The notes beneath the pieces are model-generated. The model saw only the letters and a program-made list of their open reading frames with translations. It was not told the origin of the DNA and did no database searches. This document shows, piece by piece, positions 1 through 64,000 of a DNA stretch of 64,000 nt (position 1 is the stretch's first letter; each line of letters starts with the position of its first letter). Source of the DNA: Terriglobia bacterium (GTDB lineage Bacteria > Acidobacteriota > Terriglobia > Terriglobales > Acidobacteriaceae); the NCBI GenBank assembly GCA_963802575.1, contig CAWDJF010000001.1, forward strand, positions 111,321 to 175,320, read 5' to 3'. The translations under genes and the position numbers were made by a program.

Positions 1-70
1 GTTCGGATGGCGTCATCCCGGAGGGCGGCGCTCTCCGCGCCAGATCCTTCGCCTGCGGCTCAGGAGGATG
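1..70. repeat. REP-like element, family B (partial, runs off the window edge); shares the core CGCCAGATCC[CT]TCGC...CTCAGGA..GATG with 2527-2614 and 3745-3775
   Basis: Visual alignment of 41-70 with the reverse complement of the left arm at 2527-2564. Confidence 0.6.
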
Positions 71-100
71 TAAGAAAAATTTCGTAATCGCAACTCGAGG

Positions 101-126
101 TGGCCGGCGGGACGCCGGCGCTACTT
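101..126. repeat. REP-like unit, family C: TGGCCGGCGGGACGCCGGCGCTACT (internal hairpin CCGGCG/CGCCGG)
   Basis: The same 25-nt string recurs at 47984-48008 and 52224-52249. Confidence 0.8.
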
Positions 127-1132
127 GACTAACATCATCAATGTCGCGGTTGTCGGAGCGGGGGCCTTCGGGCGTAACCATGCACGCGTGTATCACGAAC
201 TGAGCGGGCAAGATGCATCCATCAAGCTGGCCGCCGTCGTAGACTCCGATCTGGCTCGCGCGGAAGCGACCGCCCAGGAGTACGGCGCACGTGCTTACTC
301 ATCGATCGACCAACTCATCCAGAACGAAGACATCCAAGCCGCCTCGGTCGCGGTCCCTACCGTTCATCATCTCGCAGTCGCCAGCAAGCTGATGGAAGCG
401 GGCATCGACGTTCTCGTCGAGAAGCCGCTCGCCGCCACGTTACAAGAAGCCGACACATTGGTTGCGCTCCTCGAGCGTCTGGGGTGCATCGGTCAAGTCG
501 GACACCTGGAGCGCTTCAATCCCGCGGTGCGCGCGACGCTGCCGCTGATCACCGATCCCATGTTTTTCGAGGTCCACCGCCTGAGCGTGTTCACCCCGCG
601 GTCGCTCGATGTTGACGTTGTGCTCGACCTGATGATCCACGATCTCGATGTGGTGCTCGCCTTCGTAAATTCTCCAGTAAAGGAAATCCGTGCAGTCGGA
701 TTGCCTATCCTTTCCGGCAAGGTCGACATTGCCAATGTCCGGATGGAATTTGAATCGGGATGCGTAGCCAACCTCACCGCCAGCCGTGTCTCGACCGAGC
801 GGGTCCGTAAACTACGCTTCTTCCAGCCCGGCCAGTACATTTCGATCGATTACGGGCGCCAGGACGTGATTGTCTTCAGTGTCGGTGACTCCAGCAATCC
901 TGCCGCGGTTCCTTCCGTGAACCCGCAAATCAGCATGGGCAAGCCCGCAGTTACCGCCGAGGAACCGCTGCACGCCGAGCTGAAGTCGTTTCTCCACAGC
1001 GTCCGGCAACGTTCCCAACCATTGGTCTCGTTCCCCGAAGGCCGCCGCGCCCTGGCGGTGGCTCTTGAAATTGTGGCCGTCATTGCGGAACACAATCAGC
1101 GTCTGCAACTCGAACGGTTGGGCAAGAAGTGA
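125..1132 (+). CDS. Gfo/Idh/MocA family NAD(P)-dependent oxidoreductase
   Basis: N-terminal Rossmann motif VAVVGAGAFGRNH, EKP motif (VLVEKPLA), typical length of 335 aa; TTG start lies inside repeat unit C, so the start is uncertain. Confidence 0.8.
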   Translation: MTNIINVAVVGAGAFGRNHARVYHELSGQDASIKLAAVVDSDLARAEATAQEYGARAYSSIDQLIQNEDIQAASVAVPTVHHLAVASKLMEAGIDVLVEKPLAATLQEADTLVALLERLGCIGQVGHLERFNPAVRATLPLITDPMFFEVHRLSVFTPRSLDVDVVLDLMIHDLDVVLAFVNSPVKEIRAVGLPILSGKVDIANVRMEFESGCVANLTASRVSTERVRKLRFFQPGQYISIDYGRQDVIVFSVGDSSNPAAVPSVNPQISMGKPAVTAEEPLHAELKSFLHSVRQRSQPLVSFPEGRRALAVALEIVAVIAEHNQRLQLERLGKK

Positions 1133-1377
1133 TCCTCAAATCAATGTAAAGATTTGTCACGACAGGACTTGCGCGAAAAACCCAATTTCCGCGAAATCCC
1201 GACGGCCCCATTGACTACTCGCATCCAACCCCTAGGGGCGTACACCATTAGCATTTCGCGAATGCCGGGAAAAGATGCGAGAATAGAGTCACTGGGACGC
1301 AGACGCCAGCGGACTTCCCGACAGCCAGTTTTGGCCAAGGTGGGGTGGTAAGCCGGTCTCAAGGAGACCATCCGCTC

Positions 1378-2517
1378 GTGTCGAAACTGATGACCGGTTC
1401 GATGTCGACAACCCAAATTCCGCCCGGAGCTCCAGCCGCTCCGCCGCCTCGCCCCGACGGCACCGATCTCTATGACGCGAGCGGGTGGGAGACTGCCTAC
1501 CGGCAGATGCACGATGTTCCGGCCCTGCTGATTCAATTACAGGATGATCTCTCGCGTGCCCGCCGCCGCGAGGCGCTGTGGATGTCGGTCATCGTTCACT
1601 TGACGCTCGTCATCCTCATCATGAACTCCGACCGCTTCATGAACCTGTTTCCGCATCGCGCCGTGATTGTCATGAGTCCTGACATGATGAAGCAAAAGGA
1701 CCTGACCTATCTCGAGCTGCCGCCGGATGAACAGAAGATCACCAAGCGTCCGGAAACCAACAACATTTCCGACAAAGACCGGGTCGCCACCACGCGCAAG
1801 CCGCAACTCGACACCAAGGAATTGAAGAAGATTCTCGACGCCGGCCGCAGAGGAGCGCCGGGAGCGGCAGCGCCGTCGGCGCCTCCTACGCCACAAGCCC
1901 CGCCTCCGGTAATGGCGCAAAATACGCCACCGCAGATGCAGCCACCCGAGGAGCAGGCGCCTCAGCAGCAGACGCCGCCTCCGGGACGTGTGGCAAAGCT
2001 GAATCTGCCGCCGTCTGGTCCCGCACCGAGTTTTAACACTGGCATGTCAGCCGGCTCGGCGATTGCGCAAGCGGCCCGCGCCGCCGCGCAGAATCGCGGG
2101 GGCTATGGCGGAGGCGACGGCGATGGCGGCAATTACGGGCTCGGCCAGGGAAATCAGGCTAAGGCTGAGGATAACCTGGAAATTCTCAGCGACACCATGG
2201 GTGTGGATTTCCAACCTTACCTGCAGCGCGTCTTACACGACGTGCGCCAGAACTGGTACAACCTGATTCCCGAAGTCGCCCGCGCTCCGCTGATGAAGAA
2301 GGGCAAAGTATCGATTGAGTTTGCTATCACCAAAGATGGGAAAGTGGCGGGCATGCAATACGTTTCCAGCTCCGGAGACGTCGCGCTCGACCGCGCGGCC
2401 TACGGTGGGATCACCGCCTCCAATCCGTTTCCTCCACTCCCCAGCGAATTTCGCGGATCGTATCTAGAGCTCCGCTTCAACTTCTTCTACAACCCCGACG
2501 CCACGGATTTGCGGTAG
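1378..2517 (+). CDS. TonB family energy transducer (N-terminal TM helix, Pro/Gln-rich spacer, C-terminal TonB domain)
   Basis: TM segment LWMSVIVHLTLVILIM, long PPxPQ-rich linker, C-terminal GKVSIEFAITKDGKV...ALDRAAYGGITASNPFPPLP. ORF opens at 1345; GTG 1378 has AGGAG 11 nt upstream; ATG 1390 is also possible. Confidence 0.75.
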   Translation: MSKLMTGSMSTTQIPPGAPAAPPPRPDGTDLYDASGWETAYRQMHDVPALLIQLQDDLSRARRREALWMSVIVHLTLVILIMNSDRFMNLFPHRAVIVMSPDMMKQKDLTYLELPPDEQKITKRPETNNISDKDRVATTRKPQLDTKELKKILDAGRRGAPGAAAPSAPPTPQAPPPVMAQNTPPQMQPPEEQAPQQQTPPPGRVAKLNLPPSGPAPSFNTGMSAGSAIAQAARAAAQNRGGYGGGDGDGGNYGLGQGNQAKAEDNLEILSDTMGVDFQPYLQRVLHDVRQNWYNLIPEVARAPLMKKGKVSIEFAITKDGKVAGMQYVSSSGDVALDRAAYGGITASNPFPPLPSEFRGSYLELRFNFFYNPDATDLR

Positions 2518-2526
2518 CTCTATGTT

Positions 2527-2614
2527 GACGTCATCCTGAGCCCGAGAGGGCGAAGGATCTGGCGCGCATCATCGGCTCCACGCCAGATCCCTCGCTTCGC
2601 TTCGGGATGACGTC
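2527..2614. repeat. Near-perfect 88-nt palindrome (REP-like family B, complete unit) between convergent genes; likely bidirectional terminator
   Basis: GACGTCATCCTGAGCCCGAGAGGGCGAAGGATCTGGCG ... CGCCAGATCCCTCGCTTCGCTTCGGGATGACGTC; sits between the TonB stop (2517) and the tdh stop (2642). Confidence 0.75.
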
Positions 2615-2641
2615 ATAAGAGAAGAAATTGGAAGACGGGAC

Positions 2642-3694
2642 TTACTTCGTGCCGTTGGGGTACACCAGAATCTTGCTGGCCTCACCAGTCTTCAGCCGCT
2701 CCATGGCCTTGGAGAAATCTTTCATGGCGATGCGATCGGTAATCACCGGATGCAGATCGAGTTTCCCCGCCTTGAGCAGTGCCGTCATCTGAAACCAGGT
2801 CTGGTACATGCGCCGGCCGTTGATGCCTTGCACCGTGATGCCCTTAAAAATAATGTCTTCGGAAAAATTCACTGGGATGGGTTTGGAGGTAAGTCCTAGA
2901 AGGGAGATGCGCCCGCCGCGCCGCACAATGTTGAAGGCTGTTCGAATCGCGTCGGGATGCCCCGCCATCTCGAGCACCACATCGACGCCGAGCCCTCCTG
3001 TTTTCTCCATCACGATCGCGTTGACATCTTCTTTCGACGGATCGAGCGCGTAATCGGCCTTCATCTCTTTCGCCAGACGGCGGCGATGCTCGTTGACTTC
3101 GATCGCAAACACGGTGGTCGCACCCACCGCTCGGGCCACTGCAATCGAAAACAATCCAATCGGGCCGCAACCGGTGATCGCCACGGTCTTGGCCGCAATC
3201 TCTCCGGCCAGCACAGTGTGTACCGCGTTCCCGAGCGGATCGAGAATCGACGCGTACTCGATCGGGATCTCGGGATCGAGCTTCCAGATGTTGGTCTCGG
3301 GAATGACAACGTACTCCGCAAACGCACCATCGGCGTCAACGCCAATAATCTTTACGTTCTGGCAAATGTGAGCTTCGCCAGTACGGCATAGCAGGCACTT
3401 GCCGCAGGCTACATGCATCTCGGCGGAAACAAAGTCGCCTTCCTTGACACTGGTGACCTCATCGCCGAAAGCCACTACCTCTCCGCAGAACTCGTGGCCT
3501 GGAATGAGCGGAGGATGAATCCGTCCTTGCGCCCACCGGTCCCACTCGTAAATATGAAGATCGGTCCCGCAGATGGAAGCGACTTTGACTTTGACCAAAA
3601 CATCGGTTCGGCCAAACGTCGGAATCTTGACCTCGCGGATCTCCGCGCCCGGCGCAGCAGTCGGCTTAACGACCGCCATCATGGTATTTGGCAT
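2642..3694 (-). CDS. tdh: L-threonine 3-dehydrogenase (Zn-dependent MDR family)
   Basis: ASICGTDLHIYEWDRWAQGRI..PLIPGHEFCGEVV, structural Zn Cys cluster CGKCLLCRTGEAHIC, GCGPIG nucleotide-binding motif. Confidence 0.88.
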   Translation of the reverse strand: MPNTMMAVVKPTAAPGAEIREVKIPTFGRTDVLVKVKVASICGTDLHIYEWDRWAQGRIHPPLIPGHEFCGEVVAFGDEVTSVKEGDFVSAEMHVACGKCLLCRTGEAHICQNVKIIGVDADGAFAEYVVIPETNIWKLDPEIPIEYASILDPLGNAVHTVLAGEIAAKTVAITGCGPIGLFSIAVARAVGATTVFAIEVNEHRRRLAKEMKADYALDPSKEDVNAIVMEKTGGLGVDVVLEMAGHPDAIRTAFNIVRRGGRISLLGLTSKPIPVNFSEDIIFKGITVQGINGRRMYQTWFQMTALLKAGKLDLHPVITDRIAMKDFSKAMERLKTGEASKILVYPNGTK

Positions 3695-3744
3695 GTATGA
3701 ATTCCTCTCGGCAACAATAGAACCGTGACATCAAAACCGCGACG

Positions 3745-3775
3745 CGCCAGATCCCTCGCTTCGCTCGGGATGACG
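3745..3775. repeat. REP-like family B half-unit
   Basis: CGCCAGATCCCTCGCTTCGCTCGGGATGACG nearly matches the right arm at 2581-2614. Confidence 0.7.
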
Positions 3776-3853
3776 GCATTCAAGGCTTGCCTCTCCGCTC
3801 TCCCAATTCATCCGGAGCGCACCGAGCAAACGTATGATTCTAGCATCGCACGT

Positions 3854-4309
3854 TCACTTTGCGACGCTGGTCGCCTGCGAAGCCGCAAGCAGCCACTTCC
3901 CGCCGCGCTTCAGGAACACATCGGTCTGCCGTGAGAAAAAAGTATCCACACGTCCGTTCCGTCGTTGCACCATGGTGAAATGCCCGGTCACGATCCCCGT
4001 GTCGCCGTAGACCCGGATATTCAACTCTTCGGGAGCAAGATCGAGAACCTTTTCTTTGCCGTCCCGCAACGCCGCCATCATGGCCGTCTTGTTTTGTATT
4101 ACGCCATTGCGATCGCTCAAAATGTAGTCGTCCATCAGATGCGACGAATATTGGTCCCAATCTGCGTGAATGATCATTTGCGCCATATCCAACTCCGCCT
4201 TTTTAACTTCGGCTTCGTTTGGTGAATTGGCATCTGCGCGCATTGCATCTTGAGGAAGAGCAGGCAGAGCGATCGCACCCAGCAACAGCAACAACCAACA
4301 GATTTTCAT
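3854..4309 (-). CDS. Secreted SnoaL/NTF2-like (DUF4440-like) protein
   Basis: Signal peptide MKICWLLLLLGAIALPALPQ; NTF2-like length and pattern (DWDQYSSHLMDDYI...RKGGKWLL). Confidence 0.55.
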   Translation of the reverse strand: MKICWLLLLLGAIALPALPQDAMRADANSPNEAEVKKAELDMAQMIIHADWDQYSSHLMDDYILSDRNGVIQNKTAMMAALRDGKEKVLDLAPEELNIRVYGDTGIVTGHFTMVQRRNGRVDTFFSRQTDVFLKRGGKWLLAASQATSVAK

Positions 4310-4361
4310 GTTCAATCTCAAAGGCCTTCTTCTGCTGCGTCTCTACAGAAAACCGGCCGCG

Positions 4362-4907
4362 CTACCTTGCCTTCTGCTTCTCGATCATTGCCGCGTTGAA
4401 CTCCTCCGACTTGCCTCGCGGCACACTTAGTGTCTTCCATTCGGCAGATCGCAGATGCTTCGCGAGAAACACAATCTGTCCGATGTGATATGCGTAGTGC
4501 GCCACCTGCCGGTTCAGCGCCTGCAACACCGTATGCGGCTCGCCGCGAATAGTGACGGTTTTCATCACTTCGTCGGGCGTCAATGATTCCACGGCGCTGA
4601 ATACATGGCCCCAACCCGTCTCCCACCAGCGCATGACTTCGTCCCGCGTCGTCATCGGACCGATTTCAAATTCCTGATCGCGGTGGCGGTCGGGCTTCTC
4701 TCCGTCGCAGGTGAGGAAGTCCACAAAGCGCGAGCGCATATTTCCCGCCAAGTGTTTCACCACCACCGCGACCGAATTCGATTCGGCGTCGATCGTGATG
4801 AAGAAATCCTCGTCCCTAAGCTGCGCCATCGCGCCTTCCGCCAATCGTTTGTGCCCGCGAAACTGGCGGCGCACTTCCTCGAGGTAATGCTCAGTCATCG
4901 TATTCAT
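4362..4907 (-). CDS. DinB-superfamily protein (DUF1572-like)
   Basis: Pattern VVKHLAGNMRSRF...HYAYHIGQIVFLAKHL, typical of DinB/DUF1572 four-helix bundles; the ATG overlaps the hyuB stop as ATGA (4904-4907). Confidence 0.65.
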   Translation of the reverse strand: MNTMTEHYLEEVRRQFRGHKRLAEGAMAQLRDEDFFITIDAESNSVAVVVKHLAGNMRSRFVDFLTCDGEKPDRHRDQEFEIGPMTTRDEVMRWWETGWGHVFSAVESLTPDEVMKTVTIRGEPHTVLQALNRQVAHYAYHIGQIVFLAKHLRSAEWKTLSVPRGKSEEFNAAMIEKQKAR

Positions 4908-6508
4908 GCTTTCCCCCAACCCCCGGCCCCCGGCGATTCAATGCGAATGCGCTCGCCCTTGCACAGTCGAACATTGAACTTTCCCGGCAATGTCTCAACC
5001 GATCCATCGCTCCGCAAGGCTTCTGCTTTACCTACCATACCGTCGTCTCCACCATTCAACCCGTAAGGCCCACGTTCTCTGCGATCGGAAAGCAGTGTAA
5101 CTTCCGCATCGGTGAGCACTTCGATTTCGCGCACCACCCCATCGCCACCCACATGTTGTCCGCCACCTCCGCTTCCTTTCCGCAACGAATATCGTCGCAC
5201 TCGCAGCGGATACGCGTACTCCAGCGCCTCCGCCGGGGTGTTCAGCGAATTGGTCATGTGGGTATGCACCCCTGATATACCGGCTTTCGTGGGACGCGCG
5301 CCCATTCCGCCCGCGATGGTCTCGTAATAAGCGAACGGCTCGCCGGTACGCGGGTTGGTCCCACCGATGGTCAGATTGTTCATCGTCCCCGAAGCCGCCG
5401 CTGGAATCCGCTCAGGGAGCGCCAACGCCAGAGCGCGGAGCAGCACATCCACAATGCGTTGCGAAGTCTCCACGTTCCCTCCCGCTACCGCTGCTGGAGG
5501 ACGCGCATTCACAACACTTCCCTCCGGTGTGATGACTTGAATGGGGCGCATCAACCCCGCGGTTGCCGGCACATCTTCGGCAAGTAGACAACGAAACACA
5601 TAAAAGCACGCTGAGAAAGTAATCGCCTCGACCGCGTTGATCGATCCCTCTACCTGCGGCGAAGAGCCACTGAAATTTACCGAGACCATGTGGCGCGGAC
5701 GCCCTCGTCCGCGTCTCTCATGAGAGGCAAATGTAATGGCTACAGAAATTCTGACTGGACGATCGCTGATCCCGTCGTTATCGAGAAAATCTTCCGCACG
5801 GTACGTCCCAGGCTTCACCTGCGTGAGAAACGCCCGCATCATCTCCTCGGAATATTCCAGCAGATCCCCAGCCGCGTGCTTAGCCTTAGCCAGTCCATAG
5901 CGCGCACAAACTTCGCGCAACCGTTCGGTGCCGGTGTGACACGCCGCCATCTGCGCTCCTAAATCGCCTTCCCGCTCCTCTGGAGTACGCACGTTATTCA
6001 GCAGCAAATCGAGCACATCGCGTTCCATCTTTCCTCCGCGCATGATGCGCACCGGAGGAATGCGCAAGCCTTCCTGATAAATCTCCCGGCACAGACCCAT
6101 TGATCCCGGATACGCTCCCCCAACGTCCGCATGATGCGCGCGCGATGCCACGAAGAAATCAGGCTTGCGACTCTTCTTCGAAAAGTAAAACGGGGCCACC
6201 AAGGTGATGTCGGGCAAGTGCGTGCCCCCGCGAAAAGGATCGTTCAGCATCACCACGTCGCCCGGGGCCAACACAAATTTTTCAATCGCCGCACGCACCG
6301 ACATCGGCATCGACCCCAGATGGACGGGCATGTGATCGCCCATGGCAATTACTTCACTTGCTTCATCGAACACCGCGCAGGAATAATCGCGCCGCTCTTT
6401 GATGTTGGGCGAAAAGGCCGTCCGGCGTAGGGCTGCGCCCATCTCTTCGGCAATAGAGTGATAAATGTTTTTGAAAATTTCCAGTTCGATGGGATCGTGT
6501 CGCGCCAT
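4904..6508 (-). CDS. hyuB: Hydantoinase B/oxoprolinase family protein
   Basis: N-terminus [44 protein letters not shown] and [10 protein letters not shown] near the C-terminus are characteristic of the family; no adjacent HyuA-type partner. Confidence 0.85.
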
Positions 6509-6579
6509 ATTTGCGCAGTGTACGCGAATCCGTTTTCCCCGGTAGCCTCGAAATCAACCTCGCGTCAAGCAGAATTATG

Positions 6580-6608
6580 TTGACATTCGAGGTAATCATA
6601 CGCAATAT
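6580..6608 (+). promoter_or_regulatory. Candidate sigma70-type promoter TTGACA-N17-CAATAT
   Basis: Perfect -35 hexamer at 6580-6585, weak -10 at 6603-6608; about 105 nt upstream of the micro-ORF. Confidence 0.35.
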
Positions 6609-6713
6609 CTTGGGGTAGAGAGATTGCCCATGCTACGAGTTGGGCAGCAAGTTGCAACTGGGGCCCTAGTTTCAATGTCCTTGCAAGGGAAAATCGTTCA
6701 CGGAGGAAACTTC

Positions 6714-6758
6714 ATGCCAGCAAAGAAAAAGGCTGCGAAGAAGAAAAAGAAACACTAA
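6714..6758 (+). CDS. 14-codon lysine-rich micro-ORF (MPAKKKAAKKKKKH)
   Basis: ATG 6714 preceded by GGAGGA at 6702-6707 (6-nt spacer); TAA at 6756; followed by two hairpins, the second a terminator. Confidence 0.35.
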   Translation: MPAKKKAAKKKKKH

Positions 6759-6798
6759 CCGCTAGCGAGACGATTCTCGCTCGGACCGAAACATCACG

Positions 6799-6832
6799 GC
6801 CTCTCGAGAGAAGCACCTCACGAGAGGCTTTT
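6799..6832 (+). terminator. Rho-independent terminator (GCCTCTCG / CGAGAGGC stem followed by TTTT)
   Basis: 8-bp GC-rich stem 6799-6806 / 6821-6828, then TTTT 6829-6832. Confidence 0.6.
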
Positions 6833-6935
6833 CCATCTCTACTACGTGCCCTCCGGCTCTAATCTCCTGTAAAATCCAGGTTGTGACCGGGACCGTATCG
6901 TGCTAGAAACGCGATAGGCACCCAATCGGGCTTCC

Positions 6936-7328
6936 ATGACCACGAAGACCAAAGCGACAGTCAAGAGCGCGGAGATCATCATCCCCGAGAAGCTGTATTT
7001 CCGCATCGGGGAAGTCGCCGAACTCTGCCGATTGCCCGCGTACGTCCTGCGTTTCTGGGAAACGGAGTTCCCACAACTCAAGCCGGTCAAGAGCAACACT
7101 GGCCAGCGGATGTACCGTCGCAAGGATGTCGAGAACGTTCTGAAGATTAAGAAGCTGCTCTATGAAGAAGGATTCACCATCGCGGGTGCGCGACAGCATC
7201 TGCGCGCCGATGGCAAAGCTGACAAGAAGCAGAATCCGCTTCCCTTTCCGGCTCCGGCAGCCAGCGATCTGCGTTACATCCGCCAGGGGCTGAACGAAAT
7301 TCTCACCATGCTGTCACCCCGGCGCTAA
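6936..7328 (+). CDS. MerR family transcriptional regulator
   Basis: HTH region YFRIGEVAELCRLPAYVLRFWETEFPQLKPVKSNTGQRMYRRKDV. Confidence 0.85.
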   Translation: MTTKTKATVKSAEIIIPEKLYFRIGEVAELCRLPAYVLRFWETEFPQLKPVKSNTGQRMYRRKDVENVLKIKKLLYEEGFTIAGARQHLRADGKADKKQNPLPFPAPAASDLRYIRQGLNEILTMLSPRR

Positions 7329-7334
7329 CGCCGC

Positions 7335-8024
7335 ATGCGTTCTCCCAAGAATCTGATCGCACTTGGTGTGGGTTTTTTTCTAGCGATTGTTTTCTGGATG
7401 ATCTCGTCGTCATCCCACTCAAGCCGCGATTCCGACAAGAAGAAACAAGACCCGGCAACAGGGACGTATGAACCCGGCGAACTCGATCGCATCGAGCACG
7501 CCGTTCGATTAGCTCGCGCCTGGCATGCCACCACGACTGGCCGCCTGGGCGCCGAACTTTTTCAGACCGAAGAGGATGTCGTCTGCCCCTCTGACACGCA
7601 CGTCGTCACGCGCTCTCTCACCTCCGCCGGGCCCGGGGATGTAACAGAGGAATTCATTACCACCTCCAACATGATTTACGCGCGCGAAGCAGGCCAGGCA
7701 TGGCGCTCCGAAACCGATCCGTCTCTCGACAAATGTCATTCGGGCCCTTCCGCAGGATCGCAAAAACTGCTGACTCTGTTGGAGCCAATGAAACACACCG
7801 TCCGCATGACAGAAGGCCCAATGATCAAATTGAGCGACGGCAACTGCCGCCTATGGGATCTTTCCGGCGCCTCGAACCTTCCCTTCCATTCCATCTGTGT
7901 CGAAGAATCCACGCACTACCCGCGCCGCCTGCAGATCGGAGGCTTGCTGGTCGAGTATTCCAAATGGAATCAACCCGCACTGATCGAGCCGCCAGAGATG
8001 GCGGCTCCGCACGCGATCCCGTGA
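7335..8024 (+). CDS. Hypothetical membrane-anchored protein
   Basis: N-terminal TM helix LIALGVGFFLAIVFWMI; 6 nt after the merR stop; no recognisable domain. Confidence 0.5.
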   Translation: MRSPKNLIALGVGFFLAIVFWMISSSSHSSRDSDKKKQDPATGTYEPGELDRIEHAVRLARAWHATTTGRLGAELFQTEEDVVCPSDTHVVTRSLTSAGPGDVTEEFITTSNMIYAREAGQAWRSETDPSLDKCHSGPSAGSQKLLTLLEPMKHTVRMTEGPMIKLSDGNCRLWDLSGASNLPFHSICVEESTHYPRRLQIGGLLVEYSKWNQPALIEPPEMAAPHAIP

Positions 8025-8197
8025 TTCTGCGCGCGTTTTTCGAAAGCTGGCTGGAGCAAGACCAACTCCCGAGGTGTGGAAATCTCGTGTCCCGCGCTTG
8101 TGCTATAGTTCCACCGCTCTTGGAATGAGCTGCCGCCGCGGCCTGAGCACCCGGCGGTTGAAAGCCTTCCCCTGCGATACGCTTGCCATTTTGTCTA

Positions 8198-8230
8198 CCC
8201 GCCGATGGCCAATCGGCGGGTTTATTTTTT
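8198..8230 (+). terminator. Rho-independent terminator (CCCGCCGAT / ATCGGCGGG followed by TTTATTTTTT)
   Basis: 9-bp stem with a 5-nt loop and a U-rich tail. Confidence 0.75.
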
Positions 8231-8571
8231 GTAAAGACTAGTCCTGCCAATTTTGAACCAGGAATTTACGGCAGCTTTTGCTTCTCCAGCAGAAATTAAC
8301 TGCAAGGCGGGTGCTCATGAACCGTACGGTTAGCGGAGCCATCCCCCGCCGTACGGCCTGGCTTCCCCGGCGTGCGGTTCGAACGGCCAACCTCGTTGCG
8401 AATGTGTCACTTGTCCCCGCCTTGCGGAAATCCTCTCGCCTCTCCTCGATTGTGGCACGCCATTTGCCTTAAGCATTGGCGACACCGGTTATCAAAACCG
8501 TTGTTGAGTGTGATGAACGGCAATACCGCTCTTTCAAGTTCGCCGTGTACAACACACCTTAAGGAGGAGAT

Positions 8572-8994
8572 ATGAAAAAGCAACTGATGACTCTCGTCGG
8601 CGTGCTGAGCGTGATGTTGGCGGCCGGACCGGCACTTGCGCAGACTGTGCATGTTCGCAGCAATATCCCATTCAACTTCGTCGTCGACAAAGCAACGCTT
8701 CCCGCCGGCCAATATGACGTTCGCACCGTTTCCGCGGGGACGGACAGCATCCTGCTGCTCAGCGGACTCGACACCCATGCCAACGCGATGATCGGATCCA
8801 ATGACATCGAATCTTCCGACGCTTCAAACGAAACTAAGCTGGTCTTCGATCATGTCGGAGATCGCTACTTCTTGAGGCAGATCTGGGTGGAAGGCGAAAC
8901 GGCGGGCCGCGAATTCCCAAAGACCAAATACGAGAACGAACTCGCTTCGATCCGCATGCCAGACAGAGTTGTGGTCATGGCACGGCTGAAGTAA
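8572..8994 (+). CDS. Small secreted hypothetical protein
   Basis: AAGGAGGAG RBS; signal peptide MKKQLMTLVGVLSVMLAAGPALAQ. Confidence 0.6.
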   Translation: MKKQLMTLVGVLSVMLAAGPALAQTVHVRSNIPFNFVVDKATLPAGQYDVRTVSAGTDSILLLSGLDTHANAMIGSNDIESSDASNETKLVFDHVGDRYFLRQIWVEGETAGREFPKTKYENELASIRMPDRVVVMARLK

Positions 8995-9031
8995 AGCGCG
9001 TTCATCTGATTTCAGGAACGTTAGTCTGAGC

Positions 9032-9056
9032 AAAGGGCACACACGGTGTGCCCTTT
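9032..9056. terminator. Hairpin AAAGGGCACA-CACGG-TGTGCCCTTT (A/T-flanked, possible bidirectional terminator)
   Basis: 10-bp perfect stem 38 nt after the 8994 stop. Confidence 0.45.
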
Positions 9057-9215
9057 GTCACGTTCCATGAACGACTGCCGGTCAGGACCAGTTGTGCCAG
9101 TGACCCGCCTCCCCAACGCGAGCGTAATAGCGTAACCTTGTAGGCTGCTTAAGACAGCGGCGCAACTCTCGCTTCCGTCTCAACAACCCTTTCCCCGAAG
9201 TTGACGGAGTTCTTC

Positions 9216-10781
9216 ATGAAACACCGAAACACACTCTCCTTGATTTGCGGACTGTTGCTCACCCTGAGCGCGCCGTATCCTGCGTTGGCGCAGAACGTTC
9301 TCACCTGGCACAACGACATCTCGCGCACCGGCCAGATCTTGAACGAAACGACGCTCACCACGGCGAACGTGAACTCCACTCAGTTCGGAAAGAAATTCTC
9401 TTTCCCCGTCGATCAGCAGATTTACACGCAACCACTTTTTGTTTCAAACCTCAACATCTCGGGCAAAGGGAAGCACAATGTCGTGTTCGTTGCCACGGAG
9501 AATGACAGCGTCTACGCGTTTGACGCCGGCGGGTCCCCTAAAACTCCGCTCTGGCATGTCAACTTCACCAATGTTTCCCAGGGAATCACGGCGGTGCCGT
9601 GTGGAGACAATGGCGGCTGCGCTATTTCCACGGTCATTGGCATTACCGGCACTCCAGTCATCGACCCGACCAGCAAGACGATGTATCTCGTCGCCTTCAC
9701 CAAAGAAAACGGAACCTACGTGCAGAGATTGCATGCCCTCGATATCACCAGTGGCGCGGAGAAGTTCGGTGGGCCGGTTGTCATTCAAGCCAGCGTGCCG
9801 GGAACCGGCGATGGCAGCATCAACGGGATGGTTCCTTTTCAGCCGCTACGCCAGAATCAGCGACCCGGCCTACTGCTGCTGAATGGAGTGGTTTACATCA
9901 CGTGGGCTTCGTTCGGAGATATCGATCCCTATCACGGATGGGTCATGGGTTACTCCGCCAGCACGCTGGCGCAAGTCTCGGTCTACAACGCCACCGCCAA
10001 TGGAAGCCGCGGCGGAATCTGGCACAGTGGCGGAGCACCGGCCGCAGATACTTTGGGAAACATCTTTCTCATCACCGGCAATGGCACATTCGATGTCGAC
10101 ACTGGCGGCACCGATTACGGCGACGCAATGCTGAAGTTTCCTGGATCGACTCTAACCGTGGCGGACTACTTCACGCCCGACAACCAAGACATGCTCGACA
10201 CCGATGATCTTGATCTCGGCTCAGGCACCGCCGTCCTTTTGCCGAAACAGCCCGGACAGTATCCCGACGAACTGGTCAGCGGCGGGAAGCAAGGAACCAT
10301 CTATCTGGTCAATCGCGACAATATGGGAAAGTTCAACGCCACCAGCAACAACGTCATTGAGATGCTGATCGGATCGACGGGCGGATACCTGGCCAGCGCT
10401 TCGTACTGGAACAACGGCGTCTACTTTTCAGGAGTCAATGATTTCGTCGGCGTCTACGCATTGAGCAACGGACTGCTTTCGACGGCTCCAGTCTCTAAGT
10501 CTCCTACGACTTATCGCCTGGGAAGCAACCCGTCAATCTCCGCCAATGGAAAGACGAATGGAATTCTCTGGGCGATTGACGTCGTGGCTCCAAAAGCAAC
10601 CGGAGTGCTGCACGCTTACGACGCGACGAATTTGGCGAAGGAGCTCTACAACACCACGCAGAACGCGACTCGCGATAGCCTTGGAGTCGCCGTCAAATTT
10701 ACGCCGCCCACGATCGCGCATGGCAGAGTCTACGTCGGCACTGCGAATGCGCTGGTTGTGTATGGCTTGCTGTCACAGTAG
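9216..10781 (+). CDS. Secreted PQQ-like beta-propeller repeat protein
   Basis: Signal peptide ending ALAQ; N-terminal motif LTWHNDISRTGQ...YTQPLFV...VVFVATENDSVYAFDA, typical of this beta-propeller family. Confidence 0.6.
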   Translation: MKHRNTLSLICGLLLTLSAPYPALAQNVLTWHNDISRTGQILNETTLTTANVNSTQFGKKFSFPVDQQIYTQPLFVSNLNISGKGKHNVVFVATENDSVYAFDAGGSPKTPLWHVNFTNVSQGITAVPCGDNGGCAISTVIGITGTPVIDPTSKTMYLVAFTKENGTYVQRLHALDITSGAEKFGGPVVIQASVPGTGDGSINGMVPFQPLRQNQRPGLLLLNGVVYITWASFGDIDPYHGWVMGYSASTLAQVSVYNATANGSRGGIWHSGGAPAADTLGNIFLITGNGTFDVDTGGTDYGDAMLKFPGSTLTVADYFTPDNQDMLDTDDLDLGSGTAVLLPKQPGQYPDELVSGGKQGTIYLVNRDNMGKFNATSNNVIEMLIGSTGGYLASASYWNNGVYFSGVNDFVGVYALSNGLLSTAPVSKSPTTYRLGSNPSISANGKTNGILWAIDVVAPKATGVLHAYDATNLAKELYNTTQNATRDSLGVAVKFTPPTIAHGRVYVGTANALVVYGLLSQ

Positions 10782-11152
10782 CGCGGTGTTATCACGGTGA
10801 CCATCAGTTATGTGCTAGTAGGTTGCTATTGATTTTCACCGCCGCTATGGGTTAACTTACTGCGGTTTTGCATAACTGGAGCTCGACAGAAAAGGTCCAT
10901 TGCGACACCGCTACCGAACTGTCGCGATGAACGCACCCTCAGCCTCTGAAATTCAACGCCGCTGACAACCTCCGCCACCATCGATAACAACTGGCAAGGG
11001 TCAGGCGTCTGGATGGATGACTCCGCACTGAGGCCTCTCATGTGTTCGAGTGAAACGAACGCTGCTACCCGCGATCAGATTTTCTCGTCTACAGATCGTG
11101 ATGTGACTACAACGCTGTGCAACTTACGAGTGAGGTCCCTGGAGAACTTCGA

Positions 11153-12377
11153 ATGACTAAGCTGCAAAAAGGACGAACCTATCCCCTCTACGCTCTATTT
11201 CTGTTTTTCCTGGCGGCCACGGCCGCGTTGCCGGCGCAAACGTTCAAGACGATTGTGACTTTCAATGAGGCTAACGGCGAAGATGTTTTTTCTTCTCTCA
11301 TTGAAGGCACAGACGGCAACCTCTACGGCAGTACCGTGTACGGCGGAAAGCAAAACTTCGGCACGATCTTCAAACTCACGCTGGCTGGCAAAGAGACGGT
11401 CCTCTACAATTTCTGCCTCCAGTCCGGATGCCCCGACGGCACCTACCCGGGCTGGCTAACGCAAGCGAGCGACGGCAATTTCTACAGTGAAACCTACGGC
11501 GGAGGCACCTATAACTCCGGCACGATTTTCAAAATCACTCCCACGGGACAACTCACCACGCTCTACAGTTTTTGCGCACAGAGCGGTTGTCCCGACGGCG
11601 CCCTGCCGCAGTCAGCGCTGGTTCAGGCCAGTGATGGCGACTTCTACGGAACGACTGTCATCGGCGGCGCTCAAAATCAGGGCACCGTTTTCAAGATCAC
11701 ATCCAGCGGAGCGCTGACCACGTTGTACAGCTTTTGCGCCAAGACGAACTGCACCGATGGCACGCAGCCAAACATCGGGCTGACCCTCGGCACCGACGGG
11801 AACTTTTACGGTACGACAGCCCTGGGCGGAAAGAATGCATGTCCGCCATACGGCTGCGGTACCGCTTTCAAGATCACTTCGAGCGGCGTGCTGACGACCC
11901 TTTACACCTTCTGCTCACTAGCCAATTGCGCGGACGGCAACATCCCGCAGGGGCTTCTGGTCCAAGCCAAGGACGGAAACTTCTACGGCACTACCGACGG
12001 TGGAGGAGCGAACAGCTTCGGCACCGCCTTCAAGATGAACGCAGCGGGCAAGTTGAGAACGCTACATAGTTTCTGTACTGGCAGTTGCTCTGACGGAGGC
12101 ATCCCCTACGCGGGAATGATCCATGGCACTGACGGCAACTTCTACGGGACGGCGGCTATCGGCGGAGCTAAAGGGCTACGGCGCCGTTTACAAAATGTCC
12201 CCAACCGGCAAGGTGGTCCCGCTTCATGGTTTCGACAACAACGACGGCTTCTCGCCGGCGGCGTCGCTCTTTCAAGCCAGCGACGGAAACTTCTACGGGG
12301 GCACGGAAGAGGGCGGCAACTTGAATTGCTTCGCCCCCTACGGCTGCGGCACCGTGTTCCGCATCTCCGTACCCTAA
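11153..12377 (+). CDS. Choice-of-anchor GloVer tandem-repeat protein, frame broken at the GGG run 12173-12175
   Basis: About 8 repeats of TDGNFYGTT..GG....GT.FK.T..G.LTTLYSFC; the last repeat continues in another frame (YGAVYKMSPTGKV...CGTVFRISVP*); removing one G restores ...GGAKGYGAVYK. Confidence 0.7.
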
Positions 12378-12398
12378 ACCCCGGTAATATTAAAACTC

Positions 12399-12438
12399 GG
12401 GTGCCCCATTTCTCGCGCGTTTGCGAGAAGTGGGGCAT
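12399..12438 (+). repeat. REP-like hairpin family A (GGGTGCCCC...GGGGCAT); probably also the terminator of the upstream gene
   Basis: GTGCCCCATTTCTCGC-GCGTTT-GCGAGAAGTGGGGCAT followed by TTTGCTTC; related copies at 14171, 26638 and 33918. Confidence 0.7.
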
Positions 12439-12524
12439 TTGCTTCTAAGCCGTCCAAGGTCAAACGTTTTGGACCTCCCCGCCGCGCGGTGTAAAGTAAA
12501 TGCCGTCTACAAGGGGAGGAAAAC

Positions 12525-14153
12525 ATGATCAGAGCCAAGGCCGCTGCCTGCCTGACTGTTTTGTTGCTATTCGCGGGGCTTGCATTCAGCGATGAGATGC
12601 CCGCGCACCATCACGACGCTTCTGAGAAGCTGGGCACCGTCTCGTTTCCCATCTCCTGCGCGCCCGCTTCCCAAAAGCCCTTCGAACGCGGCGTCGCGCT
12701 CATGCACTCTTTCGGATACGAAGAGGCCGAAGAGCAGTTCACCGAAATCGCGAAGACCGATCCCAGCTGCGCCATGGCTCATTGGGGAATTGCGCTGAGC
12801 TTGTTTCATCAGATCTGGGAGCGTCCCGCTGAACCGTCGCTAAAGCGCGGATGGGCTGAAATGCAAACCGCTCAGAAGCTCGGCGCCAAGACCGAGCGCG
12901 AGCGCTCCTACATCGCGGCGCTCTCCGACTTCTATCGCGATTACGACAAGCGCGACCACGTGCAGCGCGCCAAGGCTTATTCCGACGCCATGGCCAAGGT
13001 CTACCAGCATTATCCCGACGATCTTGAGGCTGGCGCATTCTACGCCCTGTCGTTATTAGCGGCCGAGCCTCCGGGAGACAAGTCGCTCGACTATCCGAAG
13101 AAAGCCGTCGCCGTGCTCAATCCGCTCTTCCTCAAGCAACCCGATCATCCGGGCCTGGCGCACTACATCATCCACGCCTGCGATTCGCCGCAAATGGCTC
13201 CGCTCGGACTCGACGCCGCCCGTCGCTATGCGTCGATCGCATCGTCTTCCGCGCACGCCGTCCACATGCCGAGCCACATCTTCGCCCGCCTCGGCCTCTG
13301 GCAAGAGGACATCGACGCGAATCTGAAATCCGTCGCACTCGCGCACCCCGCCGGCCAGATGTACATGCATGGACACGAACTCCACGCCATGCACTTCCTG
13401 ATCTACGCCTATCTTCAGACCGGGCAGGATGAAGCCGCTAAACATGTTGTGGAAGACTCCAAGCAGATCATCGCCAGCGCTCCCAAGAATGGCGATGACA
13501 TGGGCATGCTCGAGTACTACGGTTTTGCCTCGGCTCACTTTCCGGCGCTGTATGACCTGGAGATGCGCCAGTGGTCTGACGCTGCCGCCCTTGAGCCCGC
13601 ACCCGGACTGCCCGCTTATCAGCAGATGATCACGTATTGGGCGCGCACCATCGGCTCCGCGCAACAAGGAGATGTCGAAGCCACCCGCGCCAACGCGAAA
13701 AAGTTCGACGCGGCAGTGGAGGCGACGCGCAATTCGAAATACGCATATGTTCTTGAGGGACCCGGCTTCTCGCGCCGAGAGGTTCACGCCTGGCTCGCCT
13801 TCACAGAGAAGAAGAACGATGACGCCCTCCGCGAGATGCGCGAAGTCGCCGACCTGCAGGACCAGGTTGGAAAACAGGAAGTCGACATCCCCGCTCGGGA
13901 AATGCTCGCCGACATGCTGATGACTCTCAACCGGCCGCAGGAAGCTTTAACTGAATATGAAGCCGCGTTGAAAACCGATCCTAACCGCTTTCACGGACTC
14001 GCCGGGGCCGCCCGCGCCGCCGAAATGGCGAATCAGAAAGAGAAAGCCAACACGTACTACGCTCAATTATTGAAGAACTGCGACGACGGAAAGAACTCAG
14101 ACCGGCCGGAACTGGCGCGCGCAAAAACGGTGGTCGCAAAGAACGGAATGTAA
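12525..14153 (+). CDS. Secreted TPR-like helical-repeat protein with conserved His cluster (paralog of 52884-54530)
   Basis: Signal peptide; shares with the paralog AHWGIA, YPDDL, HY.IHA and H..HMP.H. Confidence 0.6.
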   Translation: MIRAKAAACLTVLLLFAGLAFSDEMPAHHHDASEKLGTVSFPISCAPASQKPFERGVALMHSFGYEEAEEQFTEIAKTDPSCAMAHWGIALSLFHQIWERPAEPSLKRGWAEMQTAQKLGAKTERERSYIAALSDFYRDYDKRDHVQRAKAYSDAMAKVYQHYPDDLEAGAFYALSLLAAEPPGDKSLDYPKKAVAVLNPLFLKQPDHPGLAHYIIHACDSPQMAPLGLDAARRYASIASSSAHAVHMPSHIFARLGLWQEDIDANLKSVALAHPAGQMYMHGHELHAMHFLIYAYLQTGQDEAAKHVVEDSKQIIASAPKNGDDMGMLEYYGFASAHFPALYDLEMRQWSDAAALEPAPGLPAYQQMITYWARTIGSAQQGDVEATRANAKKFDAAVEATRNSKYAYVLEGPGFSRREVHAWLAFTEKKNDDALREMREVADLQDQVGKQEVDIPAREMLADMLMTLNRPQEALTEYEAALKTDPNRFHGLAGAARAAEMANQKEKANTYYAQLLKNCDDGKNSDRPELARAKTVVAKNGM

Positions 14154-14170
14154 GCAGACTGATTTACATC

Positions 14171-14212
14171 GGGTGCCCCGTTCTTCGTGGTTTTTGCCAA
14201 GGGGCGGGGCAT
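14171..14212 (+). repeat. REP-like hairpin family A
   Basis: GGGTGCCCCGTTCTTCGTGG-TTTTTG-CCAAGGGGCGGGGCAT; the stem closes with G-U pairs on the + strand only. Confidence 0.65.
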
Positions 14213-14229
14213 TCGATTATTCGGAATCT

Positions 14230-16109
14230 TTACTCCACTACAATCTTCCCCATCACCTTCACATTGTTCAAATTGTTCTTGATCTGCAGCGGAATCTCTC
14301 CGGCCACCTCGGGCTGAAATTCGAAGTCGTAGGCTTCTCCCGACACAATATGCAGCGACGCATTCTGCGATGTCGCCAACCGCGCGGGAAGCGTGGCTCC
14401 GTCTTTTGCTATGGCATGCCACGTCGCCGGATGCTCCGCGCTTCCAATCAAGACATTCGCTCCGAGATTTGGCGCCATGTTCACTACACGCAAGCGATAC
14501 TTAACGCCACGGTGGAGGACCATCGGAGTGAACGTCTCTAATCCGTTCAGCGTGATGCGCGACGTCTGAAAATCATTGTCGCGCGCGCCAATCATGAGCA
14601 GCCGGTCATGCTCGGCATCGAATGTCTGGCCCGGATCGAGCACAATGAAACCGCCGTACACTCCACCGGAAAGCTGGCTCGGGTCCGACGCGTGCGTGTG
14701 ATAAATAAAAGTTCCCGCGCGGTTGGGGGTAAAGCGCGCCACGAAGCTTCCGCCCGGTTGGATCGCCGGCGTCACCTGATTCCCGTCGCCACCGCCGACT
14801 ACGCCATCGTAGTAGCTATCAAGTTCAATCCCGTGCCAATGGATGGTCGTCGGCTCAGCCAAGTGGTTCACCACTGTGATCTCCACCGGTTCTCCACGGG
14901 TCACCACGATCGGCGGGCCTACCGACTTATCTTCCGATGCGACAATCTTCTTGCCTTCGCGCACCGAGCAAGAAAAAGTCCGCGACTTCGCGTCCGCGGC
15001 ATTCGGTTCCAGTACTAGATCGATTTTTCGCGGAGAGACTGCGGCCGCGCTCACTGGCGTCGACGAACCAGCCTTCACGTTGATCATCAGCACCAGGCCA
15101 GCCATGTCGTTCATGGCACCCATGGCGTCTTCGTGTTGATGAGCCTGCATACCGTTGGAAGCACCGGTCTCCGTGAAGGTCGGCAGGCGTTCGTCGGTCG
15201 AGATGTGCGCTTGCAGGTGGCAGTGAAATAGCCAGCGTCCCGCATGCGTGGGTTCCCACTCCATCATCATCGTGGTTCCAGGCTGCAGATCCTCCGTCAC
15301 TACCGACTGCCGCTCTCCGGGCGCGTAAGACATATCCGAATCAAAACTTCCTACACTCAGCAAATCATAGAAGGAACCGTGCAGATGCATGGGATGCTCA
15401 CCGACCCCCGAGTTGATGACGCGCCAACGGATGTGATCGCCCACCGCATACTCCAGCGGTTCGGTGAATGGATAGATCTTGCCGTTAATCGAGAGCACTT
15501 CGACCCTTGGGTGAATGGCATCGGCAGCGACGAACATCGTATCGATCACAAAAACGCGGTCGGCTACAACCGAACCGGCAGGATCGACGATGAACGCTCC
15601 GTTCAACTGCGCGTCAGCCCGAAGCGGCTGTACGAAGGTTCGCACGGCAGTCTTGAAGACGTCGGTCGTGCGCGCCCAGTAGTAATAAGTTCCCGGTGCA
15701 CCAGCGACAAACGTGAATTCGTGGCTTTCGCCCGGAGCGATCTCCACTCCCGCCGCCGGATCGCAAGGACGCTCGCAAGACCGTATACGGTCGCATTCGT
15801 CTTGAGCTTGTTGGTGACGGTGACGTGCAGAGTCGTCCCTTCCGGCATCCGCAGGAGCGGACCCGGAATCTGCGCCGCGTGGCTCCCTTCGGCGAAAGCC
15901 TGCACGAACAAAGGAGGCCCGTCTTCAGCCTCGGCATGCCATGTGCCGCTGCGGATTTCGAGCGCGACGCTGAGCACGCCGTTCTCAAGTTTTCCCGCGG
16001 GCACCCGGTTTTGATTGGCGACGATTTGGTCGGCGCCTTGGGCAACCGCCAATCCAGGCAGCAGACACACGACGGCGAGCAGCCATAAAACACGCGAAGT
16101 TGTAGGCAA
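14230..16109 (-). CDS. Multicopper oxidase (three cupredoxin domains), frame broken near 15772-15780
   Basis: Copper-site motifs HWHG and HPMHLHG plus the HCH triad (LFHCHLQAH). The signal peptide and first domain (16109-~15780) are in a different frame from the remainder (RPCDPAAGVEIAPGESHEF...). Confidence 0.75.
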
Positions 16110-16170
16110 TTGGCCTCCGGGGGAGTGCCATCATTATGGAGGTTAAAGTACGACTGTCAAGTCCGCCGTT

Positions 16171-16998
16171 CTAGTGCTGCGTTGAACTCACCAGATCATT
16201 CGTGAGCAGGCTGACTTCGACTCGCCCACCACTCGCATGCTTCGCTTTAGTTCCGGCCTCTGCGGATGCCGGCGCATTCCCCATCCCCAAAGCGTAGATG
16301 CGATGGACAGGAATATTGTGGGTGTACACCAGGTAACGCACGACCGAGTCCGCCATCTGCCGCGAGGCGGCCATCGCCGCCTGACCGTGGCCAGTGGAAA
16401 AACCGCGCACTTCGAGGAGATAATTGCGCTGGTCCTTCAGCGGAGCCGCCATCTCGTCGAGGGCGTCCTTCGCTTTCTTGCTGAGAACGGTCTGCCCCGA
16501 TCGAAAGTCAATCTCGGTTTGTGAACCGCTCTTGTACTGCCCGAGGTTGCCGACCACCTGCTCTATGCTCGAAACGTGCGCTGTAGTTTGCGCGGCCGCC
16601 TGCTGCGCCGCCTGTGCGCGATTGTCTGCGTCTATGGCGTGCTGATCGGCCTCCTTAGTTCTCATGGAAGCCTGCTGAATGCCCTGTTGCGTGCGGCCAT
16701 CGACGTCCTTGATCATCCTGCTATTGGTCGCGGCCGCATCATCCAGTGTGTTAAGGCAGTCCTGAATGGGCCGCACCTCGCCTTGCACATACTTCTTGGT
16801 GGTAAGTGGATGCCCCACAAGATTCGCAAGATTGGGTTCGGCCCCGTTCCAGAAGTCGCCAGTCGACGCAGGCTGCGTATTGCAGATGGTGCTCGTCGTG
16901 CCCGGTGCAGGAGGCTGCGACTTTGAACTGGGAGCGCTCTGCGCGAACGCGCAAAGGGTCGTCGCCAAAAACAGAGTTACGATGATGCGATTCGTCAT
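16171..16998 (-). CDS. OmpA-family protein (coiled N-terminal region, C-terminal OmpA-like domain)
   Basis: AGGAGG RBS before ATG 16998; signal peptide MTNRIIVTLFLATTLCAFAQ; C-terminus LLEVRGFSTGHG....SRQMADSVVRYLV...IPVHRIYALGMG. Confidence 0.7.
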   Translation of the reverse strand: MTNRIIVTLFLATTLCAFAQSAPSSKSQPPAPGTTSTICNTQPASTGDFWNGAEPNLANLVGHPLTTKKYVQGEVRPIQDCLNTLDDAAATNSRMIKDVDGRTQQGIQQASMRTKEADQHAIDADNRAQAAQQAAAQTTAHVSSIEQVVGNLGQYKSGSQTEIDFRSGQTVLSKKAKDALDEMAAPLKDQRNYLLEVRGFSTGHGQAAMAASRQMADSVVRYLVYTHNIPVHRIYALGMGNAPASAEAGTKAKHASGGRVEVSLLTNDLVSSTQH

Positions 16999-17220
16999 TG
17001 CGACCTCCTGGGGGACGGCAAACGCTGAAAGCCTAAGACGGTCAACTTTCCGGCAAGAGAACCTCATCGGTTCGCATCCATAATACGCCAACAGAGCGGC
17101 GACAGAAGGCGGCCGCTGCGATTGAGATCGCCTCAACTACTTTGCCGGTCTGAACCAACAAAGACGAACAACCAAAGACCCACTACGGGATTGTTCGCGC
17201 CAACACCGAACTGATGCCGG

Positions 17221-17673
17221 TTACTGCGCTCGTTTCACCGCGATTCCCATCACCTCATAGTGGCCGTTGCGAAGCAGATTGCTCGCTCCAACAAATGCGC
17301 GCGCGGGAAAATCGCCATGGAAATACGTCTTGTATACGGCGTTGAACGTATCGTAAAGCTTCAGATCGGTACAGAAGATCTGCAGGGAAACGACATCGTC
17401 CATCGACAAGCCCGCCTCCTCCACTGTCTTCTTGATTCCATCCATGACCAGATGCGCTTCTGCCTCGGCGTCAGCCGGAGCCAGTCCTGTTTTCGGATCA
17501 ATTCCGATGTGGCCGGCAATATAGAGCGTATTGCCCACCAAGACGCCATCGCTGAAAGGTAAGCCCTTCGTATCGCCGGCCCGCGGGCTCACGATGAATC
17601 TCCGGTCTGCTGCGTTGGCCGCAATCGAGAAAGTCAGCAATAGAAATAAAGACACGATTCCGCGTAGCTTCAT
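17221..17673 (-). CDS. RidA/YjgF-family protein with predicted signal peptide
   Basis: GGAGG RBS; MKLRGIVSLFLLLTFSIAANA; core LYIAGHIGIDP.TG........EAHLVMDGIKKTVEEAGLSMDDVV...IF..D...Y..FN.VY..YF....PAR. Confidence 0.75.
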   Translation of the reverse strand: MKLRGIVSLFLLLTFSIAANAADRRFIVSPRAGDTKGLPFSDGVLVGNTLYIAGHIGIDPKTGLAPADAEAEAHLVMDGIKKTVEEAGLSMDDVVSLQIFCTDLKLYDTFNAVYKTYFHGDFPARAFVGASNLLRNGHYEVMGIAVKRAQ

Positions 17674-17821
17674 CTTTTCCTCCAGAGATTCCGAATTCGT
17701 CACCGAACAAGTGCGAACAAAAATTACACCAAATCGAATGATGAGGCGAATCGCGAACCCAACGTTTGAGGGATCAGGTCTTGCTGAGGGCTGACGGCTG
17801 AAAGCCGACGGCTGGTTTTAA

Positions 17822-17898
17822 TGGTCGGGACGGGCAGATTTGAACTGCCGACCCCTCGCACCCCAAGCGAGTGCTCTACCAGGCTGAGCCACGTCCCG
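17822..17898 (-). tRNA. tRNA-Pro (anticodon GGG), CCA encoded
   Basis: Hand-folded cloverleaf: acceptor CGGGACG/CGTCCCG, D stem GCTC/GAGC, anticodon stem CTCGC/GCGAG with loop TTGGGGT, T arm GGCAG-TTCAAAT-CTGCC, discriminator A, then CCA. Confidence 0.9.
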
Positions 17899-18051
17899 AC
17901 TGGAAGGAATCCGCCCGATCGCGGGCGGTGGGGTTGACTTGAGAATTTTACACTAGCCGCGCCGATTGCGCTCGGCGAGCCACCCAATTGCATCCGCCGG
18001 GACTTGCCTCTCATCCAACCACTAGCTCGTCACTATTGAGGTTTCCTAAGC

Positions 18052-19161
18052 TTGCGTCGTCGCATCGCCGTCTTTGTTGTCGTCGTTCAATCCATTCTTC
18101 TGCTTGCCCACTGGTTCATTTACAGCACCTGGGTGGGGTTTGAAGCCGTCCCCGATCCTCCCGGCATCACGCCTTTGCAGGCGGGCGTTGGGATCTTGTC
18201 GATCAGCTTCGTCGCCGCCACCTTTCTGGCGCGGCATTACTTCAATCCGTTGGTGCGATCTCTCTATCGCGTCGCCGCCACCTGGCTTGGGCTAGTGAAC
18301 TTTCTTTTTCTCGCGGCCTGCCTTTGCTGGGTCATCGCCCTCGGCGCGCGTGCGGCTCATGTGTCGCTCGACGCTTCGCTACTCGCGAGAGTCCTGTTCG
18401 GCGCGGCCATCCTTGCGGGACTTTATGGATTGATCAACGCGCGCTGGCTGCGGGTGAAGCGCATCACGGTGAAGCTCCCCAATCTGCCGCCTTCGTGGCG
18501 CGGACGCGTGGCCGCCCTGGTCTCCGATGTGCATCTCGGACACGTCAATGGCGCGCGCTTCATGCGTCGCATCATCGATCGGCTCAGGCGCCTCGCGCCC
18601 GACGTTATCTTTCTCACTGGAGATCTGTACGACGGCACGAAAATTGACGCGCCCTCGGTCGCCGCTTCCTGGAAAGACATCACTCCCCCTTTCGGCTCGT
18701 ACTTCGTTACCGGCAATCACGAGGAGTTCTCTGACACTCTGCAATATATTCACGCCGTGCGCGACACCGGGATGCGTGTGCTCAACAACGAGAAAGTCGA
18801 TCTCGACGGATTGCAAGTGGTCGGCGTCGACCATCACGACTCGACCAATGCTTCGCGGTTCCAGGCAATTCTCGAGCGAGTTGCGTTGCGCGATGGCGAG
18901 CCGAGCATTCTGCTTTCGCACGCACCACATGCTCTTGAAATACCTGAGCGGGCTGGAGTCTCGCTTCAACTCTCAGGCCACACGCACGGCGGACAGATCT
19001 GGCCCTTCACCTGGTTCACGCGGCGCATCTTTCGCCAGTACACCTACGGACTACAACAATTCGGGAAGATGCTGGTCTACACCACGACGGGCGTGGGGAC
19101 GTGGGGTCCGCCGATGCGAGTCGGTACGCGGCCGGAAATTGTGCTGATCAAGTTCGCCTAA
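18052..19161 (+). CDS. Membrane-anchored metallophosphoesterase (YkuE-like)
   Basis: N-terminal TM helices; motifs SDVHLG, LTGDLYDG, GNHE, SGHTHGGQ. Confidence 0.8.
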   Translation: MRRRIAVFVVVVQSILLLAHWFIYSTWVGFEAVPDPPGITPLQAGVGILSISFVAATFLARHYFNPLVRSLYRVAATWLGLVNFLFLAACLCWVIALGARAAHVSLDASLLARVLFGAAILAGLYGLINARWLRVKRITVKLPNLPPSWRGRVAALVSDVHLGHVNGARFMRRIIDRLRRLAPDVIFLTGDLYDGTKIDAPSVAASWKDITPPFGSYFVTGNHEEFSDTLQYIHAVRDTGMRVLNNEKVDLDGLQVVGVDHHDSTNASRFQAILERVALRDGEPSILLSHAPHALEIPERAGVSLQLSGHTHGGQIWPFTWFTRRIFRQYTYGLQQFGKMLVYTTTGVGTWGPPMRVGTRPEIVLIKFA

Positions 19162-19293
19162 AGCAACCGGAGCAGGCGTGCCGCGACCCGTCCACCCAAA
19201 GTCCCAAACACAACGCGATCTCGTTGGAGAATCGCAACTTGACGCCGTCGCCTGCACGCGCCACAATCAAAGCTTACGTCTGGCGAGGTGATT

Positions 19294-19869
19294 ATGTTGG
19301 CTTACTTATTCGTCGTGCTTGCGGTTGCCGTCCGTTTCTTGCCCCATCCCTGGACTTTTACTCCCGTGGTTGCGTCGCTTCTGTTCTTTGGCGCCCGCGG
19401 TTCACGCAAGCAGCTCTGGATTCCCTTCGCAATGCTGGCCGCCTCGGACGTAATCCTCACCAAGCTCGTGTACCATTACGTGTTTTCCTGGGATCACCTC
19501 GTGACCTGGGCATGGTACGTAGCGATTCTGTTGCTCGGAACCACTCTGCGAAACAATGCCAAGCCCCTGCGCGTGATCGCAGCTTCACTGGCCAGCTCTG
19601 TGTCTTTCTTCTTGCTGAGCAACTTCGCGGTGTGGGCTTGCTGGGATATGTACCCCAAGAACTTCGGCGGGTTGATGACCTCTTACACGCTGGCTCTGCC
19701 GTTCTTCCGTCAGGCGGTTGAGGGAGATCTGCTGTTCACCTGCGTGATGTTTGCCACGCCGTTTGCGCTGCACGCCATGTCGGAAAGCCTTCCACGGCGC
19801 CGATCGCACTGCGGCCATCTAGCGATCGTCTGGATCTTGCTTAGCGCTCTTCGCGTTCTTTGCGGTTAA
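19294..19869 (+). CDS. Polytopic membrane protein (DUF6580-like)
   Basis: Hydrophobic throughout; N-terminus LFVVLAVAVRFLPHPWTFTPVVASLLF resembles the DUF6580 family; family assignment from memory only. Confidence 0.5.
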   Translation: MLAYLFVVLAVAVRFLPHPWTFTPVVASLLFFGARGSRKQLWIPFAMLAASDVILTKLVYHYVFSWDHLVTWAWYVAILLLGTTLRNNAKPLRVIAASLASSVSFFLLSNFAVWACWDMYPKNFGGLMTSYTLALPFFRQAVEGDLLFTCVMFATPFALHAMSESLPRRRSHCGHLAIVWILLSALRVLCG

Positions 19870-19886
19870 GAGCTTTTCGGTCAGCC

Positions 19887-20525
19887 TTAGGCGATTCTCT
19901 GCGAATCATTCGCGGTCAAAGTCTTTTTCCTGAACGCCCGAGCCGCCAGCCAGATCGCCAGCCCGACCAGCACCGCCCCCAGCGCCCATCGCCAGTGCGT
20001 CTTGAGAACCGAGCTCATGATGTGCACGATGTCTGGTCCAAACTTGATCGTCAGGATGGCCAGCAGTAAGAAGCGCAGGAATCGTCCCGCGAAAATGGCC
20101 AGGAGGAAGTGCGAGAACTGCATCTCGGAGACCGAGGCCGCCAGCACGAATAACTTGAACGGCGTCGGCGGAGGCAGCATGGCGGGAAACATCAATCCCC
20201 AGAACGGATGCTTCTCAAACGCAGCATGAATTTTCGCGAAGCGCTCCGCCGGAATGCGCTTGCGCAGCAATTCCTCGCCGCCCTTATATCCGATCACGTA
20301 AATGACGATGCTGCCCAGCGCGGATCCCGCCGCCGCCATGACCACGTAGAGCAGAAAGCGCGAAGGATTCTGGTACACGTAAGCAGCCACTACCGCATCA
20401 ACCGGCATGCCCAATAGGCTGCCGTCGAGACCCGCCATAGCAAAGACTCCCCAAGCCCCAAGCGGCTTGAGCAAGGCCCACAAGAAGGCGGTGTAGCGAG
20501 TGAGGATGTGTTTGACGGTATTCAA
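19887..20525 (-). CDS. DedA/YqaA (VTT domain) family membrane protein
   Basis: Pattern FAMAGLDGSLLGMPVDAVV......FLLYVVMAAAGSALGSIVIYVIGYKGGE...P.PFKLFVLAA. Confidence 0.65.
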   Translation of the reverse strand: MNTVKHILTRYTAFLWALLKPLGAWGVFAMAGLDGSLLGMPVDAVVAAYVYQNPSRFLLYVVMAAAGSALGSIVIYVIGYKGGEELLRKRIPAERFAKIHAAFEKHPFWGLMFPAMLPPPTPFKLFVLAASVSEMQFSHFLLAIFAGRFLRFLLLAILTIKFGPDIVHIMSSVLKTHWRWALGAVLVGLAIWLAARAFRKKTLTANDSQRIA

Positions 20526-20681
20526 AACGTGATTTTAGAAGTGTACGCGAAACTATAGTGGGGAAAGAAATCATGTCCCGACGGCCGCCTTCGGCTGTCC
20601 CCGAGGCAATAAGTCGCGGCACGTAGTCATCAAAGATGCGGGAAGCGTAAAATCTGAAGCCGCGTCGTGACGGAGAGCAAA

Positions 20682-21503
20682 ATGAACGCGCCGCAAGACT
20701 CCCCGCAAAGAGCGGGACTGAGCGATGCGCTGGCCGCCGAGCGAACCTTCCTCGCATGGATTCGCACCGGCCTCGCGCTCATGGGCTTCGGCTTCGTGGT
20801 CGCGCGCTTCGGCCTGTTTTTGAAGCAACTGCAGTTTCTCCAGCACGGCGCTACGGACCCGTCTTACGGGCTGTCGCTCTGGTTCGGAACCGCGCTCATC
20901 GTGGCGGGCGTCACCGTAAATCTTTTTTCCGCCTGGCATCATTTTCGCCTGATGCGACAGCTGGAGCAGGGAGGGCCCATCCCTTCTCGTCCTTCTACCG
21001 AAGCCATTCTGGTCGCGCTGTTTCTCGCTTTGACCGGAATCGCGATGGCCATCTACCTGATCTCCACCCGCGGCACGACAACTTCCAACAACCGTCAGGA
21101 GGTTTCAATGTCCCCCGCTATCAACAGAGGCATAATCGACAAACCCAGCAATCATTCAGTCGACCAGACCGTAGAGCGGCTCAAAGGCATCCTTCAATCC
21201 AAGAGCGTTACCCTGTTCGCCGTAGTCGATCACAGCGGAGAAGCCGAAAAGGTGGGGATGAAAATGCCTCCGACCAAGCTGTTCATCTTCGGCAATCCGA
21301 AAGCCGGAACTCCGCTGATGCTGGCCTCGCCCAGCACCGCGATCGATCTTCCGCTAAAAATCTTGGTCTGGGAAGATGTGCAGGGAAAAGTCTGGATCAG
21401 CTACAACAGTCCGGCCTACTTGCAGGAGCGGCACAATCTGCCAGCGGAGCTGCTGCCAAACATCGCGGTCGTCGAAACTCTGGCGGCCAAGGCTGCAGAA
21501 TAA
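20682..21503 (+). CDS. DUF202 (YidH-like membrane) - DUF302 fusion protein
   Basis: N-terminus LAAERTFLAWIRTGLALMGFGFVVARF plus two more TM helices; C-terminus VDQTVERLKGILQSKSVTLFAVVDHSGEAEKVGM.MPPTKLFIFGNPKAGTPLM...IDLPLKILVWED..GKVWISYNSP. Confidence 0.7.
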   Translation: MNAPQDSPQRAGLSDALAAERTFLAWIRTGLALMGFGFVVARFGLFLKQLQFLQHGATDPSYGLSLWFGTALIVAGVTVNLFSAWHHFRLMRQLEQGGPIPSRPSTEAILVALFLALTGIAMAIYLISTRGTTTSNNRQEVSMSPAINRGIIDKPSNHSVDQTVERLKGILQSKSVTLFAVVDHSGEAEKVGMKMPPTKLFIFGNPKAGTPLMLASPSTAIDLPLKILVWEDVQGKVWISYNSPAYLQERHNLPAELLPNIAVVETLAAKAAE

Positions 21504-21544
21504 TTCAGATCAGATTCGAACTGACCACACGGCTCGTTTTCTGA

Positions 21545-22126
21545 ATGCAAACTATGGATGGCACCGTCTCATCGCCGCTGCGCGTGATTTTTGGCCGCCT
21601 TTCGATTGTTGTCGGTAACCTAGTGCAGGTCGCTGGCTTAGCGGGCGCTTGTTTCGCCCTGACGGCGGCGCGGTATGCCCATTCGATCATAGGCGCTGCG
21701 GTCGCGATGATCGTCGGTTGGGCTCTTCTCTATTTTTTCTGTCACGCGATTGCCCATTGGTTGGTAGGACGAATTCTTGGCATCCGGTTCGCCTTCTACA
21801 CGGTGGGTGGAACCGGGAACCCGGAAGGTTATCCCGTTGGACTCCGCTGGCTGTTCGAACATCTGCCGTTTTTCGGAGTGCAGACCGAGAAAGGTTCGAT
21901 GCAGAGCGCCAGCCCCAAAGCCAAGGCGATCATGTGGTCAGCGGGAGTGACGTCTTCTGCCGTAGTCCCGACTTTGGGTGTGCTCTGGGCGTGGCACGCG
22001 GGAATCCCCGGGAGTAAGTTGTTCCTTCTATTCGCGCTGGGGTGGGCAGCTGGAACCTTGGCGAGCAACTGGAGAAGCGCTACTGGAGACTATTCCAAAG
22101 CCCGACGCGCCCTAAGAGGTCAGTAA
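21545..22126 (+). CDS. Hypothetical polytopic membrane protein
   Basis: Several hydrophobic helices; no recognisable motif. Confidence 0.45.
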   Translation: MQTMDGTVSSPLRVIFGRLSIVVGNLVQVAGLAGACFALTAARYAHSIIGAAVAMIVGWALLYFFCHAIAHWLVGRILGIRFAFYTVGGTGNPEGYPVGLRWLFEHLPFFGVQTEKGSMQSASPKAKAIMWSAGVTSSAVVPTLGVLWAWHAGIPGSKLFLLFALGWAAGTLASNWRSATGDYSKARRALRGQ

Positions 22127-22243
22127 GCGGCACCCCGGATGCGATGCTGCAACCGGGTCGATCTAGGCAGAAACCTTGTGCGTTCGGACTGCAAGGCGTT
22201 ACAGTAGCGGCGGAATTCCAAACTGAAAGCGACGGCCCCATTG

Positions 22244-23551
22244 ATGCCCTCGGTAAGAGCTAAGCGCCTCGTTTTGCTTCTGCTAGTTTTCTTTTTTCCT
22301 GCCTCCCTCGCGTCAGCTGGACAGAACCGTGCGACAAGCGAGCGATCGTGGTCCGGCACGCTGGTATCGAGCGCCTGCAACGCGGACGAAGCTTTCAACG
22401 AAGCCCCCGCATGCAGCAAGACCATTTCAGGTGCGAAGGTAGCGCTCTACGACGACACTACTCGCGTCATGTACGACCTCGAGCCGCAGTCGAGAGTCAC
22501 CGGGCACCTCGGCGACTCAGTCACCGTCCGAGGCGTACTCGATGAGGATACGATTCATCTGATTTCCATCGAGCCCATGTCAATTGGGCTCGCCGTCGGT
22601 CAGAAGGCTCCCGCGTTCTCGATGATTGACCAGTTCGGCCACATCCAAACTCTCGATTCATTGAAGGGGAGTAAGGGCACGGTCCTTCTCTTTTTCCGTT
22701 CCGCCGACTGGTGACCGTTCTGCAAAGGGCAGCTGGTCCAGCTGCAGAGCGCCGTTCCGCGATTCGAGAAACAAGGGCTGAAGCTCGCTGCGATCAGCTA
22801 CGACTCGGAAGAGATACTGAAATTCTTTGCCGACGCTCACAAGATCGACTACCCGATGCTCGGGGATCCCGACTCGAAGACGATCAAGGCCTATGGTGTC
22901 TTTAATGCTGAAGCGACAGGGATGCAGAAGGGCTTCGCTCGTCCGGGATATTTCTTCATCGATGCCAAGGGCATGATTCGAGAAAAATTCTTCGAAGCAA
23001 AATACCGAGAGCGGCTCACGGGAAACAGCATCATCGCCAAACTTTTCCCGGAGCTCGGCCAGGAAGTTACCGACACGGTCGACGCTCCGAATCTCCAACT
23101 GGCCCTGGAACAATCCGATCGCGTTGCGGTTCCGGGCACCCGCGTCACCCTCGCCGCCGAGGTTCGCCTGCCTCCGGACGTGCACGTCTACGCGCCGGGC
23201 GCAGAAGGCTATAAGCCGATCAAGCTGACCATCGATCCCGTTGCTCAATTGGAATTCAAGCCGGCAGTCTTTCCGCCATCGCAAATCTTGTATATGCCCG
23301 CAATCAAGGAGAAGGTCCCCGTCTTCGAAGGAACCTTCCGCATCACGCAGGACGTGAAGGTCAGTACTACCGCCGACTTCTGGAGTTCGCTCGGGAAAGA
23401 CGGCAAGGTCTTGGAGATTTCAGGCAAGCTCGACTACCAGGCCTGCAACCAGACCGAGTGTTTCCTGCCGAAATCCATCCCGGTGAAATGGCAGTTGCAG
23501 GTTCTTCCGCTGGACCGCACCCGCGCTCCGGAGGAGATTCGCCACAAATAA
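22244..23551 (+). CDS. Secreted peroxiredoxin-like (AhpC/TSA-redoxin) / DsbD-alpha-like fusion with in-frame TGA (22712-22714) at the first redox Cys: candidate selenoprotein (W-U-P-F-C)
   Basis: ORFs 22241-22714 and 22856-23551 are in the same frame with no other stop between them; readthrough gives VLLFFRSADW[TGA]PFCKGQLVQLQ...AISYDS...YPMLGDP...YGV; C-terminal domain ends with YQACNQTECFLP; signal peptide ...FPASLASA. Confidence 0.65.
22729..22745 (+). promoter_or_regulatory. Candidate bacterial SECIS hairpin GCAGCU-GGUCC-AGCUGC, 14 nt downstream of the UGA
   Basis: Perfectly complementary arms; the apical GGUC resembles the E. coli fdhF SECIS apical loop (UGCA-GGUC-UGCA), where the loop G and U contact SelB. 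Confidence 0.5.
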
Positions 23552-23554
23552 ATC

Positions 23555-24310
23555 TTACTTTGGAGCTTCCGTTCGCGCAGCACCGTCCTGGACCGTCTTT
23601 GTGGTGGCTGACTTGTCGATCCTGGTTTTTACGGGCGAGGCACATGCGGCCGGAGGATTCGTCATCTGCTTGATGAACACGCTGTAGCCTGAACCTCCCG
23701 GTCTTAGGGTTGACCAGTAGGATGACTGTGTCAGCAAGGGCCGGTGCTTTACCATGAGCTGATCAAAAAGGATCTTGACTCCGCACTCCAGATTGTTTTT
23801 CGGCTGAAGAATTGTTTTGCCCGGATCTTTTGCTTTCTTCGCGCGATCAGCTTCCCAGTCGAAGTCGCAGCCGTAGCGCTTGGCGTCGGCATAGGCAAGC
23901 TGCAACAATCCTTCGGTACGCACGTCGTCTTTGGGCACGGAATTTTGCGCTGCGACTTCTGGCGAAACCTGGCGGACGCTCGAGGTTGGATTCAATCCAG
24001 CCTCCGCCCCGGCCAGCGCCTGAAAGAAATACGCCCAGAAAGCGCGCTTGTCGGTTTCCGCCATGGCATAAAATCGCGGACAAAATCGAACGACGCCTCG
24101 CGGCACTCGTGCAGAGAGCATCTCGGGCGGCACTGCTTTCTCAACGATTTCGTCCCATTGAGGATCCCACGGTGTCCCACCAAGTTCAGCTTTCTTCTCA
24201 TCGATCGGCGTCGGCGGCGCAGGCTTGGTCTCTTGCCCCTGAGAGCCTGTCAGGACCGCCAAGAGCAGGACGCCTGCGACCGACGATGTTCTAAAGAACG
24301 ACTTTTCCAT
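23555..24310 (-). CDS. Secreted protein, possibly a lytic transglycosylase (SLT)-like fold
   Basis: Signal peptide; segment RTEGLLQLAYADAKRYG resembles the catalytic E..GL.Q motif; weak assignment; TTG 24319 is an alternative start. Confidence 0.4.
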   Translation of the reverse strand: MEKSFFRTSSVAGVLLLAVLTGSQGQETKPAPPTPIDEKKAELGGTPWDPQWDEIVEKAVPPEMLSARVPRGVVRFCPRFYAMAETDKRAFWAYFFQALAGAEAGLNPTSSVRQVSPEVAAQNSVPKDDVRTEGLLQLAYADAKRYGCDFDWEADRAKKAKDPGKTILQPKNNLECGVKILFDQLMVKHRPLLTQSSYWSTLRPGGSGYSVFIKQMTNPPAACASPVKTRIDKSATTKTVQDGAARTEAPK

Positions 24311-24440
24311 GCGGATCAACCTTCGATAGCAGGAACGCCGTACAGAGATGGCTATCGTGACGCAGTGGTTGGATACAGATTACCCCCTTTCCCAAACTAG
24401 CCAACCCTGCATGGCCGCCCTGTCATCAGAGATGACCGAC

Positions 24441-24806
24441 ATGGCCTTCCCAAAATACGTTCACATTTCCGGAATTTTGCTGCTGGCTGCCCTTGCAGGG
24501 TGCACCCAAAAACAAGAGAGCCCGCAAGAGTTGAAAGAAAAAACCGCTCAGGCCACGGCTGACCTGAAGCGCGATACGAGGGCAGTGGCAGAAGGCATCC
24601 GCGAAGGCTGGAGCCGAGACAAGCCCCTCGATCTGAATTCGGCGAGCAAAGATCAGTTGGTAAGCCTGCCAGGAGTGACCGAAGGCGAAGCCGATCGCAT
24701 CATTGCATCTCGCCCCTACAACGACCCGGACGATCTGGTAACGCGCCACGTGATGTCAAAGAGTGAATACGACAAGATCTCGGACCGCCTGGTCGCGAAG
24801 AAATAA
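24441..24806 (+). CDS. ComEA-like helix-hairpin-helix lipoprotein
   Basis: Lipobox LAALAGC; C-terminus LDLNSASKDQLVSLPGVTEGEADRIIASRPY. Confidence 0.7.
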   Translation: MAFPKYVHISGILLLAALAGCTQKQESPQELKEKTAQATADLKRDTRAVAEGIREGWSRDKPLDLNSASKDQLVSLPGVTEGEADRIIASRPYNDPDDLVTRHVMSKSEYDKISDRLVAKK

Positions 24807-24854
24807 GCACATAGCGACGGACGCTTCGCCCGTTCCCGAACCGAAGCGAGAAAC

Positions 24855-25352
24855 CTACTCATGCTCCGTCTTCCCACCCAATAACTGCAATGCATGTGGC
24901 AGCAACTCCACCACCGCTTCCAGCGATTCCACCGCCCCTTTAGGACTTCCGGGCACATTCAGGATGATCGACTCCCCTTTCACCCCGCATAGCCCGCGGC
25001 TCAACGCCGCAAAGGGAGTCTTCTTCGAGCCCTCGAGCCGCATGCGCTCTGCCACGCCTTCGAGTAGGCGATCGCACACCGCGCGCGTCGCCTCCGGAGT
25101 CACATCCCGCTTCGCGATTCCCGTTCCTCCCGTGGTCACCACCAGCCGCGCTTGCGACGCCAGTTTTACGATCACGGCTGCAATCGCAGTCCGTTCGTCG
25201 GGCACTACCTCGCGCGCCACCACCTGGAAATTGTTTCTGGAAAGAACCTCGGCAACGGCGGGCCCGGAAAGATCTTCGCGTTCGCCGCGCGAGGAAGAAT
25301 CACTGACAGTGAGAACCGCTGCGGTGAAAGCCTCAGGTGTCGAGGAGGACAT
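24855..25352 (-). CDS. mogA: Molybdopterin adenylyltransferase MogA/MoaB family
   Basis: AAVLTVSDSSSRGERED.SGP......VVTTGGTGIAKRDVTPEAT......PGSPKGAVE; the start overlaps the upstream gene by 20 nt, with GGAGGAAG as RBS. Confidence 0.85.
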   Translation of the reverse strand: MSSSTPEAFTAAVLTVSDSSSRGEREDLSGPAVAEVLSRNNFQVVAREVVPDERTAIAAVIVKLASQARLVVTTGGTGIAKRDVTPEATRAVCDRLLEGVAERMRLEGSKKTPFAALSRGLCGVKGESIILNVPGSPKGAVESLEAVVELLPHALQLLGGKTEHE

Positions 25353-26097
25353 CTTCTTCCTCCGCGCCTCCGCCCTCGCGAGCGGATTCGTCCAACAAAC
25401 GCAAGCCTTCCATGAGGAGGCCCTGAGTGTTCAGCTGCGTAGTTTGTTTCGTACTCTTGCCTTCGAAGTCCATCTGGAAGTTGCCGCTCGTCCAGCGCAG
25501 AACCTTGAACACGGCTTTGTCCCCGGTCAGATCGCCATATTCGGCGTGCGTCACCTGGCCTTCGACGAAATACATTTCGCACTTTTCGTTCTCGTTGGTG
25601 AAGGTCAGGGCACAGCTCTTGCGTCCCATTTCGAGCGACTGCACCAGGTCGATCACGTTCATCTGCGACAAACTGCCTCGCACCTGCCCGTCGGACGCCA
25701 CCGACTTCGCCATCTTTTCAAGGGCAATCTTGTCGATCACGCGCTTGATCCGTTGGGTCGCTTCTTTGAGGAAGAATGGCTTCTCGACAAAGTCGTCCAC
25801 CGGATGATCCTGTGCCGACAGCTTCTCAGTGATGTCCGCCTTGGTCGCCAGCAGAATCACCGACAACCCCGCCATCGGGGGACGGCTTCGCAGCCGCTCG
25901 ACCAACTGGCGGCCGTCCATGCCCGGCATGCGGTAATCGCTGACCAGCAAATCAGGAGGATCGTCGATGGCCTTGACCAATGCGTCGGCGGAATCGGTGG
26001 CGGTCGAGACAATGGCAAGCGGCGCCAATGCCCCGCGTAACATCCCCAGCACCATGGGATTGTCGTCGACCAGAAGGACTTTGACGTTGTTCGGCAT
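25333..26097 (-). CDS. Response regulator: N-terminal REC domain, C-terminal DUF4388 (PATAN-like) domain
   Basis: REC: KVLLVDDNPMV...DLLVSDYRMPGMDG...DDFVEKPF; C-terminus: GSLSQMNVIDLVQSLEMGRKSCALTF....EKCEMYFVEGQVTHAEYGDLTGDKAVFKVLRWTSGNF. Confidence 0.8.
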   Translation of the reverse strand: MPNNVKVLLVDDNPMVLGMLRGALAPLAIVSTATDSADALVKAIDDPPDLLVSDYRMPGMDGRQLVERLRSRPPMAGLSVILLATKADITEKLSAQDHPVDDFVEKPFFLKEATQRIKRVIDKIALEKMAKSVASDGQVRGSLSQMNVIDLVQSLEMGRKSCALTFTNENEKCEMYFVEGQVTHAEYGDLTGDKAVFKVLRWTSGNFQMDFEGKSTKQTTQLNTQGLLMEGLRLLDESAREGGGAEEEDVLLDT

Positions 26098-26106
26098 GCC
26101 CGGGTA

Positions 26107-26589
26107 TTAAGATTTCTTCTTCCGCGAGCGGACGTAATCGCCGCTCTTTCCCCCGGACTTCCGCTCCAGCACTATCTCGCGGATCTCAATTCCCTTGTCC
26201 AGGGCCTTGCACATATCGTACACCGTCAGAGCGGCTACGCTGGCCGCCACCAGCGCTTCCATTTCCACTCCAGTCACGGCGGTGGTCGTTACTTTTGAGC
26301 TAATAGCGACGCCATTCTCGCACACGCGCAGGGTCACATCAACGTGGGAAAGCGGCAAGGGATGGCACATCGGGATCAAGTCGGAAGTTTTCTTCGCGGC
26401 CATCATTCCCGCCAGCCGCGCAACTTCCAGAGGATCGCCCTTGGGATTCTTTGGAAGCGCTTTCAGCACTGCCGGCTTCAGGGCCACAAAAGCACTGGCC
26501 TCGGCTTCGCGCTTGGTCGCTGCTTTGGCAGACACGTCCACCATGCTCGCGCGTCCGGTGTGATCGTAATGAGAGAGCTTCTTGGGCAT
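26107..26589 (-). CDS. moaC: Cyclic pyranopterin monophosphate synthase MoaC
   Basis: [23 protein letters not shown]......[29 protein letters not shown]...[21 protein letters not shown]. Confidence 0.9.
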
Positions 26590-26637
26590 GGCGACAGTAC
26601 ATAGTAAATGTTTCAAGGGAGGGTATCATCCAGCGCC

Positions 26638-26679
26638 GGGTGCCCCGTCCTTGTCGCGTTCTTTGCGACAGGGCGGGAT
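26638..26679 (+). repeat. REP-like hairpin family A
   Basis: GGGTGCCCCGTCCTTGTCGC-GTTCTTT-GCGACAGGGCGGGAT. Confidence 0.6.
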
Positions 26680-26750
26680 TCCGTAAAAGTCCTGCATCAC
26701 GAAACCGAGCGGTCCCCACGCCGCATAGGTTCGAGAATCACCCACGCAAA

Positions 26751-28313
26751 CTACGGCGCAAACGCCGCGCCCCATCCCCCAACTTTATCCTCATCGAGCG
26801 CCCGGGCCGCTGACACCAGCATGTAACCTTGGAGCGTGTGATCGCGAATCGCCTGAATGCGGCCGATCACATGCGTCGGATCTAGCCGCGTCCCAATCTC
26901 AGTCAGCTTTTGCATCGCGTCCATTCCGTCCCACGAATAGACGTGCCATTCGGGATGCTCTTTACGCGACTCTTCGCAGGCCTGTTCGCCCAGGTCGAGA
27001 CCCTTCCCGATCGAGTCACGAGCTAAAGGGAGGTCGTGCAGCGAGGCTGCCGACTCCGCGATCGCGACGTACGTATCCAACTTCTCGCCCGCTTTCTTCA
27101 TAGATGCCAAGGACTGCTGCGACTGATGAAGCATCCCGAGCGCCTGGTCGGGGTGATCCCCAAAACCAGCCGCCGCGTAGGCCATTCCGATCGCTTGGCG
27201 GGCCGGATCGCTGATCGACATGGCCAGCGTCAGCGCCTGGTTGGGATCTTTCGAAGCGAGCTCTTGAGTCTGATCAAGCCGGCCCTGTTCCAACAAATAT
27301 TGTTCTTTGCCAGCCAGTTCAGCAGTCGAAGGAGGATTATCCTGGTTCTTAAAGACAACCCCTCCTTCCGAGTTTAGAACCTTCCCGCGTGCCGCATCAG
27401 CTTGAGCCAGTTCTGCATGTTGCTCGACCAATCGCTGTGCCCAGTCCGGATCCACCTCGCGAACCATGGGAAGAATGTCAAAGAGCAATTGTGCGTTCTG
27501 TGTATGAAAATCCGCCACGCCCTTGTCGGTGTAAACCCGAACCCTCCACTGGCGATCGTCCTTCTCACCTGAATCTGAAGTGAGCGCTTTCACGAGCGCC
27601 TCTAACGGTTGTCGCCGCGTAGAGAGCGGCATGAGCGGCTTCACCTGCTTCAGGAAATCGACGAACTCGTAATTCGTCATCTCGAACTTCGTGCCCCGCT
27701 GGTAAAAGGTCACTGCCTCACTGATCAATGCTGCGCTTTTCGCGGGGTCCTTCGCATTGACTCCTTGAATCACCGCAACCATAGCGCCGTAAGGATATTC
27801 CCCGGTTTCCCCGAGATGATCTGCAGTCCGTTGAATCTTCGCGAGGCCGGCCATCCCGGCTGTCTGCCAATACTCCTTGAAGATTCTTCTCGCCGCCACA
27901 TCGCGTACATCTTCCGCATCGCTGTCGGTCGGACTCGGCGGCTCGCATTCATCAAGCATTTGTAGCGCTCGATGAATATCAATCCACGACATCGCCGTCG
28001 CCGCGTTCTTCTGTGTCACCACCCGGTCGTAACCCGGCGATAACTGCAGGGCCAGACGGAACACTTCTTCCGTCCACGGACGCATCAGAGCCGGATGCCA
28101 CTTCGCGGAAGGCATAATCAACTCGGTCAGAAGCCACACCCGTTCCTCCGGCGGAAGTTCTTTGCTCAGGAAGTACCCGCGCTGCAACAAGCGCTCAGAC
28201 GAAACGTAAGGGGATAGCTTGTTTTCTTTTACAGGCGAAGACTTTTGTTGCGGGTGAGCCGGGTAAATCCAGATTAGAACGAAAGCTAGAAGCGCCGCTC
28301 TGGGTCGAAACAT
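26751..28313 (-). CDS. Secreted all-alpha hypothetical protein (about 520 aa) located between moeA and moaC
   Basis: Signal-like N-terminus MFRPRAALLAFVLIWIYPAHPQ; no recognisable domain. Confidence 0.5.
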   Translation of the reverse strand: MFRPRAALLAFVLIWIYPAHPQQKSSPVKENKLSPYVSSERLLQRGYFLSKELPPEERVWLLTELIMPSAKWHPALMRPWTEEVFRLALQLSPGYDRVVTQKNAATAMSWIDIHRALQMLDECEPPSPTDSDAEDVRDVAARRIFKEYWQTAGMAGLAKIQRTADHLGETGEYPYGAMVAVIQGVNAKDPAKSAALISEAVTFYQRGTKFEMTNYEFVDFLKQVKPLMPLSTRRQPLEALVKALTSDSGEKDDRQWRVRVYTDKGVADFHTQNAQLLFDILPMVREVDPDWAQRLVEQHAELAQADAARGKVLNSEGGVVFKNQDNPPSTAELAGKEQYLLEQGRLDQTQELASKDPNQALTLAMSISDPARQAIGMAYAAAGFGDHPDQALGMLHQSQQSLASMKKAGEKLDTYVAIAESAASLHDLPLARDSIGKGLDLGEQACEESRKEHPEWHVYSWDGMDAMQKLTEIGTRLDPTHVIGRIQAIRDHTLQGYMLVSAARALDEDKVGGWGAAFAP

Positions 28314-28413
28314 AGTCGACCTCCAGTCCAAATGACGAGAGCCAAATTCTACACAAATCAGGTGGCGACCGAGCCTGCACAACCCCGCCGAGGGGTGCGC
28401 GTAGGTCTAAGAA

Positions 28414-29673
28414 CTATCGCCTTAAGACCGCGACCCACTCGCCCGCCGGAATCCTCTCCCGATCTGGCGGAATTACGATGTACGCATTTGCTCGCGCCGT
28501 GGACGCGATATCCCCCGAGCCCTCCCACCGCGCCAGTTCCACTTCGGCGTGCTCGAATTCTCCGGATAGTATGGCCGGCAGAAATCTCTTCAATCCAGTC
28601 TTGGTTTTGATGTCGGATTTCAATCGCGCATGCAGGAATATCAGCTTGCGCGCCGTCATGCCCGCCAGCGCCTCCAGCATCGGCCGCGCGAACAACTCAA
28701 AAGTCACCATCGTTGACACTGGATTTCCCGGCAGTCCAAAGAAATAAGTAGCGTCGGCGTCCCCGCCGGTCGGAATGCGCCCGAAGACGATGGGTTTCCC
28801 CGGCTGAATGCGCGCCCCGGTAAAAAAGAACTCTGCCCCGAACTCCGCCAGCACCTGCTCGACGAGGTCATACTTTCCCATCGACACCCCACCGGTGAGC
28901 AGCAACAAATCCGACTCCAACCCATCCGCGATCAACTCCCGCAATCGTAGAGACTCATCGCGCGCAATGGGCAACAGCACCGGCTCTCCCCCGGCTTCTT
29001 TGATCTGCGCCGCCAGCGAATAACTGTTGGAATTGCGGATCTGGTTCGGTCCCGGGGGAACTTCAATCTCCACCAACTCATCCCCAGTCGAAAGCACCGC
29101 CACTTGCGGTTTCGAGTACACCAACAGATGCGATCTTCCCACCGATACCGCAACCGCGACCGCCGCGTGATCCAGTCGCATCCCCGGCTCCAGCAGTTTC
29201 TGTCCCCGCTTCGCCTCTGACCCGACAGGTACGACGTTGTCTCCCGCACCAACGCCGCGGGTGACCGAAACCCTGTTCCCCTCGCGCGAGGTGAACTCAA
29301 CCATCACGATCGCGTCGACACCCTCAGGGGCAGGCGCTCCTGTCATGATCGATGCCGCCTGTCCCGGTCCCACACGAATCGCCGACTCGACTAACGACGC
29401 TCCTGCCTTGATCTCGCCAACCACCTCAAGCGTAGTGGGAAGGTGTGTCAGGTCTGCTGCGCGCAGCGCATATCCGTCGCGCGTAGCTCGACGGAAAGGA
29501 GGGAAGTTGCGGTCGGCCACGACGGGCTCAGCCAAAATCTGCCCGGCAGCGTCTAGCAATTCCACCAACTCTTTGCCATGCGGACGCACTCCCGCCGCGT
29601 GGGTTTCCACTACATGGCGTGCTTCTTCGAAGGTGAGAACAAGATCGGGTTCCGGCAGCGCAGCCATAAGCAC
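28414..29673 (-). CDS. moeA: Molybdopterin molybdotransferase MoeA
   Basis: FPPFRRATRDGYALRA....GEIKAG.......G.A..IMTGAP.PEG.DA.VMVE; STGDELVE...IRNSNSY; LLLTGGVSMGKYD; GLPGNPVS. Confidence 0.88.
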   Translation of the reverse strand: MLMAALPEPDLVLTFEEARHVVETHAAGVRPHGKELVELLDAAGQILAEPVVADRNFPPFRRATRDGYALRAADLTHLPTTLEVVGEIKAGASLVESAIRVGPGQAASIMTGAPAPEGVDAIVMVEFTSREGNRVSVTRGVGAGDNVVPVGSEAKRGQKLLEPGMRLDHAAVAVAVSVGRSHLLVYSKPQVAVLSTGDELVEIEVPPGPNQIRNSNSYSLAAQIKEAGGEPVLLPIARDESLRLRELIADGLESDLLLLTGGVSMGKYDLVEQVLAEFGAEFFFTGARIQPGKPIVFGRIPTGGDADATYFFGLPGNPVSTMVTFELFARPMLEALAGMTARKLIFLHARLKSDIKTKTGLKRFLPAILSGEFEHAEVELARWEGSGDIASTARANAYIVIPPDRERIPAGEWVAVLRR

Positions 29674-29695
29674 CGATCATACGACAAAGATGACC

Positions 29696-29803
29696 TCCGA
29701 TTTTCAGTTGCCGATTGCCAATTTAGAAATACAAATCAGGTTCTTCGAGAACCACATCCGTAACGGAGGGATTCAATTGGAGATTGAAAATCGGAAATGA
29801 TAC
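29696..29803. repeat. Word-like inverted-repeat element, family D (TCCGATTTTCA.TTGCC.ATTGCCAAT ... AATTGGAGATTGAAAATCGGA)
   Basis: Arms 29696-29725 and 29771-29797 are reverse complements; related copies at 32371-32450 and 33141-33212. Confidence 0.75.
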
Positions 29804-29804
29804 C

Positions 29805-30956
29805 TTACCGCGCCAGCGCTCCCTGCAACTCCTCAGGCTCCGTCGCATACGCCAACGCGACCTCTGCATCGACCACGCCCGCGCTCACCAGCTTCGCGAT
29901 CTCCCCATCAAAGTGCTGCATGCCCTCGGCTGCGCCTTCCTTCATCAGTTGCAGTAAACTCTGCCCCACCAGCCCTGCACTCTCGATATACTGATGCGCA
30001 CGCGGGCTGACTTTCAGAACCTCAAATGCTGCCACGCGACCGGTGCCGTCTTTGCGAGGCAAAAGCCGCTGCGCCACCACATGCCGAAGCGTCTTCGCCA
30101 GCCTCCCGCGCATCGATGATTGCTCGACCGGTGCAAACGCGCCCACAATTCTCTCTACCGTTTTCGCCGCGTCTACCGTGTTGACGCTCGACAGTACAAG
30201 GTGCCCTGTCTCCGCCGCTTCCACCACCATTTCCATGGTTTCGCGGTCGCGCAACTCTCCCACCAGGATCACCTTAGGCGCCTGCCGCAAAGCCGCGCGC
30301 AGGGCCAGTCCGAAGTTCGGAGTGTCGCTGTGCAGTTCCCGCTGGTGAATGGTGGCCCGCTTGTGGTTGTGCAGAAACTCAATCGGATCTTCAATGGTAA
30401 TAATGTGGCATGTTTGCTGCTGGTTGATGCAATCGAGCAGTGCCGCCAGCGTGGACGACTTTCCCGATCCCCGTGGACCGGTGACCAGCACGATCCCATC
30501 GCGCAGGTTTGCGATTTCGCTTAATTGTTCCGGCAGACCCAGCCCGGCGAAGCTCGGGATCGCTGTAGGAATTACCCGCATGATCACTGCGCAACTTCCG
30601 CGTTGAATAAAGACATTCACCCGGAACCGCGCCACGCCCGGCAGCCCGTAAGAAATGTCGCACGACCCCTGCTCCCGCAGCAGAGTGATGGCCTGCTTGT
30701 TGGCCCCGATCAGGTCGGCGGCCAGACGGCGCGTGTCGTCTGCGCTCATCAACGACAGGCCGGGAATCTGCACCGCGATCAGCTGGCCCAACACCTCGAT
30801 CTGCGGCGGCCGTCCTGGAGAGAAAATCAGATCGCTGACCTGCTCACTCGCGCGCAGCATGGCCCCCAGCAGCACCGTCGTGGGCACGGCGCCAGAGCCG
30901 GACGAATACTTGTCGAGTTCAACGGCAATCGGGGCGCTGCCGGTTGCGGCGACCAT
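29805..30956 (-). CDS. pilT: Type IV pilus retraction ATPase, PilT family
   Basis: Walker A GPRGSGKSST, IITIEDPIEF, Asp box/Walker B KVILVGELRD.ET, His box TGHLVLSS. Confidence 0.8.
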   Translation of the reverse strand: MVAATGSAPIAVELDKYSSGSGAVPTTVLLGAMLRASEQVSDLIFSPGRPPQIEVLGQLIAVQIPGLSLMSADDTRRLAADLIGANKQAITLLREQGSCDISYGLPGVARFRVNVFIQRGSCAVIMRVIPTAIPSFAGLGLPEQLSEIANLRDGIVLVTGPRGSGKSSTLAALLDCINQQQTCHIITIEDPIEFLHNHKRATIHQRELHSDTPNFGLALRAALRQAPKVILVGELRDRETMEMVVEAAETGHLVLSSVNTVDAAKTVERIVGAFAPVEQSSMRGRLAKTLRHVVAQRLLPRKDGTGRVAAFEVLKVSPRAHQYIESAGLVGQSLLQLMKEGAAEGMQHFDGEIAKLVSAGVVDAEVALAYATEPEELQGALAR

Positions 30957-31129
30957 AAAGCTTCCTTCGAGGAAGACAAGGCGCGATCAGGGAGGGGGAT
31001 GCCCTGGCAATGAAACTACGCCCGGAATCCAATCTAGCCGATTCCGGACCCCCATTCCACGAAGAACGACATGGACATAGACCTTCGTAACCCGTTGACC
31101 AGGAATGAGATGGAAGCTGGCCGCCAATG

Positions 31130-31152
31130 AAAAAGGGCGGCCGGAGCCGCCC
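31130..31152 (-). terminator. Rho-independent terminator (GGGCGGC-TCCG-GCCGCCC followed by TTTTT on the minus strand)
   Basis: 7-bp GC stem and a T5 tail 24 nt after the 31176 stop. Confidence 0.75.
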
Positions 31153-31175
31153 TAAATTCGCACTAGATAAAGCCC

Positions 31176-32339
31176 TTATTGCTTCTTCGCCGGGGCTTTT
31201 TTCTGCTTGCCGAAACTAGTTTCCACCGAGGCACCGATGCTTGCCAACATCGCCTTGGCTTCTTCGGCATGAGGGCCGGTAGGCTGCAATTCCAGATACT
31301 TCTGGAACGCTTCAGCCGTCCCGTCAGGCGCCACCATCTTGTCGCCCTTCAAGGTCGCCGCGCCAATCAGATTCGTACCCTTCCAGTAGTACGCATCGGC
31401 CTTGGTAGGGTCGGCCGCGATCGCTTTATCGAAGGCATCCACCGCGCTCTGCCGGAGTTTTTCGTCGTTAGTCTTGTTCTGGTTTGTGAGCACCGCGCCT
31501 AGATTGAAGTAGTACTGCCCGGCAGCGGCCGGGTCCAGTTGCGCCGCCTGATTGTAAGACTTGATGGCATCATCCGCCTTGCCGGCTTTGATTTGCGCGT
31601 CGCCAAGGTTGTTGTAATAGGCGGCAATTTTCTTGTTCGCGTCCGGATCTTTCTCTCCCGCCTGTGCCGCAGCCTGCTTTTCAGCAATTGCCTTCTGGTA
31701 GGCATCGATGGCCCCGTCCAGGCGCTTACTCTTTTCTGCCGGATCCGTCTGCTTCGCTGCCGAGCCCCGGTCTGCGTCCCCCAACGTTGCCCATAAAATG
31801 TCGCGATGCGGATCGAGCGTAGTCGCGTCCGTCATCTCCTGGATGGCGGCGTCGAAATTCCCCGCCTTCATGTCATCGCGGGAAGTGGCCAGCTTCTCAT
31901 TCAACTGCTTGATGGTCATGTTCTCTTTGGTGGCCTTTTCGGTCGCTTCCTGCTTCTTCTTCATCTCCTCGGCGCTCATGCCCTGGCCGGCCGCCTGGTT
32001 CTGAAGTTCCTTCTTCAAATCGAAATCGAGAGTGTTCTCGTCAAGGTTGACGGGGACATTGTTAAAGTGGAACATTTCTTTCCCGTCCACGAGCAGCTTC
32101 ACGTTGTATTTGCCCGGTGAAATGCCCAGCGAGAAGTACTCGCCTTTGCCGTTGGTCTTTAAAGAGTATTTTCGGCCGGTTTCAGCGCTGGTCCACTCGA
32201 CAATCGCGCCCGCCAGCGGCTTGCCCTCCGTGTCCTTGCATACGCCCTTCACCGTGCCCGTCGCCTGGGCGAACACCGGCGCCGCGCACAGCCCGACCAG
32301 CACTGCGACTACCAGGATATATATGCAGCGTTGTTTCAT
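31176..32339 (-). CDS. Secreted CarboxypepD_reg-like domain + TPR repeat protein
   Basis: Signal peptide MKQRCIYILVVAVLVGLCAAPVFAQ; TGTVKGVCKDTEGKPLAGAIVEW....GRKYSLKTNGKGEYF..GISPGKYNV; C-terminal TPR-like AI..YQKAI/AYYNLG/AI.SYNQA. Confidence 0.7.
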   Translation of the reverse strand: MKQRCIYILVVAVLVGLCAAPVFAQATGTVKGVCKDTEGKPLAGAIVEWTSAETGRKYSLKTNGKGEYFSLGISPGKYNVKLLVDGKEMFHFNNVPVNLDENTLDFDLKKELQNQAAGQGMSAEEMKKKQEATEKATKENMTIKQLNEKLATSRDDMKAGNFDAAIQEMTDATTLDPHRDILWATLGDADRGSAAKQTDPAEKSKRLDGAIDAYQKAIAEKQAAAQAGEKDPDANKKIAAYYNNLGDAQIKAGKADDAIKSYNQAAQLDPAAAGQYYFNLGAVLTNQNKTNDEKLRQSAVDAFDKAIAADPTKADAYYWKGTNLIGAATLKGDKMVAPDGTAEAFQKYLELQPTGPHAEEAKAMLASIGASVETSFGKQKKAPAKKQ

Positions 32340-32370
32340 ATCGATTGGCCTCCCGGCACAAGACTTAAGA

Positions 32371-32450
32371 ATTTTCGATTTTCGATTTCCAATTGCCAAT
32401 TATGACGCGCCGTCAATTGGCAATCGGCAGTTGGAAATTGAAAATCAAAA
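32371..32450. repeat. Word-like inverted-repeat element, family D
   Basis: TTTTCGATTTCCAATTGCCAATT ... AATTGGCAATCGGCAGTTGGAAATTGAAAA. Confidence 0.75.
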
Positions 32451-32456
32451 GGACGA

Positions 32457-33149
32457 TCAAGTCGTTTCCATCTTTACCGCGTACGGAATCGGATCTTCCG
32501 CTCCCGCCTCGCGAAACGCCTTGAGCCGCAGCACACAGCTATCACAGACGCCGCACGCCCGGTCTTCCTGACTGTAGCAAGACCACGTTAAATCGAAGGG
32601 CGCGCCCAATTCAAGGCCAAGGGTCACAATCTGCGATTTCCGCATGGCGATCAGCGGAGTGACGATCTCAATCTTCCCCTCCTTTGTGCCCGCTTTCACG
32701 ACCTGGTTGAAGGCTTCGTAATACGCTGGGCGGCAATCAGGATACCCCGAACTATCCTGCTCCACTGCTCCTATATAGACCTTGGCCGCATCCAGCACTT
32801 CGGCCCAACTCACGGCCACGGCCAGAAAATGCGCGTTGCGGAACGGTACGTAGGTTACAGGAACATCGTGTCCGATCGTGGCCGACTCGGGCACGGCGAT
32901 ATTCGGATCGGTCAGCGCCGAACCTCCGATCGCCCGCAGTGCCTCGTTGCGCACGACTAATCGCTCGTGAATCCCCAGCCGATCGCATATCCCTAGGAAT
33001 GCCCGCCGCTCCCGTTCCTCGGTCCGCTGTCCATAGCTGATATGCAAGGCCGCCGCATCACAATCACGCGCCGCCAACGCTGCGCAAACACACGAATCCA
33101 TGCCACCGCTGAGAAGAACCACCGCGCGACTTTGAGAGGAGATTGCCAA
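32457..33149 (-). CDS. queC: 7-cyano-7-deazaguanine synthase QueC
   Basis: VVLLSGGMDS PP-loop motif; C-terminal Zn cluster CY......CG.CDSC.LR. Confidence 0.9.
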   Translation of the reverse strand: MAISSQSRAVVLLSGGMDSCVCAALAARDCDAAALHISYGQRTEERERRAFLGICDRLGIHERLVVRNEALRAIGGSALTDPNIAVPESATIGHDVPVTYVPFRNAHFLAVAVSWAEVLDAAKVYIGAVEQDSSGYPDCRPAYYEAFNQVVKAGTKEGKIEIVTPLIAMRKSQIVTLGLELGAPFDLTWSCYSQEDRACGVCDSCVLRLKAFREAGAEDPIPYAVKMETT

Positions 33150-33212
33150 TTTTCAATTTCCAGTTGTCAATTTTGAACTCCGGTTTTCCATCGGCAATTG
33201 AGAATCGGAAAT
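33141..33212. repeat. Word-like inverted-repeat element, family D
   Basis: GATTGCCAATTTTCAATTTCCAGTTG ... CATCGGCAATTGAGAATCGGAAATC. Confidence 0.7.
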
Positions 33213-33217
33213 CGTAC

Positions 33218-33901
33218 CTAGACTCCCTTCATCGCCGGATCCCAAATAAACTTGTGAATCTGCAATCCCAGTCGCGCGGACACATCATCGGCAAGCATCC
33301 ACTCCGCCAATTCTTGCGGATCGAGCAGACAGTGTGAAGCGCTGCGTGTACCCTTCGCGTCCTTGCGAAAGGCTGGAGAGAACAGCACCGCGCCTGCCCG
33401 GTCCGCAAGCCGGTGTTGCGACGAAAAATCCCTGGCGAACTCGTAGTCCACCCGGTCGCTGATCACGAACTTCACTTCATCGTGCGGCCCCAGTGTCTCC
33501 AGATTCTCCACATGAAACGTGTTCGGCTCGCCTGAGTTTGGACACTTTACATCCACAATCTTCACCACGGCACTGGGTACCCGCTCCAACGGACGCTCAC
33601 CGCTGGTCTCAAGCATTACCTGGTAACCCACGTCCAAAAGCCTTTGCATCAGAGGGATGACTTCTCGCTCCTGCAGCATGGGCTCGCCTCCGGTGATCTC
33701 TACCAGTCCTCCGTCAGGGCTGAGTTGTTCGACTTCCTTTAGAACCTCTTCCATCGCCATGCGATGCCCGCCCGTGAAGGTGTATTCGCTATCGCACCAG
33801 GCGCACCGCAGGTTGCAGCCCGTCAGGCGTATGAATACGCAGGGCAACCCCGCGTGCGTAGATTCTCCCTGAATCGACTTGAAAATCTCGGTGATCTGCA
33901 T
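33218..33901 (-). CDS. queE: 7-carboxy-7-deazaguanine synthase QueE (radical SAM)
   Basis: MQITEIFKSIQGES.HAG.PCVFIRLTGCNLRC.WCDS. Confidence 0.88.
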   Translation of the reverse strand: MQITEIFKSIQGESTHAGLPCVFIRLTGCNLRCAWCDSEYTFTGGHRMAMEEVLKEVEQLSPDGGLVEITGGEPMLQEREVIPLMQRLLDVGYQVMLETSGERPLERVPSAVVKIVDVKCPNSGEPNTFHVENLETLGPHDEVKFVISDRVDYEFARDFSSQHRLADRAGAVLFSPAFRKDAKGTRSASHCLLDPQELAEWMLADDVSARLGLQIHKFIWDPAMKGV

Positions 33902-33917
33902 GGCAGTAGCGCCGGCA

Positions 33918-33955
33918 GGGTGCCCCACCTTTCGCGGTTTTCGAAAGGTGGGGAT
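33918..33955 (+). repeat. REP-like hairpin family A
   Basis: GGGTGCCCCACCTTTCG-CGGTTTT-CGAAAGGTGGGGAT, perfect 12-bp stem. Confidence 0.65.
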
Positions 33956-33958
33956 TCT

Positions 33959-34339
33959 CTACCCCTCGGAATAGGTCGCGGTCGTCGTGTCCGTCTCGAA
34001 TACAGTGACGTTCTTCACTCGTACCCGGCCGCTGGTGACGCGCTCCAGTTTGACATTGCTCTCGTCGTAGAAGTACTTCGCCAGATTCTCAGCCGACGGA
34101 TTCAGCACGGTAAACGGCTCCAGATCATTGATCATCTGATGATCGAGCCGCTCGATGACATGCTTCATGACTTCGCGCAAATCTTTGAAGTCGAGCAGCA
34201 AGCCGGCTTTATCCAGTTCCTTGCCCGCCAAGGTGACGCGCACCTTGTAGTTGTGCCCGTGCGGATTCTCGCACTTGCCCTTGTAATTCCGCAGGTAGTG
34301 CCCCGCGGCAAACGTATCTTCGACGGTGACTTCGAACAT
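33959..34339 (-). CDS. queD: 6-carboxy-5,6,7,8-tetrahydropterin synthase QueD
   Basis: F.AGHYLRNY.GKCENPHGHNYKV.V. Confidence 0.88.
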   Translation of the reverse strand: MFEVTVEDTFAAGHYLRNYKGKCENPHGHNYKVRVTLAGKELDKAGLLLDFKDLREVMKHVIERLDHQMINDLEPFTVLNPSAENLAKYFYDESNVKLERVTSGRVRVKNVTVFETDTTTATYSEG

Positions 34340-34641
34340 GCATCCCCTTGCCAGAAATCTCAACGGCTCCCGGCTAACCCTCTATTCTACAGCCCCTGGC
34401 CGTCATGAGGGAAAGGATGGGAGAGGACGGGCTTCCCACCCGAGCCTGGCCTGAATGGTTCCGAAGGGTTACCCGCAAACTGCAACGAAAAGCCGTGATC
34501 GGCCATTTCAGGCAGACGTCATCCTTCGCCCGTCAGGCGGATTTGCACCTACCCCAGTTCGGCGTTCGCGTCGCAATGCCCAACTGAAAGAAAAAGGGAC
34601 GAGCCTTAGCCCGTCCCTTGTGAAAACACACCTTTTAGGCT

Positions 34642-36348
34642 CTATTGCTGTGTATTGCACTTGTAGGTAATGGCCGACAAGTAGTTATTCACCGCATTCA
34701 ACGTCAGGTCGTAGCAACCCCCCAGCGAGTTGTTGAGGAAGTAGTGGTTGAAACTCGCCTGTCCCTGGTTGGAGATGAAATTGAAGTTCTGATCGAATAG
34801 CAGCGTGTCGGTCGTCCCCACCGCATTATTCCGCTGTTTGGTGAACGTTACCTTCCCGTTGGCGGTGTCCGTCGTCTGATAGTGATTCTCTTGATGGATG
34901 TTCGTCGTCTGCGCGATATCGCCATCGATCGTAGGCATCAGTGAAATGTCCACGGTCAACGGATAGCGCGTCGACAGCGAAGTCACCCGCGACCCCGTGC
35001 CATCTTTGATCGTCGTGGTCGAGTAGATCTGAGTGTTTTGCGTGATGTCTTGCACGTAGTCGGTCGCAGTGATGTCGAAATTCTGCGAGTTCGTGAAAGC
35101 GATGTTCTGCGACACGGTGGTGGTCACCTTGCCCGCGGAGCCGTTGACGTAGCCAGTGATCTGGAAGTTACGGTTCGAGGTGACCGAGACTGTGCCCGTG
35201 ATATTGCCTTGACCATCGACATTGATGTTCTCGACCACATTCGGATTCGGTGTCGCGCTCAGATTGTTGTAAGTCACTTTCCCGGAAACTTGTGAGGCAT
35301 TCTGATCAAGAAGAAGCAGCAACGCCGCTGTCGCCGAGAAGTAGTTGTCCACGTTAAACACGCTGAGCGACACCGTGTGCTGCTGACCGTTACTGAGTAA
35401 TCCGGCAAACGGAGTCAGATCCACGCGGTAAGGCACGAAGTTCAGCGTCTGGACACCCGGCAATGGGAACCACAAGAACGGATCGATGCCGCCCGTGAAA
35501 ATCCAGGGAAACACCGGAGCCACTCCCGCCGGCTGCCCATCAATCGTGACCTCCGTCTCGCGGTAAGCCGTTCCCGGACAACTCTGCAATTCGCTCGAGA
35601 CATCGTTGGGAACGCAGGTGTACCAGAACTCATCCGCGTTCTGGCTCTGTGCGTATACATCCAGGAACGCGCGTTGAATGTTCATCGGCAGGGTGAACGT
35701 CGCCGACAAAGTGTCGGTCGGAGATGTCAACGTCACCGTTCCCGGAGTCGACGAGAGCGGCAGCACCTCGTCAAACGGACGCGGGTTCTGCGTCGCGCCT
35801 TGTTCCAGCGGGTAGAACTCCACATCGGCGCTGCCGTAAATAATGCCGGTGTACTGATCGTTGACCAGGTTGCCGATGTCCACCTGTCCCGCCTGGGAAG
35901 TCAGAAACAGCGGCGCGTACTCGGTCAGGTCGCTCTCAACATGCCAGTCAGGGCCGAACGTGGGCGAAGGCTCAGCCGTCGTTCCAAAGTAGATGTTAGT
36001 GCCCCCTAGCCAAATATTGGCCGTGCGATCGAATTGAACTCCCGCCGTGACCGAGAAGTTGCCCTCGAACACAATCTTCCGCCAAGGCCCGGGGCAGCTA
36101 GCTGGAGGCTCATAACTGAAGGATTTGGGATTGAAATCTTCGAAGGCCAGATTGTCGAAAAGCTGCACTTTGCAGGGCGTAGATGAGGGCCGCAACACTT
36201 GAGGATCGGCGGTCACCGTATCTTGTGATCCGATCTGATAAGTTTGTCCAGCCGCAAAACCTTGCACAGAACCGGCAAACAACAAGAAAGCCAGCGTGCT
36301 AATGGCCAGAACGGCTTTCCCTTCATAAACCTCTGAACTCTTAAGCAT
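34642..36348 (-). CDS. Secreted PNGase A-like protein (peptide-N4-(N-acetyl-beta-glucosaminyl)asparagine amidase A family)
   Basis: Signal peptide; blocks FDRTANIWLGGTNIYFGTTAEP, ADEFWY, YRETEVTIDGQPAGVAPVFPWIFTGGIDPFLW and YRVDLTPFAGLLSNGQQHTVSL match my recollection of PF12222; not verified by search. Confidence 0.6.
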   Translation of the reverse strand: MLKSSEVYEGKAVLAISTLAFLLFAGSVQGFAAGQTYQIGSQDTVTADPQVLRPSSTPCKVQLFDNLAFEDFNPKSFSYEPPASCPGPWRKIVFEGNFSVTAGVQFDRTANIWLGGTNIYFGTTAEPSPTFGPDWHVESDLTEYAPLFLTSQAGQVDIGNLVNDQYTGIIYGSADVEFYPLEQGATQNPRPFDEVLPLSSTPGTVTLTSPTDTLSATFTLPMNIQRAFLDVYAQSQNADEFWYTCVPNDVSSELQSCPGTAYRETEVTIDGQPAGVAPVFPWIFTGGIDPFLWFPLPGVQTLNFVPYRVDLTPFAGLLSNGQQHTVSLSVFNVDNYFSATAALLLLLDQNASQVSGKVTYNNLSATPNPNVVENINVDGQGNITGTVSVTSNRNFQITGYVNGSAGKVTTTVSQNIAFTNSQNFDITATDYVQDITQNTQIYSTTTIKDGTGSRVTSLSTRYPLTVDISLMPTIDGDIAQTTNIHQENHYQTTDTANGKVTFTKQRNNAVGTTDTLLFDQNFNFISNQGQASFNHYFLNNSLGGCYDLTLNAVNNYLSAITYKCNTQQ

Positions 36349-36666
36349 TTACTCTCTCCTCGCGCACCGACGGCGCATTCGCTGCGTCACGCCCCTACAG
36401 CTAAACCTAAGTGGTACAAGCATATAACGGGCCATTCGTCTGTCAAGGAGACCAACGGCTCACAGAGGCAGCCCGGGAAGGTGTCAGGAACCGTGACAAA
36501 TGAAAGGCAGAAGTAGGAAGTCAGAATGTGGAAAGCAGGCGGGGCCGGGCGGCGAAATTCTTAGCGTCCTTTGCGGCAGTTCTTGGCGAGACCTTTGCGA
36601 TTTAAGATTTTGAACTCCTGTGAGGAAGGTTACCGACTAACAGGCGTTACTTCTGCTTTCACGTTG

Positions 36667-38718
36667 CTAGCTCTCCTCAACTCCAAAAAAAGCCTCTACT
36701 TGCTTCAAATCCGTCGTCCGCCGGTAACTCGGCAAGCTCTCCACAAACACCCGCCCGTACTGCTTCTTGAGAATCCGATTATCGAGCAGAGTAAGCAACC
36801 CGCGATCGTGCAAAGACCGAATCAGCCTTCCGAACCCCTGCTTCAAAGTGATCACCGCCGCCGGAACCTGATATTGAAAGAACGCGTTCCCACCCTCGGC
36901 ATCAATCGACTTCACCCGCGCCGCTACAACGGGATCGCTCGGCACCGCGAAGGGCAGCCTGTCGATAATCACGCAACTCAACTGTTCCCCCTGGACATCC
37001 ACGCCTTGCCAGAACGAAGAAGTCGCGAACAAGACAGCATGCGGCGTCAGCCGGAACTCCTCCAGCAGCGCGCTCTTCGGCGCGTCCCCCTGCAAGAGCA
37101 TGGGATAGTCCAACTCTCCTAACAACCGCTGATACACGTCATTCATCTGCGCATAGCTGGTGAAAAGCACAAAAGCCCGCCCGCGCGTGATCTCAAGCAA
37201 GCGCTTGATCCGGTCCGCCGCCTTCGCGGCAAACTGCGGCGTGCGCGGATCCGGCAAATCCGGGGGCACATAAAAGAGCGCCTGATTCTCGTAATCGAAA
37301 TGCGAAGGCAGGATCACTTCCCGCGCATGCTCCAACCCTAACCGCCGCCGCATATACTCAAACCCGCCGCCTACAGCCAGAGTCGCCGAAGTCAGCACCG
37401 CGCACTCCAACTGGTCGAACATGCAGGACTTCAGAATGGGAGCAACATCAATCGGCGTAGCCTGCAGGAAAACATTCTGCCGCCCACCGGAAGAAAAATT
37501 GTCTTTGGCCTTGGAAAACGAGCCTCGTCTCCGTTCAATCCAGAACACCGTGTTGTGATCTTCCTGCTCCATCAGAAAGCCCAACTGCACCTGCAATTGC
37601 TGCGCCCGCCGCGAGAAGTTAAACACCTCCTCCGGCTTCGAAGGCATGTTCTCGAGCTCAGAACCCAGCCTTCGCACCGATTGTTGCAGCGACAAATACT
37701 CTTCTCCGTTTTCTTCCAAAAACTCGCGTCTGTTCTCGAATGCAAAGCGCCCATCGCCCTGCGGCAGCACCGAGAAGAAGAACATCGCCCGTTCGCGCAA
37801 ACTCTTGACGGCTCCCGCCACTTGCGCCGAAAGCATGTGATTCCGCTGCAGCGAAATCTCCACGTCGCGGCACAATTCCTCAAAGCGCGCATTGCTGACG
37901 GTCACGCCAAAATAATTGCCGGCTACGTCTTCGAGTTCATGTGCTTCATCGAAGATGACCGCCCCCACCTCCGGCAGAATCCCCGCATCCGGCGCGTATT
38001 CGGCCTGTTGCTTGATCGCGAGATCGGCAAAGAACAGATGGTGATTGACGATGATGATGTCGCTCTCCATCGCCCGCCGGTGCATTTCGGTGATGAAGCA
38101 CTTATCGAACGCGCTGCACTTCTGCCCCAGACACGTGTCGGCCCGTGCATCCAGCTTGTGCCACAGCGCACTCGCCTCGGGCAACGACGCCAGCTCCGCC
38201 CGGTCCCCGGTATGCGTCGTCTTTTCCCATGCCGCAATCGCCCTGTAGTGCTCAATCTCTTCCAGTCCGCTCAGCACCGGCTGATCGGTCAGGTCATATA
38301 GCTTCTTTTTACACAAATAATTGTTGCGCCCCTTCATGTAGCAGACGTTCAACTTGCCTTCGCCGTTGGGAAACAACGCCTGCTCAAGGAAGGGAACGTC
38401 TTTCCAGAAAAGCTGCTCCTGCAGATTTTTTGTGCCGGTAGAAATAATGACGCGCTTTCCCGACCGAATGACGGGCACAAGATAGGCCAGCGTCTTTCCC
38501 GTACCGGTTCCAGCCTCGACGATGAGGTGCCGCCGCTCTTCGAGCGCCTGCTCGACGGCCTGTGCCATCTGCAACTGTCCTCGCCGGAATTCGTACGCAG
38601 GATGCGTCCGCGAAAGCACTCCTCCGGGCGAGAAGAACTGGTAAAGCGACACATCTTTCTTCGCCGGGGCAGCGGGATGAGAGGAAGAAGCCACGAAGTC
38701 TCTATAATACCCATGCAA
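36667..38718 (-). CDS. dinG: ATP-dependent DNA helicase, DinG/XPD-like (Fe-S cluster type)
   Basis: Walker A EAGTGTGKT, DEAH box FDEAHELE, Cys cluster C.GQKC..FDKCF, C-terminal helicase motifs (FWQGVD, QGFGRLIR). Confidence 0.8.
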   Translation of the reverse strand: MHGYYRDFVASSSHPAAPAKKDVSLYQFFSPGGVLSRTHPAYEFRRGQLQMAQAVEQALEERRHLIVEAGTGTGKTLAYLVPVIRSGKRVIISTGTKNLQEQLFWKDVPFLEQALFPNGEGKLNVCYMKGRNNYLCKKKLYDLTDQPVLSGLEEIEHYRAIAAWEKTTHTGDRAELASLPEASALWHKLDARADTCLGQKCSAFDKCFITEMHRRAMESDIIIVNHHLFFADLAIKQQAEYAPDAGILPEVGAVIFDEAHELEDVAGNYFGVTVSNARFEELCRDVEISLQRNHMLSAQVAGAVKSLRERAMFFFSVLPQGDGRFAFENRREFLEENGEEYLSLQQSVRRLGSELENMPSKPEEVFNFSRRAQQLQVQLGFLMEQEDHNTVFWIERRRGSFSKAKDNFSSGGRQNVFLQATPIDVAPILKSCMFDQLECAVLTSATLAVGGGFEYMRRRLGLEHAREVILPSHFDYENQALFYVPPDLPDPRTPQFAAKAADRIKRLLEITRGRAFVLFTSYAQMNDVYQRLLGELDYPMLLQGDAPKSALLEEFRLTPHAVLFATSSFWQGVDVQGEQLSCVIIDRLPFAVPSDPVVAARVKSIDAEGGNAFFQYQVPAAVITLKQGFGRLIRSLHDRGLLTLLDNRILKKQYGRVFVESLPSYRRTTDLKQVEAFFGVEES

Positions 38719-38795
38719 TGCCCATGTGGGGACGGGCGCCTTCGCCCGTCCAGGCCGTGGCGGTTTGTGCCACGGCTATTGTGTAACTCCCCTTT

Positions 38796-40256
38796 ATGAA
38801 ATCTGCCATCAAGCCGACCGAGATTGCCGCCAACTCCCCTCTGCTCGCCATCGTCGGCCGCCCCAACGTCGGCAAATCCACGCTCTTTAACAAACTCGTT
38901 GGCTCCCGCCGCGCCATCGTCGGCGACGAGCCTGGCATCACTCGTGACCGCCTCTACGGCGACTCTCACTGGCGCGGACGCGACTTCCGCATCGTCGACA
39001 CCGGCGGCATCCTTCCCGAAGACAAAGACTTCATCCCCGCCGAAATCTTCCGCCAGGCCCGGGTCGCGCTCGACGAAGCCGCCGCCATCATCATGGTGGT
39101 CGACGGACGCACCGAACTCGCCGCTCCCGACCTCGAACTCGCCCGCCTGCTGCAGCGTACCGGCAAGCCGCTCTTCCTCGCCGTCAATAAAGTCGACAGC
39201 GATAAGCAGCAAGGCCTCGAAGACGACGTCCACCGGCTCGGGCATCCGCAGAATCTTCCCCATCTCCGCCGAACACGGACGAGGCATCGACGATCTGCTG
39301 GACTCGGTGATCGAAACGCTGAAGTTGGAAAGTAGCGCCGGCGTCCCCGCCGGCCAAGATGAACCGGCCACGAGCCAAGAAGGCGAAGAAGTGGTCGAAG
39401 ATGAGCAACCGGCAACCGAAACCAAAGTCGCCATCATCGGCCACCCCAACGTAGGCAAATCCACGCTCTTGAATCACCTGACCGGCACCTCGCGCGCTAT
39501 CGTCTCCCCCATCCCCGGCACCACCCGCGACGCGGTCGACGAAGTCATCGAACGTGACGGACAGACCTTCCGCTTCATCGACACCGCCGGCATTCGCCGC
39601 AAAGGCAAGACCCACCTGATGGCCGAGAAGCTTTCCGTCGTCATGTCGCGCAAGCATCTCGAAGCCGCCGACATCGCTCTGCTGGTGATCGACGCCACCG
39701 AGGGAGTGAATGCCCTCGACGCCACCATCGCCGGATACGCCCACGAGAGCGGACGCTCCGTCATCATTGTTGTCAATAAATGGGATCTGGTGATCGCGGG
39801 AAGAATCCTCCGGCCAACCAGTCAAAAGCTGCGCGCATGCAGGAGAGCAAGCGCCCCGGAGACCGCGCTGCCTACGAATATCGCCTGCGCGACAGCCTGA
39901 AATTCCTCAGCTACGCGCCAATTATTTTTATTTCCGCGGCCTCAGGAAAGAACGTCGACAAAATCTGGCCGCTGCTCGAAGAAGTCGCCGCTGAACGGCG
40001 CAAGCGCATCACCACGGGAGAGATGAACCGTTTCCTGAAACACATCGACTTCGACCGCGCGTCGGTCCCGGCCAGCAAGCGCATCAAGATTTACTACATG
40101 ACCCAGGCCAAAGTCTCGCCACCAACGTTCATCTTGTTCACTGACCGCAACATCAAACTGCACTTCTCGTATCAGCGCTTCATCGAAAACCAAATCCGCG
40201 AAGCCTTCGGCTTTGTGGGTACGCCGATTTGGATAAAAAACCGAGCCAGGGATTAA
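38796..40256 (+). CDS. der: Ribosome-associated GTPase Der/EngA; two frame breaks (about 39240-39242 and about 39798-39802)
   Basis: GD1 IVGRPNVGKSTLFN...DTGG...NKVD in frame 0; PISAEHGRGIDDLL + GD2 IIGHPNVGKSTLLN...DTAG...NKWDL in frame 1; KH-like C-terminus (IFISA.SG.NV...KIYY.TQ....PPTF.LF) back in frame 0. Confidence 0.85.
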
Positions 40257-40271
40257 TGCGGAGATAAATCT

Positions 40272-41085
40272 TCAAGCGGTCAGCCGCACCAAAGCTCGCG
40301 AGCTAACGAATTCTTCTGCAAGACGCATACAACTCGCTCGATCCGGCACCTCCGCAAGCACCCGCTGGGGATACTGATCGTACGTACGTCCATCGAGCAA
40401 GCGGCCATTCTTCACCTTTCGCACGCCGCCCCACTGCTTGAAGAAGAACGGCACACGCTGCTCGCGGCACTGCTCGCGAATCGAAATCACCCAATCTTTT
40501 TTCATTGGACGCGCGCCCGGGCCGCTCTCGCCGCCCACAATCACCCAATGAATGCCCGAGAGATTCATCTCGCCCAGGTCTTCCAGCAGGGGCTCGACCG
40601 ACAGGAACCGCACCGCGGCGGGAGCCCGCCGCAAGTCATCGATTCGCGGCAGACCGTACTTCTTGTCTTCAACGCTGACGCCCCACCAGATGTTTTCGCG
40701 CTTCCCCGCAAAGCGCAGCGGCCCCTTCAGCAATGCGAGCAATCTCTCCGACCGCTTGGTCAGCACCTGATAGGTGTGCCAATTCGCTCTCGTCATCACC
40801 CACGCGACGGCTTCGGCGTAGTCATCGGGCACGCCGTCCTGAAACAGGTCGCTCATCGAATTCACAAAGACCAGCTTGGGCGAGCGCCAGGTGAATGGCT
40901 CCGTCAACTTCTCCGGCACCAATCGCAAATCAAACCCCTGCTCATACGGATGCCCCTTCACCCCGCGAAACCTCTCCGCAAAGGTCTCGGCATAGCAATG
41001 CTTGCACCCGGGACTGATCTTGGTGCAGCCGCGCACGGGATTCCAGGTGGCGTCGGTCCATTCGATGTGGGAGTTGCAGTGACAT
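40272..41085 (-). CDS. DUF5131 / phage Gp37-Gp68 family protein (three-Cys type); probable frame break in codons 5-7
   Basis: IEWTDATWNPVRGCTKISPGCKHCYAE...FVNSMSDLF...FLSVEPLL...WVIVGGESG...FFFKQWGG; the ATG at 41085 (MSLQLP) is out of frame by one nt at a CCC run (41069-41071 on +). Confidence 0.75.
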
Positions 41086-41269
41086 TGTCAGATCTTATCT
41101 AGCCCAGCCGCAAAGTGATGTTTCGACATCAGTGCGAATACTTCAGCCTTGTTCTCCTAGTATGGCATTCGATCTCGATGTTCGTACATCCGGCAAGCCG
41201 CTCGTGAGAAGCCAGTTCTGGATCTGTGCAATGTAGCCTCTGCATCTGAGATGGGCTAATAAACCGTAA

Positions 41270-42164
41270 CCTACCGAACTCCATTCGCGTCTTGGACACA
41301 ACACAAGCTAGGAAGTCATTGAAGAATGGTACCTCCATAGCCTACAGCTGGATTTTCGATCAGTCAGCAAGCTCGGTCTTACTCGATCAGCTATGTCGAC
41401 GCTTTTGCGGGAACGGGAGTTACCTCGACCCGAGCCCACCGGATTCGCCGAGCTCCTTCCCCAATTGCGAGAGGATGAGCAAGAGTTTCGCAAAGGTAGC
41501 GTGATACGTGCCTTAGAGGCTGTGCCTCCGTTCGACAAGTATGTTCTTATCGAAAAAGATGCTGCAAAATGCCGGGAGCTCAGTCACACCTTGTCCGAAT
41601 TCTCGGATCGCAGCGTGGAAATAGTTAACGAAGATGCCAACGAGGCGCTTCTGAAGTGGTGCGCGAAGCTGGACTCGAGAGCGAGAGCGCGCCGTGGTAT
41701 TCGCTCGACCCTTTTGGCGCGTCGGTGACATGGGAGGCTGTCGCAGCGTTGGGGCGAACGAGCGCAGTAGATCTGTGGGTGTTGTTTCCCTATTCCGCAA
41801 TTAATCGGATGCTTGTACGTAACCGGAAGCCGCCAAAGGCTTGGGCTCAGCGGCTTACTTCTGTGTTTGGCACGAACGAGTGGGAGCGCTAGATTTTATG
41901 CTACCGACGCCTTCCAATCACTCCTTGATCCAAACCAGACGGATCGAGTCTGTCCGCAAGTCGGCGGACAATCGAGTGATTACGGACTTCTACGTCGAAC
42001 GACTCGGACGAGAATTCGTGGCCGTTAGCGATCCGTTTCCGATGCATAATTCAAACGGCTCTTTAATGTTTATTCTCTTTTTCGCTGCGGCCAACAAGCA
42101 CAGCGCTAAGACAGGGCTCAAGATCGCCAACGATATTATTGGCAAAGAATTAGATTTGAGCTAA
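41270..42164 (+). pseudogene. TcmP-like (three-Cys-motif partner protein) gene split over roughly six frame changes
   Basis: Fragments in different frames: WTQHKL / EVIEEWYL / YVDAFAGTG / GSVIRALEA..YVLIEKD...VNEDANE / SLDPFGASVTWEAV....VDLWVLFPYSAINRM / FGTNEWE / ...LMFILFFAAANKH; family assignment from memory of the TIGR04474 signature; 5' boundary uncertain. Confidence 0.5.
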
Positions 42165-42208
42165 CCGCTCCCCACGCGGGCGAGGGCGCCCGCGCCACGC
42201 AACCAACA

Positions 42209-43759
42209 CTACAGCGGTATGTTCCCATGCTTCTTCGGCGGGTTCTTATCCCGCTTGGTCTGCAGCATCTCCAGCGCCTGGATCAATTTCTTCCGCGTGT
42301 CCCTCGGCTGGATCACAGCATCCACGAATCCCCGATCCGCCGCCACGTAGGGATTGGCAAAGCGTTCACGGAATTCTTCGATCTTCTCGGCGCGAATCGC
42401 GATTTTGTTCGCCGCTTTCTCTAAATCTCGCTTGTAGACGATGTCCACCGCGCCTTCCGGCCCCATCACCGCGATCTCGGCTGTCGGCCACGCATAGTTC
42501 ACGTCGGTGCGAATGTGTTTCGACGCCATGACGCAGTACGCGCCGCCGTACGCCTTGCGCGTGATCACCGTCACCTTGGGCACGGTCGCCTCGGCAAAGG
42601 CGTACAGCAGCTTCGCGCCGTGCTTGATGATGCCGCCGTACTCTTGCGTCGTGCCGGGCAGAAATCCCGGAACATCTTCGAACGTCACCAGCGGAATGTT
42701 GAAGCAATCGCAGAAGCGGACGAAACGCGCGCCCTTGATGGACGCATTGATGTCGAGCGTCCCCGCCAGCATCGCCGGCTGGTTGGCCACAATTCCTACC
42801 GGGCGTCCGTTCAACCGGGCGAATCCGATGACGATGTTTTTGGCGTAGTGCTCCTGCACTTCGAAGAAATATCCATCGTCAATCACCGCATGGATGACAT
42901 CTTTCATGTCATACGGCTGGTTCGACTCCGTGGGGACAATCTTGTCGAGCGCCGAGTCGGCCCGGTCAATCGGATCGGTGCACACCTTTCGCGGGGGATC
43001 ATCCAGATTGTTCGACGGCACGAAGCTGAGCAGCTCGCGCACCATCGACAGGCACTCGGCATCGTCGTGCGCCAGGAAATGCGCCACGCCGGAAGTCTCG
43101 TTGTGCGTCATAGCTCCGCCCAGCTGATCTTTTGTCACATCCTCATGCGTCACCGTCTTGATCACATCCGGCCCGGTAATGAACATGTACGAAGTCTTAT
43201 CGACCATCAAGATAAAATCGGTAATCGCCGGAGAATACACAGCGCCGCCCGCGCACGGCCCCATGATGGCCGAGATCTGCGGGACTACGCCGCTGTAGAG
43301 CGTATTGCGCAGGAAAATGTCGGCATAGCCTGCCAGCGACATCACGCCTTCTTGAATCCGAGCCCCGCCCGAATCGTTCAGCCCTATCACCGGTGCGCCC
43401 ATCTTCGCCGCCAGATCCATGATCTTGACGATCTTGGCCGCGTTCGCCTCCGACAAAGACCCGCCGAACACGGTGAAGTCCTGCGCGAAGGCGAACACCA
43501 ACCGGCCCTCGATGCGTCCGTAGCCGGTGATGAAGCCGTCGCCGTAATACTTCTGCTGCTGCATGCCGAAATCGTTGCAGCGGTGCGTGACCAGCTTGTC
43601 GGTTTCTTCGAACGTACCTTCATCGAGCAGGAACTCGATGCGCTCGCGCGCCGACATCTTGCCCTCTTTGTGCTGCCGCTCGCGGCGCTGCGCTCCGCCG
43701 CCCTCTTGCGCCAAATGATCGCGACGCTTCAGCTCTTCCAGCTTCTGTTCCAGATTCAT
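42209..43759 (-). CDS. Acyl-CoA carboxylase carboxyltransferase (beta) subunit, propionyl-CoA carboxylase/methylmalonyl-CoA carboxyltransferase type
   Basis: KLEELKRR....GGG..R..RQH..GK.SARERI..LLD.G.F.E.D; GGSLSE..A.KI.K.MDLA...[16 protein letters not shown]. Confidence 0.88.
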
Positions 43760-43830
43760 GGGGAGAGATTATATCGGGTGGGTGAACAGTGGCGTGTGAG
43801 GTAAGACGCAATAAGCTGTGACGAGAGGGG

Positions 43831-43905
43831 CATCAGGCTTCGGGCCTCAGGCTTCAGGAAACCACGCTTTTCCCGATGCCCGACGCCAGAAGCCTGACGC
43901 CGAGG
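43831..43905. repeat. Word-like inverted repeat (TCAGGCTTC units / GAAGCCTGA)
   Basis: CATCAGGCTTCGGGCCTCAGGCTTCAGG ... GCCAGAAGCCTGACGCCGAGG. Confidence 0.6.
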
Positions 43906-44472
43906 TTATTCCATACTCGAGCCGAGCGGAGTGTACTTGTACTTCTTGCCGTCGAAATAGAGCGCCGATGTCATTCCGTCGCTGCTGGTCTCTTCGGCAT
44001 AGATCGCCATGATGGTCTTCTTGCGCGCAGTCATTTTCTTAATGACCAGCGACTTGTAGGGCAAGTTAATGATCATGAACTTGGCCTTCGGAGTATCCGA
44101 CCGCCAGGCTTCGGGGCCATCGCCATGAATGATCAGCAGCACGGTGCCGCGCGCCGCAGGATCTTCGGTGGCGAATTCGCTGGTCACCTTGGGATTGCCG
44201 TAGCCGTAAAAAGTGTAATACGGATCTTCCACGCGGAAGCCGTTCTCCGCCTGATCCATCATCGGCTTGGTGCAGTGCGCCGGGATCACGATGTCTTCAA
44301 TGCCATCGCCATCCAGGTCGCCGGTAAGCGCCGAGAACCCGGGCTGCAGCTTGCACGAATCGCCAAACTGCTTCTGCACAAAATCGTTGTCAACGTTCGC
44401 CACCGGCTGCACCGCGTAGGCCAGAGACGCCGCAAAGAACACAAGCACGAGACCGCAATTTCGTAACGCCAT
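43906..44472 (-). CDS. Secreted hypothetical protein (one FG-GAP-like DLDGDGIEDIV motif)
   Basis: Signal peptide MALRNCGLVLVFFAASLAYA. Confidence 0.5.
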   Translation of the reverse strand: MALRNCGLVLVFFAASLAYAVQPVANVDNDFVQKQFGDSCKLQPGFSALTGDLDGDGIEDIVIPAHCTKPMMDQAENGFRVEDPYYTFYGYGNPKVTSEFATEDPAARGTVLLIIHGDGPEAWRSDTPKAKFMIINLPYKSLVIKKMTARKKTIMAIYAEETSSDGMTSALYFDGKKYKYTPLGSSME

Positions 44473-44562
44473 GCGGTTACTTTAGACCGATACCCCGCGC
44501 CAATCCTAGAGAAAGAAGTGGTTCCAAGGTGAACGTTAGGACATGTACCAGTGGTGTACCAT

Positions 44563-44952
44563 CTACCTAGGCCGACCAAAGAACAGGACGTAGCCGTCAG
44601 GATCAGAAATCTCGAAGCCGCGCAGACCGTCGTGTGTATCTTTGAGCGGAGCGCTGAATGCTGCGCCATGATCCGCAAATTCGGCGGCGAGCGCATCCGG
44701 GTCTGGTGCGTAGACGAAGGCATCCCACCTTATCGACGGACAACGCTTCGGGTTCGGCAGCGGCGCGGTGTCTTTATCGGACTTGATGAAGATCTGCGCT
44801 CCGTCGCGGCCGATGATGGCGAAAAAGGGATTTCGTTCCGGCTGCTGGAATCTCACCTCAAAGCCCAGCTTGTCGCGGTAAAAAGCGATGGTCTGATCGA
44901 CGTTGCTGACGATGAAGAACGGTGAAATCGCCTGCGTCGTTGGTCGTGTCAT
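44563..44952 (-). CDS. VOC (glyoxalase/bleomycin-resistance) family protein
   Basis: IAFYRDKLGFEV.......F.II.RDGA.IF......DAF.Y..D.DAL..EF...GA.F...L.DT..GLRGFEI.DPDGY.L.FG. Confidence 0.7.
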   Translation of the reverse strand: MTRPTTQAISPFFIVSNVDQTIAFYRDKLGFEVRFQQPERNPFFAIIGRDGAQIFIKSDKDTAPLPNPKRCPSIRWDAFVYAPDPDALAAEFADHGAAFSAPLKDTHDGLRGFEISDPDGYVLFFGRPR

Positions 44953-45093
44953 AAGCGTGGAGCCTCTTGCACTCTGTTACTCGTTTTTCCTTTGTTAACG
45001 CTTCTCCGGCATTGTTGTGACAACAAGCAAAAACGGCGGATGCCTCTCGAAAGAGAAGCTTCCGCCGCCAATCTTGTCGACGTCTAAAGGTCC

Positions 45094-45107
45094 GACGTCC
45101 GAGGTCC
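45094..45107. repeat. 14-nt GACGTCCGAGGTCC (tandemly extended), inverted partner at 45900-45913
   Basis: Exact reverse-complement match; the two copies bracket the bactofilin gene. Confidence 0.7.
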
Positions 45108-45117
45108 GAGGTCCGCT

Positions 45118-45675
45118 TTATGCCCTGGCCGCTGCCGCTTCCACCGCGGGCGAGGTCGAAGTGGTCTTCACTTCTTCCGCCCCGTTGGCCTTCTGTCCGG
45201 CCTTGCGGATGTCGATGCCGCCCTTGAAGAACGCGCCATCTTCAATCGAAATGCGCGCCGCCACCACGTCGCCCGTGAGCGAGCCGTCGCTGCGGATATC
45301 CACGCGATCGCTGGCCGTCAGGTTGCCGCGCACTTTGCCCAGCACCACGATTTCGCGCGCGTTGATGTTGGCCGCGACTACGCCATTGCGGCCGACCGTC
45401 ACCCGGTTGCCCGAGAGGTTGATGGATCCTTCCACGCGACCGTCAATGTAAAGCGACTCGCTTCCCGTCACTTCACCCTTGATCACCAGCGATTTCCCGA
45501 TCGTCGCCTGGTCTGCCGTGGCCGTAGTGCTCACCGCTCGCGGCGTCGCCGCGGCTGCCGGTTCGCTGCTCATCGAAGACGAAGAAGAAGGAGCGGGGGT
45601 CGTCGGCATGGCGGTCGGGCGCTCCGGCTCACCTGGCCGGCCTGGTGTCGTAGGCTGATTTGTGGGCTTCCACAT
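45118..45675 (-). CDS. Bactofilin family polymer-forming protein
   Basis: Beta-helical repeats IKGEVTGSESLYIDGRVEGSINLSGNRVTVGRNGVVAANINAREIVVLGKVRGNLTASDRVDIRSDGSLTGDV.AARISIEDGAFFKG; Pro/Ser-rich N-terminus. Confidence 0.85.
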   Translation of the reverse strand: MWKPTNQPTTPGRPGEPERPTAMPTTPAPSSSSSMSSEPAAAATPRAVSTTATADQATIGKSLVIKGEVTGSESLYIDGRVEGSINLSGNRVTVGRNGVVAANINAREIVVLGKVRGNLTASDRVDIRSDGSLTGDVVAARISIEDGAFFKGGIDIRKAGQKANGAEEVKTTSTSPAVEAAAARA

Positions 45676-45899
45676 GGGCAATAATTCCTTTCCTTTTTTA
45701 GGATGGATCAGGGTCAAAGCCGCATTTCGGTGACCATCTCGTATTCTACTCCTCAGACAGCGTGATTGAAGCTGTGGAAATCATTAGAAGCACTGGAAAT
45801 CCAGCCTTTTTTCTCACTCGAAAGGGCAGCCCAGAAGGACATGCCTTCTCACCTCGCCAGAGTAATTCTTGCGCCCTTCTCGAAAAATCCACCAAAGAC

Positions 45900-45913
45900 G
45901 GACCTCGGACGTC
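45900..45913. repeat. GGACCTCGGACGTC, inverted partner of 45094-45107; lies within a larger word-like palindrome reaching about 45965
   Basis: Exact reverse complement; followed by CAGACCTCAG...AAGGTCTGACGTCTGACGTCCGG. Confidence 0.7.
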
Positions 45914-46011
45914 AGACCTCAGCCAGGCGAGACTCTTGCTAAGGTCTGACGTCTGACGTCCGGTCTTGGTTTAAGCTAAGAGCCACGAGCTAACAGCTAA
46001 AAAGCTCGCTC

Positions 46012-48467
46012 ATGCCCACCGACGCCGAGATACTCAAGAAGATCGAACGCCAGCCCAAGCACACCGCCGGCTACAAGCAACTCGTTCGCGAACTCGGACT
46101 GCATGGCGACGAGCGCCGCGAGCTTTCCGAAAAATTGTCACGCCTCGTGTCCAGCGGACAGCTTCGCCAGACTCGACTCCGACCGCTACGCGCTTCCGCA
46201 GGCCGCCTCCGGACGCAATCTGGTCGTCGGACGCCTCAGCATGCACCGCGACGGCTTCGGGTTCGTCATTCCCGACCCCACTTCGATGGACGAGCGTCTC
46301 AAAGCCAAACTCAGCGGCGACATCTTCATTCCTCCGCCGGCCGTCGGCAACGCTATGCACGGAGACCGCGTCGCCGTCGAAGTCACCGCCATCCGTCCCG
46401 ACGGACGCGCCGAAGGCCGCATCATCAGGCCTCTCTACCGCGCCCACGCGACAGTCGTCGGCATCTTCCACTACGGCCAGCGCACACAACTACGTCACTC
46501 CCATCGATCAGAAGATCGCTCAAGAAATCGTCATACCGCAAGGGATGGAGATTCCGGAAAAGAGTGGCGCCGACGTCCCGCCGGCCACGGAAAAGCCAGC
46601 CAAGCGAAGAAGCAAGCACCGCGTGCTCGGCGAAGAAGCCCAACGCCGCACCTGGGACGACCTAGAAAACGTTGTGGTCGATGTCGAGATCACCGACTGG
46701 CCTTCTGCCACTCAGAATCCCAAAGGACGCGTCGTCGAGATCCTCGGCTATCAGGACGACTTCGGTGTCGATGTCGAAATCATCATCCGCAAGTTCCATC
46801 TCCCGCACATCTTTCCTGCCGAAGTCTTGAAGGAAGCGGAGGAAACCGAGCCCATCATTTCTTCCGAAGAAATGCGCCGGCGCCGCGACTTCCGCGATTT
46901 GCTCATCGTCACCATCGACGGCGAAACTGCGCGCGACTTCGACGACGCGGTGCTTGTCATCGTTTTAGAAAACGGCAATTTCGAACTGCAGGTACACATT
47001 GCCGATGTGGCGCACTACGTTACCGACGGCTCCGCGCTCGATCAGGAAGCGCGCCTGCGCGGCACCAGCGTCTACTTTCCCGATCGCGCCGTTCCTATGC
47101 TGCCGCTCGAATTATCGACCGACATCTGCAGCCTGCGTCCACAGGTCGAGCGCCTGGTGCTTTCCTGCGTGATGGAAATCGACCATCGCGGCGAAATCGT
47201 CGGATACGAACTCAGCGAAGGTGTCATCAAGTCCGCCGAGCGCATGACTTACACGGCGGTCAACGCGATCATCGAAGGTGATGAAGACGCGTGCAAACGC
47301 TACGCGCCGCTGGTCAAGCAGTTCGAACTGATGCGCGATCTCGCTTTGATCCTGAACAAAAAGCGCGAGCGCCGCGGCTCAATCGACTTTGACCTGCCTG
47401 AACCGGTCATCGAATTCGATGAGCACGGATTGATGAAGAGCATCACCCGCTCGGAGCGCAACATCGCGCACCGTTTGATTGAAGAATTCATGCTTTCGGC
47501 GAACGAGACCGTCGCCGGTCATCTGGAAAGAAAGCGGATCGCTTCGCTTTACCGCATTCACGAGAAGCCCGACGCCAAGCGCGTCTACGACTTCGAAGTG
47601 ATCGCGGCAACCTTCGGTTATTCGCTGGGCGTGGGTGCGTTACCCATTGGGCGCATTCAACTGAAGACCGACCGCCGCGCCGCTCGCGGAACCGGCAAGC
47701 ATGTTCCCGCCATCGAGATTCCTAAAGAAGTGCATATCACGCCGCGCATGTATCAGAAACTCACGGAGAAAATCGCCGGCAAGCCCGAGGAGCGCATTCT
47801 TTCGTACCTGATGCTGCGATCCCTCAAGCAAGCGCGCTACTCGGAAGAGAATGAAGGACACTTCGCCCTCGCCGCCCCCAGCTACACGCATTTCACCTCG
47901 CCCATCCGCCGCTATCCCGATCTGATTGTGCATCGCATCTTGAAGGAAGTTCTCAAAGATGCTTTGAGTGCTGAGAGCAACTCTGGCCGGCGGGACGCCG
48001 GCGCTACTCCGTGGTCGAAGCGCCGCGAGCGCGAAGCCCCAGAGCCCACGGGCGGTCCGATCCCTCTCGAAGTTCTACACGAGATCGCCGAAGAGTCGAG
48101 CCAGTCCGAACGCCGCGCCGACGAAGCCGAACGTGAACTGATGGAATGGAAGAAAGCCAAGTTCATGGAAGACCAGGTGGGCAATGACTTCGACGGGCTC
48201 ATCATCAGCGTGACGAAGTTTGGATTCTTCGTCGAACTGCTCGATCTCTTCGTTGAAGGACTCGTCCCTCTGGCCTCTCTCACCGACGACCGCTACACCT
48301 ATCACGAGAACACGCGCGAGATCATCGGACAGCGCAGTCACAAGACCTACAGCCTGGGGCAGAAGATTCGCGTGATTGTCGACCGCATCGATCCCGTGGA
48401 GAAGAAAATTCAGTTCGCCGTTTTGGAAGAGAAGCCGGTTCGCGCCGCACGGAGACGGAAGTCCTAA
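46012..48467 (+). CDS. rnr: Ribonuclease R; two frame breaks (about 46165-46175 and about 46481-46487)
   Basis: N-terminal HTH-like segment in frame 1; cold-shock domain segment GRLSMHRDGFGFVIPD...GDRV in frame 2; RNB domain (DGETARDFDDAV...YFPDR..PMLP...LCSL) and C-terminal S1 domain in frame 0. Confidence 0.85.
47984..48008. repeat. REP-like unit family C inside the rnr coding sequence (encodes SGRRDAGAT)
   Basis: Identical 25-mer to 101-125 and 52224-52248; in frame in the linker before the S1 domain. Confidence 0.8.
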
Positions 48468-48528
48468 AGTTCCGGTTATTTATTGGGCGCCCATCTTGTG
48501 ATACGTTGCCGCACATCACGGCGATCGA

Positions 48529-49596
48529 TTACGGTTTCGTAGCCGGCAGATAGAATGCAGCCACTCCGTGGGTGATTTCATCCGGTTGGCAGTGGTCGAG
48601 ATTAGTGAGTACCACTACCGTCAATCTGTCATCCACGTAGCGCGAGATATTGGTGTTGAAGCCCTGCCACTGGCCTCCGTGTTCAATGACACGGTGTCCG
48701 TGAACGTTTTCGATGAACCATCCGAATCCGTAGTGCCCTGAGTTCGGCTTGCCATTCTTGTATTTGGCCACCGTCCACATCTGATCGAGGCTCGAACGCT
48801 TGAGCAGCCTTTCGGTGTAGAGGGCGGCGTCCCATTTGGCGAGATCGAGGATGGAGAAATACAAGGCACCGTCAGCCGTGGTGTTGAGTGTAGGCGAAAC
48901 CCACTCCTGATTCTTCCATTGTCCATCGACCAGGCGATAACCGGCAGCTCGGTTGGGAATGATGTCGGCCTCACTGATAATGCGCGTGTTGCTCATGCCC
49001 AGAGGCTGAAAGATGCGGTCATGGAGGAAGTCGCCATAAAACTGCCCGGAGACGCGGTGAATCAGAATACCCAGCGTTAGAAATCCGAGATTGCTGTATG
49101 CATATTTCGTGCCGGGCGGACAAGCAAGAGGAATTGCTTCGACAATCTTGAGCAATTCGTCTTCGGTGTAGTCGCGGCGGAAGTCGAACTTGTCGGGATA
49201 ATCGGTGAATCCCGCGGTGTGGCTGAGCAGATTGCGGACCGTGACCTGCGCCCAAGCGGCGGGCGCGCCGGGAAAGTACTTCGTCAGAGGATCGTCAAGT
49301 CCCACTTTGCCCTGCTCGACGAGCATCATCACGGCAGTGGCGGTGAACTGCTTACCCATCGATCCCGATTGAAAAATTGTCTCAGGCTTTACGGGGACTC
49401 GCAGTTCGAGATTCGACAAACCGTAACCTTGCGCGCGGACGATTTGGCCGTTGCGAGCCACTAGCAGCGCCAAGCCGGGGATATGGCGCCTCTGCATTTC
49501 AGCCTCGATGTGGCGGTCGACGGCGGCGTCAGGAGACGCCTGAGCCCAAAGGGAACTGGAGAGGATCAATATGCACAGTGCGCGGGCAGTAAGCAT
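48529..49596 (-). CDS. Secreted serine hydrolase, beta-lactamase/PBP4* (class C-like) family
   Basis: Signal peptide; S-x-x-K (SGSMGKQFT), Y-x-N (YSNLGF), late HGG ([11 protein letters not shown]). Confidence 0.75.
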
Positions 49597-49672
49597 CTTC
49601 GGGACTCCCGAATCGAAGTGGAACTCCGCTCAAGAGTCTACACAAGGCTCGGAGTGCGGCTGGATTCTTCGG

Positions 49673-50713
49673 TTAGTCGTTGTGTGGGGCAACGCTGGCG
49701 GGTGTGCCGAAGTATTCCCTCACCTCATGCAATTCGCGGTCGAGTTCTACGCTTGCCCCGAGAGGACTGCGTCCAGCGCGTCCGGGATAGTCATAACGCA
49801 GATCGCGGAGATGCACGATGTAGCCGCCGCTTGCGAGTTGCTCGGTCTCGGTGATGGGATATTGCGCCCAATCGAGATAAACGCGTCCGAGGTTGGTCTT
49901 CTTCGCAGCCAGGGTAACAGGCGTCTCTTCAGGCTTGTAGCGGATACGCATCTGGCTCTGGGGATCGACTTCCGGAATAGTGGAGTCGACTAGGACCTGC
50001 GCGAAAAAATTCGGCGTCTCGACGACTCCGTACCAGCGAAACGGATTCCAATAGTTGGGATAAGCGGAGAGCCGCGTGGCATCGGCACCCTGGTAGGTGC
50101 GGGCTTCCATGGCACTCACGGCGCGCCGGTGTTCGTAGTCGCGAAGGCCCCATAGAGCGACGATCCCAAGAAGGGCGAGAGTTGCCCCAAGACGTCCTTG
50201 CGGACCCTTCTGGCGAACGCCAATCTCACGGTTGATCAACGAAAAGAACGAAGGCAACACCAGTCCCGCCACCAGCAGAATCAGGATCACGGGCTCCAAG
50301 ATAAAAACGATGTCCCACGAATACCAGCGTTCGTAGAAAGGCCAGAAGGGGCGGACGCCGTAGTTGTTCGTGAAATCGAGCAGGATGTGGCTGAGCCCGG
50401 CGATGTAGGCGAAGACGAACAGCAGCCCCCAGCGCGGCGGCAGGTTCGGGTCCTTGATTTTTCGGCCCCGGAGCACCCACACCAGGTAGACGATTCCGAC
50501 GGTTGCGGCAGAAACGAGAATCAATCCCAAGAAAGAATGGGTGAAGCCGCGATGGTGCGCGAATCCGAAGACCGAGCCCTTGAAGCGTCCGATCACGTCA
50601 ATGTCAGGAGCTTCAGCGGCCAGGGTGACGGTCGCGGTCGCCAAAGCGGTCTTGCGATTCAAGCCGGCGCGGCCCATGCAAGCGCCGGTCAAAAAGTGAG
50701 TGACGGGTTCCAA
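49673..50713 (-). CDS. Membrane-bound metal-dependent hydrolase (YdjM/DUF457-like) with C-terminal extension
   Basis: MEPVTHFLTGA..G.......A......LAAEAPDIDV...........HRGFTHS; multiple TM helices. Confidence 0.65.
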   Translation of the reverse strand: MEPVTHFLTGACMGRAGLNRKTALATATVTLAAEAPDIDVIGRFKGSVFGFAHHRGFTHSFLGLILVSAATVGIVYLVWVLRGRKIKDPNLPPRWGLLFVFAYIAGLSHILLDFTNNYGVRPFWPFYERWYSWDIVFILEPVILILLVAGLVLPSFFSLINREIGVRQKGPQGRLGATLALLGIVALWGLRDYEHRRAVSAMEARTYQGADATRLSAYPNYWNPFRWYGVVETPNFFAQVLVDSTIPEVDPQSQMRIRYKPEETPVTLAAKKTNLGRVYLDWAQYPITETEQLASGGYIVHLRDLRYDYPGRAGRSPLGASVELDRELHEVREYFGTPASVAPHND

Positions 50714-50842
50714 GGTTCGCCAAGGCCCTCGAGGTGCGAGTTAGAGAGGATACCGTGATCGTCGCAGCAACGCCAATCGATCGCGTGGTTGCTGGCGGGT
50801 GGCAGAGAAAACTAGCACGAAGTTTGGCGGTTCCGGCGTATC

Positions 50843-51286
50843 ATGAGCTTGTCATCCCTGACTTTTTTACGCTGGAGCCGGCCTATGCTGCGTAGTGTTG
50901 CCGCAGTTCTTATGGGCTACTTGCTGTTCGCACTCACTGCCGAGGCTCTTTTCTTGCTCTCTGGCCGCGATCCCCATGCCCCAGCAACGGTTCCTTTCAT
51001 GATCATAACCATCCTCTACGGGGTGTTCTTTTCGATCCTCGGAGGCTACATCGCCGCGCTAGTTGGCGGTGTCGGAAAGTACGAAATCGAACATGCCTTT
51101 GCGGTGGCCACGCTGATTGCTGCGATTGGAGCGGCTTCGCTGATGGCAGAGTCTCCAACCGAGTCGAAGTGGACGCAGCTTTCCGCAGTCCTGATCATTG
51201 CGCCTGCCGCAATCGTCGGCGGTTACCTGCGCAGACGGCAATTGAAGAACAAGATGCTCGAAGAGCGGCGCTCACGGCATCAGTAG
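50843..51286 (+). CDS. Hypothetical small membrane protein
   Basis: Four hydrophobic helices; the 3' end overlaps the convergent lipid kinase gene by 15 nt; start uncertain (50885 ATG possible). Confidence 0.45.
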   Translation: MSLSSLTFLRWSRPMLRSVAAVLMGYLLFALTAEALFLLSGRDPHAPATVPFMIITILYGVFFSILGGYIAALVGGVGKYEIEHAFAVATLIAAIGAASLMAESPTESKWTQLSAVLIIAPAAIVGGYLRRRQLKNKMLEERRSRHQ

Positions 51287-52195
51287 ATGGACCGCGTCGG
51301 GCACGATTGAGACTTGCGCAGGCAAGGTGCCCAGAAGTTCTCCGTCGGCTTCGACGAAGACTCGCGGGTTCTGCATATCCGGCAAAGCGCAGCACTCCAC
51401 CTTGTCGGCATCGATGAGATCGATCCCTCCAACCTTCCACTTGGCTCCGAACAAACTGCGAATGATGTAGCGCAGATAAGCGATGCGGCTCCGAGTGCGA
51501 AAAAGCACCAGGCGCAGATTCTGACGGTCGAGCGAGGCTCCGGGCGCCAGTTCGCGCAGCACGCCGCCAAAGTTTCGGATGCGGACGGCGAGTAATTGAG
51601 AGACCGCGGCCCGATCTGCCCCGTTGATCTCGGCTTCGAAATGTTCGAGCGGGTGGGTGAGCCACAGCCATGTGGCTTTGGAGTAGTACGAGGTCATGCC
51701 GAAGCGCCGTTTGGCTTGCGGATCCAAATGGTAGAAGAGGTGAGCATCGACACCTATACCTACGGTTACCGTGAAATAGGCGGAAGCGCGATTGCCTGAG
51801 AAATCCTGATATTCCACTTTTCCAACCGGGATTCGCCGGGGCTGCGCGCGAAGGGCTGCTTTTGCCGCTGCCGCGGGCGTCAGCGGGAGACGAACATCGT
51901 GCGCCAGAGTGTTGCCGGTTCCTAATGGAATGATGCCGAGCGCCGCCGTGGTCCCGACCATCACCTGCAGCAAGTCATGAATCGTGCCATCGCCTCCGCA
52001 GGCGAAGATGGTGTCGTAGCCTTCCGCGATGGCACGCTGCGCTTGTTCTTGGGCGCGGGCCGCGCCTTGAGTGGGGGAAACTGATGTCTTTACCCCGGCC
52101 TCGCGCAGGACGTACGCTGCAACTTCCACGTCCGCCAAACGCCGTTCGCGCCGGCCCCCGGAGAGCGGATTGTAGAGGAGAAGGGCCTTGCGCAT
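51272..52195 (-). CDS. Diacylglycerol/lipid kinase family protein (YegS-like)
   Basis: LLLYNPLSGG......YDTIFACGGDGTIHD......LGIIPLGTGN.LA. Confidence 0.8.
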   Translation of the reverse strand: MRKALLLYNPLSGGRRERRLADVEVAAYVLREAGVKTSVSPTQGAARAQEQAQRAIAEGYDTIFACGGDGTIHDLLQVMVGTTAALGIIPLGTGNTLAHDVRLPLTPAAAAKAALRAQPRRIPVGKVEYQDFSGNRASAYFTVTVGIGVDAHLFYHLDPQAKRRFGMTSYYSKATWLWLTHPLEHFEAEINGADRAAVSQLLAVRIRNFGGVLRELAPGASLDRQNLRLVLFRTRSRIAYLRYIIRSLFGAKWKVGGIDLIDADKVECCALPDMQNPRVFVEADGELLGTLPAQVSIVPDAVHLLMP

Positions 52196-52223
52196 GGTGT
52201 CGCTTGATTGTAATGGAGCACCG

Positions 52224-52249
52224 TGGCCGGCGGGACGCCGGCGCTACTT
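52224..52249. repeat. REP-like unit family C
   Basis: TGGCCGGCGGGACGCCGGCGCTACTT; overlaps the last codons and stop of the DinB-family gene. Confidence 0.8.
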
Positions 52250-52738
52250 GCCGCGCGTTCCCCACTCCCACATGCCAAAGATCGCTTTCTGCGCGAGAGG
52301 ATGTCCTGCCTGGCGCGCGAGCATGGTGATCTGGCCGCGATGGTGGGCGTCGTGCGAGACCAGGTATCCGAAAAATCCCGCGACATCGGGACGGAAGCCC
52401 TTGATGCGACCGTCGCTTTGGAGAGCGGCTTCCATGACGGCGGCCAGCGCGGCATAACTCTCGCTCAACGCCTTTGCGGCTTGAGTGGGAGTGACGCTGG
52501 CGCGATCGAGTTGCTCGGGAATTTTGCTGTCTTTGGCGGAAGCTTTGAGCCACATGACGCGCACGTTATGCATGTGCGCCACGACGGCCGCGATGTCTCG
52601 GCCCTTCCCGTTCGGAGGATCCGCGCGCCATGCTTCTGCCGGTAGGTTCTCGATCAGATATTGATTGATGCGTTCGTTGGTTTCAAAGGCGACGAGCAGT
52701 GCTTCGGCGGGCGCGAATACGGGCGCTGATTTCGGCAT
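52244..52738 (-). CDS. DinB family protein
   Basis: AAVVAHMHNVRVMW......GYLVSHDAHHRGQI His triad pattern. Confidence 0.7.
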   Translation of the reverse strand: MPKSAPVFAPAEALLVAFETNERINQYLIENLPAEAWRADPPNGKGRDIAAVVAHMHNVRVMWLKASAKDSKIPEQLDRASVTPTQAAKALSESYAALAAVMEAALQSDGRIKGFRPDVAGFFGYLVSHDAHHRGQITMLARQAGHPLAQKAIFGMWEWGTRGK

Positions 52739-52883
52739 GGCAACAACCTCCCGAGGTGGTCACAAAGCTTAGCAAAACGGATTGCATCCCGTATTTCTTT
52801 CGCCTAAGCTAAGGGCACTGTATTGGGGCTCCATTCGTTAGGGTTCTGCTTTTTCCGTTTCCATCAAAGAGGAGGACATCCTC

Positions 52884-54530
52884 ATGAACTACCGTTTCAC
52901 GGTATTGCTCGTTCTTGTTGTCTGCGTCGGCGCAATGGCGCAGGAACACATGGGCCAGCCCGCGTCGAAGCCCGCCACTCTGATGCCGGGATTGGGAAAT
53001 CTCCATCATCCTGTCTCTACCAGGAATGCGAATGCGCAAGCGTTCTTCGACCAGGGCTTGCGGCTCATTTACGCGTTTAACCACGATGAAGCTGCGCGTT
53101 CGTTTCAACGCGCGGCAGATTTCGATCCGAAACTGGCAATCGCCCACTGGGGAATCGCAGAGGCGGTCGGTCCAAACTATAACGACCCGGCCAGCGAAGA
53201 ACGCTTTAAGCAAGCGCATGAGGCGATTCAAAAGGCAGTCGACTTGAGCGCAAACGCCTCGCCCAGCGAGCAGGCTTACATCCAGGCGATGGCCAAGCGT
53301 TTTCCCGCCGACCCAAAAGCTGATTTGCGGAAAGCGGCGGAAGATTATCGCGACGCGATGCGCGAGGTGGTGAAGCAATATCCAGACGATCTGGATGCAG
53401 CCACCCTGTTCGCCGAAGCCGGCATGAATCTCCATCCATGGGGGCTATGGCATCAGGATGGAACGCCGCAGGCAGGGACGGAAGAAATTGTCACGACGCT
53501 CGAATCAGTGATCCGGCGTGACCCCAACCATCTCGGCGCGGTGCACTACTACATTCACGCAGTCGAGGCTTCGACGACGCCGGAGCGCGCGCTGGCCGGG
53601 GCGAACAAGTTGGCTGCACTTGCGCCTGCTGCAGGACACATCGTGCATATGCCCGCCCACGTCTACATTCGCACCGGTGATTACGCGGCGGCTGTCAAAA
53701 CCAACGAAGAGGCCGCGGCCGTCGACCGCGCCTACATGAAAGCGAGTGGCGTGCAGGGCATCTATCCCATGATGTACTACAGCCACAACCTGCACTTCAT
53801 CGCTATGTGCGCCAGCATGGACGGAGATTATCTGGAGGCGAAGAAGAATGCTGACATGCTCGCGACTCACGTCGCTCCGGGCGTGAAAGAGATGCCTCCG
53901 CTAGAAGGCTTCATGACCATCCCTATGGCTGTGGACATCCGCTTTCACAAGTGGAATGACATTCTGAAAATGCCCAAGCCTGATCCCTCCATGCAGGCCA
54001 CGACGGGCTTCTGGCACTTCGCCCGAGGTATGGCACTTGCAGGTACAGGGAAGATCAGCGAAGCCGAGGCCGAGTACAAGATTGTTTCCGAGGCGGAGAA
54101 GAACACTCCCGCCGATGCCATCTTCCAGATGCCCATCAACAACAAGACGAAAGACATCCTGAAAATTGCTGAGGATGTGCTGGGCGCAAAGATTGCGATG
54201 GTGAAAAAAGACAACGCAGGGGCGATTGCCATGCTGCGCGATGCAGTCTCCATCCAGGATAAGCTGAACTACGGCGAACCGCCGGATTGGTTCTTTCCCG
54301 TGCGCGAATCGCTGGGAGCCGCCGTGATGATGACTGGCGACACTGCCGGAGCGGAGCAGGTGTTCCGAGCCGATCTTGAAAAGAATCCCCGTAATCCGCG
54401 GTCTCTCTATGGCCTGCAGCAAGCCTTGAAGGCGCAGGGCAAAGACTACGATGCCGGGTTTGTAGAGAAACAGTTCAACGCGTCGTGGAAGGGCGGAAGC
54501 AATTCTTTGAAGATGGACGATCTGGTTTAG
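52884..54530 (+). CDS. Secreted TPR-like helical-repeat protein with conserved His cluster (paralog of 12525-14153)
   Basis: Signal peptide; AHWGIAEA, QYPDDLDA, HYYIHAVE, HIVHMPAHVY. Confidence 0.6.
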   Translation: MNYRFTVLLVLVVCVGAMAQEHMGQPASKPATLMPGLGNLHHPVSTRNANAQAFFDQGLRLIYAFNHDEAARSFQRAADFDPKLAIAHWGIAEAVGPNYNDPASEERFKQAHEAIQKAVDLSANASPSEQAYIQAMAKRFPADPKADLRKAAEDYRDAMREVVKQYPDDLDAATLFAEAGMNLHPWGLWHQDGTPQAGTEEIVTTLESVIRRDPNHLGAVHYYIHAVEASTTPERALAGANKLAALAPAAGHIVHMPAHVYIRTGDYAAAVKTNEEAAAVDRAYMKASGVQGIYPMMYYSHNLHFIAMCASMDGDYLEAKKNADMLATHVAPGVKEMPPLEGFMTIPMAVDIRFHKWNDILKMPKPDPSMQATTGFWHFARGMALAGTGKISEAEAEYKIVSEAEKNTPADAIFQMPINNKTKDILKIAEDVLGAKIAMVKKDNAGAIAMLRDAVSIQDKLNYGEPPDWFFPVRESLGAAVMMTGDTAGAEQVFRADLEKNPRNPRSLYGLQQALKAQGKDYDAGFVEKQFNASWKGGSNSLKMDDLV

Positions 54531-54557
54531 GAGGAGCGATCGAGTGCGGGTAGTGTC

Positions 54558-57137
<2,580 letters not shown>

Positions 57138-57143
57138 CTGTGG

Positions 57144-57233
57144 AATTTGGTAATCGGGTAATTTCGTAATCTAAAACCGACCGAATTGCCTTCGATTACC
57201 CAATTTCCCGATCACAAAATTACCAAATCTTCT
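57144..57233. repeat. Word-like imperfect inverted repeat downstream of ligA (GAATTTGGTAATCGGGTAATTTCGTAATC ... GATTACCCAATTTCCCGATCACAAAATTACCAAATC)
   Basis: Arms are near reverse complements; same simple-word style as family D. Confidence 0.6.
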
Positions 57234-57425
57234 CCAGCCTTTGGTGCAGGGCCAATCGTCTCTCCCGCATAGACTTACCAAAAAAGCGACAATCTGTTGA
57301 CATCGCGTTGACAATCGCAATGACGGCTTCCCCTAATCTGCGGACGCTCGATGCCAGCATCCATCGCTGCTGGTAAAGCGCCATAAACGACCCTCACTCT
57401 CACGCAGAAATCAGAAGGAGAAGGT

Positions 57426-58508
57426 ATGCAGACATTCGAACTCCGCCGTATGCGAATCCTCGGCGCCGTGGTCATCGCGTTGACCCTATTTGTTTCAGCT
57501 TCCACCCTGGCTCACGCAGCCTCTTACAAGGGCGCTTTTCTAACCTCCGATCAAACCGGCACAGCTCCCAACATCGATCCGAAGCTCATCAACCCGTGGG
57601 GAATCAGCTTCAGTTCCACCGGAGACTTCTGGGTATCGGATAACAACTCAGGCGTCTCAACGCTTTACAACAGCACCGGCGTCCCGAATTCGTTGGTGGT
57701 GACGATTCCATCCGCTACCGGTGTTGGCCTTGGCACACCGACGGGAACGGTCTTCAATGGTACGACTGGCTTTGTGGTGACTCAGAACGGAAAATCGGGT
57801 CCGGCGTCTTTCTTATTTGATAGCGAAGACGGCGTGATCACGGGCTGGGATCCGAGTGTGAATGCCACGGTGGCCGTGATCGCGGTGAACAACTCGAGTT
57901 CGGGCGCGGTCTACAAAGCCATGGAACTGGCGAACAACGGCACTGCCAACTTCCTGTATGTCTGCAATTTTTTCTCAGCCAAAGTTGAGGTGTACGACTC
58001 CACCTTCAAGCCAGCGACGTTATCTGGCAGCTTCACCGATCCGCATCTGCCTGCGGGATACGCTCCTCACAACATCCGCAATATCAATGGGCAGCTCTAT
58101 GTGGCCTACGCGAAGCAGAACGCCACCAAGACTGACGCCGTGTTGGGCAAGGGTCTGGGCATCGTGAACGTATTCGACCTGAACGGCAACTTCATCAAGC
58201 GTTTTGCGATGAAGGGAACGTTGAACGCTCCGTGGGGCCTGGCGGTAGCCACGGCTAACTTCGGAACTTTCAGCAATGACATTCTGGTGGGCAACCTGGG
58301 CGATGGGACGATCAACGCTTTCGATCCGACCTCGGGCGCATTCCTGGGTCAGCTCAGCAACGCAGCCGGCAAGCCGCTCAAGCTCTCGGGACTCTGGGGA
58401 CTGATGTTCGGCAACGGCGGTATGGGCGGGTTGAAAGACACGCTCTATTTCACTTCCGGACCGAGCGCATACGCTCACGGCCGGTTTGGCAGCATCACGG
58501 CTCAATAA
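57426..58508 (+). CDS. Secreted beta-propeller protein, TIGR03118-like
   Basis: Signal peptide; LINPWGISFSSTGDFWVSDNNSGVSTLY, GNFIKRF......LNAPWGLAVA...FG.....ILVGNLGDGTINAFD, LWGL.FGNG; family name from memory. Confidence 0.6.
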   Translation: MQTFELRRMRILGAVVIALTLFVSASTLAHAASYKGAFLTSDQTGTAPNIDPKLINPWGISFSSTGDFWVSDNNSGVSTLYNSTGVPNSLVVTIPSATGVGLGTPTGTVFNGTTGFVVTQNGKSGPASFLFDSEDGVITGWDPSVNATVAVIAVNNSSSGAVYKAMELANNGTANFLYVCNFFSAKVEVYDSTFKPATLSGSFTDPHLPAGYAPHNIRNINGQLYVAYAKQNATKTDAVLGKGLGIVNVFDLNGNFIKRFAMKGTLNAPWGLAVATANFGTFSNDILVGNLGDGTINAFDPTSGAFLGQLSNAAGKPLKLSGLWGLMFGNGGMGGLKDTLYFTSGPSAYAHGRFGSITAQ

Positions 58509-58571
58509 GTTTTCGGCCCCTGGGAAGCTAACGTCCTTCTGGGCAGAGTTCCTCTCTCTCCGAACTCTCGC

Positions 58572-59066
58572 TCAGGAGGACGTTTGCGTTTTAAGGGCGG
58601 CCCGGATCTTCTCATAGGTTACGTCCAGAGTTTCCGGAAGAATGCGGGTTTCGCCAACGACCGAAACGAAGTTGGAGTCGGCCACCCAGCGGGGAAGCGC
58701 GTGCATGTGGATGTGTCCCGCGACGCCCGCTCCCGCCGCTTTGCCGATGTTCATCCCCAGATTTACCCCGTCAGGGCGATAGAGTTCGCGGAGGACGTTC
58801 TCCATTCGCTGCGAGAGTTCCATCATTTCGTGAGCAGCCTCGGTTGGCAGCTTTCGTAGCTCATCGAGATGCGCGAAGGGGACGACCATAACGTGGCCTG
58901 GGGTATAGGGAAAAGTATTGAGGATGATGAAGCAGGACTGGCCGCGGTGGACGATACGCGCCTTGGCATCGTCGCCCAGTTTGACCAGTTCGCAGAAGAT
59001 GCAATCGGAAGTCTTAGTCGCTCCCGTGACGTAGGCGTAGCGCCACGGAGTCCACAGATAGTCCAT
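58572..59066 (-). CDS. HIT (histidine triad) family protein
   Basis: LWTPWRYAYV, CIFC, NTFPYTPGHVMVVP, AGAGVAGHIHMHALPRW. Confidence 0.8.
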   Translation of the reverse strand: MDYLWTPWRYAYVTGATKTSDCIFCELVKLGDDAKARIVHRGQSCFIILNTFPYTPGHVMVVPFAHLDELRKLPTEAAHEMMELSQRMENVLRELYRPDGVNLGMNIGKAAGAGVAGHIHMHALPRWVADSNFVSVVGETRILPETLDVTYEKIRAALKTQTSS

Positions 59067-59201
59067 GGCACGGCAGAGTAGCAGATGGCAGCGTCTTCGC
59101 AAACCAGTCAGCGACCAGGCTCGTCTGTAACCCCTTTGTAACAATGGGAATCAGCGGAAAGACTTGCGTTGCGGGCACTTCCAAAATCCTTGGTTTGGGG
59201 T

Positions 59202-59231
59202 TTGACACTGTTTGCAAGCGGTTGCTATAGT
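59202..59231 (+). promoter_or_regulatory. Strong sigma70-type promoter TTGACA-N18-(TGC)TATAGT upstream of rpsA
   Basis: Perfect -35, extended -10 TGnTATAGT; leaves a leader of about 170 nt before ATG 59407. Confidence 0.6.
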
Positions 59232-59406
59232 CGAAGAGTTCGCCTTTGGAGCGGGTTTGCTTTCTTTAGCAGTCCGGCCGCTGGGATTGTCATTAAGTTC
59301 GTTCGCCAGAACGGGCTCAACACAACCTAAGACTCACGCCAGCAGTCCGCACGAAAACAGCCCGTATCCGTCTCGCGGTTAATGCGAGAGAACACCCTGA
59401 GAGGCT

Positions 59407-61270
59407 ATGACCTTGCTCGACGATAATACTGCCCACGACTCGGACTCCTCGACATCCACATCGGTAGCAGAACAGACGCAGCCAGCGAGCACCGTAGAGG
59501 GCTCGACCGCTGAACACGCAGTTTCCCAGCCAAACGAGACTGCTCACACTGAAACTGCTCACAGCCAGGACGATAACAAGTCCAACACCAACGACGATTT
59601 CGCCGCGGCCCTGGAAAACTATACCAGCGAGACGGAAGAAGCCGCCGGCGATGACAAAGTCATCAAGGGAACCGTACTGAAGCTCACGCTGACCCATGTT
59701 GTCGTGGATGTTGGCGCAAAATCCGAAGGCATGTTGCTTCTGTCAGAAGTGCTCGATCACGAGGGCAAGCCCCGGTTCCAGCCTGGCGATGAAATCGATG
59801 TGATGCGCGAGAAAGGTGAGACCGAGGAAGGCTACATCAAACTCTCTCACCAGAAGGCGCAGCGGTTGCGCGCGTGGGACGAGATCGAGAAGGCTTACAA
59901 CGAAAAGAAGCCGATCAGGGCCCAAGTTGTTGAGCGCATCAAGGGCGGACTCACTGTCGACATTCTGGGCGCGCGCGCGTTTCTGCCTGGCTCGCAAGCG
60001 GACCTGCGGCCTCTGCGCAATCTGGACGGAATCAAGGGCCAGATGCTCGAAGTCGCGGTGATCAAACTGAACAAGAAGCGCGGCAACATTGTGGTCTCGC
60101 GCAAACAGGTGCTGGAAGAAGAGCAGACCGAAAAGCGCTCCAAGACCATGGAGCACCTGGAAGAAGGCGCGGTGCTGACCGGCGTGGTGAAGAATTTGAC
60201 CGAGTACGGCGCGTTCGTCGACATGGGTGGCATCGATGGGCTGCTGCACATCACCGACATGTCATGGGGACGCCTCACTCATCCCCGCGACTTAGTCAAC
60301 GTTGGTGACCAGATTCAAGTCAAGGTATTGAAGTTTGATAAAGACAAGCAGCGGGTTTCGCTGGGATTCAAGCAGCTTACTCCGGACCCCTGGCTTGATG
60401 CGGCGCACCGTTACCCAGTGGGTGCGCATGTAGGCGGACGGGTTATCAGCGTGACCGATTACGGAGCGTTCGTCGAACTCGAACAAGGCATCGAAGGCCT
60501 GGTACACGTCAGCGAGATGACCTGGTCGAAGCGGATGAAGCATCCGTCAAAACTGGTCAACGTTGGCGACCAGGTGGACTGCGTCGTACTGAACGTGAAT
60601 CCGCAGGAACGGCGTATTTCGCTGGGCATGCGGCAACTGGCGTCGAATCCGTGGGACGCTTTGCATGAGAAGTATCCCGTGGGCGCGACGGTCGAAGGCC
60701 GCGTGCGCAACCTGACCGACTTCGGCGCATTTATCGAGATCGAGGACGGCATCGATGGCCTGGTTCATGTCAGCAATTTGAGCTGGACCAAGCGCGTGAA
60801 GCATCCTTCGGAAGTGTTGAAAAAGGGCGATCGCGTGAAGGCTGTGGTGCTGGCGATCGAGCCTGACAAGCGGCGTCTTGTCGCTTGGCGTCAAGCAGCT
60901 TCAGCCCGATGTTTGGGAGACCTTCTTCGCGGCCCACCACATCGGGGACGTTCTGCATGGCAAGGTTCTACGCGTGGCCAGCTTCGGAGCTTTCGTTGAA
61001 ATCGCCGAAGGCATCGAAGGCCTATGCCATAACTCCGAAGCAGTGGATGGCAACGGTCAGCAGATTCATCTGGAGCCGGGTGTGGAGCACGACTTCAAGA
61101 TCATTAAGATGAATCCGGAAGAGAAAAAGGTGGGACTTAGCATCCGCGCGGTGGGTGAAGAAGCTTCGCGCTCCGAAGTTGAGGCTTACAAGCAGCCGGT
61201 TTCTTCGACCGGCGGATCAACCATCGGCGAACTAATGTCGTGGAAGCGGGCGAGCAACGATCAGAACTAG
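59407..61270 (+). CDS. rpsA: 30S ribosomal protein S1; one frame break at the TT run 60878-60879
   Basis: Six S1 domains (G.V..V...GA.VD.G...G..H.S); frame change ...EPDKRR|LSLGVKQLQPD; removing one T restores RRLSLG. Confidence 0.9.
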
Positions 61271-61311
61271 CTTCGTTGGCCACGGGTTTTCGCGGATTGA
61301 CACAGGCAAAT

Positions 61312-61342
61312 AAAAAAGGCTCCCAACAGTGGGAGCCTTTTT
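61312..61342. terminator. Bidirectional rho-independent terminator AAAAAAGGCTCCCA-ACAG-TGGGAGCCTTTTT
   Basis: 8-bp GC-rich stem flanked by an A6 run and a T5 run between convergent genes. Confidence 0.85.
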
Positions 61343-61359
61343 ATTTATTCCTTTCGCGG

Positions 61360-61713
61360 TTATCGCGTATCGATCTTCAGGTTGATATTTACCTGCTGGC
61401 GGTTATCGAATTGGCTGACGGTTTTGGTGTCGCTCTTCTTGCCTTTGAACTGAGCATAGACTTCATAGTCGATGTTGGGCGAGAGCGCTGGGAAGCGGTA
61501 AGTACCGTCGGGACCTACGATGAAAGTCTTCACCGCTTGGGTGCGGGGATTGGAAAGATAGACAACCGCATCGGGCAGCGGATTCTCCTGCCGGTCCGTA
61601 ACTCTGCCGGTCAGCAGGCGCCCGTTGTCTCCTTTGTCTTTCTTGTCGGGACTGGCCGCCAGGGCGAGACCGACAAACAGCAGCAACATGGCTACTGCGG
61701 CGTATTTCCGCAT
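61360..61713 (-). CDS. Small secreted CarboxypepD_reg-like domain protein
   Basis: Signal peptide MRKYAAVAMLLLFVGLALAA; LTGRVTDRQENPLPDAVVYL.......KTFIVGPDGTYRF..L.PNIDYEVYA. Confidence 0.65.
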   Translation of the reverse strand: MRKYAAVAMLLLFVGLALAASPDKKDKGDNGRLLTGRVTDRQENPLPDAVVYLSNPRTQAVKTFIVGPDGTYRFPALSPNIDYEVYAQFKGKKSDTKTVSQFDNRQQVNINLKIDTR

Positions 61714-61765
61714 GACGTTTCTCCTTGCGCGTCACTCCACAGCCTGACAGCTTGTTGCGGTGCTG

Positions 61766-62143
61766 TTATTTTAGATGCAATCCGATATCGCTGCGCTCAT
61801 CATTCTCGATGTCGACTTTGACGTCCTCACCGGACTGTAACTTGCTGCCATCAGGCAGTTTATAGCCCTTCAAGTCCGCAGAAACGTGATACGTCGCCTT
61901 CCCTGCGGGCACCCGAAAAGCAAACTCTCCTCGGTGGTCGGAATAGAGTTCCCATTTGGGCTTTTTGTCGCCCTCGCGGCGCAGTTTCACTTTTACAGCG
62001 TAAAGCGGACGATTGTCAGGGCCCCAAACCGTGCCGAAGATGAGGGCGTATGGCTTCTCAGGCCCGCTTTCAGGGCGAGGCCCGGCAACTGCGCTGCCCA
62101 GACAGAAACAGCAAAACAGGAACCCGATCAGAGAGATTCGCAA
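61766..62143 (-). CDS. Small secreted CarboxypepD_reg-like domain protein
   Basis: TTG 62143 gives the signal peptide MRISLIGFLFCCFCLGSAVAG; IFGTVWGPDNRPLYAVKVKL........WELYSDHRGEFAFRVPAGKATYHV; the ORF is open up to 62209. Confidence 0.55.
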   Translation of the reverse strand: MRISLIGFLFCCFCLGSAVAGPRPESGPEKPYALIFGTVWGPDNRPLYAVKVKLRREGDKKPKWELYSDHRGEFAFRVPAGKATYHVSADLKGYKLPDGSKLQSGEDVKVDIENDERSDIGLHLK

Positions 62144-62195
62144 AACGCGGAGAACGGAGCAACGGCGTGCGGAGAACGCTACGGAAGAACCAGCT

Positions 62196-62393
62196 TCAGG
62201 AATAATCACCGTCTTCGGCTTCCTCTTCTTCTTCCTCTTCCACAGCCTCGTCCTCCACCGGTTTCAGCTCCACCGGATTGACAGTCACCACCTCAAAATC
62301 GGTGCCACACTCCGCGCAAGAGACGATTTCGCCTTCGTCAATCTCGTCTTCTTCAATATCGAGATCATTTTCGCATTCAGGACAATAAACCAT
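62196..62393 (-). CDS. LysW-like zinc-ribbon protein with poly-Glu tail
   Basis: GGAGG RBS; MVYCPEC...EGEIVSCAECGTDFEVVTVNPVELKPVEDE parallels Thermus LysW (CPECGAEL...GELVVCEDCGAELEVVGLDPLRLEP), but the C-terminus is ...EEEEEEAEDGDYS, not EDWGE. Confidence 0.55.
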   Translation of the reverse strand: MVYCPECENDLDIEEDEIDEGEIVSCAECGTDFEVVTVNPVELKPVEDEAVEEEEEEEAEDGDYS

Positions 62394-62589
62394 AATTGCC
62401 TCCGTTCCGTATAACTCCCCTGATAATATTTAGATTCTCTCCGGGCGCAGGTCAAGTACCCCGTGCGCGCTCAGGCGCTCCTTCTGGCTTGATGCGGAAA
62501 ACACTGCCCGGGTTTCGTAATTATGAACAGGTTTTTGGGTTGGCCGCAAGCCCCTGGCATTCAATCTTGATGAGACGGATACCGCTGCC

Positions 62590-63957
62590 GTGAAAACCAC
62601 ACTCTTGTTTTGCAGTCTGTTGTTATCCGCGGTTTTGACTCCCAACGTCGTAGCGCAGGACACGATCAGTGCCGGACCCGCCGACCCACGGATCGCTGCG
62701 GCTCTCAAAGAAGTCTCGGCCGACCGTATTCGAGCGAACGTCGAAAAGTTGGTGAGCTTTGGCACGCGGTCGACGCTTTCGGCGCAGGATGCGGATTCGA
62801 TTGCCAAAGGTCAAGGCATTGGCGCGGCACGCGAGTGGATCAAGAGCCAGTTCGAGACCTATTCGAAAGATTGCGGCGGATGTCTGGAGGTCAAGACCGA
62901 CAACTTCATCGAACAACCCGCCGAGCGAATTCCGAAACCCACCGAAATCACCAATGTTTATGCGGTCTTGAAGGGTACCGATTCGGAAGCCGCCAAGCGC
63001 ATCTTGCTGGTCACGGGACATTACGATTCGCGTAACAGCGACAACTTCAATGTCACCGACGCTGCTCCGGGAGCGAACGATGATGGCAGCGGAACCGCCG
63101 TGAGTCTCGAATGCGCCCGTGTTCTGAGCAAGCTGAAGTTTCCCGCGACCATTATTTTTCTGACGGTTGCCGGCGAAGAGCAGGGACTGAATGGCAGCAA
63201 GCATTTCGCACAGATGGCGAAACAACAGGGATGGAATATCGAAGCCGTGCTGAATAACGACATCGTGGGAGGCAATCGCGGCGACGGACAGGACGCCAGT
63301 GTCGTGCGAGTCTTCTCCGAAGGCGTTCCGGCCGCTGCCGACGACAAGGAATTGAAGATGATCCGCGGGCTGGGAGGCGAAAGCGATTCCGTCTCCCGCC
63401 AGATCGCCCGCTATGTCGTCGAGGTCGATCGAACCTACAACCCCGGCATCAAGCCGATGCTCGTCTTCCGCCTCGATCGTTACTTGCGCGGTGGAGATCA
63501 CTACTCCTTCAACCAGCAGGGGTACGCTGCCGTACGCTTCACCGAATTTCGCGAGGACTTCAACCACCAGCACCAGAACGTTCGCAGCGAGAACGGAATC
63601 GAATACGGGGATCTGGCAAAGTTCGTGAATTTCGACTATGTAGCGAGCGTGGCGCGCCTCAACGCAGCAACCTTGGCTTCGCTGGCCGCTGCGCCGGCTC
63701 CCCCGGGCAACGTTCGCATCCTGACTAAAGAACTTCAGAACGACACAACCCTGACCTGGGAAGCCTCACCGCTGGCCACTAGCTACGAAGTTCTCTGGCG
63801 AGCCACCACTGATTCCGATTGGAATCACCGCCAGGATGTTGGCAACGTGACCAGAGCGACCTTGCCGCAATCGAAAGACAACGTTATTTTTGCTGTGCGA
63901 GCGGTCGATAAAGACGGCCACAGCAGCCCGCCGGTTGTGCCGGTTCCAGAACGCTAA
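62590..63957 (+). CDS. Secreted M28 family metallopeptidase with C-terminal fibronectin type III-like domain
   Basis: Signal peptide; HYDSR...APGANDDGSGTA..LE.AR; AGEEQGL.GS; C-terminus PPGNVRI....NDTTLTWEASP.ATSYEVLWR.T...W. Confidence 0.75.
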   Translation: MKTTLLFCSLLLSAVLTPNVVAQDTISAGPADPRIAAALKEVSADRIRANVEKLVSFGTRSTLSAQDADSIAKGQGIGAAREWIKSQFETYSKDCGGCLEVKTDNFIEQPAERIPKPTEITNVYAVLKGTDSEAAKRILLVTGHYDSRNSDNFNVTDAAPGANDDGSGTAVSLECARVLSKLKFPATIIFLTVAGEEQGLNGSKHFAQMAKQQGWNIEAVLNNDIVGGNRGDGQDASVVRVFSEGVPAAADDKELKMIRGLGGESDSVSRQIARYVVEVDRTYNPGIKPMLVFRLDRYLRGGDHYSFNQQGYAAVRFTEFREDFNHQHQNVRSENGIEYGDLAKFVNFDYVASVARLNAATLASLAAAPAPPGNVRILTKELQNDTTLTWEASPLATSYEVLWRATTDSDWNHRQDVGNVTRATLPQSKDNVIFAVRAVDKDGHSSPPVVPVPER

Positions 63958-64000
63958 CCCGGAAGCTGATAAACTGTGAATTGCCTCCCGGTCGGTTTTC

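Follow-up and report, generated by a model that had tools for sequence, protein, structure and literature searches.

A conserved in-frame UGA and its hairpin in a gene for a predicted exported redoxin/DsbD-alpha-like fusion protein of Terriglobia

We propose that a gene in the 64-kb stretch of Terriglobia DNA analysed here (the window) encodes an exported, three-domain redox protein, in which a UGA codon would be decoded as selenocysteine (Sec) with the help of a SECIS hairpin and a DsbD-alpha-like domain would feed electrons to a redoxin domain. For this explanation as a whole, we estimate a probability of roughly 80%. Judged from sequence comparison, it is almost certain that this TGA genuinely codes for selenocysteine and that a dedicated hairpin serves its recoding; the protein most likely works in the periplasm as a selenol/thiol reductase that contains its own electron relay. 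The recoding signal and the Cys and Sec residues are conserved, and the redoxin and DsbD-alpha-like domains are recognized by Pfam and by fold.

The UGA codon and its reading frame

Translation of 22244-23551 on the plus strand (Table 1) gives the internal TGA in the context FFRSADW*PFCKGQLVQLQ, i.e., at the first Cys of a WCPFC motif. The first-pass annotation had placed the UGA at the redox-active Cys of a UxxC/CxxC motif, and this is borne out by the homologues, 100 of the best 120 protein matches having a Cys in the UGA column. Another 17 of these 120 have W there, and TGA was confirmed for both of those checked (L164 and L171); metagenome gene calling gives W at the Sec position, which is consistent with TGA having been read under code 4. 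Gene records are affected in other ways as well: the public annotation of the window's own genome cuts the gene into coding sequences of 156 and 231 amino acids, and in one NCBI record, the active site is spliced out altogether. Full-length homologues have 430-440 amino acids. Among the other TGA-split ORFs of the window (at least 90 codons on each side), there is no further credible selenoprotein candidate.

Table 1. Features of the candidate selenoprotein gene (positions in the window)
Feature	Position	Strand	Remarks
Complete selenoprotein gene (predicted)	22244..23551	+	435 codons including Sec; single internal TGA, frame otherwise open
Start codon ATG	22244	+	Alternative TTG at 22241
Stop codon TAA	23549..23551	+	
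Predicted Sec-type signal peptide	22244..22318	+	Residues 1-25, MPSVRAKRLVLLLLVFFFPASLASA, then GQ; sequence reading
Beta-rich N-terminal domain, DUF5818-like, with C45 and C57	22328..22585	+	PF19135, below cut-off
Peroxiredoxin-fold redoxin domain	22595..22984	+	Residues 118-247, motif U157-P-F-C160; PF00578, PF08534
Putative Sec codon UGA, residue 157	22712..22714	+	TGA kept in relatives; Cys in homologues
Cys160 codon TGC, UxxC partner of Sec	22721..22723	+	Invariant column
Candidate SECIS hairpin	22729..22745	+	Stem 22729-22734/22740-22745, apical loop GGUCC 22735-22739
DsbD-alpha-like immunoglobulin-fold domain	23108..23473	+	Residues 289-410; PF11412, fold matches
C401 and C406 of the DsbD-alpha-like domain	23444..23446 and 23459..23461	+	In YQAC-NQTE-CFLP

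That the same frame stays open past the TGA, as had been claimed, holds far beyond the window. TGA is present at codon 157 in 80 of 80 metagenome loci and in 79 of 80 species-representative Acidobacteriota genomes, and in all 158 complete TGA copies, the frame runs on for 277-279 codons to the same end. No in-frame ATG, GTG, or TTG is found between 22715 and 22855; among the relatives, the first possible in-frame start lies 7-70 codons downstream of the TGA, at a position that is not conserved. No conserved restart codon emerged among the orthologues, and the downstream codons are conserved. Changes just after the UGA are confined to third positions, with the Pro codon at +6 ending in G, C, A, and T in 69, 54, 16, and 7 cases, respectively; in the downstream frame, too, variation is mostly in third positions and the UGA is kept in orthologues, a pattern of purifying selection. 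Reassignment of TGA (code 4 or 25) was rejected, because TGA terminates a normal share of long ORFs in these genomes (220 of 597 ORFs of at least 300 amino acids).

The hairpin downstream of the UGA and the Sec machinery

The perfect hairpin described in the first-pass annotation, GCAGCU-GGUCC-AGCUGC (17 nt), is indeed present and starts 14 nt after the UGA. Its energy is −7.7 kcal/mol with a 6-bp stem and a 5-nt loop or −9.8 kcal/mol with a 7-bp stem and a 3-nt loop. Alone, it is moderately unusual, since a comparable hairpin follows 16 of the 1927 TGA triplets of the window (0.83%). The single-sequence fold of 22706-22770 (65 nt) gave a z-score of 0.06 and is therefore uninformative. Furthermore, since QLxQL encoded as CAGCTG..CAGCTG is self-complementary, the peptide sequence by itself accounts for part of the hairpin.

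As far as the alignments tell, the significance of the hairpin derives from comparative data and not from the single sequence. The third positions of the stem are invariant in 142-145 of 146 cases, and neighbouring third positions vary. The normalised codon entropy of codons +5 to +10 is 0.137 compared to a gene mean of 0.657, the lowest of any 6-codon window among 241 conserved degenerate codons; Gln and Leu codons elsewhere in the gene have values of 0.56-0.87 versus 0.08-0.14 in the stem. Moreover, 98.7% of the stem cells of the alignment are paired, with compensatory changes at three pairs (GC to CG, GC to AU, and CG to UA), a value for compensatory change that was reached by none of 500 shuffles, and RNAalifold independently predicts the same hairpin. 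The perfect stem is found in 117 of 122 distinct TGA forms versus 1 of 9 non-TGA forms, a small sample of related sequences, and the GGU loop in 121 of 122 versus 3 of 9; the Cys forms L161, L173, and L169 retain a G-U-containing stem. Thus, the alignment of orthologues that had been proposed earlier as a check turned out in favour of the UGA, with TGA at the column in 159 of 160 relatives and the perfect hairpin mainly in TGA forms. In these comparisons, the hairpin has the pattern expected of an RNA element under selection, and it occurs together with TGA.

The bacterial SECIS (bSECIS) model describes an apical loop of 3-9 nt with a G in its first two positions, an upper stem of 4-16 bp, a distance from UGA to loop of 16-37 nt, and a minimum free energy of at most −7.5 kcal/mol (PMC13188914). 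With a loop of 5 nt, a stem of 6 bp, a spacing of 20 nt, −7.7 kcal/mol, and a loop G, our hairpin falls within all four constraints. The likeness to the loop of the SECIS of Escherichia coli fdhF was checked on the real fdhF sequence and found there as well: both are short in-ORF hairpins whose apical loop opens with GGU(C), starting 18 nt after the UGA in fdhF and 20 nt after it here. In contrast to fdhF, a bulged U and a conserved lower helix are absent here, and the loop comprises 5 nt (GGUCC), which pairing of the apical G and C would reduce to 3; SelB binding is putative. Because a short GGUC-type SECIS lies at nearly the fdhF distance from the UGA, expression in E. coli is plausible. Rfam gave no SECIS-type match in 22600-22850 (E ≤ 10) and tRNA-Pro alone in the whole window at the gathering threshold. 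A longer helix of −18 kcal/mol (22716-22724 with 22743-22751) was rejected as a functional element; it is absent from the RNAalifold prediction and lacks conservation, CAA standing in place of CAG at +36 in most relatives.

Acidobacteria are recorded as selenoprotein users (PMC1794560). On four related contigs (L102, L146, L074, and L071), selB lies 2.5-4 kb from the TGA gene. The SelB of L102, encoded on the same contig as its TGA gene, is full-length by Pfam (GTP_EFTU, SelB beta-barrel, SelB-wing_2, and SelB-wing_3); those of the other three are tblastn matches. Within the 64-kb window, no selA, selB, selD, or tRNA-Sec was found. A tblastn search of 2.3 Mb of related loci with E. coli SelA and SelD queries gave no selA or selD, and tRNA-Sec was detected neither by ARAGORN in the window, 48 loci, and all 2.3 Mb of related sequence nor by Rfam in the four selB loci.

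Domain composition and known relatives

Read from the sequence, the N-terminus has a basic n-region, a 10-residue hydrophobic core, and A-S-A before G26, without a twin-arginine motif and without a lipobox Cys. A hydrophobic N-terminus is present in all homologues, and export is predicted; the AF2 model of P0018, the Cys homologue closest to the window protein, has low confidence at residues 1-26. Exported selenoproteins had been called rare in the first-pass annotation, and uncommon they are, but an exported selenoprotein is not unprecedented, because UxxC proteins of PF00578 and several predicted periplasmic Dsb-type selenoproteins have already been catalogued (PMC13188914). The domain that follows is DUF5818-like, with PF19135 below the cut-off in 29 of 34 members (best E, 7.7e-6); its C45 and C57 are invariant, and nothing significant was found among PDB sequences when a profile of this domain's alignment served as the query.

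With Cys substituted for Sec, the second domain is matched by PF00578 (AhpC-TSA; E, 2.9e-30) and PF08534 (E, 3.4e-17). Its closest solved structure is AhpE of Mycobacterium tuberculosis (PDB 1xvw and 5id2; sequence E, 1e-14), a 1-Cys peroxiredoxin to which it is related by fold with 35-37% identity and a TM of 0.85; BCP comes next. The peroxidatic Cys of AhpE (Cys45) is kept as Cys160. In contrast, the Pro and Thr of its PxxxTxxC signature are replaced by Arg152 and Sec157, with a one-residue insertion, and the catalytic Arg116 is replaced by Pro234, with Arg233 adjacent. Hence, what had been described as peroxiredoxin-like is so in its fold, but the protein is not a canonical peroxiredoxin: its signature is that of a CxxC/UxxC redoxin, with Sec at the peroxiredoxin Thr position and Cys160 at that of the peroxidatic Cys. 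Since the canonical Pro, Thr, and Arg positions are not kept, peroxidase activity is not assured. AhpE is also a cytoplasmic protein of a single domain, whereas the protein described here has three domains and is predicted to be exported.

That the C-terminal domain is DsbD-alpha-like could be corroborated by Pfam and by fold. PF11412 (DsbD_N) scored 29.9 bits, above the cut-off of 25 (E, 6.3e-7), and the best 11 PDB fold matches of an AF2 model of window residues 271-435 (pLDDT, 86.4) were all DsbD N-terminal domains or ScsB-alpha (best E, 2e-5; TM ≤ 0.68); a profile search of PDB sequences with the C-terminal domain alignment gave nothing significant. C401 and C406 are invariant. Like DsbD alpha (PDB 3pfu, 1vrs, 1jzd, and 6dnv) and ScsB-alpha (6c29), the domain has an immunoglobulin-like fold and a Cys pair in a YQxC...C[FY]xP context near the C-terminal strands. 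Unlike in DsbD alpha, to which identity is ~10-14%, the Cys spacing is C-x4-C; that of E. coli DsbD alpha is C-x5-C. Only the alpha-like domain is shared with full-length DsbD: Pfam gives no DsbD transmembrane domain, and the domain is located at the C-terminus of a soluble protein without beta and gamma domains. The full-length AF2 model of P0018 contains three soluble domains whose geometry relative to each other is uncertain (pTM, 0.51).

By the definition PF00578 plus UxxC, the protein fits the known class of Prx-like thiol:disulfide oxidoreductase selenoproteins, for which Kryukov and Gladyshev (2004) are reportedly the source; its fused architecture with predicted export is new. The class is defined by PF00578 with UxxC or UxxU (PMC13188914 Table 1; PMC1794560). 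Shared with it are an AhpC/TSA redoxin domain, Sec as the first residue of UxxC, the existence of Cys homologues, and an in-ORF SECIS just 3' of the UGA. The present protein differs in its size of ~435 amino acids, in its signal peptide, DUF5818-like domain, and C-terminal DsbD-alpha-like domain with a Cys pair of its own, and in its host, the catalogued Prx-like selenoproteins being mostly from Deltaproteobacteria and this one from Acidobacteriota (Terriglobia). No NCBIfam selenoprotein model reached its cut-off, the nearest related ones (SelL_rel_redox, PrxU, and WAxxUGC_long) all scoring far below theirs, and literature searches for a three-domain Sec protein found no description.

Another relative is the periplasmic pathway of Caulobacter, in which the Prx-like protein PrxL and the peroxiredoxin PprX need the DsbD-like ScsB for their reduction (PMC3322552). 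PrxL has two Cys, lacks the conserved peroxiredoxin residues, and has no peroxidase activity (PMC3322552). As in the routes from ScsB to PrxL and via TlpA to PprX, exported peroxiredoxin-fold proteins would be reduced via a DsbD-alpha-type domain; in Caulobacter, that domain is part of ScsB, a membrane protein, and the redoxins are made as independent proteins with Cys (PMC3322552), whereas here redoxin and alpha-like domain share one polypeptide, no membrane domain is present, and the nucleophile would be Sec.

Electron flow and rival explanations

In our model, the hairpin, with its GGU-containing loop 20 nt past the UGA, recruits SelB-GTP-Sec-tRNA(Sec) to the ribosome, and the UGA would be decoded as selenocysteine; via the SECIS, one precursor of 435 residues would therefore result and not a fragment of 156. 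The precursor would be exported by the Sec pathway, and the mature periplasmic protein would carry three conserved redox pairs (C45/C57, U157/C160, and C401/C406). The alpha-like domain may receive electrons from a membrane transporter of the DsbD/ScsB/CcdA type encoded elsewhere and then reduce the Se-S bond of the redoxin domain, whose U157 selenolate is predicted to attack an oxidised substrate of the envelope, be it a peroxide or the sulfenate or disulfide of a protein. The pathway would be a fused version of that from ScsB-alpha to PrxL/PprX in Caulobacter. Among ~176 loci, neither a linked ccdA or dsbD nor a conserved operon partner was found: every neighbour family is confined to 30 of them or fewer, and the few ORF clusters in more than 13 loci are possibly ORFs in overlapping frames. 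The neighbour genes of the window are shared by one locus only (L081).

The same selenoprotein could work in the opposite direction, which we consider possible, if unlikely. The UxxC redoxin would then correspond to DsbD-gamma, receive its electrons from a CcdA-type membrane protein that stands alone, and hand them to the fused alpha-like domain, which would in turn reduce separate periplasmic partners, making the protein the soluble 'gamma-alpha' half of a split DsbD. In DsbD, electrons travel from beta to gamma, a thioredoxin fold with CxxC, and on to alpha, and for primitive systems, a path from CcdA via an exported thioredoxin-like protein to a free alpha domain has been proposed (PMC3322552). 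The PDB relatives of the redoxin domain include ResA-type partners of CcdA (E, 7e-9), and fold and Cys pair of the alpha-like domain are conserved. However, the redoxin is closest to true peroxiredoxins (AhpE, then BCP), which are terminal acceptors, no ccdA is linked to the gene, and the order of the domains is reversed compared to DsbD. We favour electron flow from the alpha-like domain to the redoxin.

Termination at the UGA, or its read-through by near-cognate insertion of Trp or Cys with no selenium involved, is very improbable. The hairpin would then be a by-product of QLVQLQ and codon bias or a pausing element, in keeping with the self-complementarity of CAGCTG, the stem kept by some Cys forms, the two coding sequences of the public annotation, and the lack of visible Sec machinery in the window. 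However, other Gln and Leu codons of the gene vary freely and those of the stem do not, the stem shows compensatory double changes and is degraded in most Cys forms, the UGA lies exactly at the redox Cys, and SelB is encoded on related contigs. Furthermore, if translation ended at the UGA, C160 and most of the redoxin fold would be missing from the product; the 278 codons downstream are nevertheless strictly conserved, with no conserved restart. An assembly or sequencing error or a recent pseudogene, with TGC or TGT misread as TGA, is negligible by comparison: TGA is one base away from either codon and other frame breaks had been noted in the window, but the same TGA recurs in 159 independent assemblies from many projects and platforms with intact downstream frames. 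The earlier view that a simple assembly error is less likely is thereby upheld, and comparison refutes this explanation.

If the UGA is decoded as proposed, a widespread selenoprotein, conserved across soil Acidobacteria, is added to the Terriglobia, which are among the most abundant soil bacteria, and correction of the annotation would alter the view of which redox enzymes they possess and how far they depend on selenium. With a UxxC redoxin and a DsbD-alpha-like domain fused, the protein would represent a natural 'wired' envelope reducing pathway and could be used to study electron transfer from alpha domain to redoxin as well as the kinetic benefit that Sec brings to a protein of an oxidising compartment. 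More speculatively, the protein might be a self-contained, selenium-dependent periplasmic relay, either the soluble 'gamma-alpha' part of a DsbD that has been split or a module in which ScsB-alpha and Prx are fused; Sec would be the ancestral state in the family, with several later replacements by Cys. As the Sec form is kept by 79 of 80 species-level genomes of this abundant soil group, the redox defence of the envelope would then depend on soil selenium.

An in-frame UGA in an open and conserved frame

Retranslation gave a single reading frame with one internal stop, in the context ...TVLLFFRSADW-[TGA]-PFCKGQLVQLQSAVPRF..., and the downstream hairpin was relocated 14 nt past it; the first-pass annotation had both the positions and the sequence of the TGA and the hairpin right, as well as the continuation of the same frame past the stop (see the table). 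In the ORF list this frame is split in two, at 22241-22714 and 22856-23551, and no in-frame ATG, GTG or TTG was found in 22715-22855.

Coordinates of the gene, its predicted elements and neighbouring features (window positions unless stated otherwise)
Feature	Location	Strand	Details
Candidate selenoprotein gene	22244-23551	+	435 codons; sole internal stop TGA 22712-22714 (residue 157)
Hairpin GCAGCU-GGUCC-AGCUGC (candidate SECIS)	22729-22745	+	14 nt past the UGA
Predicted Sec-type signal peptide	residues 1-25		basic n-region, hydrophobic core, A-S-A before Gly26
DUF5818	N-terminal region		sub-threshold Pfam match, in 29/34 members; two invariant Cys, C45 and C57
AhpC-TSA	residues 118-247		Pfam E 2.9e-30
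DsbD_N	residues 289-410		Pfam 29.9 bits, cut-off 25
DUF202-DUF302 gene	20667-21503	+	DUF202 membrane domain fused to DUF302; two ORFs upstream of the selenoprotein gene
ORF	21545-22126		between the DUF202-DUF302 and selenoprotein genes
MogA/MoaB-like MoCF_biosynth gene	24855-25352	-	
moeA	28414-29673	-	
selB	related contig L102, 5629-7542	-	637 aa; GTP_EFTU, SelB beta-barrel, SelB-wing_2 and SelB-wing_3, all above Pfam cut-offs

The codon is TGA in all 80 JGI metagenome loci retrieved in one scan (72-79% protein identity) and in 79 of the 80 loci from one scan of 185,579 species-representative genomes (70-84% identity), the latter titled nearly throughout as Terriglobia, Acidoferrales, Acidoferrum, Sulfotelmatobacter or Acidobacteria gp2. 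In every complete TGA copy (158/158), the frame stays open for 277 to 279 codons and reaches the same C-terminus, and the earliest possible in-frame start past the TGA is unconserved, lying 7 to 70 codons downstream. Right after the UGA, third positions carry most of the variation, and the Pro codon within +4 to +6 uses all four bases. TGA also serves as a normal stop: of the ORFs that reach 300 aa, it closes 220 of 597 in the genome loci and 8 of 32 in the window. A TGA so conserved, the open frame beyond it and the ordinary use of TGA as a stop exclude, or make very unlikely, a sequencing error, a pseudogene, a reassigned code and separate translation as two proteins.

The lone genome locus without TGA (L158, 10463-10465, Candidatus Sulfotelmatobacter MAG DAIUEW01) and a 17-member protein cluster (P0012) have Ser (TCA) at the catalytic position with the SECIS-like hairpin perfect, and protein P0013 has Glu. 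These forms could be recent inactivations, could come from lineages that no longer decode Sec, or could be errors. Eight loci (L089, L103, L116, L120, L124, L138, L153 and L156) with this typically acidobacterial gene at ~72-76% identity are in MAGs titled Cybelea, Dormiibacterota, Methylomirabilota, Formivibrio, Limnocylindria, Udaeobacter or Alphaproteobacteria; the best explanation is mis-binning of the contigs, ahead of horizontal transfer.

Public records mis-annotate the gene consistently. The annotation of the window's own genome lists two products of 156 and 231 aa (22244-22711 and 22856-23551, on a 399,025-bp contig), and NCBI protein P0041 (399 aa) is spliced such that ~36 residues surrounding the active site are missing. 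Close relatives from JGI metagenomes are given with W at the Sec position. Two proteins printed with Trp at the position (P0016, and P0087, which is not among the closest 16 homologues) are on contigs that do not back-translate under the standard code; the codon there is TGA, which would fit gene calling under genetic code 4 as the origin of the W.

The hairpin downstream of the UGA

According to a 2026 review (PMC13188914), a bacterial SECIS has an upper stem of 4-16 bp, an apical loop of 3-9 nt, a UGA-to-loop distance of 16-37 nt and a minimum free energy of at most −7.5 kcal/mol; within its first two positions the loop carries a G, with G or U usually coming next. The hairpin agrees with this model in 4/4 constraints (GGUCC loop of 5 nt, 6-bp stem, spacing of 20 nt, −7.7 kcal/mol, or −9.8 kcal/mol with the apical G-C pair formed). 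The proposed likeness to the SECIS of E. coli fdhF holds as well: there, the GGUC loop starts 18 nt past the UGA, in a 43-mer (TGACACGGCCCATCGGTTGCAGGTCTGCACCAATCGGTCGGTA) that matches the fdhF of over 5400 genomes at 100% identity. Rfam models did not match the element, which is unsurprising given how short and diverse this SECIS class is.

In the single sequence, the hairpin exceeds chance only moderately: a perfect 6-bp hairpin of the same kind trails 16 of the 1927 TGA triplets of the window (0.83%), and the 65-nt segment folds no better than its shuffled versions (z = 0.06). Its weight comes from related sequences. Counting the U of UGA as 1, the stem third codon positions +18, +21, +24, +30 and +33 are invariant in 142 to 145 of 146 distinct sequences, in which third positions flanking the stem vary freely. 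Over codons +5 to +10 (GQLVQL), normalised codon entropy falls to 0.137, the lowest of all six-codon windows over 241 conserved degenerate codons (gene mean, 0.657), and codon bias does not account for this, since the other Gln and Leu codons of the gene have values of 0.56-0.87. When 123 distinct 54-nt segments were aligned, 98.7% of cells were paired in the named 7-pair structure, with compensatory double changes at three pairs (G-C to C-G in L119, G-C to A-U in L123, L147 and L150, and C-G to U-A in L069); these pairing and compensation values were not matched in any of 500 shuffles, and an independent RNAalifold run returned the identical 6-bp stem and 5-nt loop. The apical G-C pair is broken in seven sequences (CAG to GAG), and the loop is therefore best written GGUCN. 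One caveat is that the QLxQL peptide itself supplies part of the stem, CAGCTG being self-complementary. A longer helix in the window (22716-22751, CGUUCUGCA with UGCAGAGCG, −18 kcal/mol), which encloses this region, was considered as a rival structure and rejected as unconserved, because it needs CAG at codon +11, where about two thirds of the relatives have CAA.

The hairpin also goes with the UGA. For this comparison, DNA was obtained for eight distinct Cys forms and for two members of a second Sec subclade. All six Watson-Crick pairs are present in 117 of 122 distinct TGA forms and in only one of nine non-TGA forms, namely the TCA (Ser) variant; for the GGU loop, the counts are 121/122 and 3/9. 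With so few non-TGA forms, and with sequences related to one another, this association is support, not proof. The Cys forms nearest the Sec clade, L161 and L173 (at about 10454 and 1078), have a weakened, G-U-containing stem (GCAGUU GGUUG AGCUGC), and L169 (about 10457) has kept such a stem with the loop GAUCC. These look like SECIS vestiges and suggest conversion of Sec to Cys rather than the reverse.

Homologues, domains and Sec machinery

A search of 5.8 billion proteins yielded 1959 matches with an E value of at most 0.001 among 8000 candidates scored. The best 120 are mostly 425-440 aa long and cover 91-100% of the query, those with names being from Acidobacteriota MAGs, and 100 of the 120 have Cys at the UGA column (FYRSADWCPYC). 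The 16 closest (68-76% identity), all from short metagenome contigs, have W there, apart from one S and one E. Clustering of the 120 separated two Sec subclades: that of the window is sister to a small Cys clade (P0017, P0018, P0025), and the second (P0016, P0087, P0093, P0111) is nearer the large Cys clade. From this placement, Sec and Cys have been interchanged at least twice, and the vestigial hairpins point tentatively to Sec as the older state.

The domains in the table were found with a Cys-substituted query. No NCBIfam model reached its cut-off, and the selenoprotein-related SelL_rel_redox, PrxU and WAxxUGC_long scored far too low. The signal peptide region, read from the sequence, has neither a twin-arginine motif nor a lipobox. 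The redoxin domain is closest to AhpE of Mycobacterium tuberculosis, both by sequence (E 1e-14) and by fold (35-37% identity, TM 0.85, with a model of the Cys homologue P0018 of mean pLDDT 75.7). In the alignment, however, the peroxidatic Cys of AhpE corresponds to Cys160, its conserved Thr to Sec157, its Pro to Arg152 and its catalytic Arg to Pro234. The peroxiredoxin-like fold and the UGA at the first catalytic Cys, as proposed at first, stand, but the catalytic signature differs from that of a peroxiredoxin; the site is a thioredoxin-type UxxC on a peroxiredoxin scaffold. The proposed DsbD-alpha-like C-terminal domain is borne out by the DsbD_N match and by a model of residues 271-435 of the window's own protein (pLDDT 86.4, pTM 0.78), whose 11 best PDB fold matches are all DsbD N-terminal (alpha) or ScsB-alpha domains (best E 2e-5, TM up to 0.68); C401 and C406 are invariant within YQAC-x4-CFLP.

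Neither tRNA-Sec nor homologues of SelA, SelB or SelD were found in the 64-kb window. A tblastn search with E. coli SelB over 2.3 Mb of related loci detected full-length homologues on four contigs bearing the TGA gene (L102, L146, L074 and L071), 2.5-4 kb upstream of it, and therefore at least some carriers encode the Sec-specific elongation factor. No selA, selD or tRNA-Sec gene adjoins selB on these contigs or was seen elsewhere in the 2.3 Mb; the neighbours of selB are pyrF, a DPBB lytic-transglycosylase-like gene and pyrD. The Mo-cofactor genes 1.3-6 kb downstream of the selenoprotein gene may be of interest, since the commonest bacterial selenoprotein, the molybdoenzyme FdhA, also depends on molybdenum; the 64-kb window showed no fdhA.

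Synteny with the window is confined to one related locus, L081. Neighbour families reach at most 30 of about 176 loci, the few clusters above 13 loci possibly being overlapping-frame ORFs rather than neighbour genes. Since no neighbouring gene is conserved among these loci, there is no operon-encoded partner. The DUF202-DUF302 gene is common to L081 only and, weakly, to two other loci.

Proposed function and place among selenoproteins

In our model, the hairpin would direct SelB to insert Sec at UGA157, a recoding that is well supported and canonical in mechanism. As its domains suggest, the protein would be exported, the selenol-thiol pair U157/C160 would form the catalytic centre and the fused alpha-like domain would exchange electrons with it. 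The closest experimental precedent is in Caulobacter, where the DsbD-like ScsB keeps the periplasmic peroxiredoxin PprX reduced via TlpA and also keeps PrxL reduced, a peroxiredoxin-like protein with two Cys and without peroxidase activity (PMC3322552). We favour an electron path from a membrane transporter via the alpha-like domain and the UxxC site to an oxidised envelope substrate. A serious rival is the reverse flow, in which the redoxin would take the role of DsbD-gamma and the alpha-like domain would be the terminal donor.

Acidobacteria have been credited with three selenoprotein families (PMC1794560). The inventory of 119 prokaryotic families includes a "Prx-like thiol:disulfide oxidoreductase" (PF00578; UxxC/UxxU), a "Redoxin family protein" (PF08534; UxxC) and several Dsb-type families, presumably periplasmic (PMC13188914). 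By domain and motif, the gene falls into the known PF00578/PF08534 UxxC class; the fused three-domain exported architecture and the acidobacterial distribution were absent from that inventory and from the literature searched. In sum, a fused three-domain Sec redoxin of Acidobacteria is well supported as real and as new within a known class, and its interest, which we consider moderate, comes chiefly from its wide spread in soil Acidobacteria and its consistent mis-annotation.
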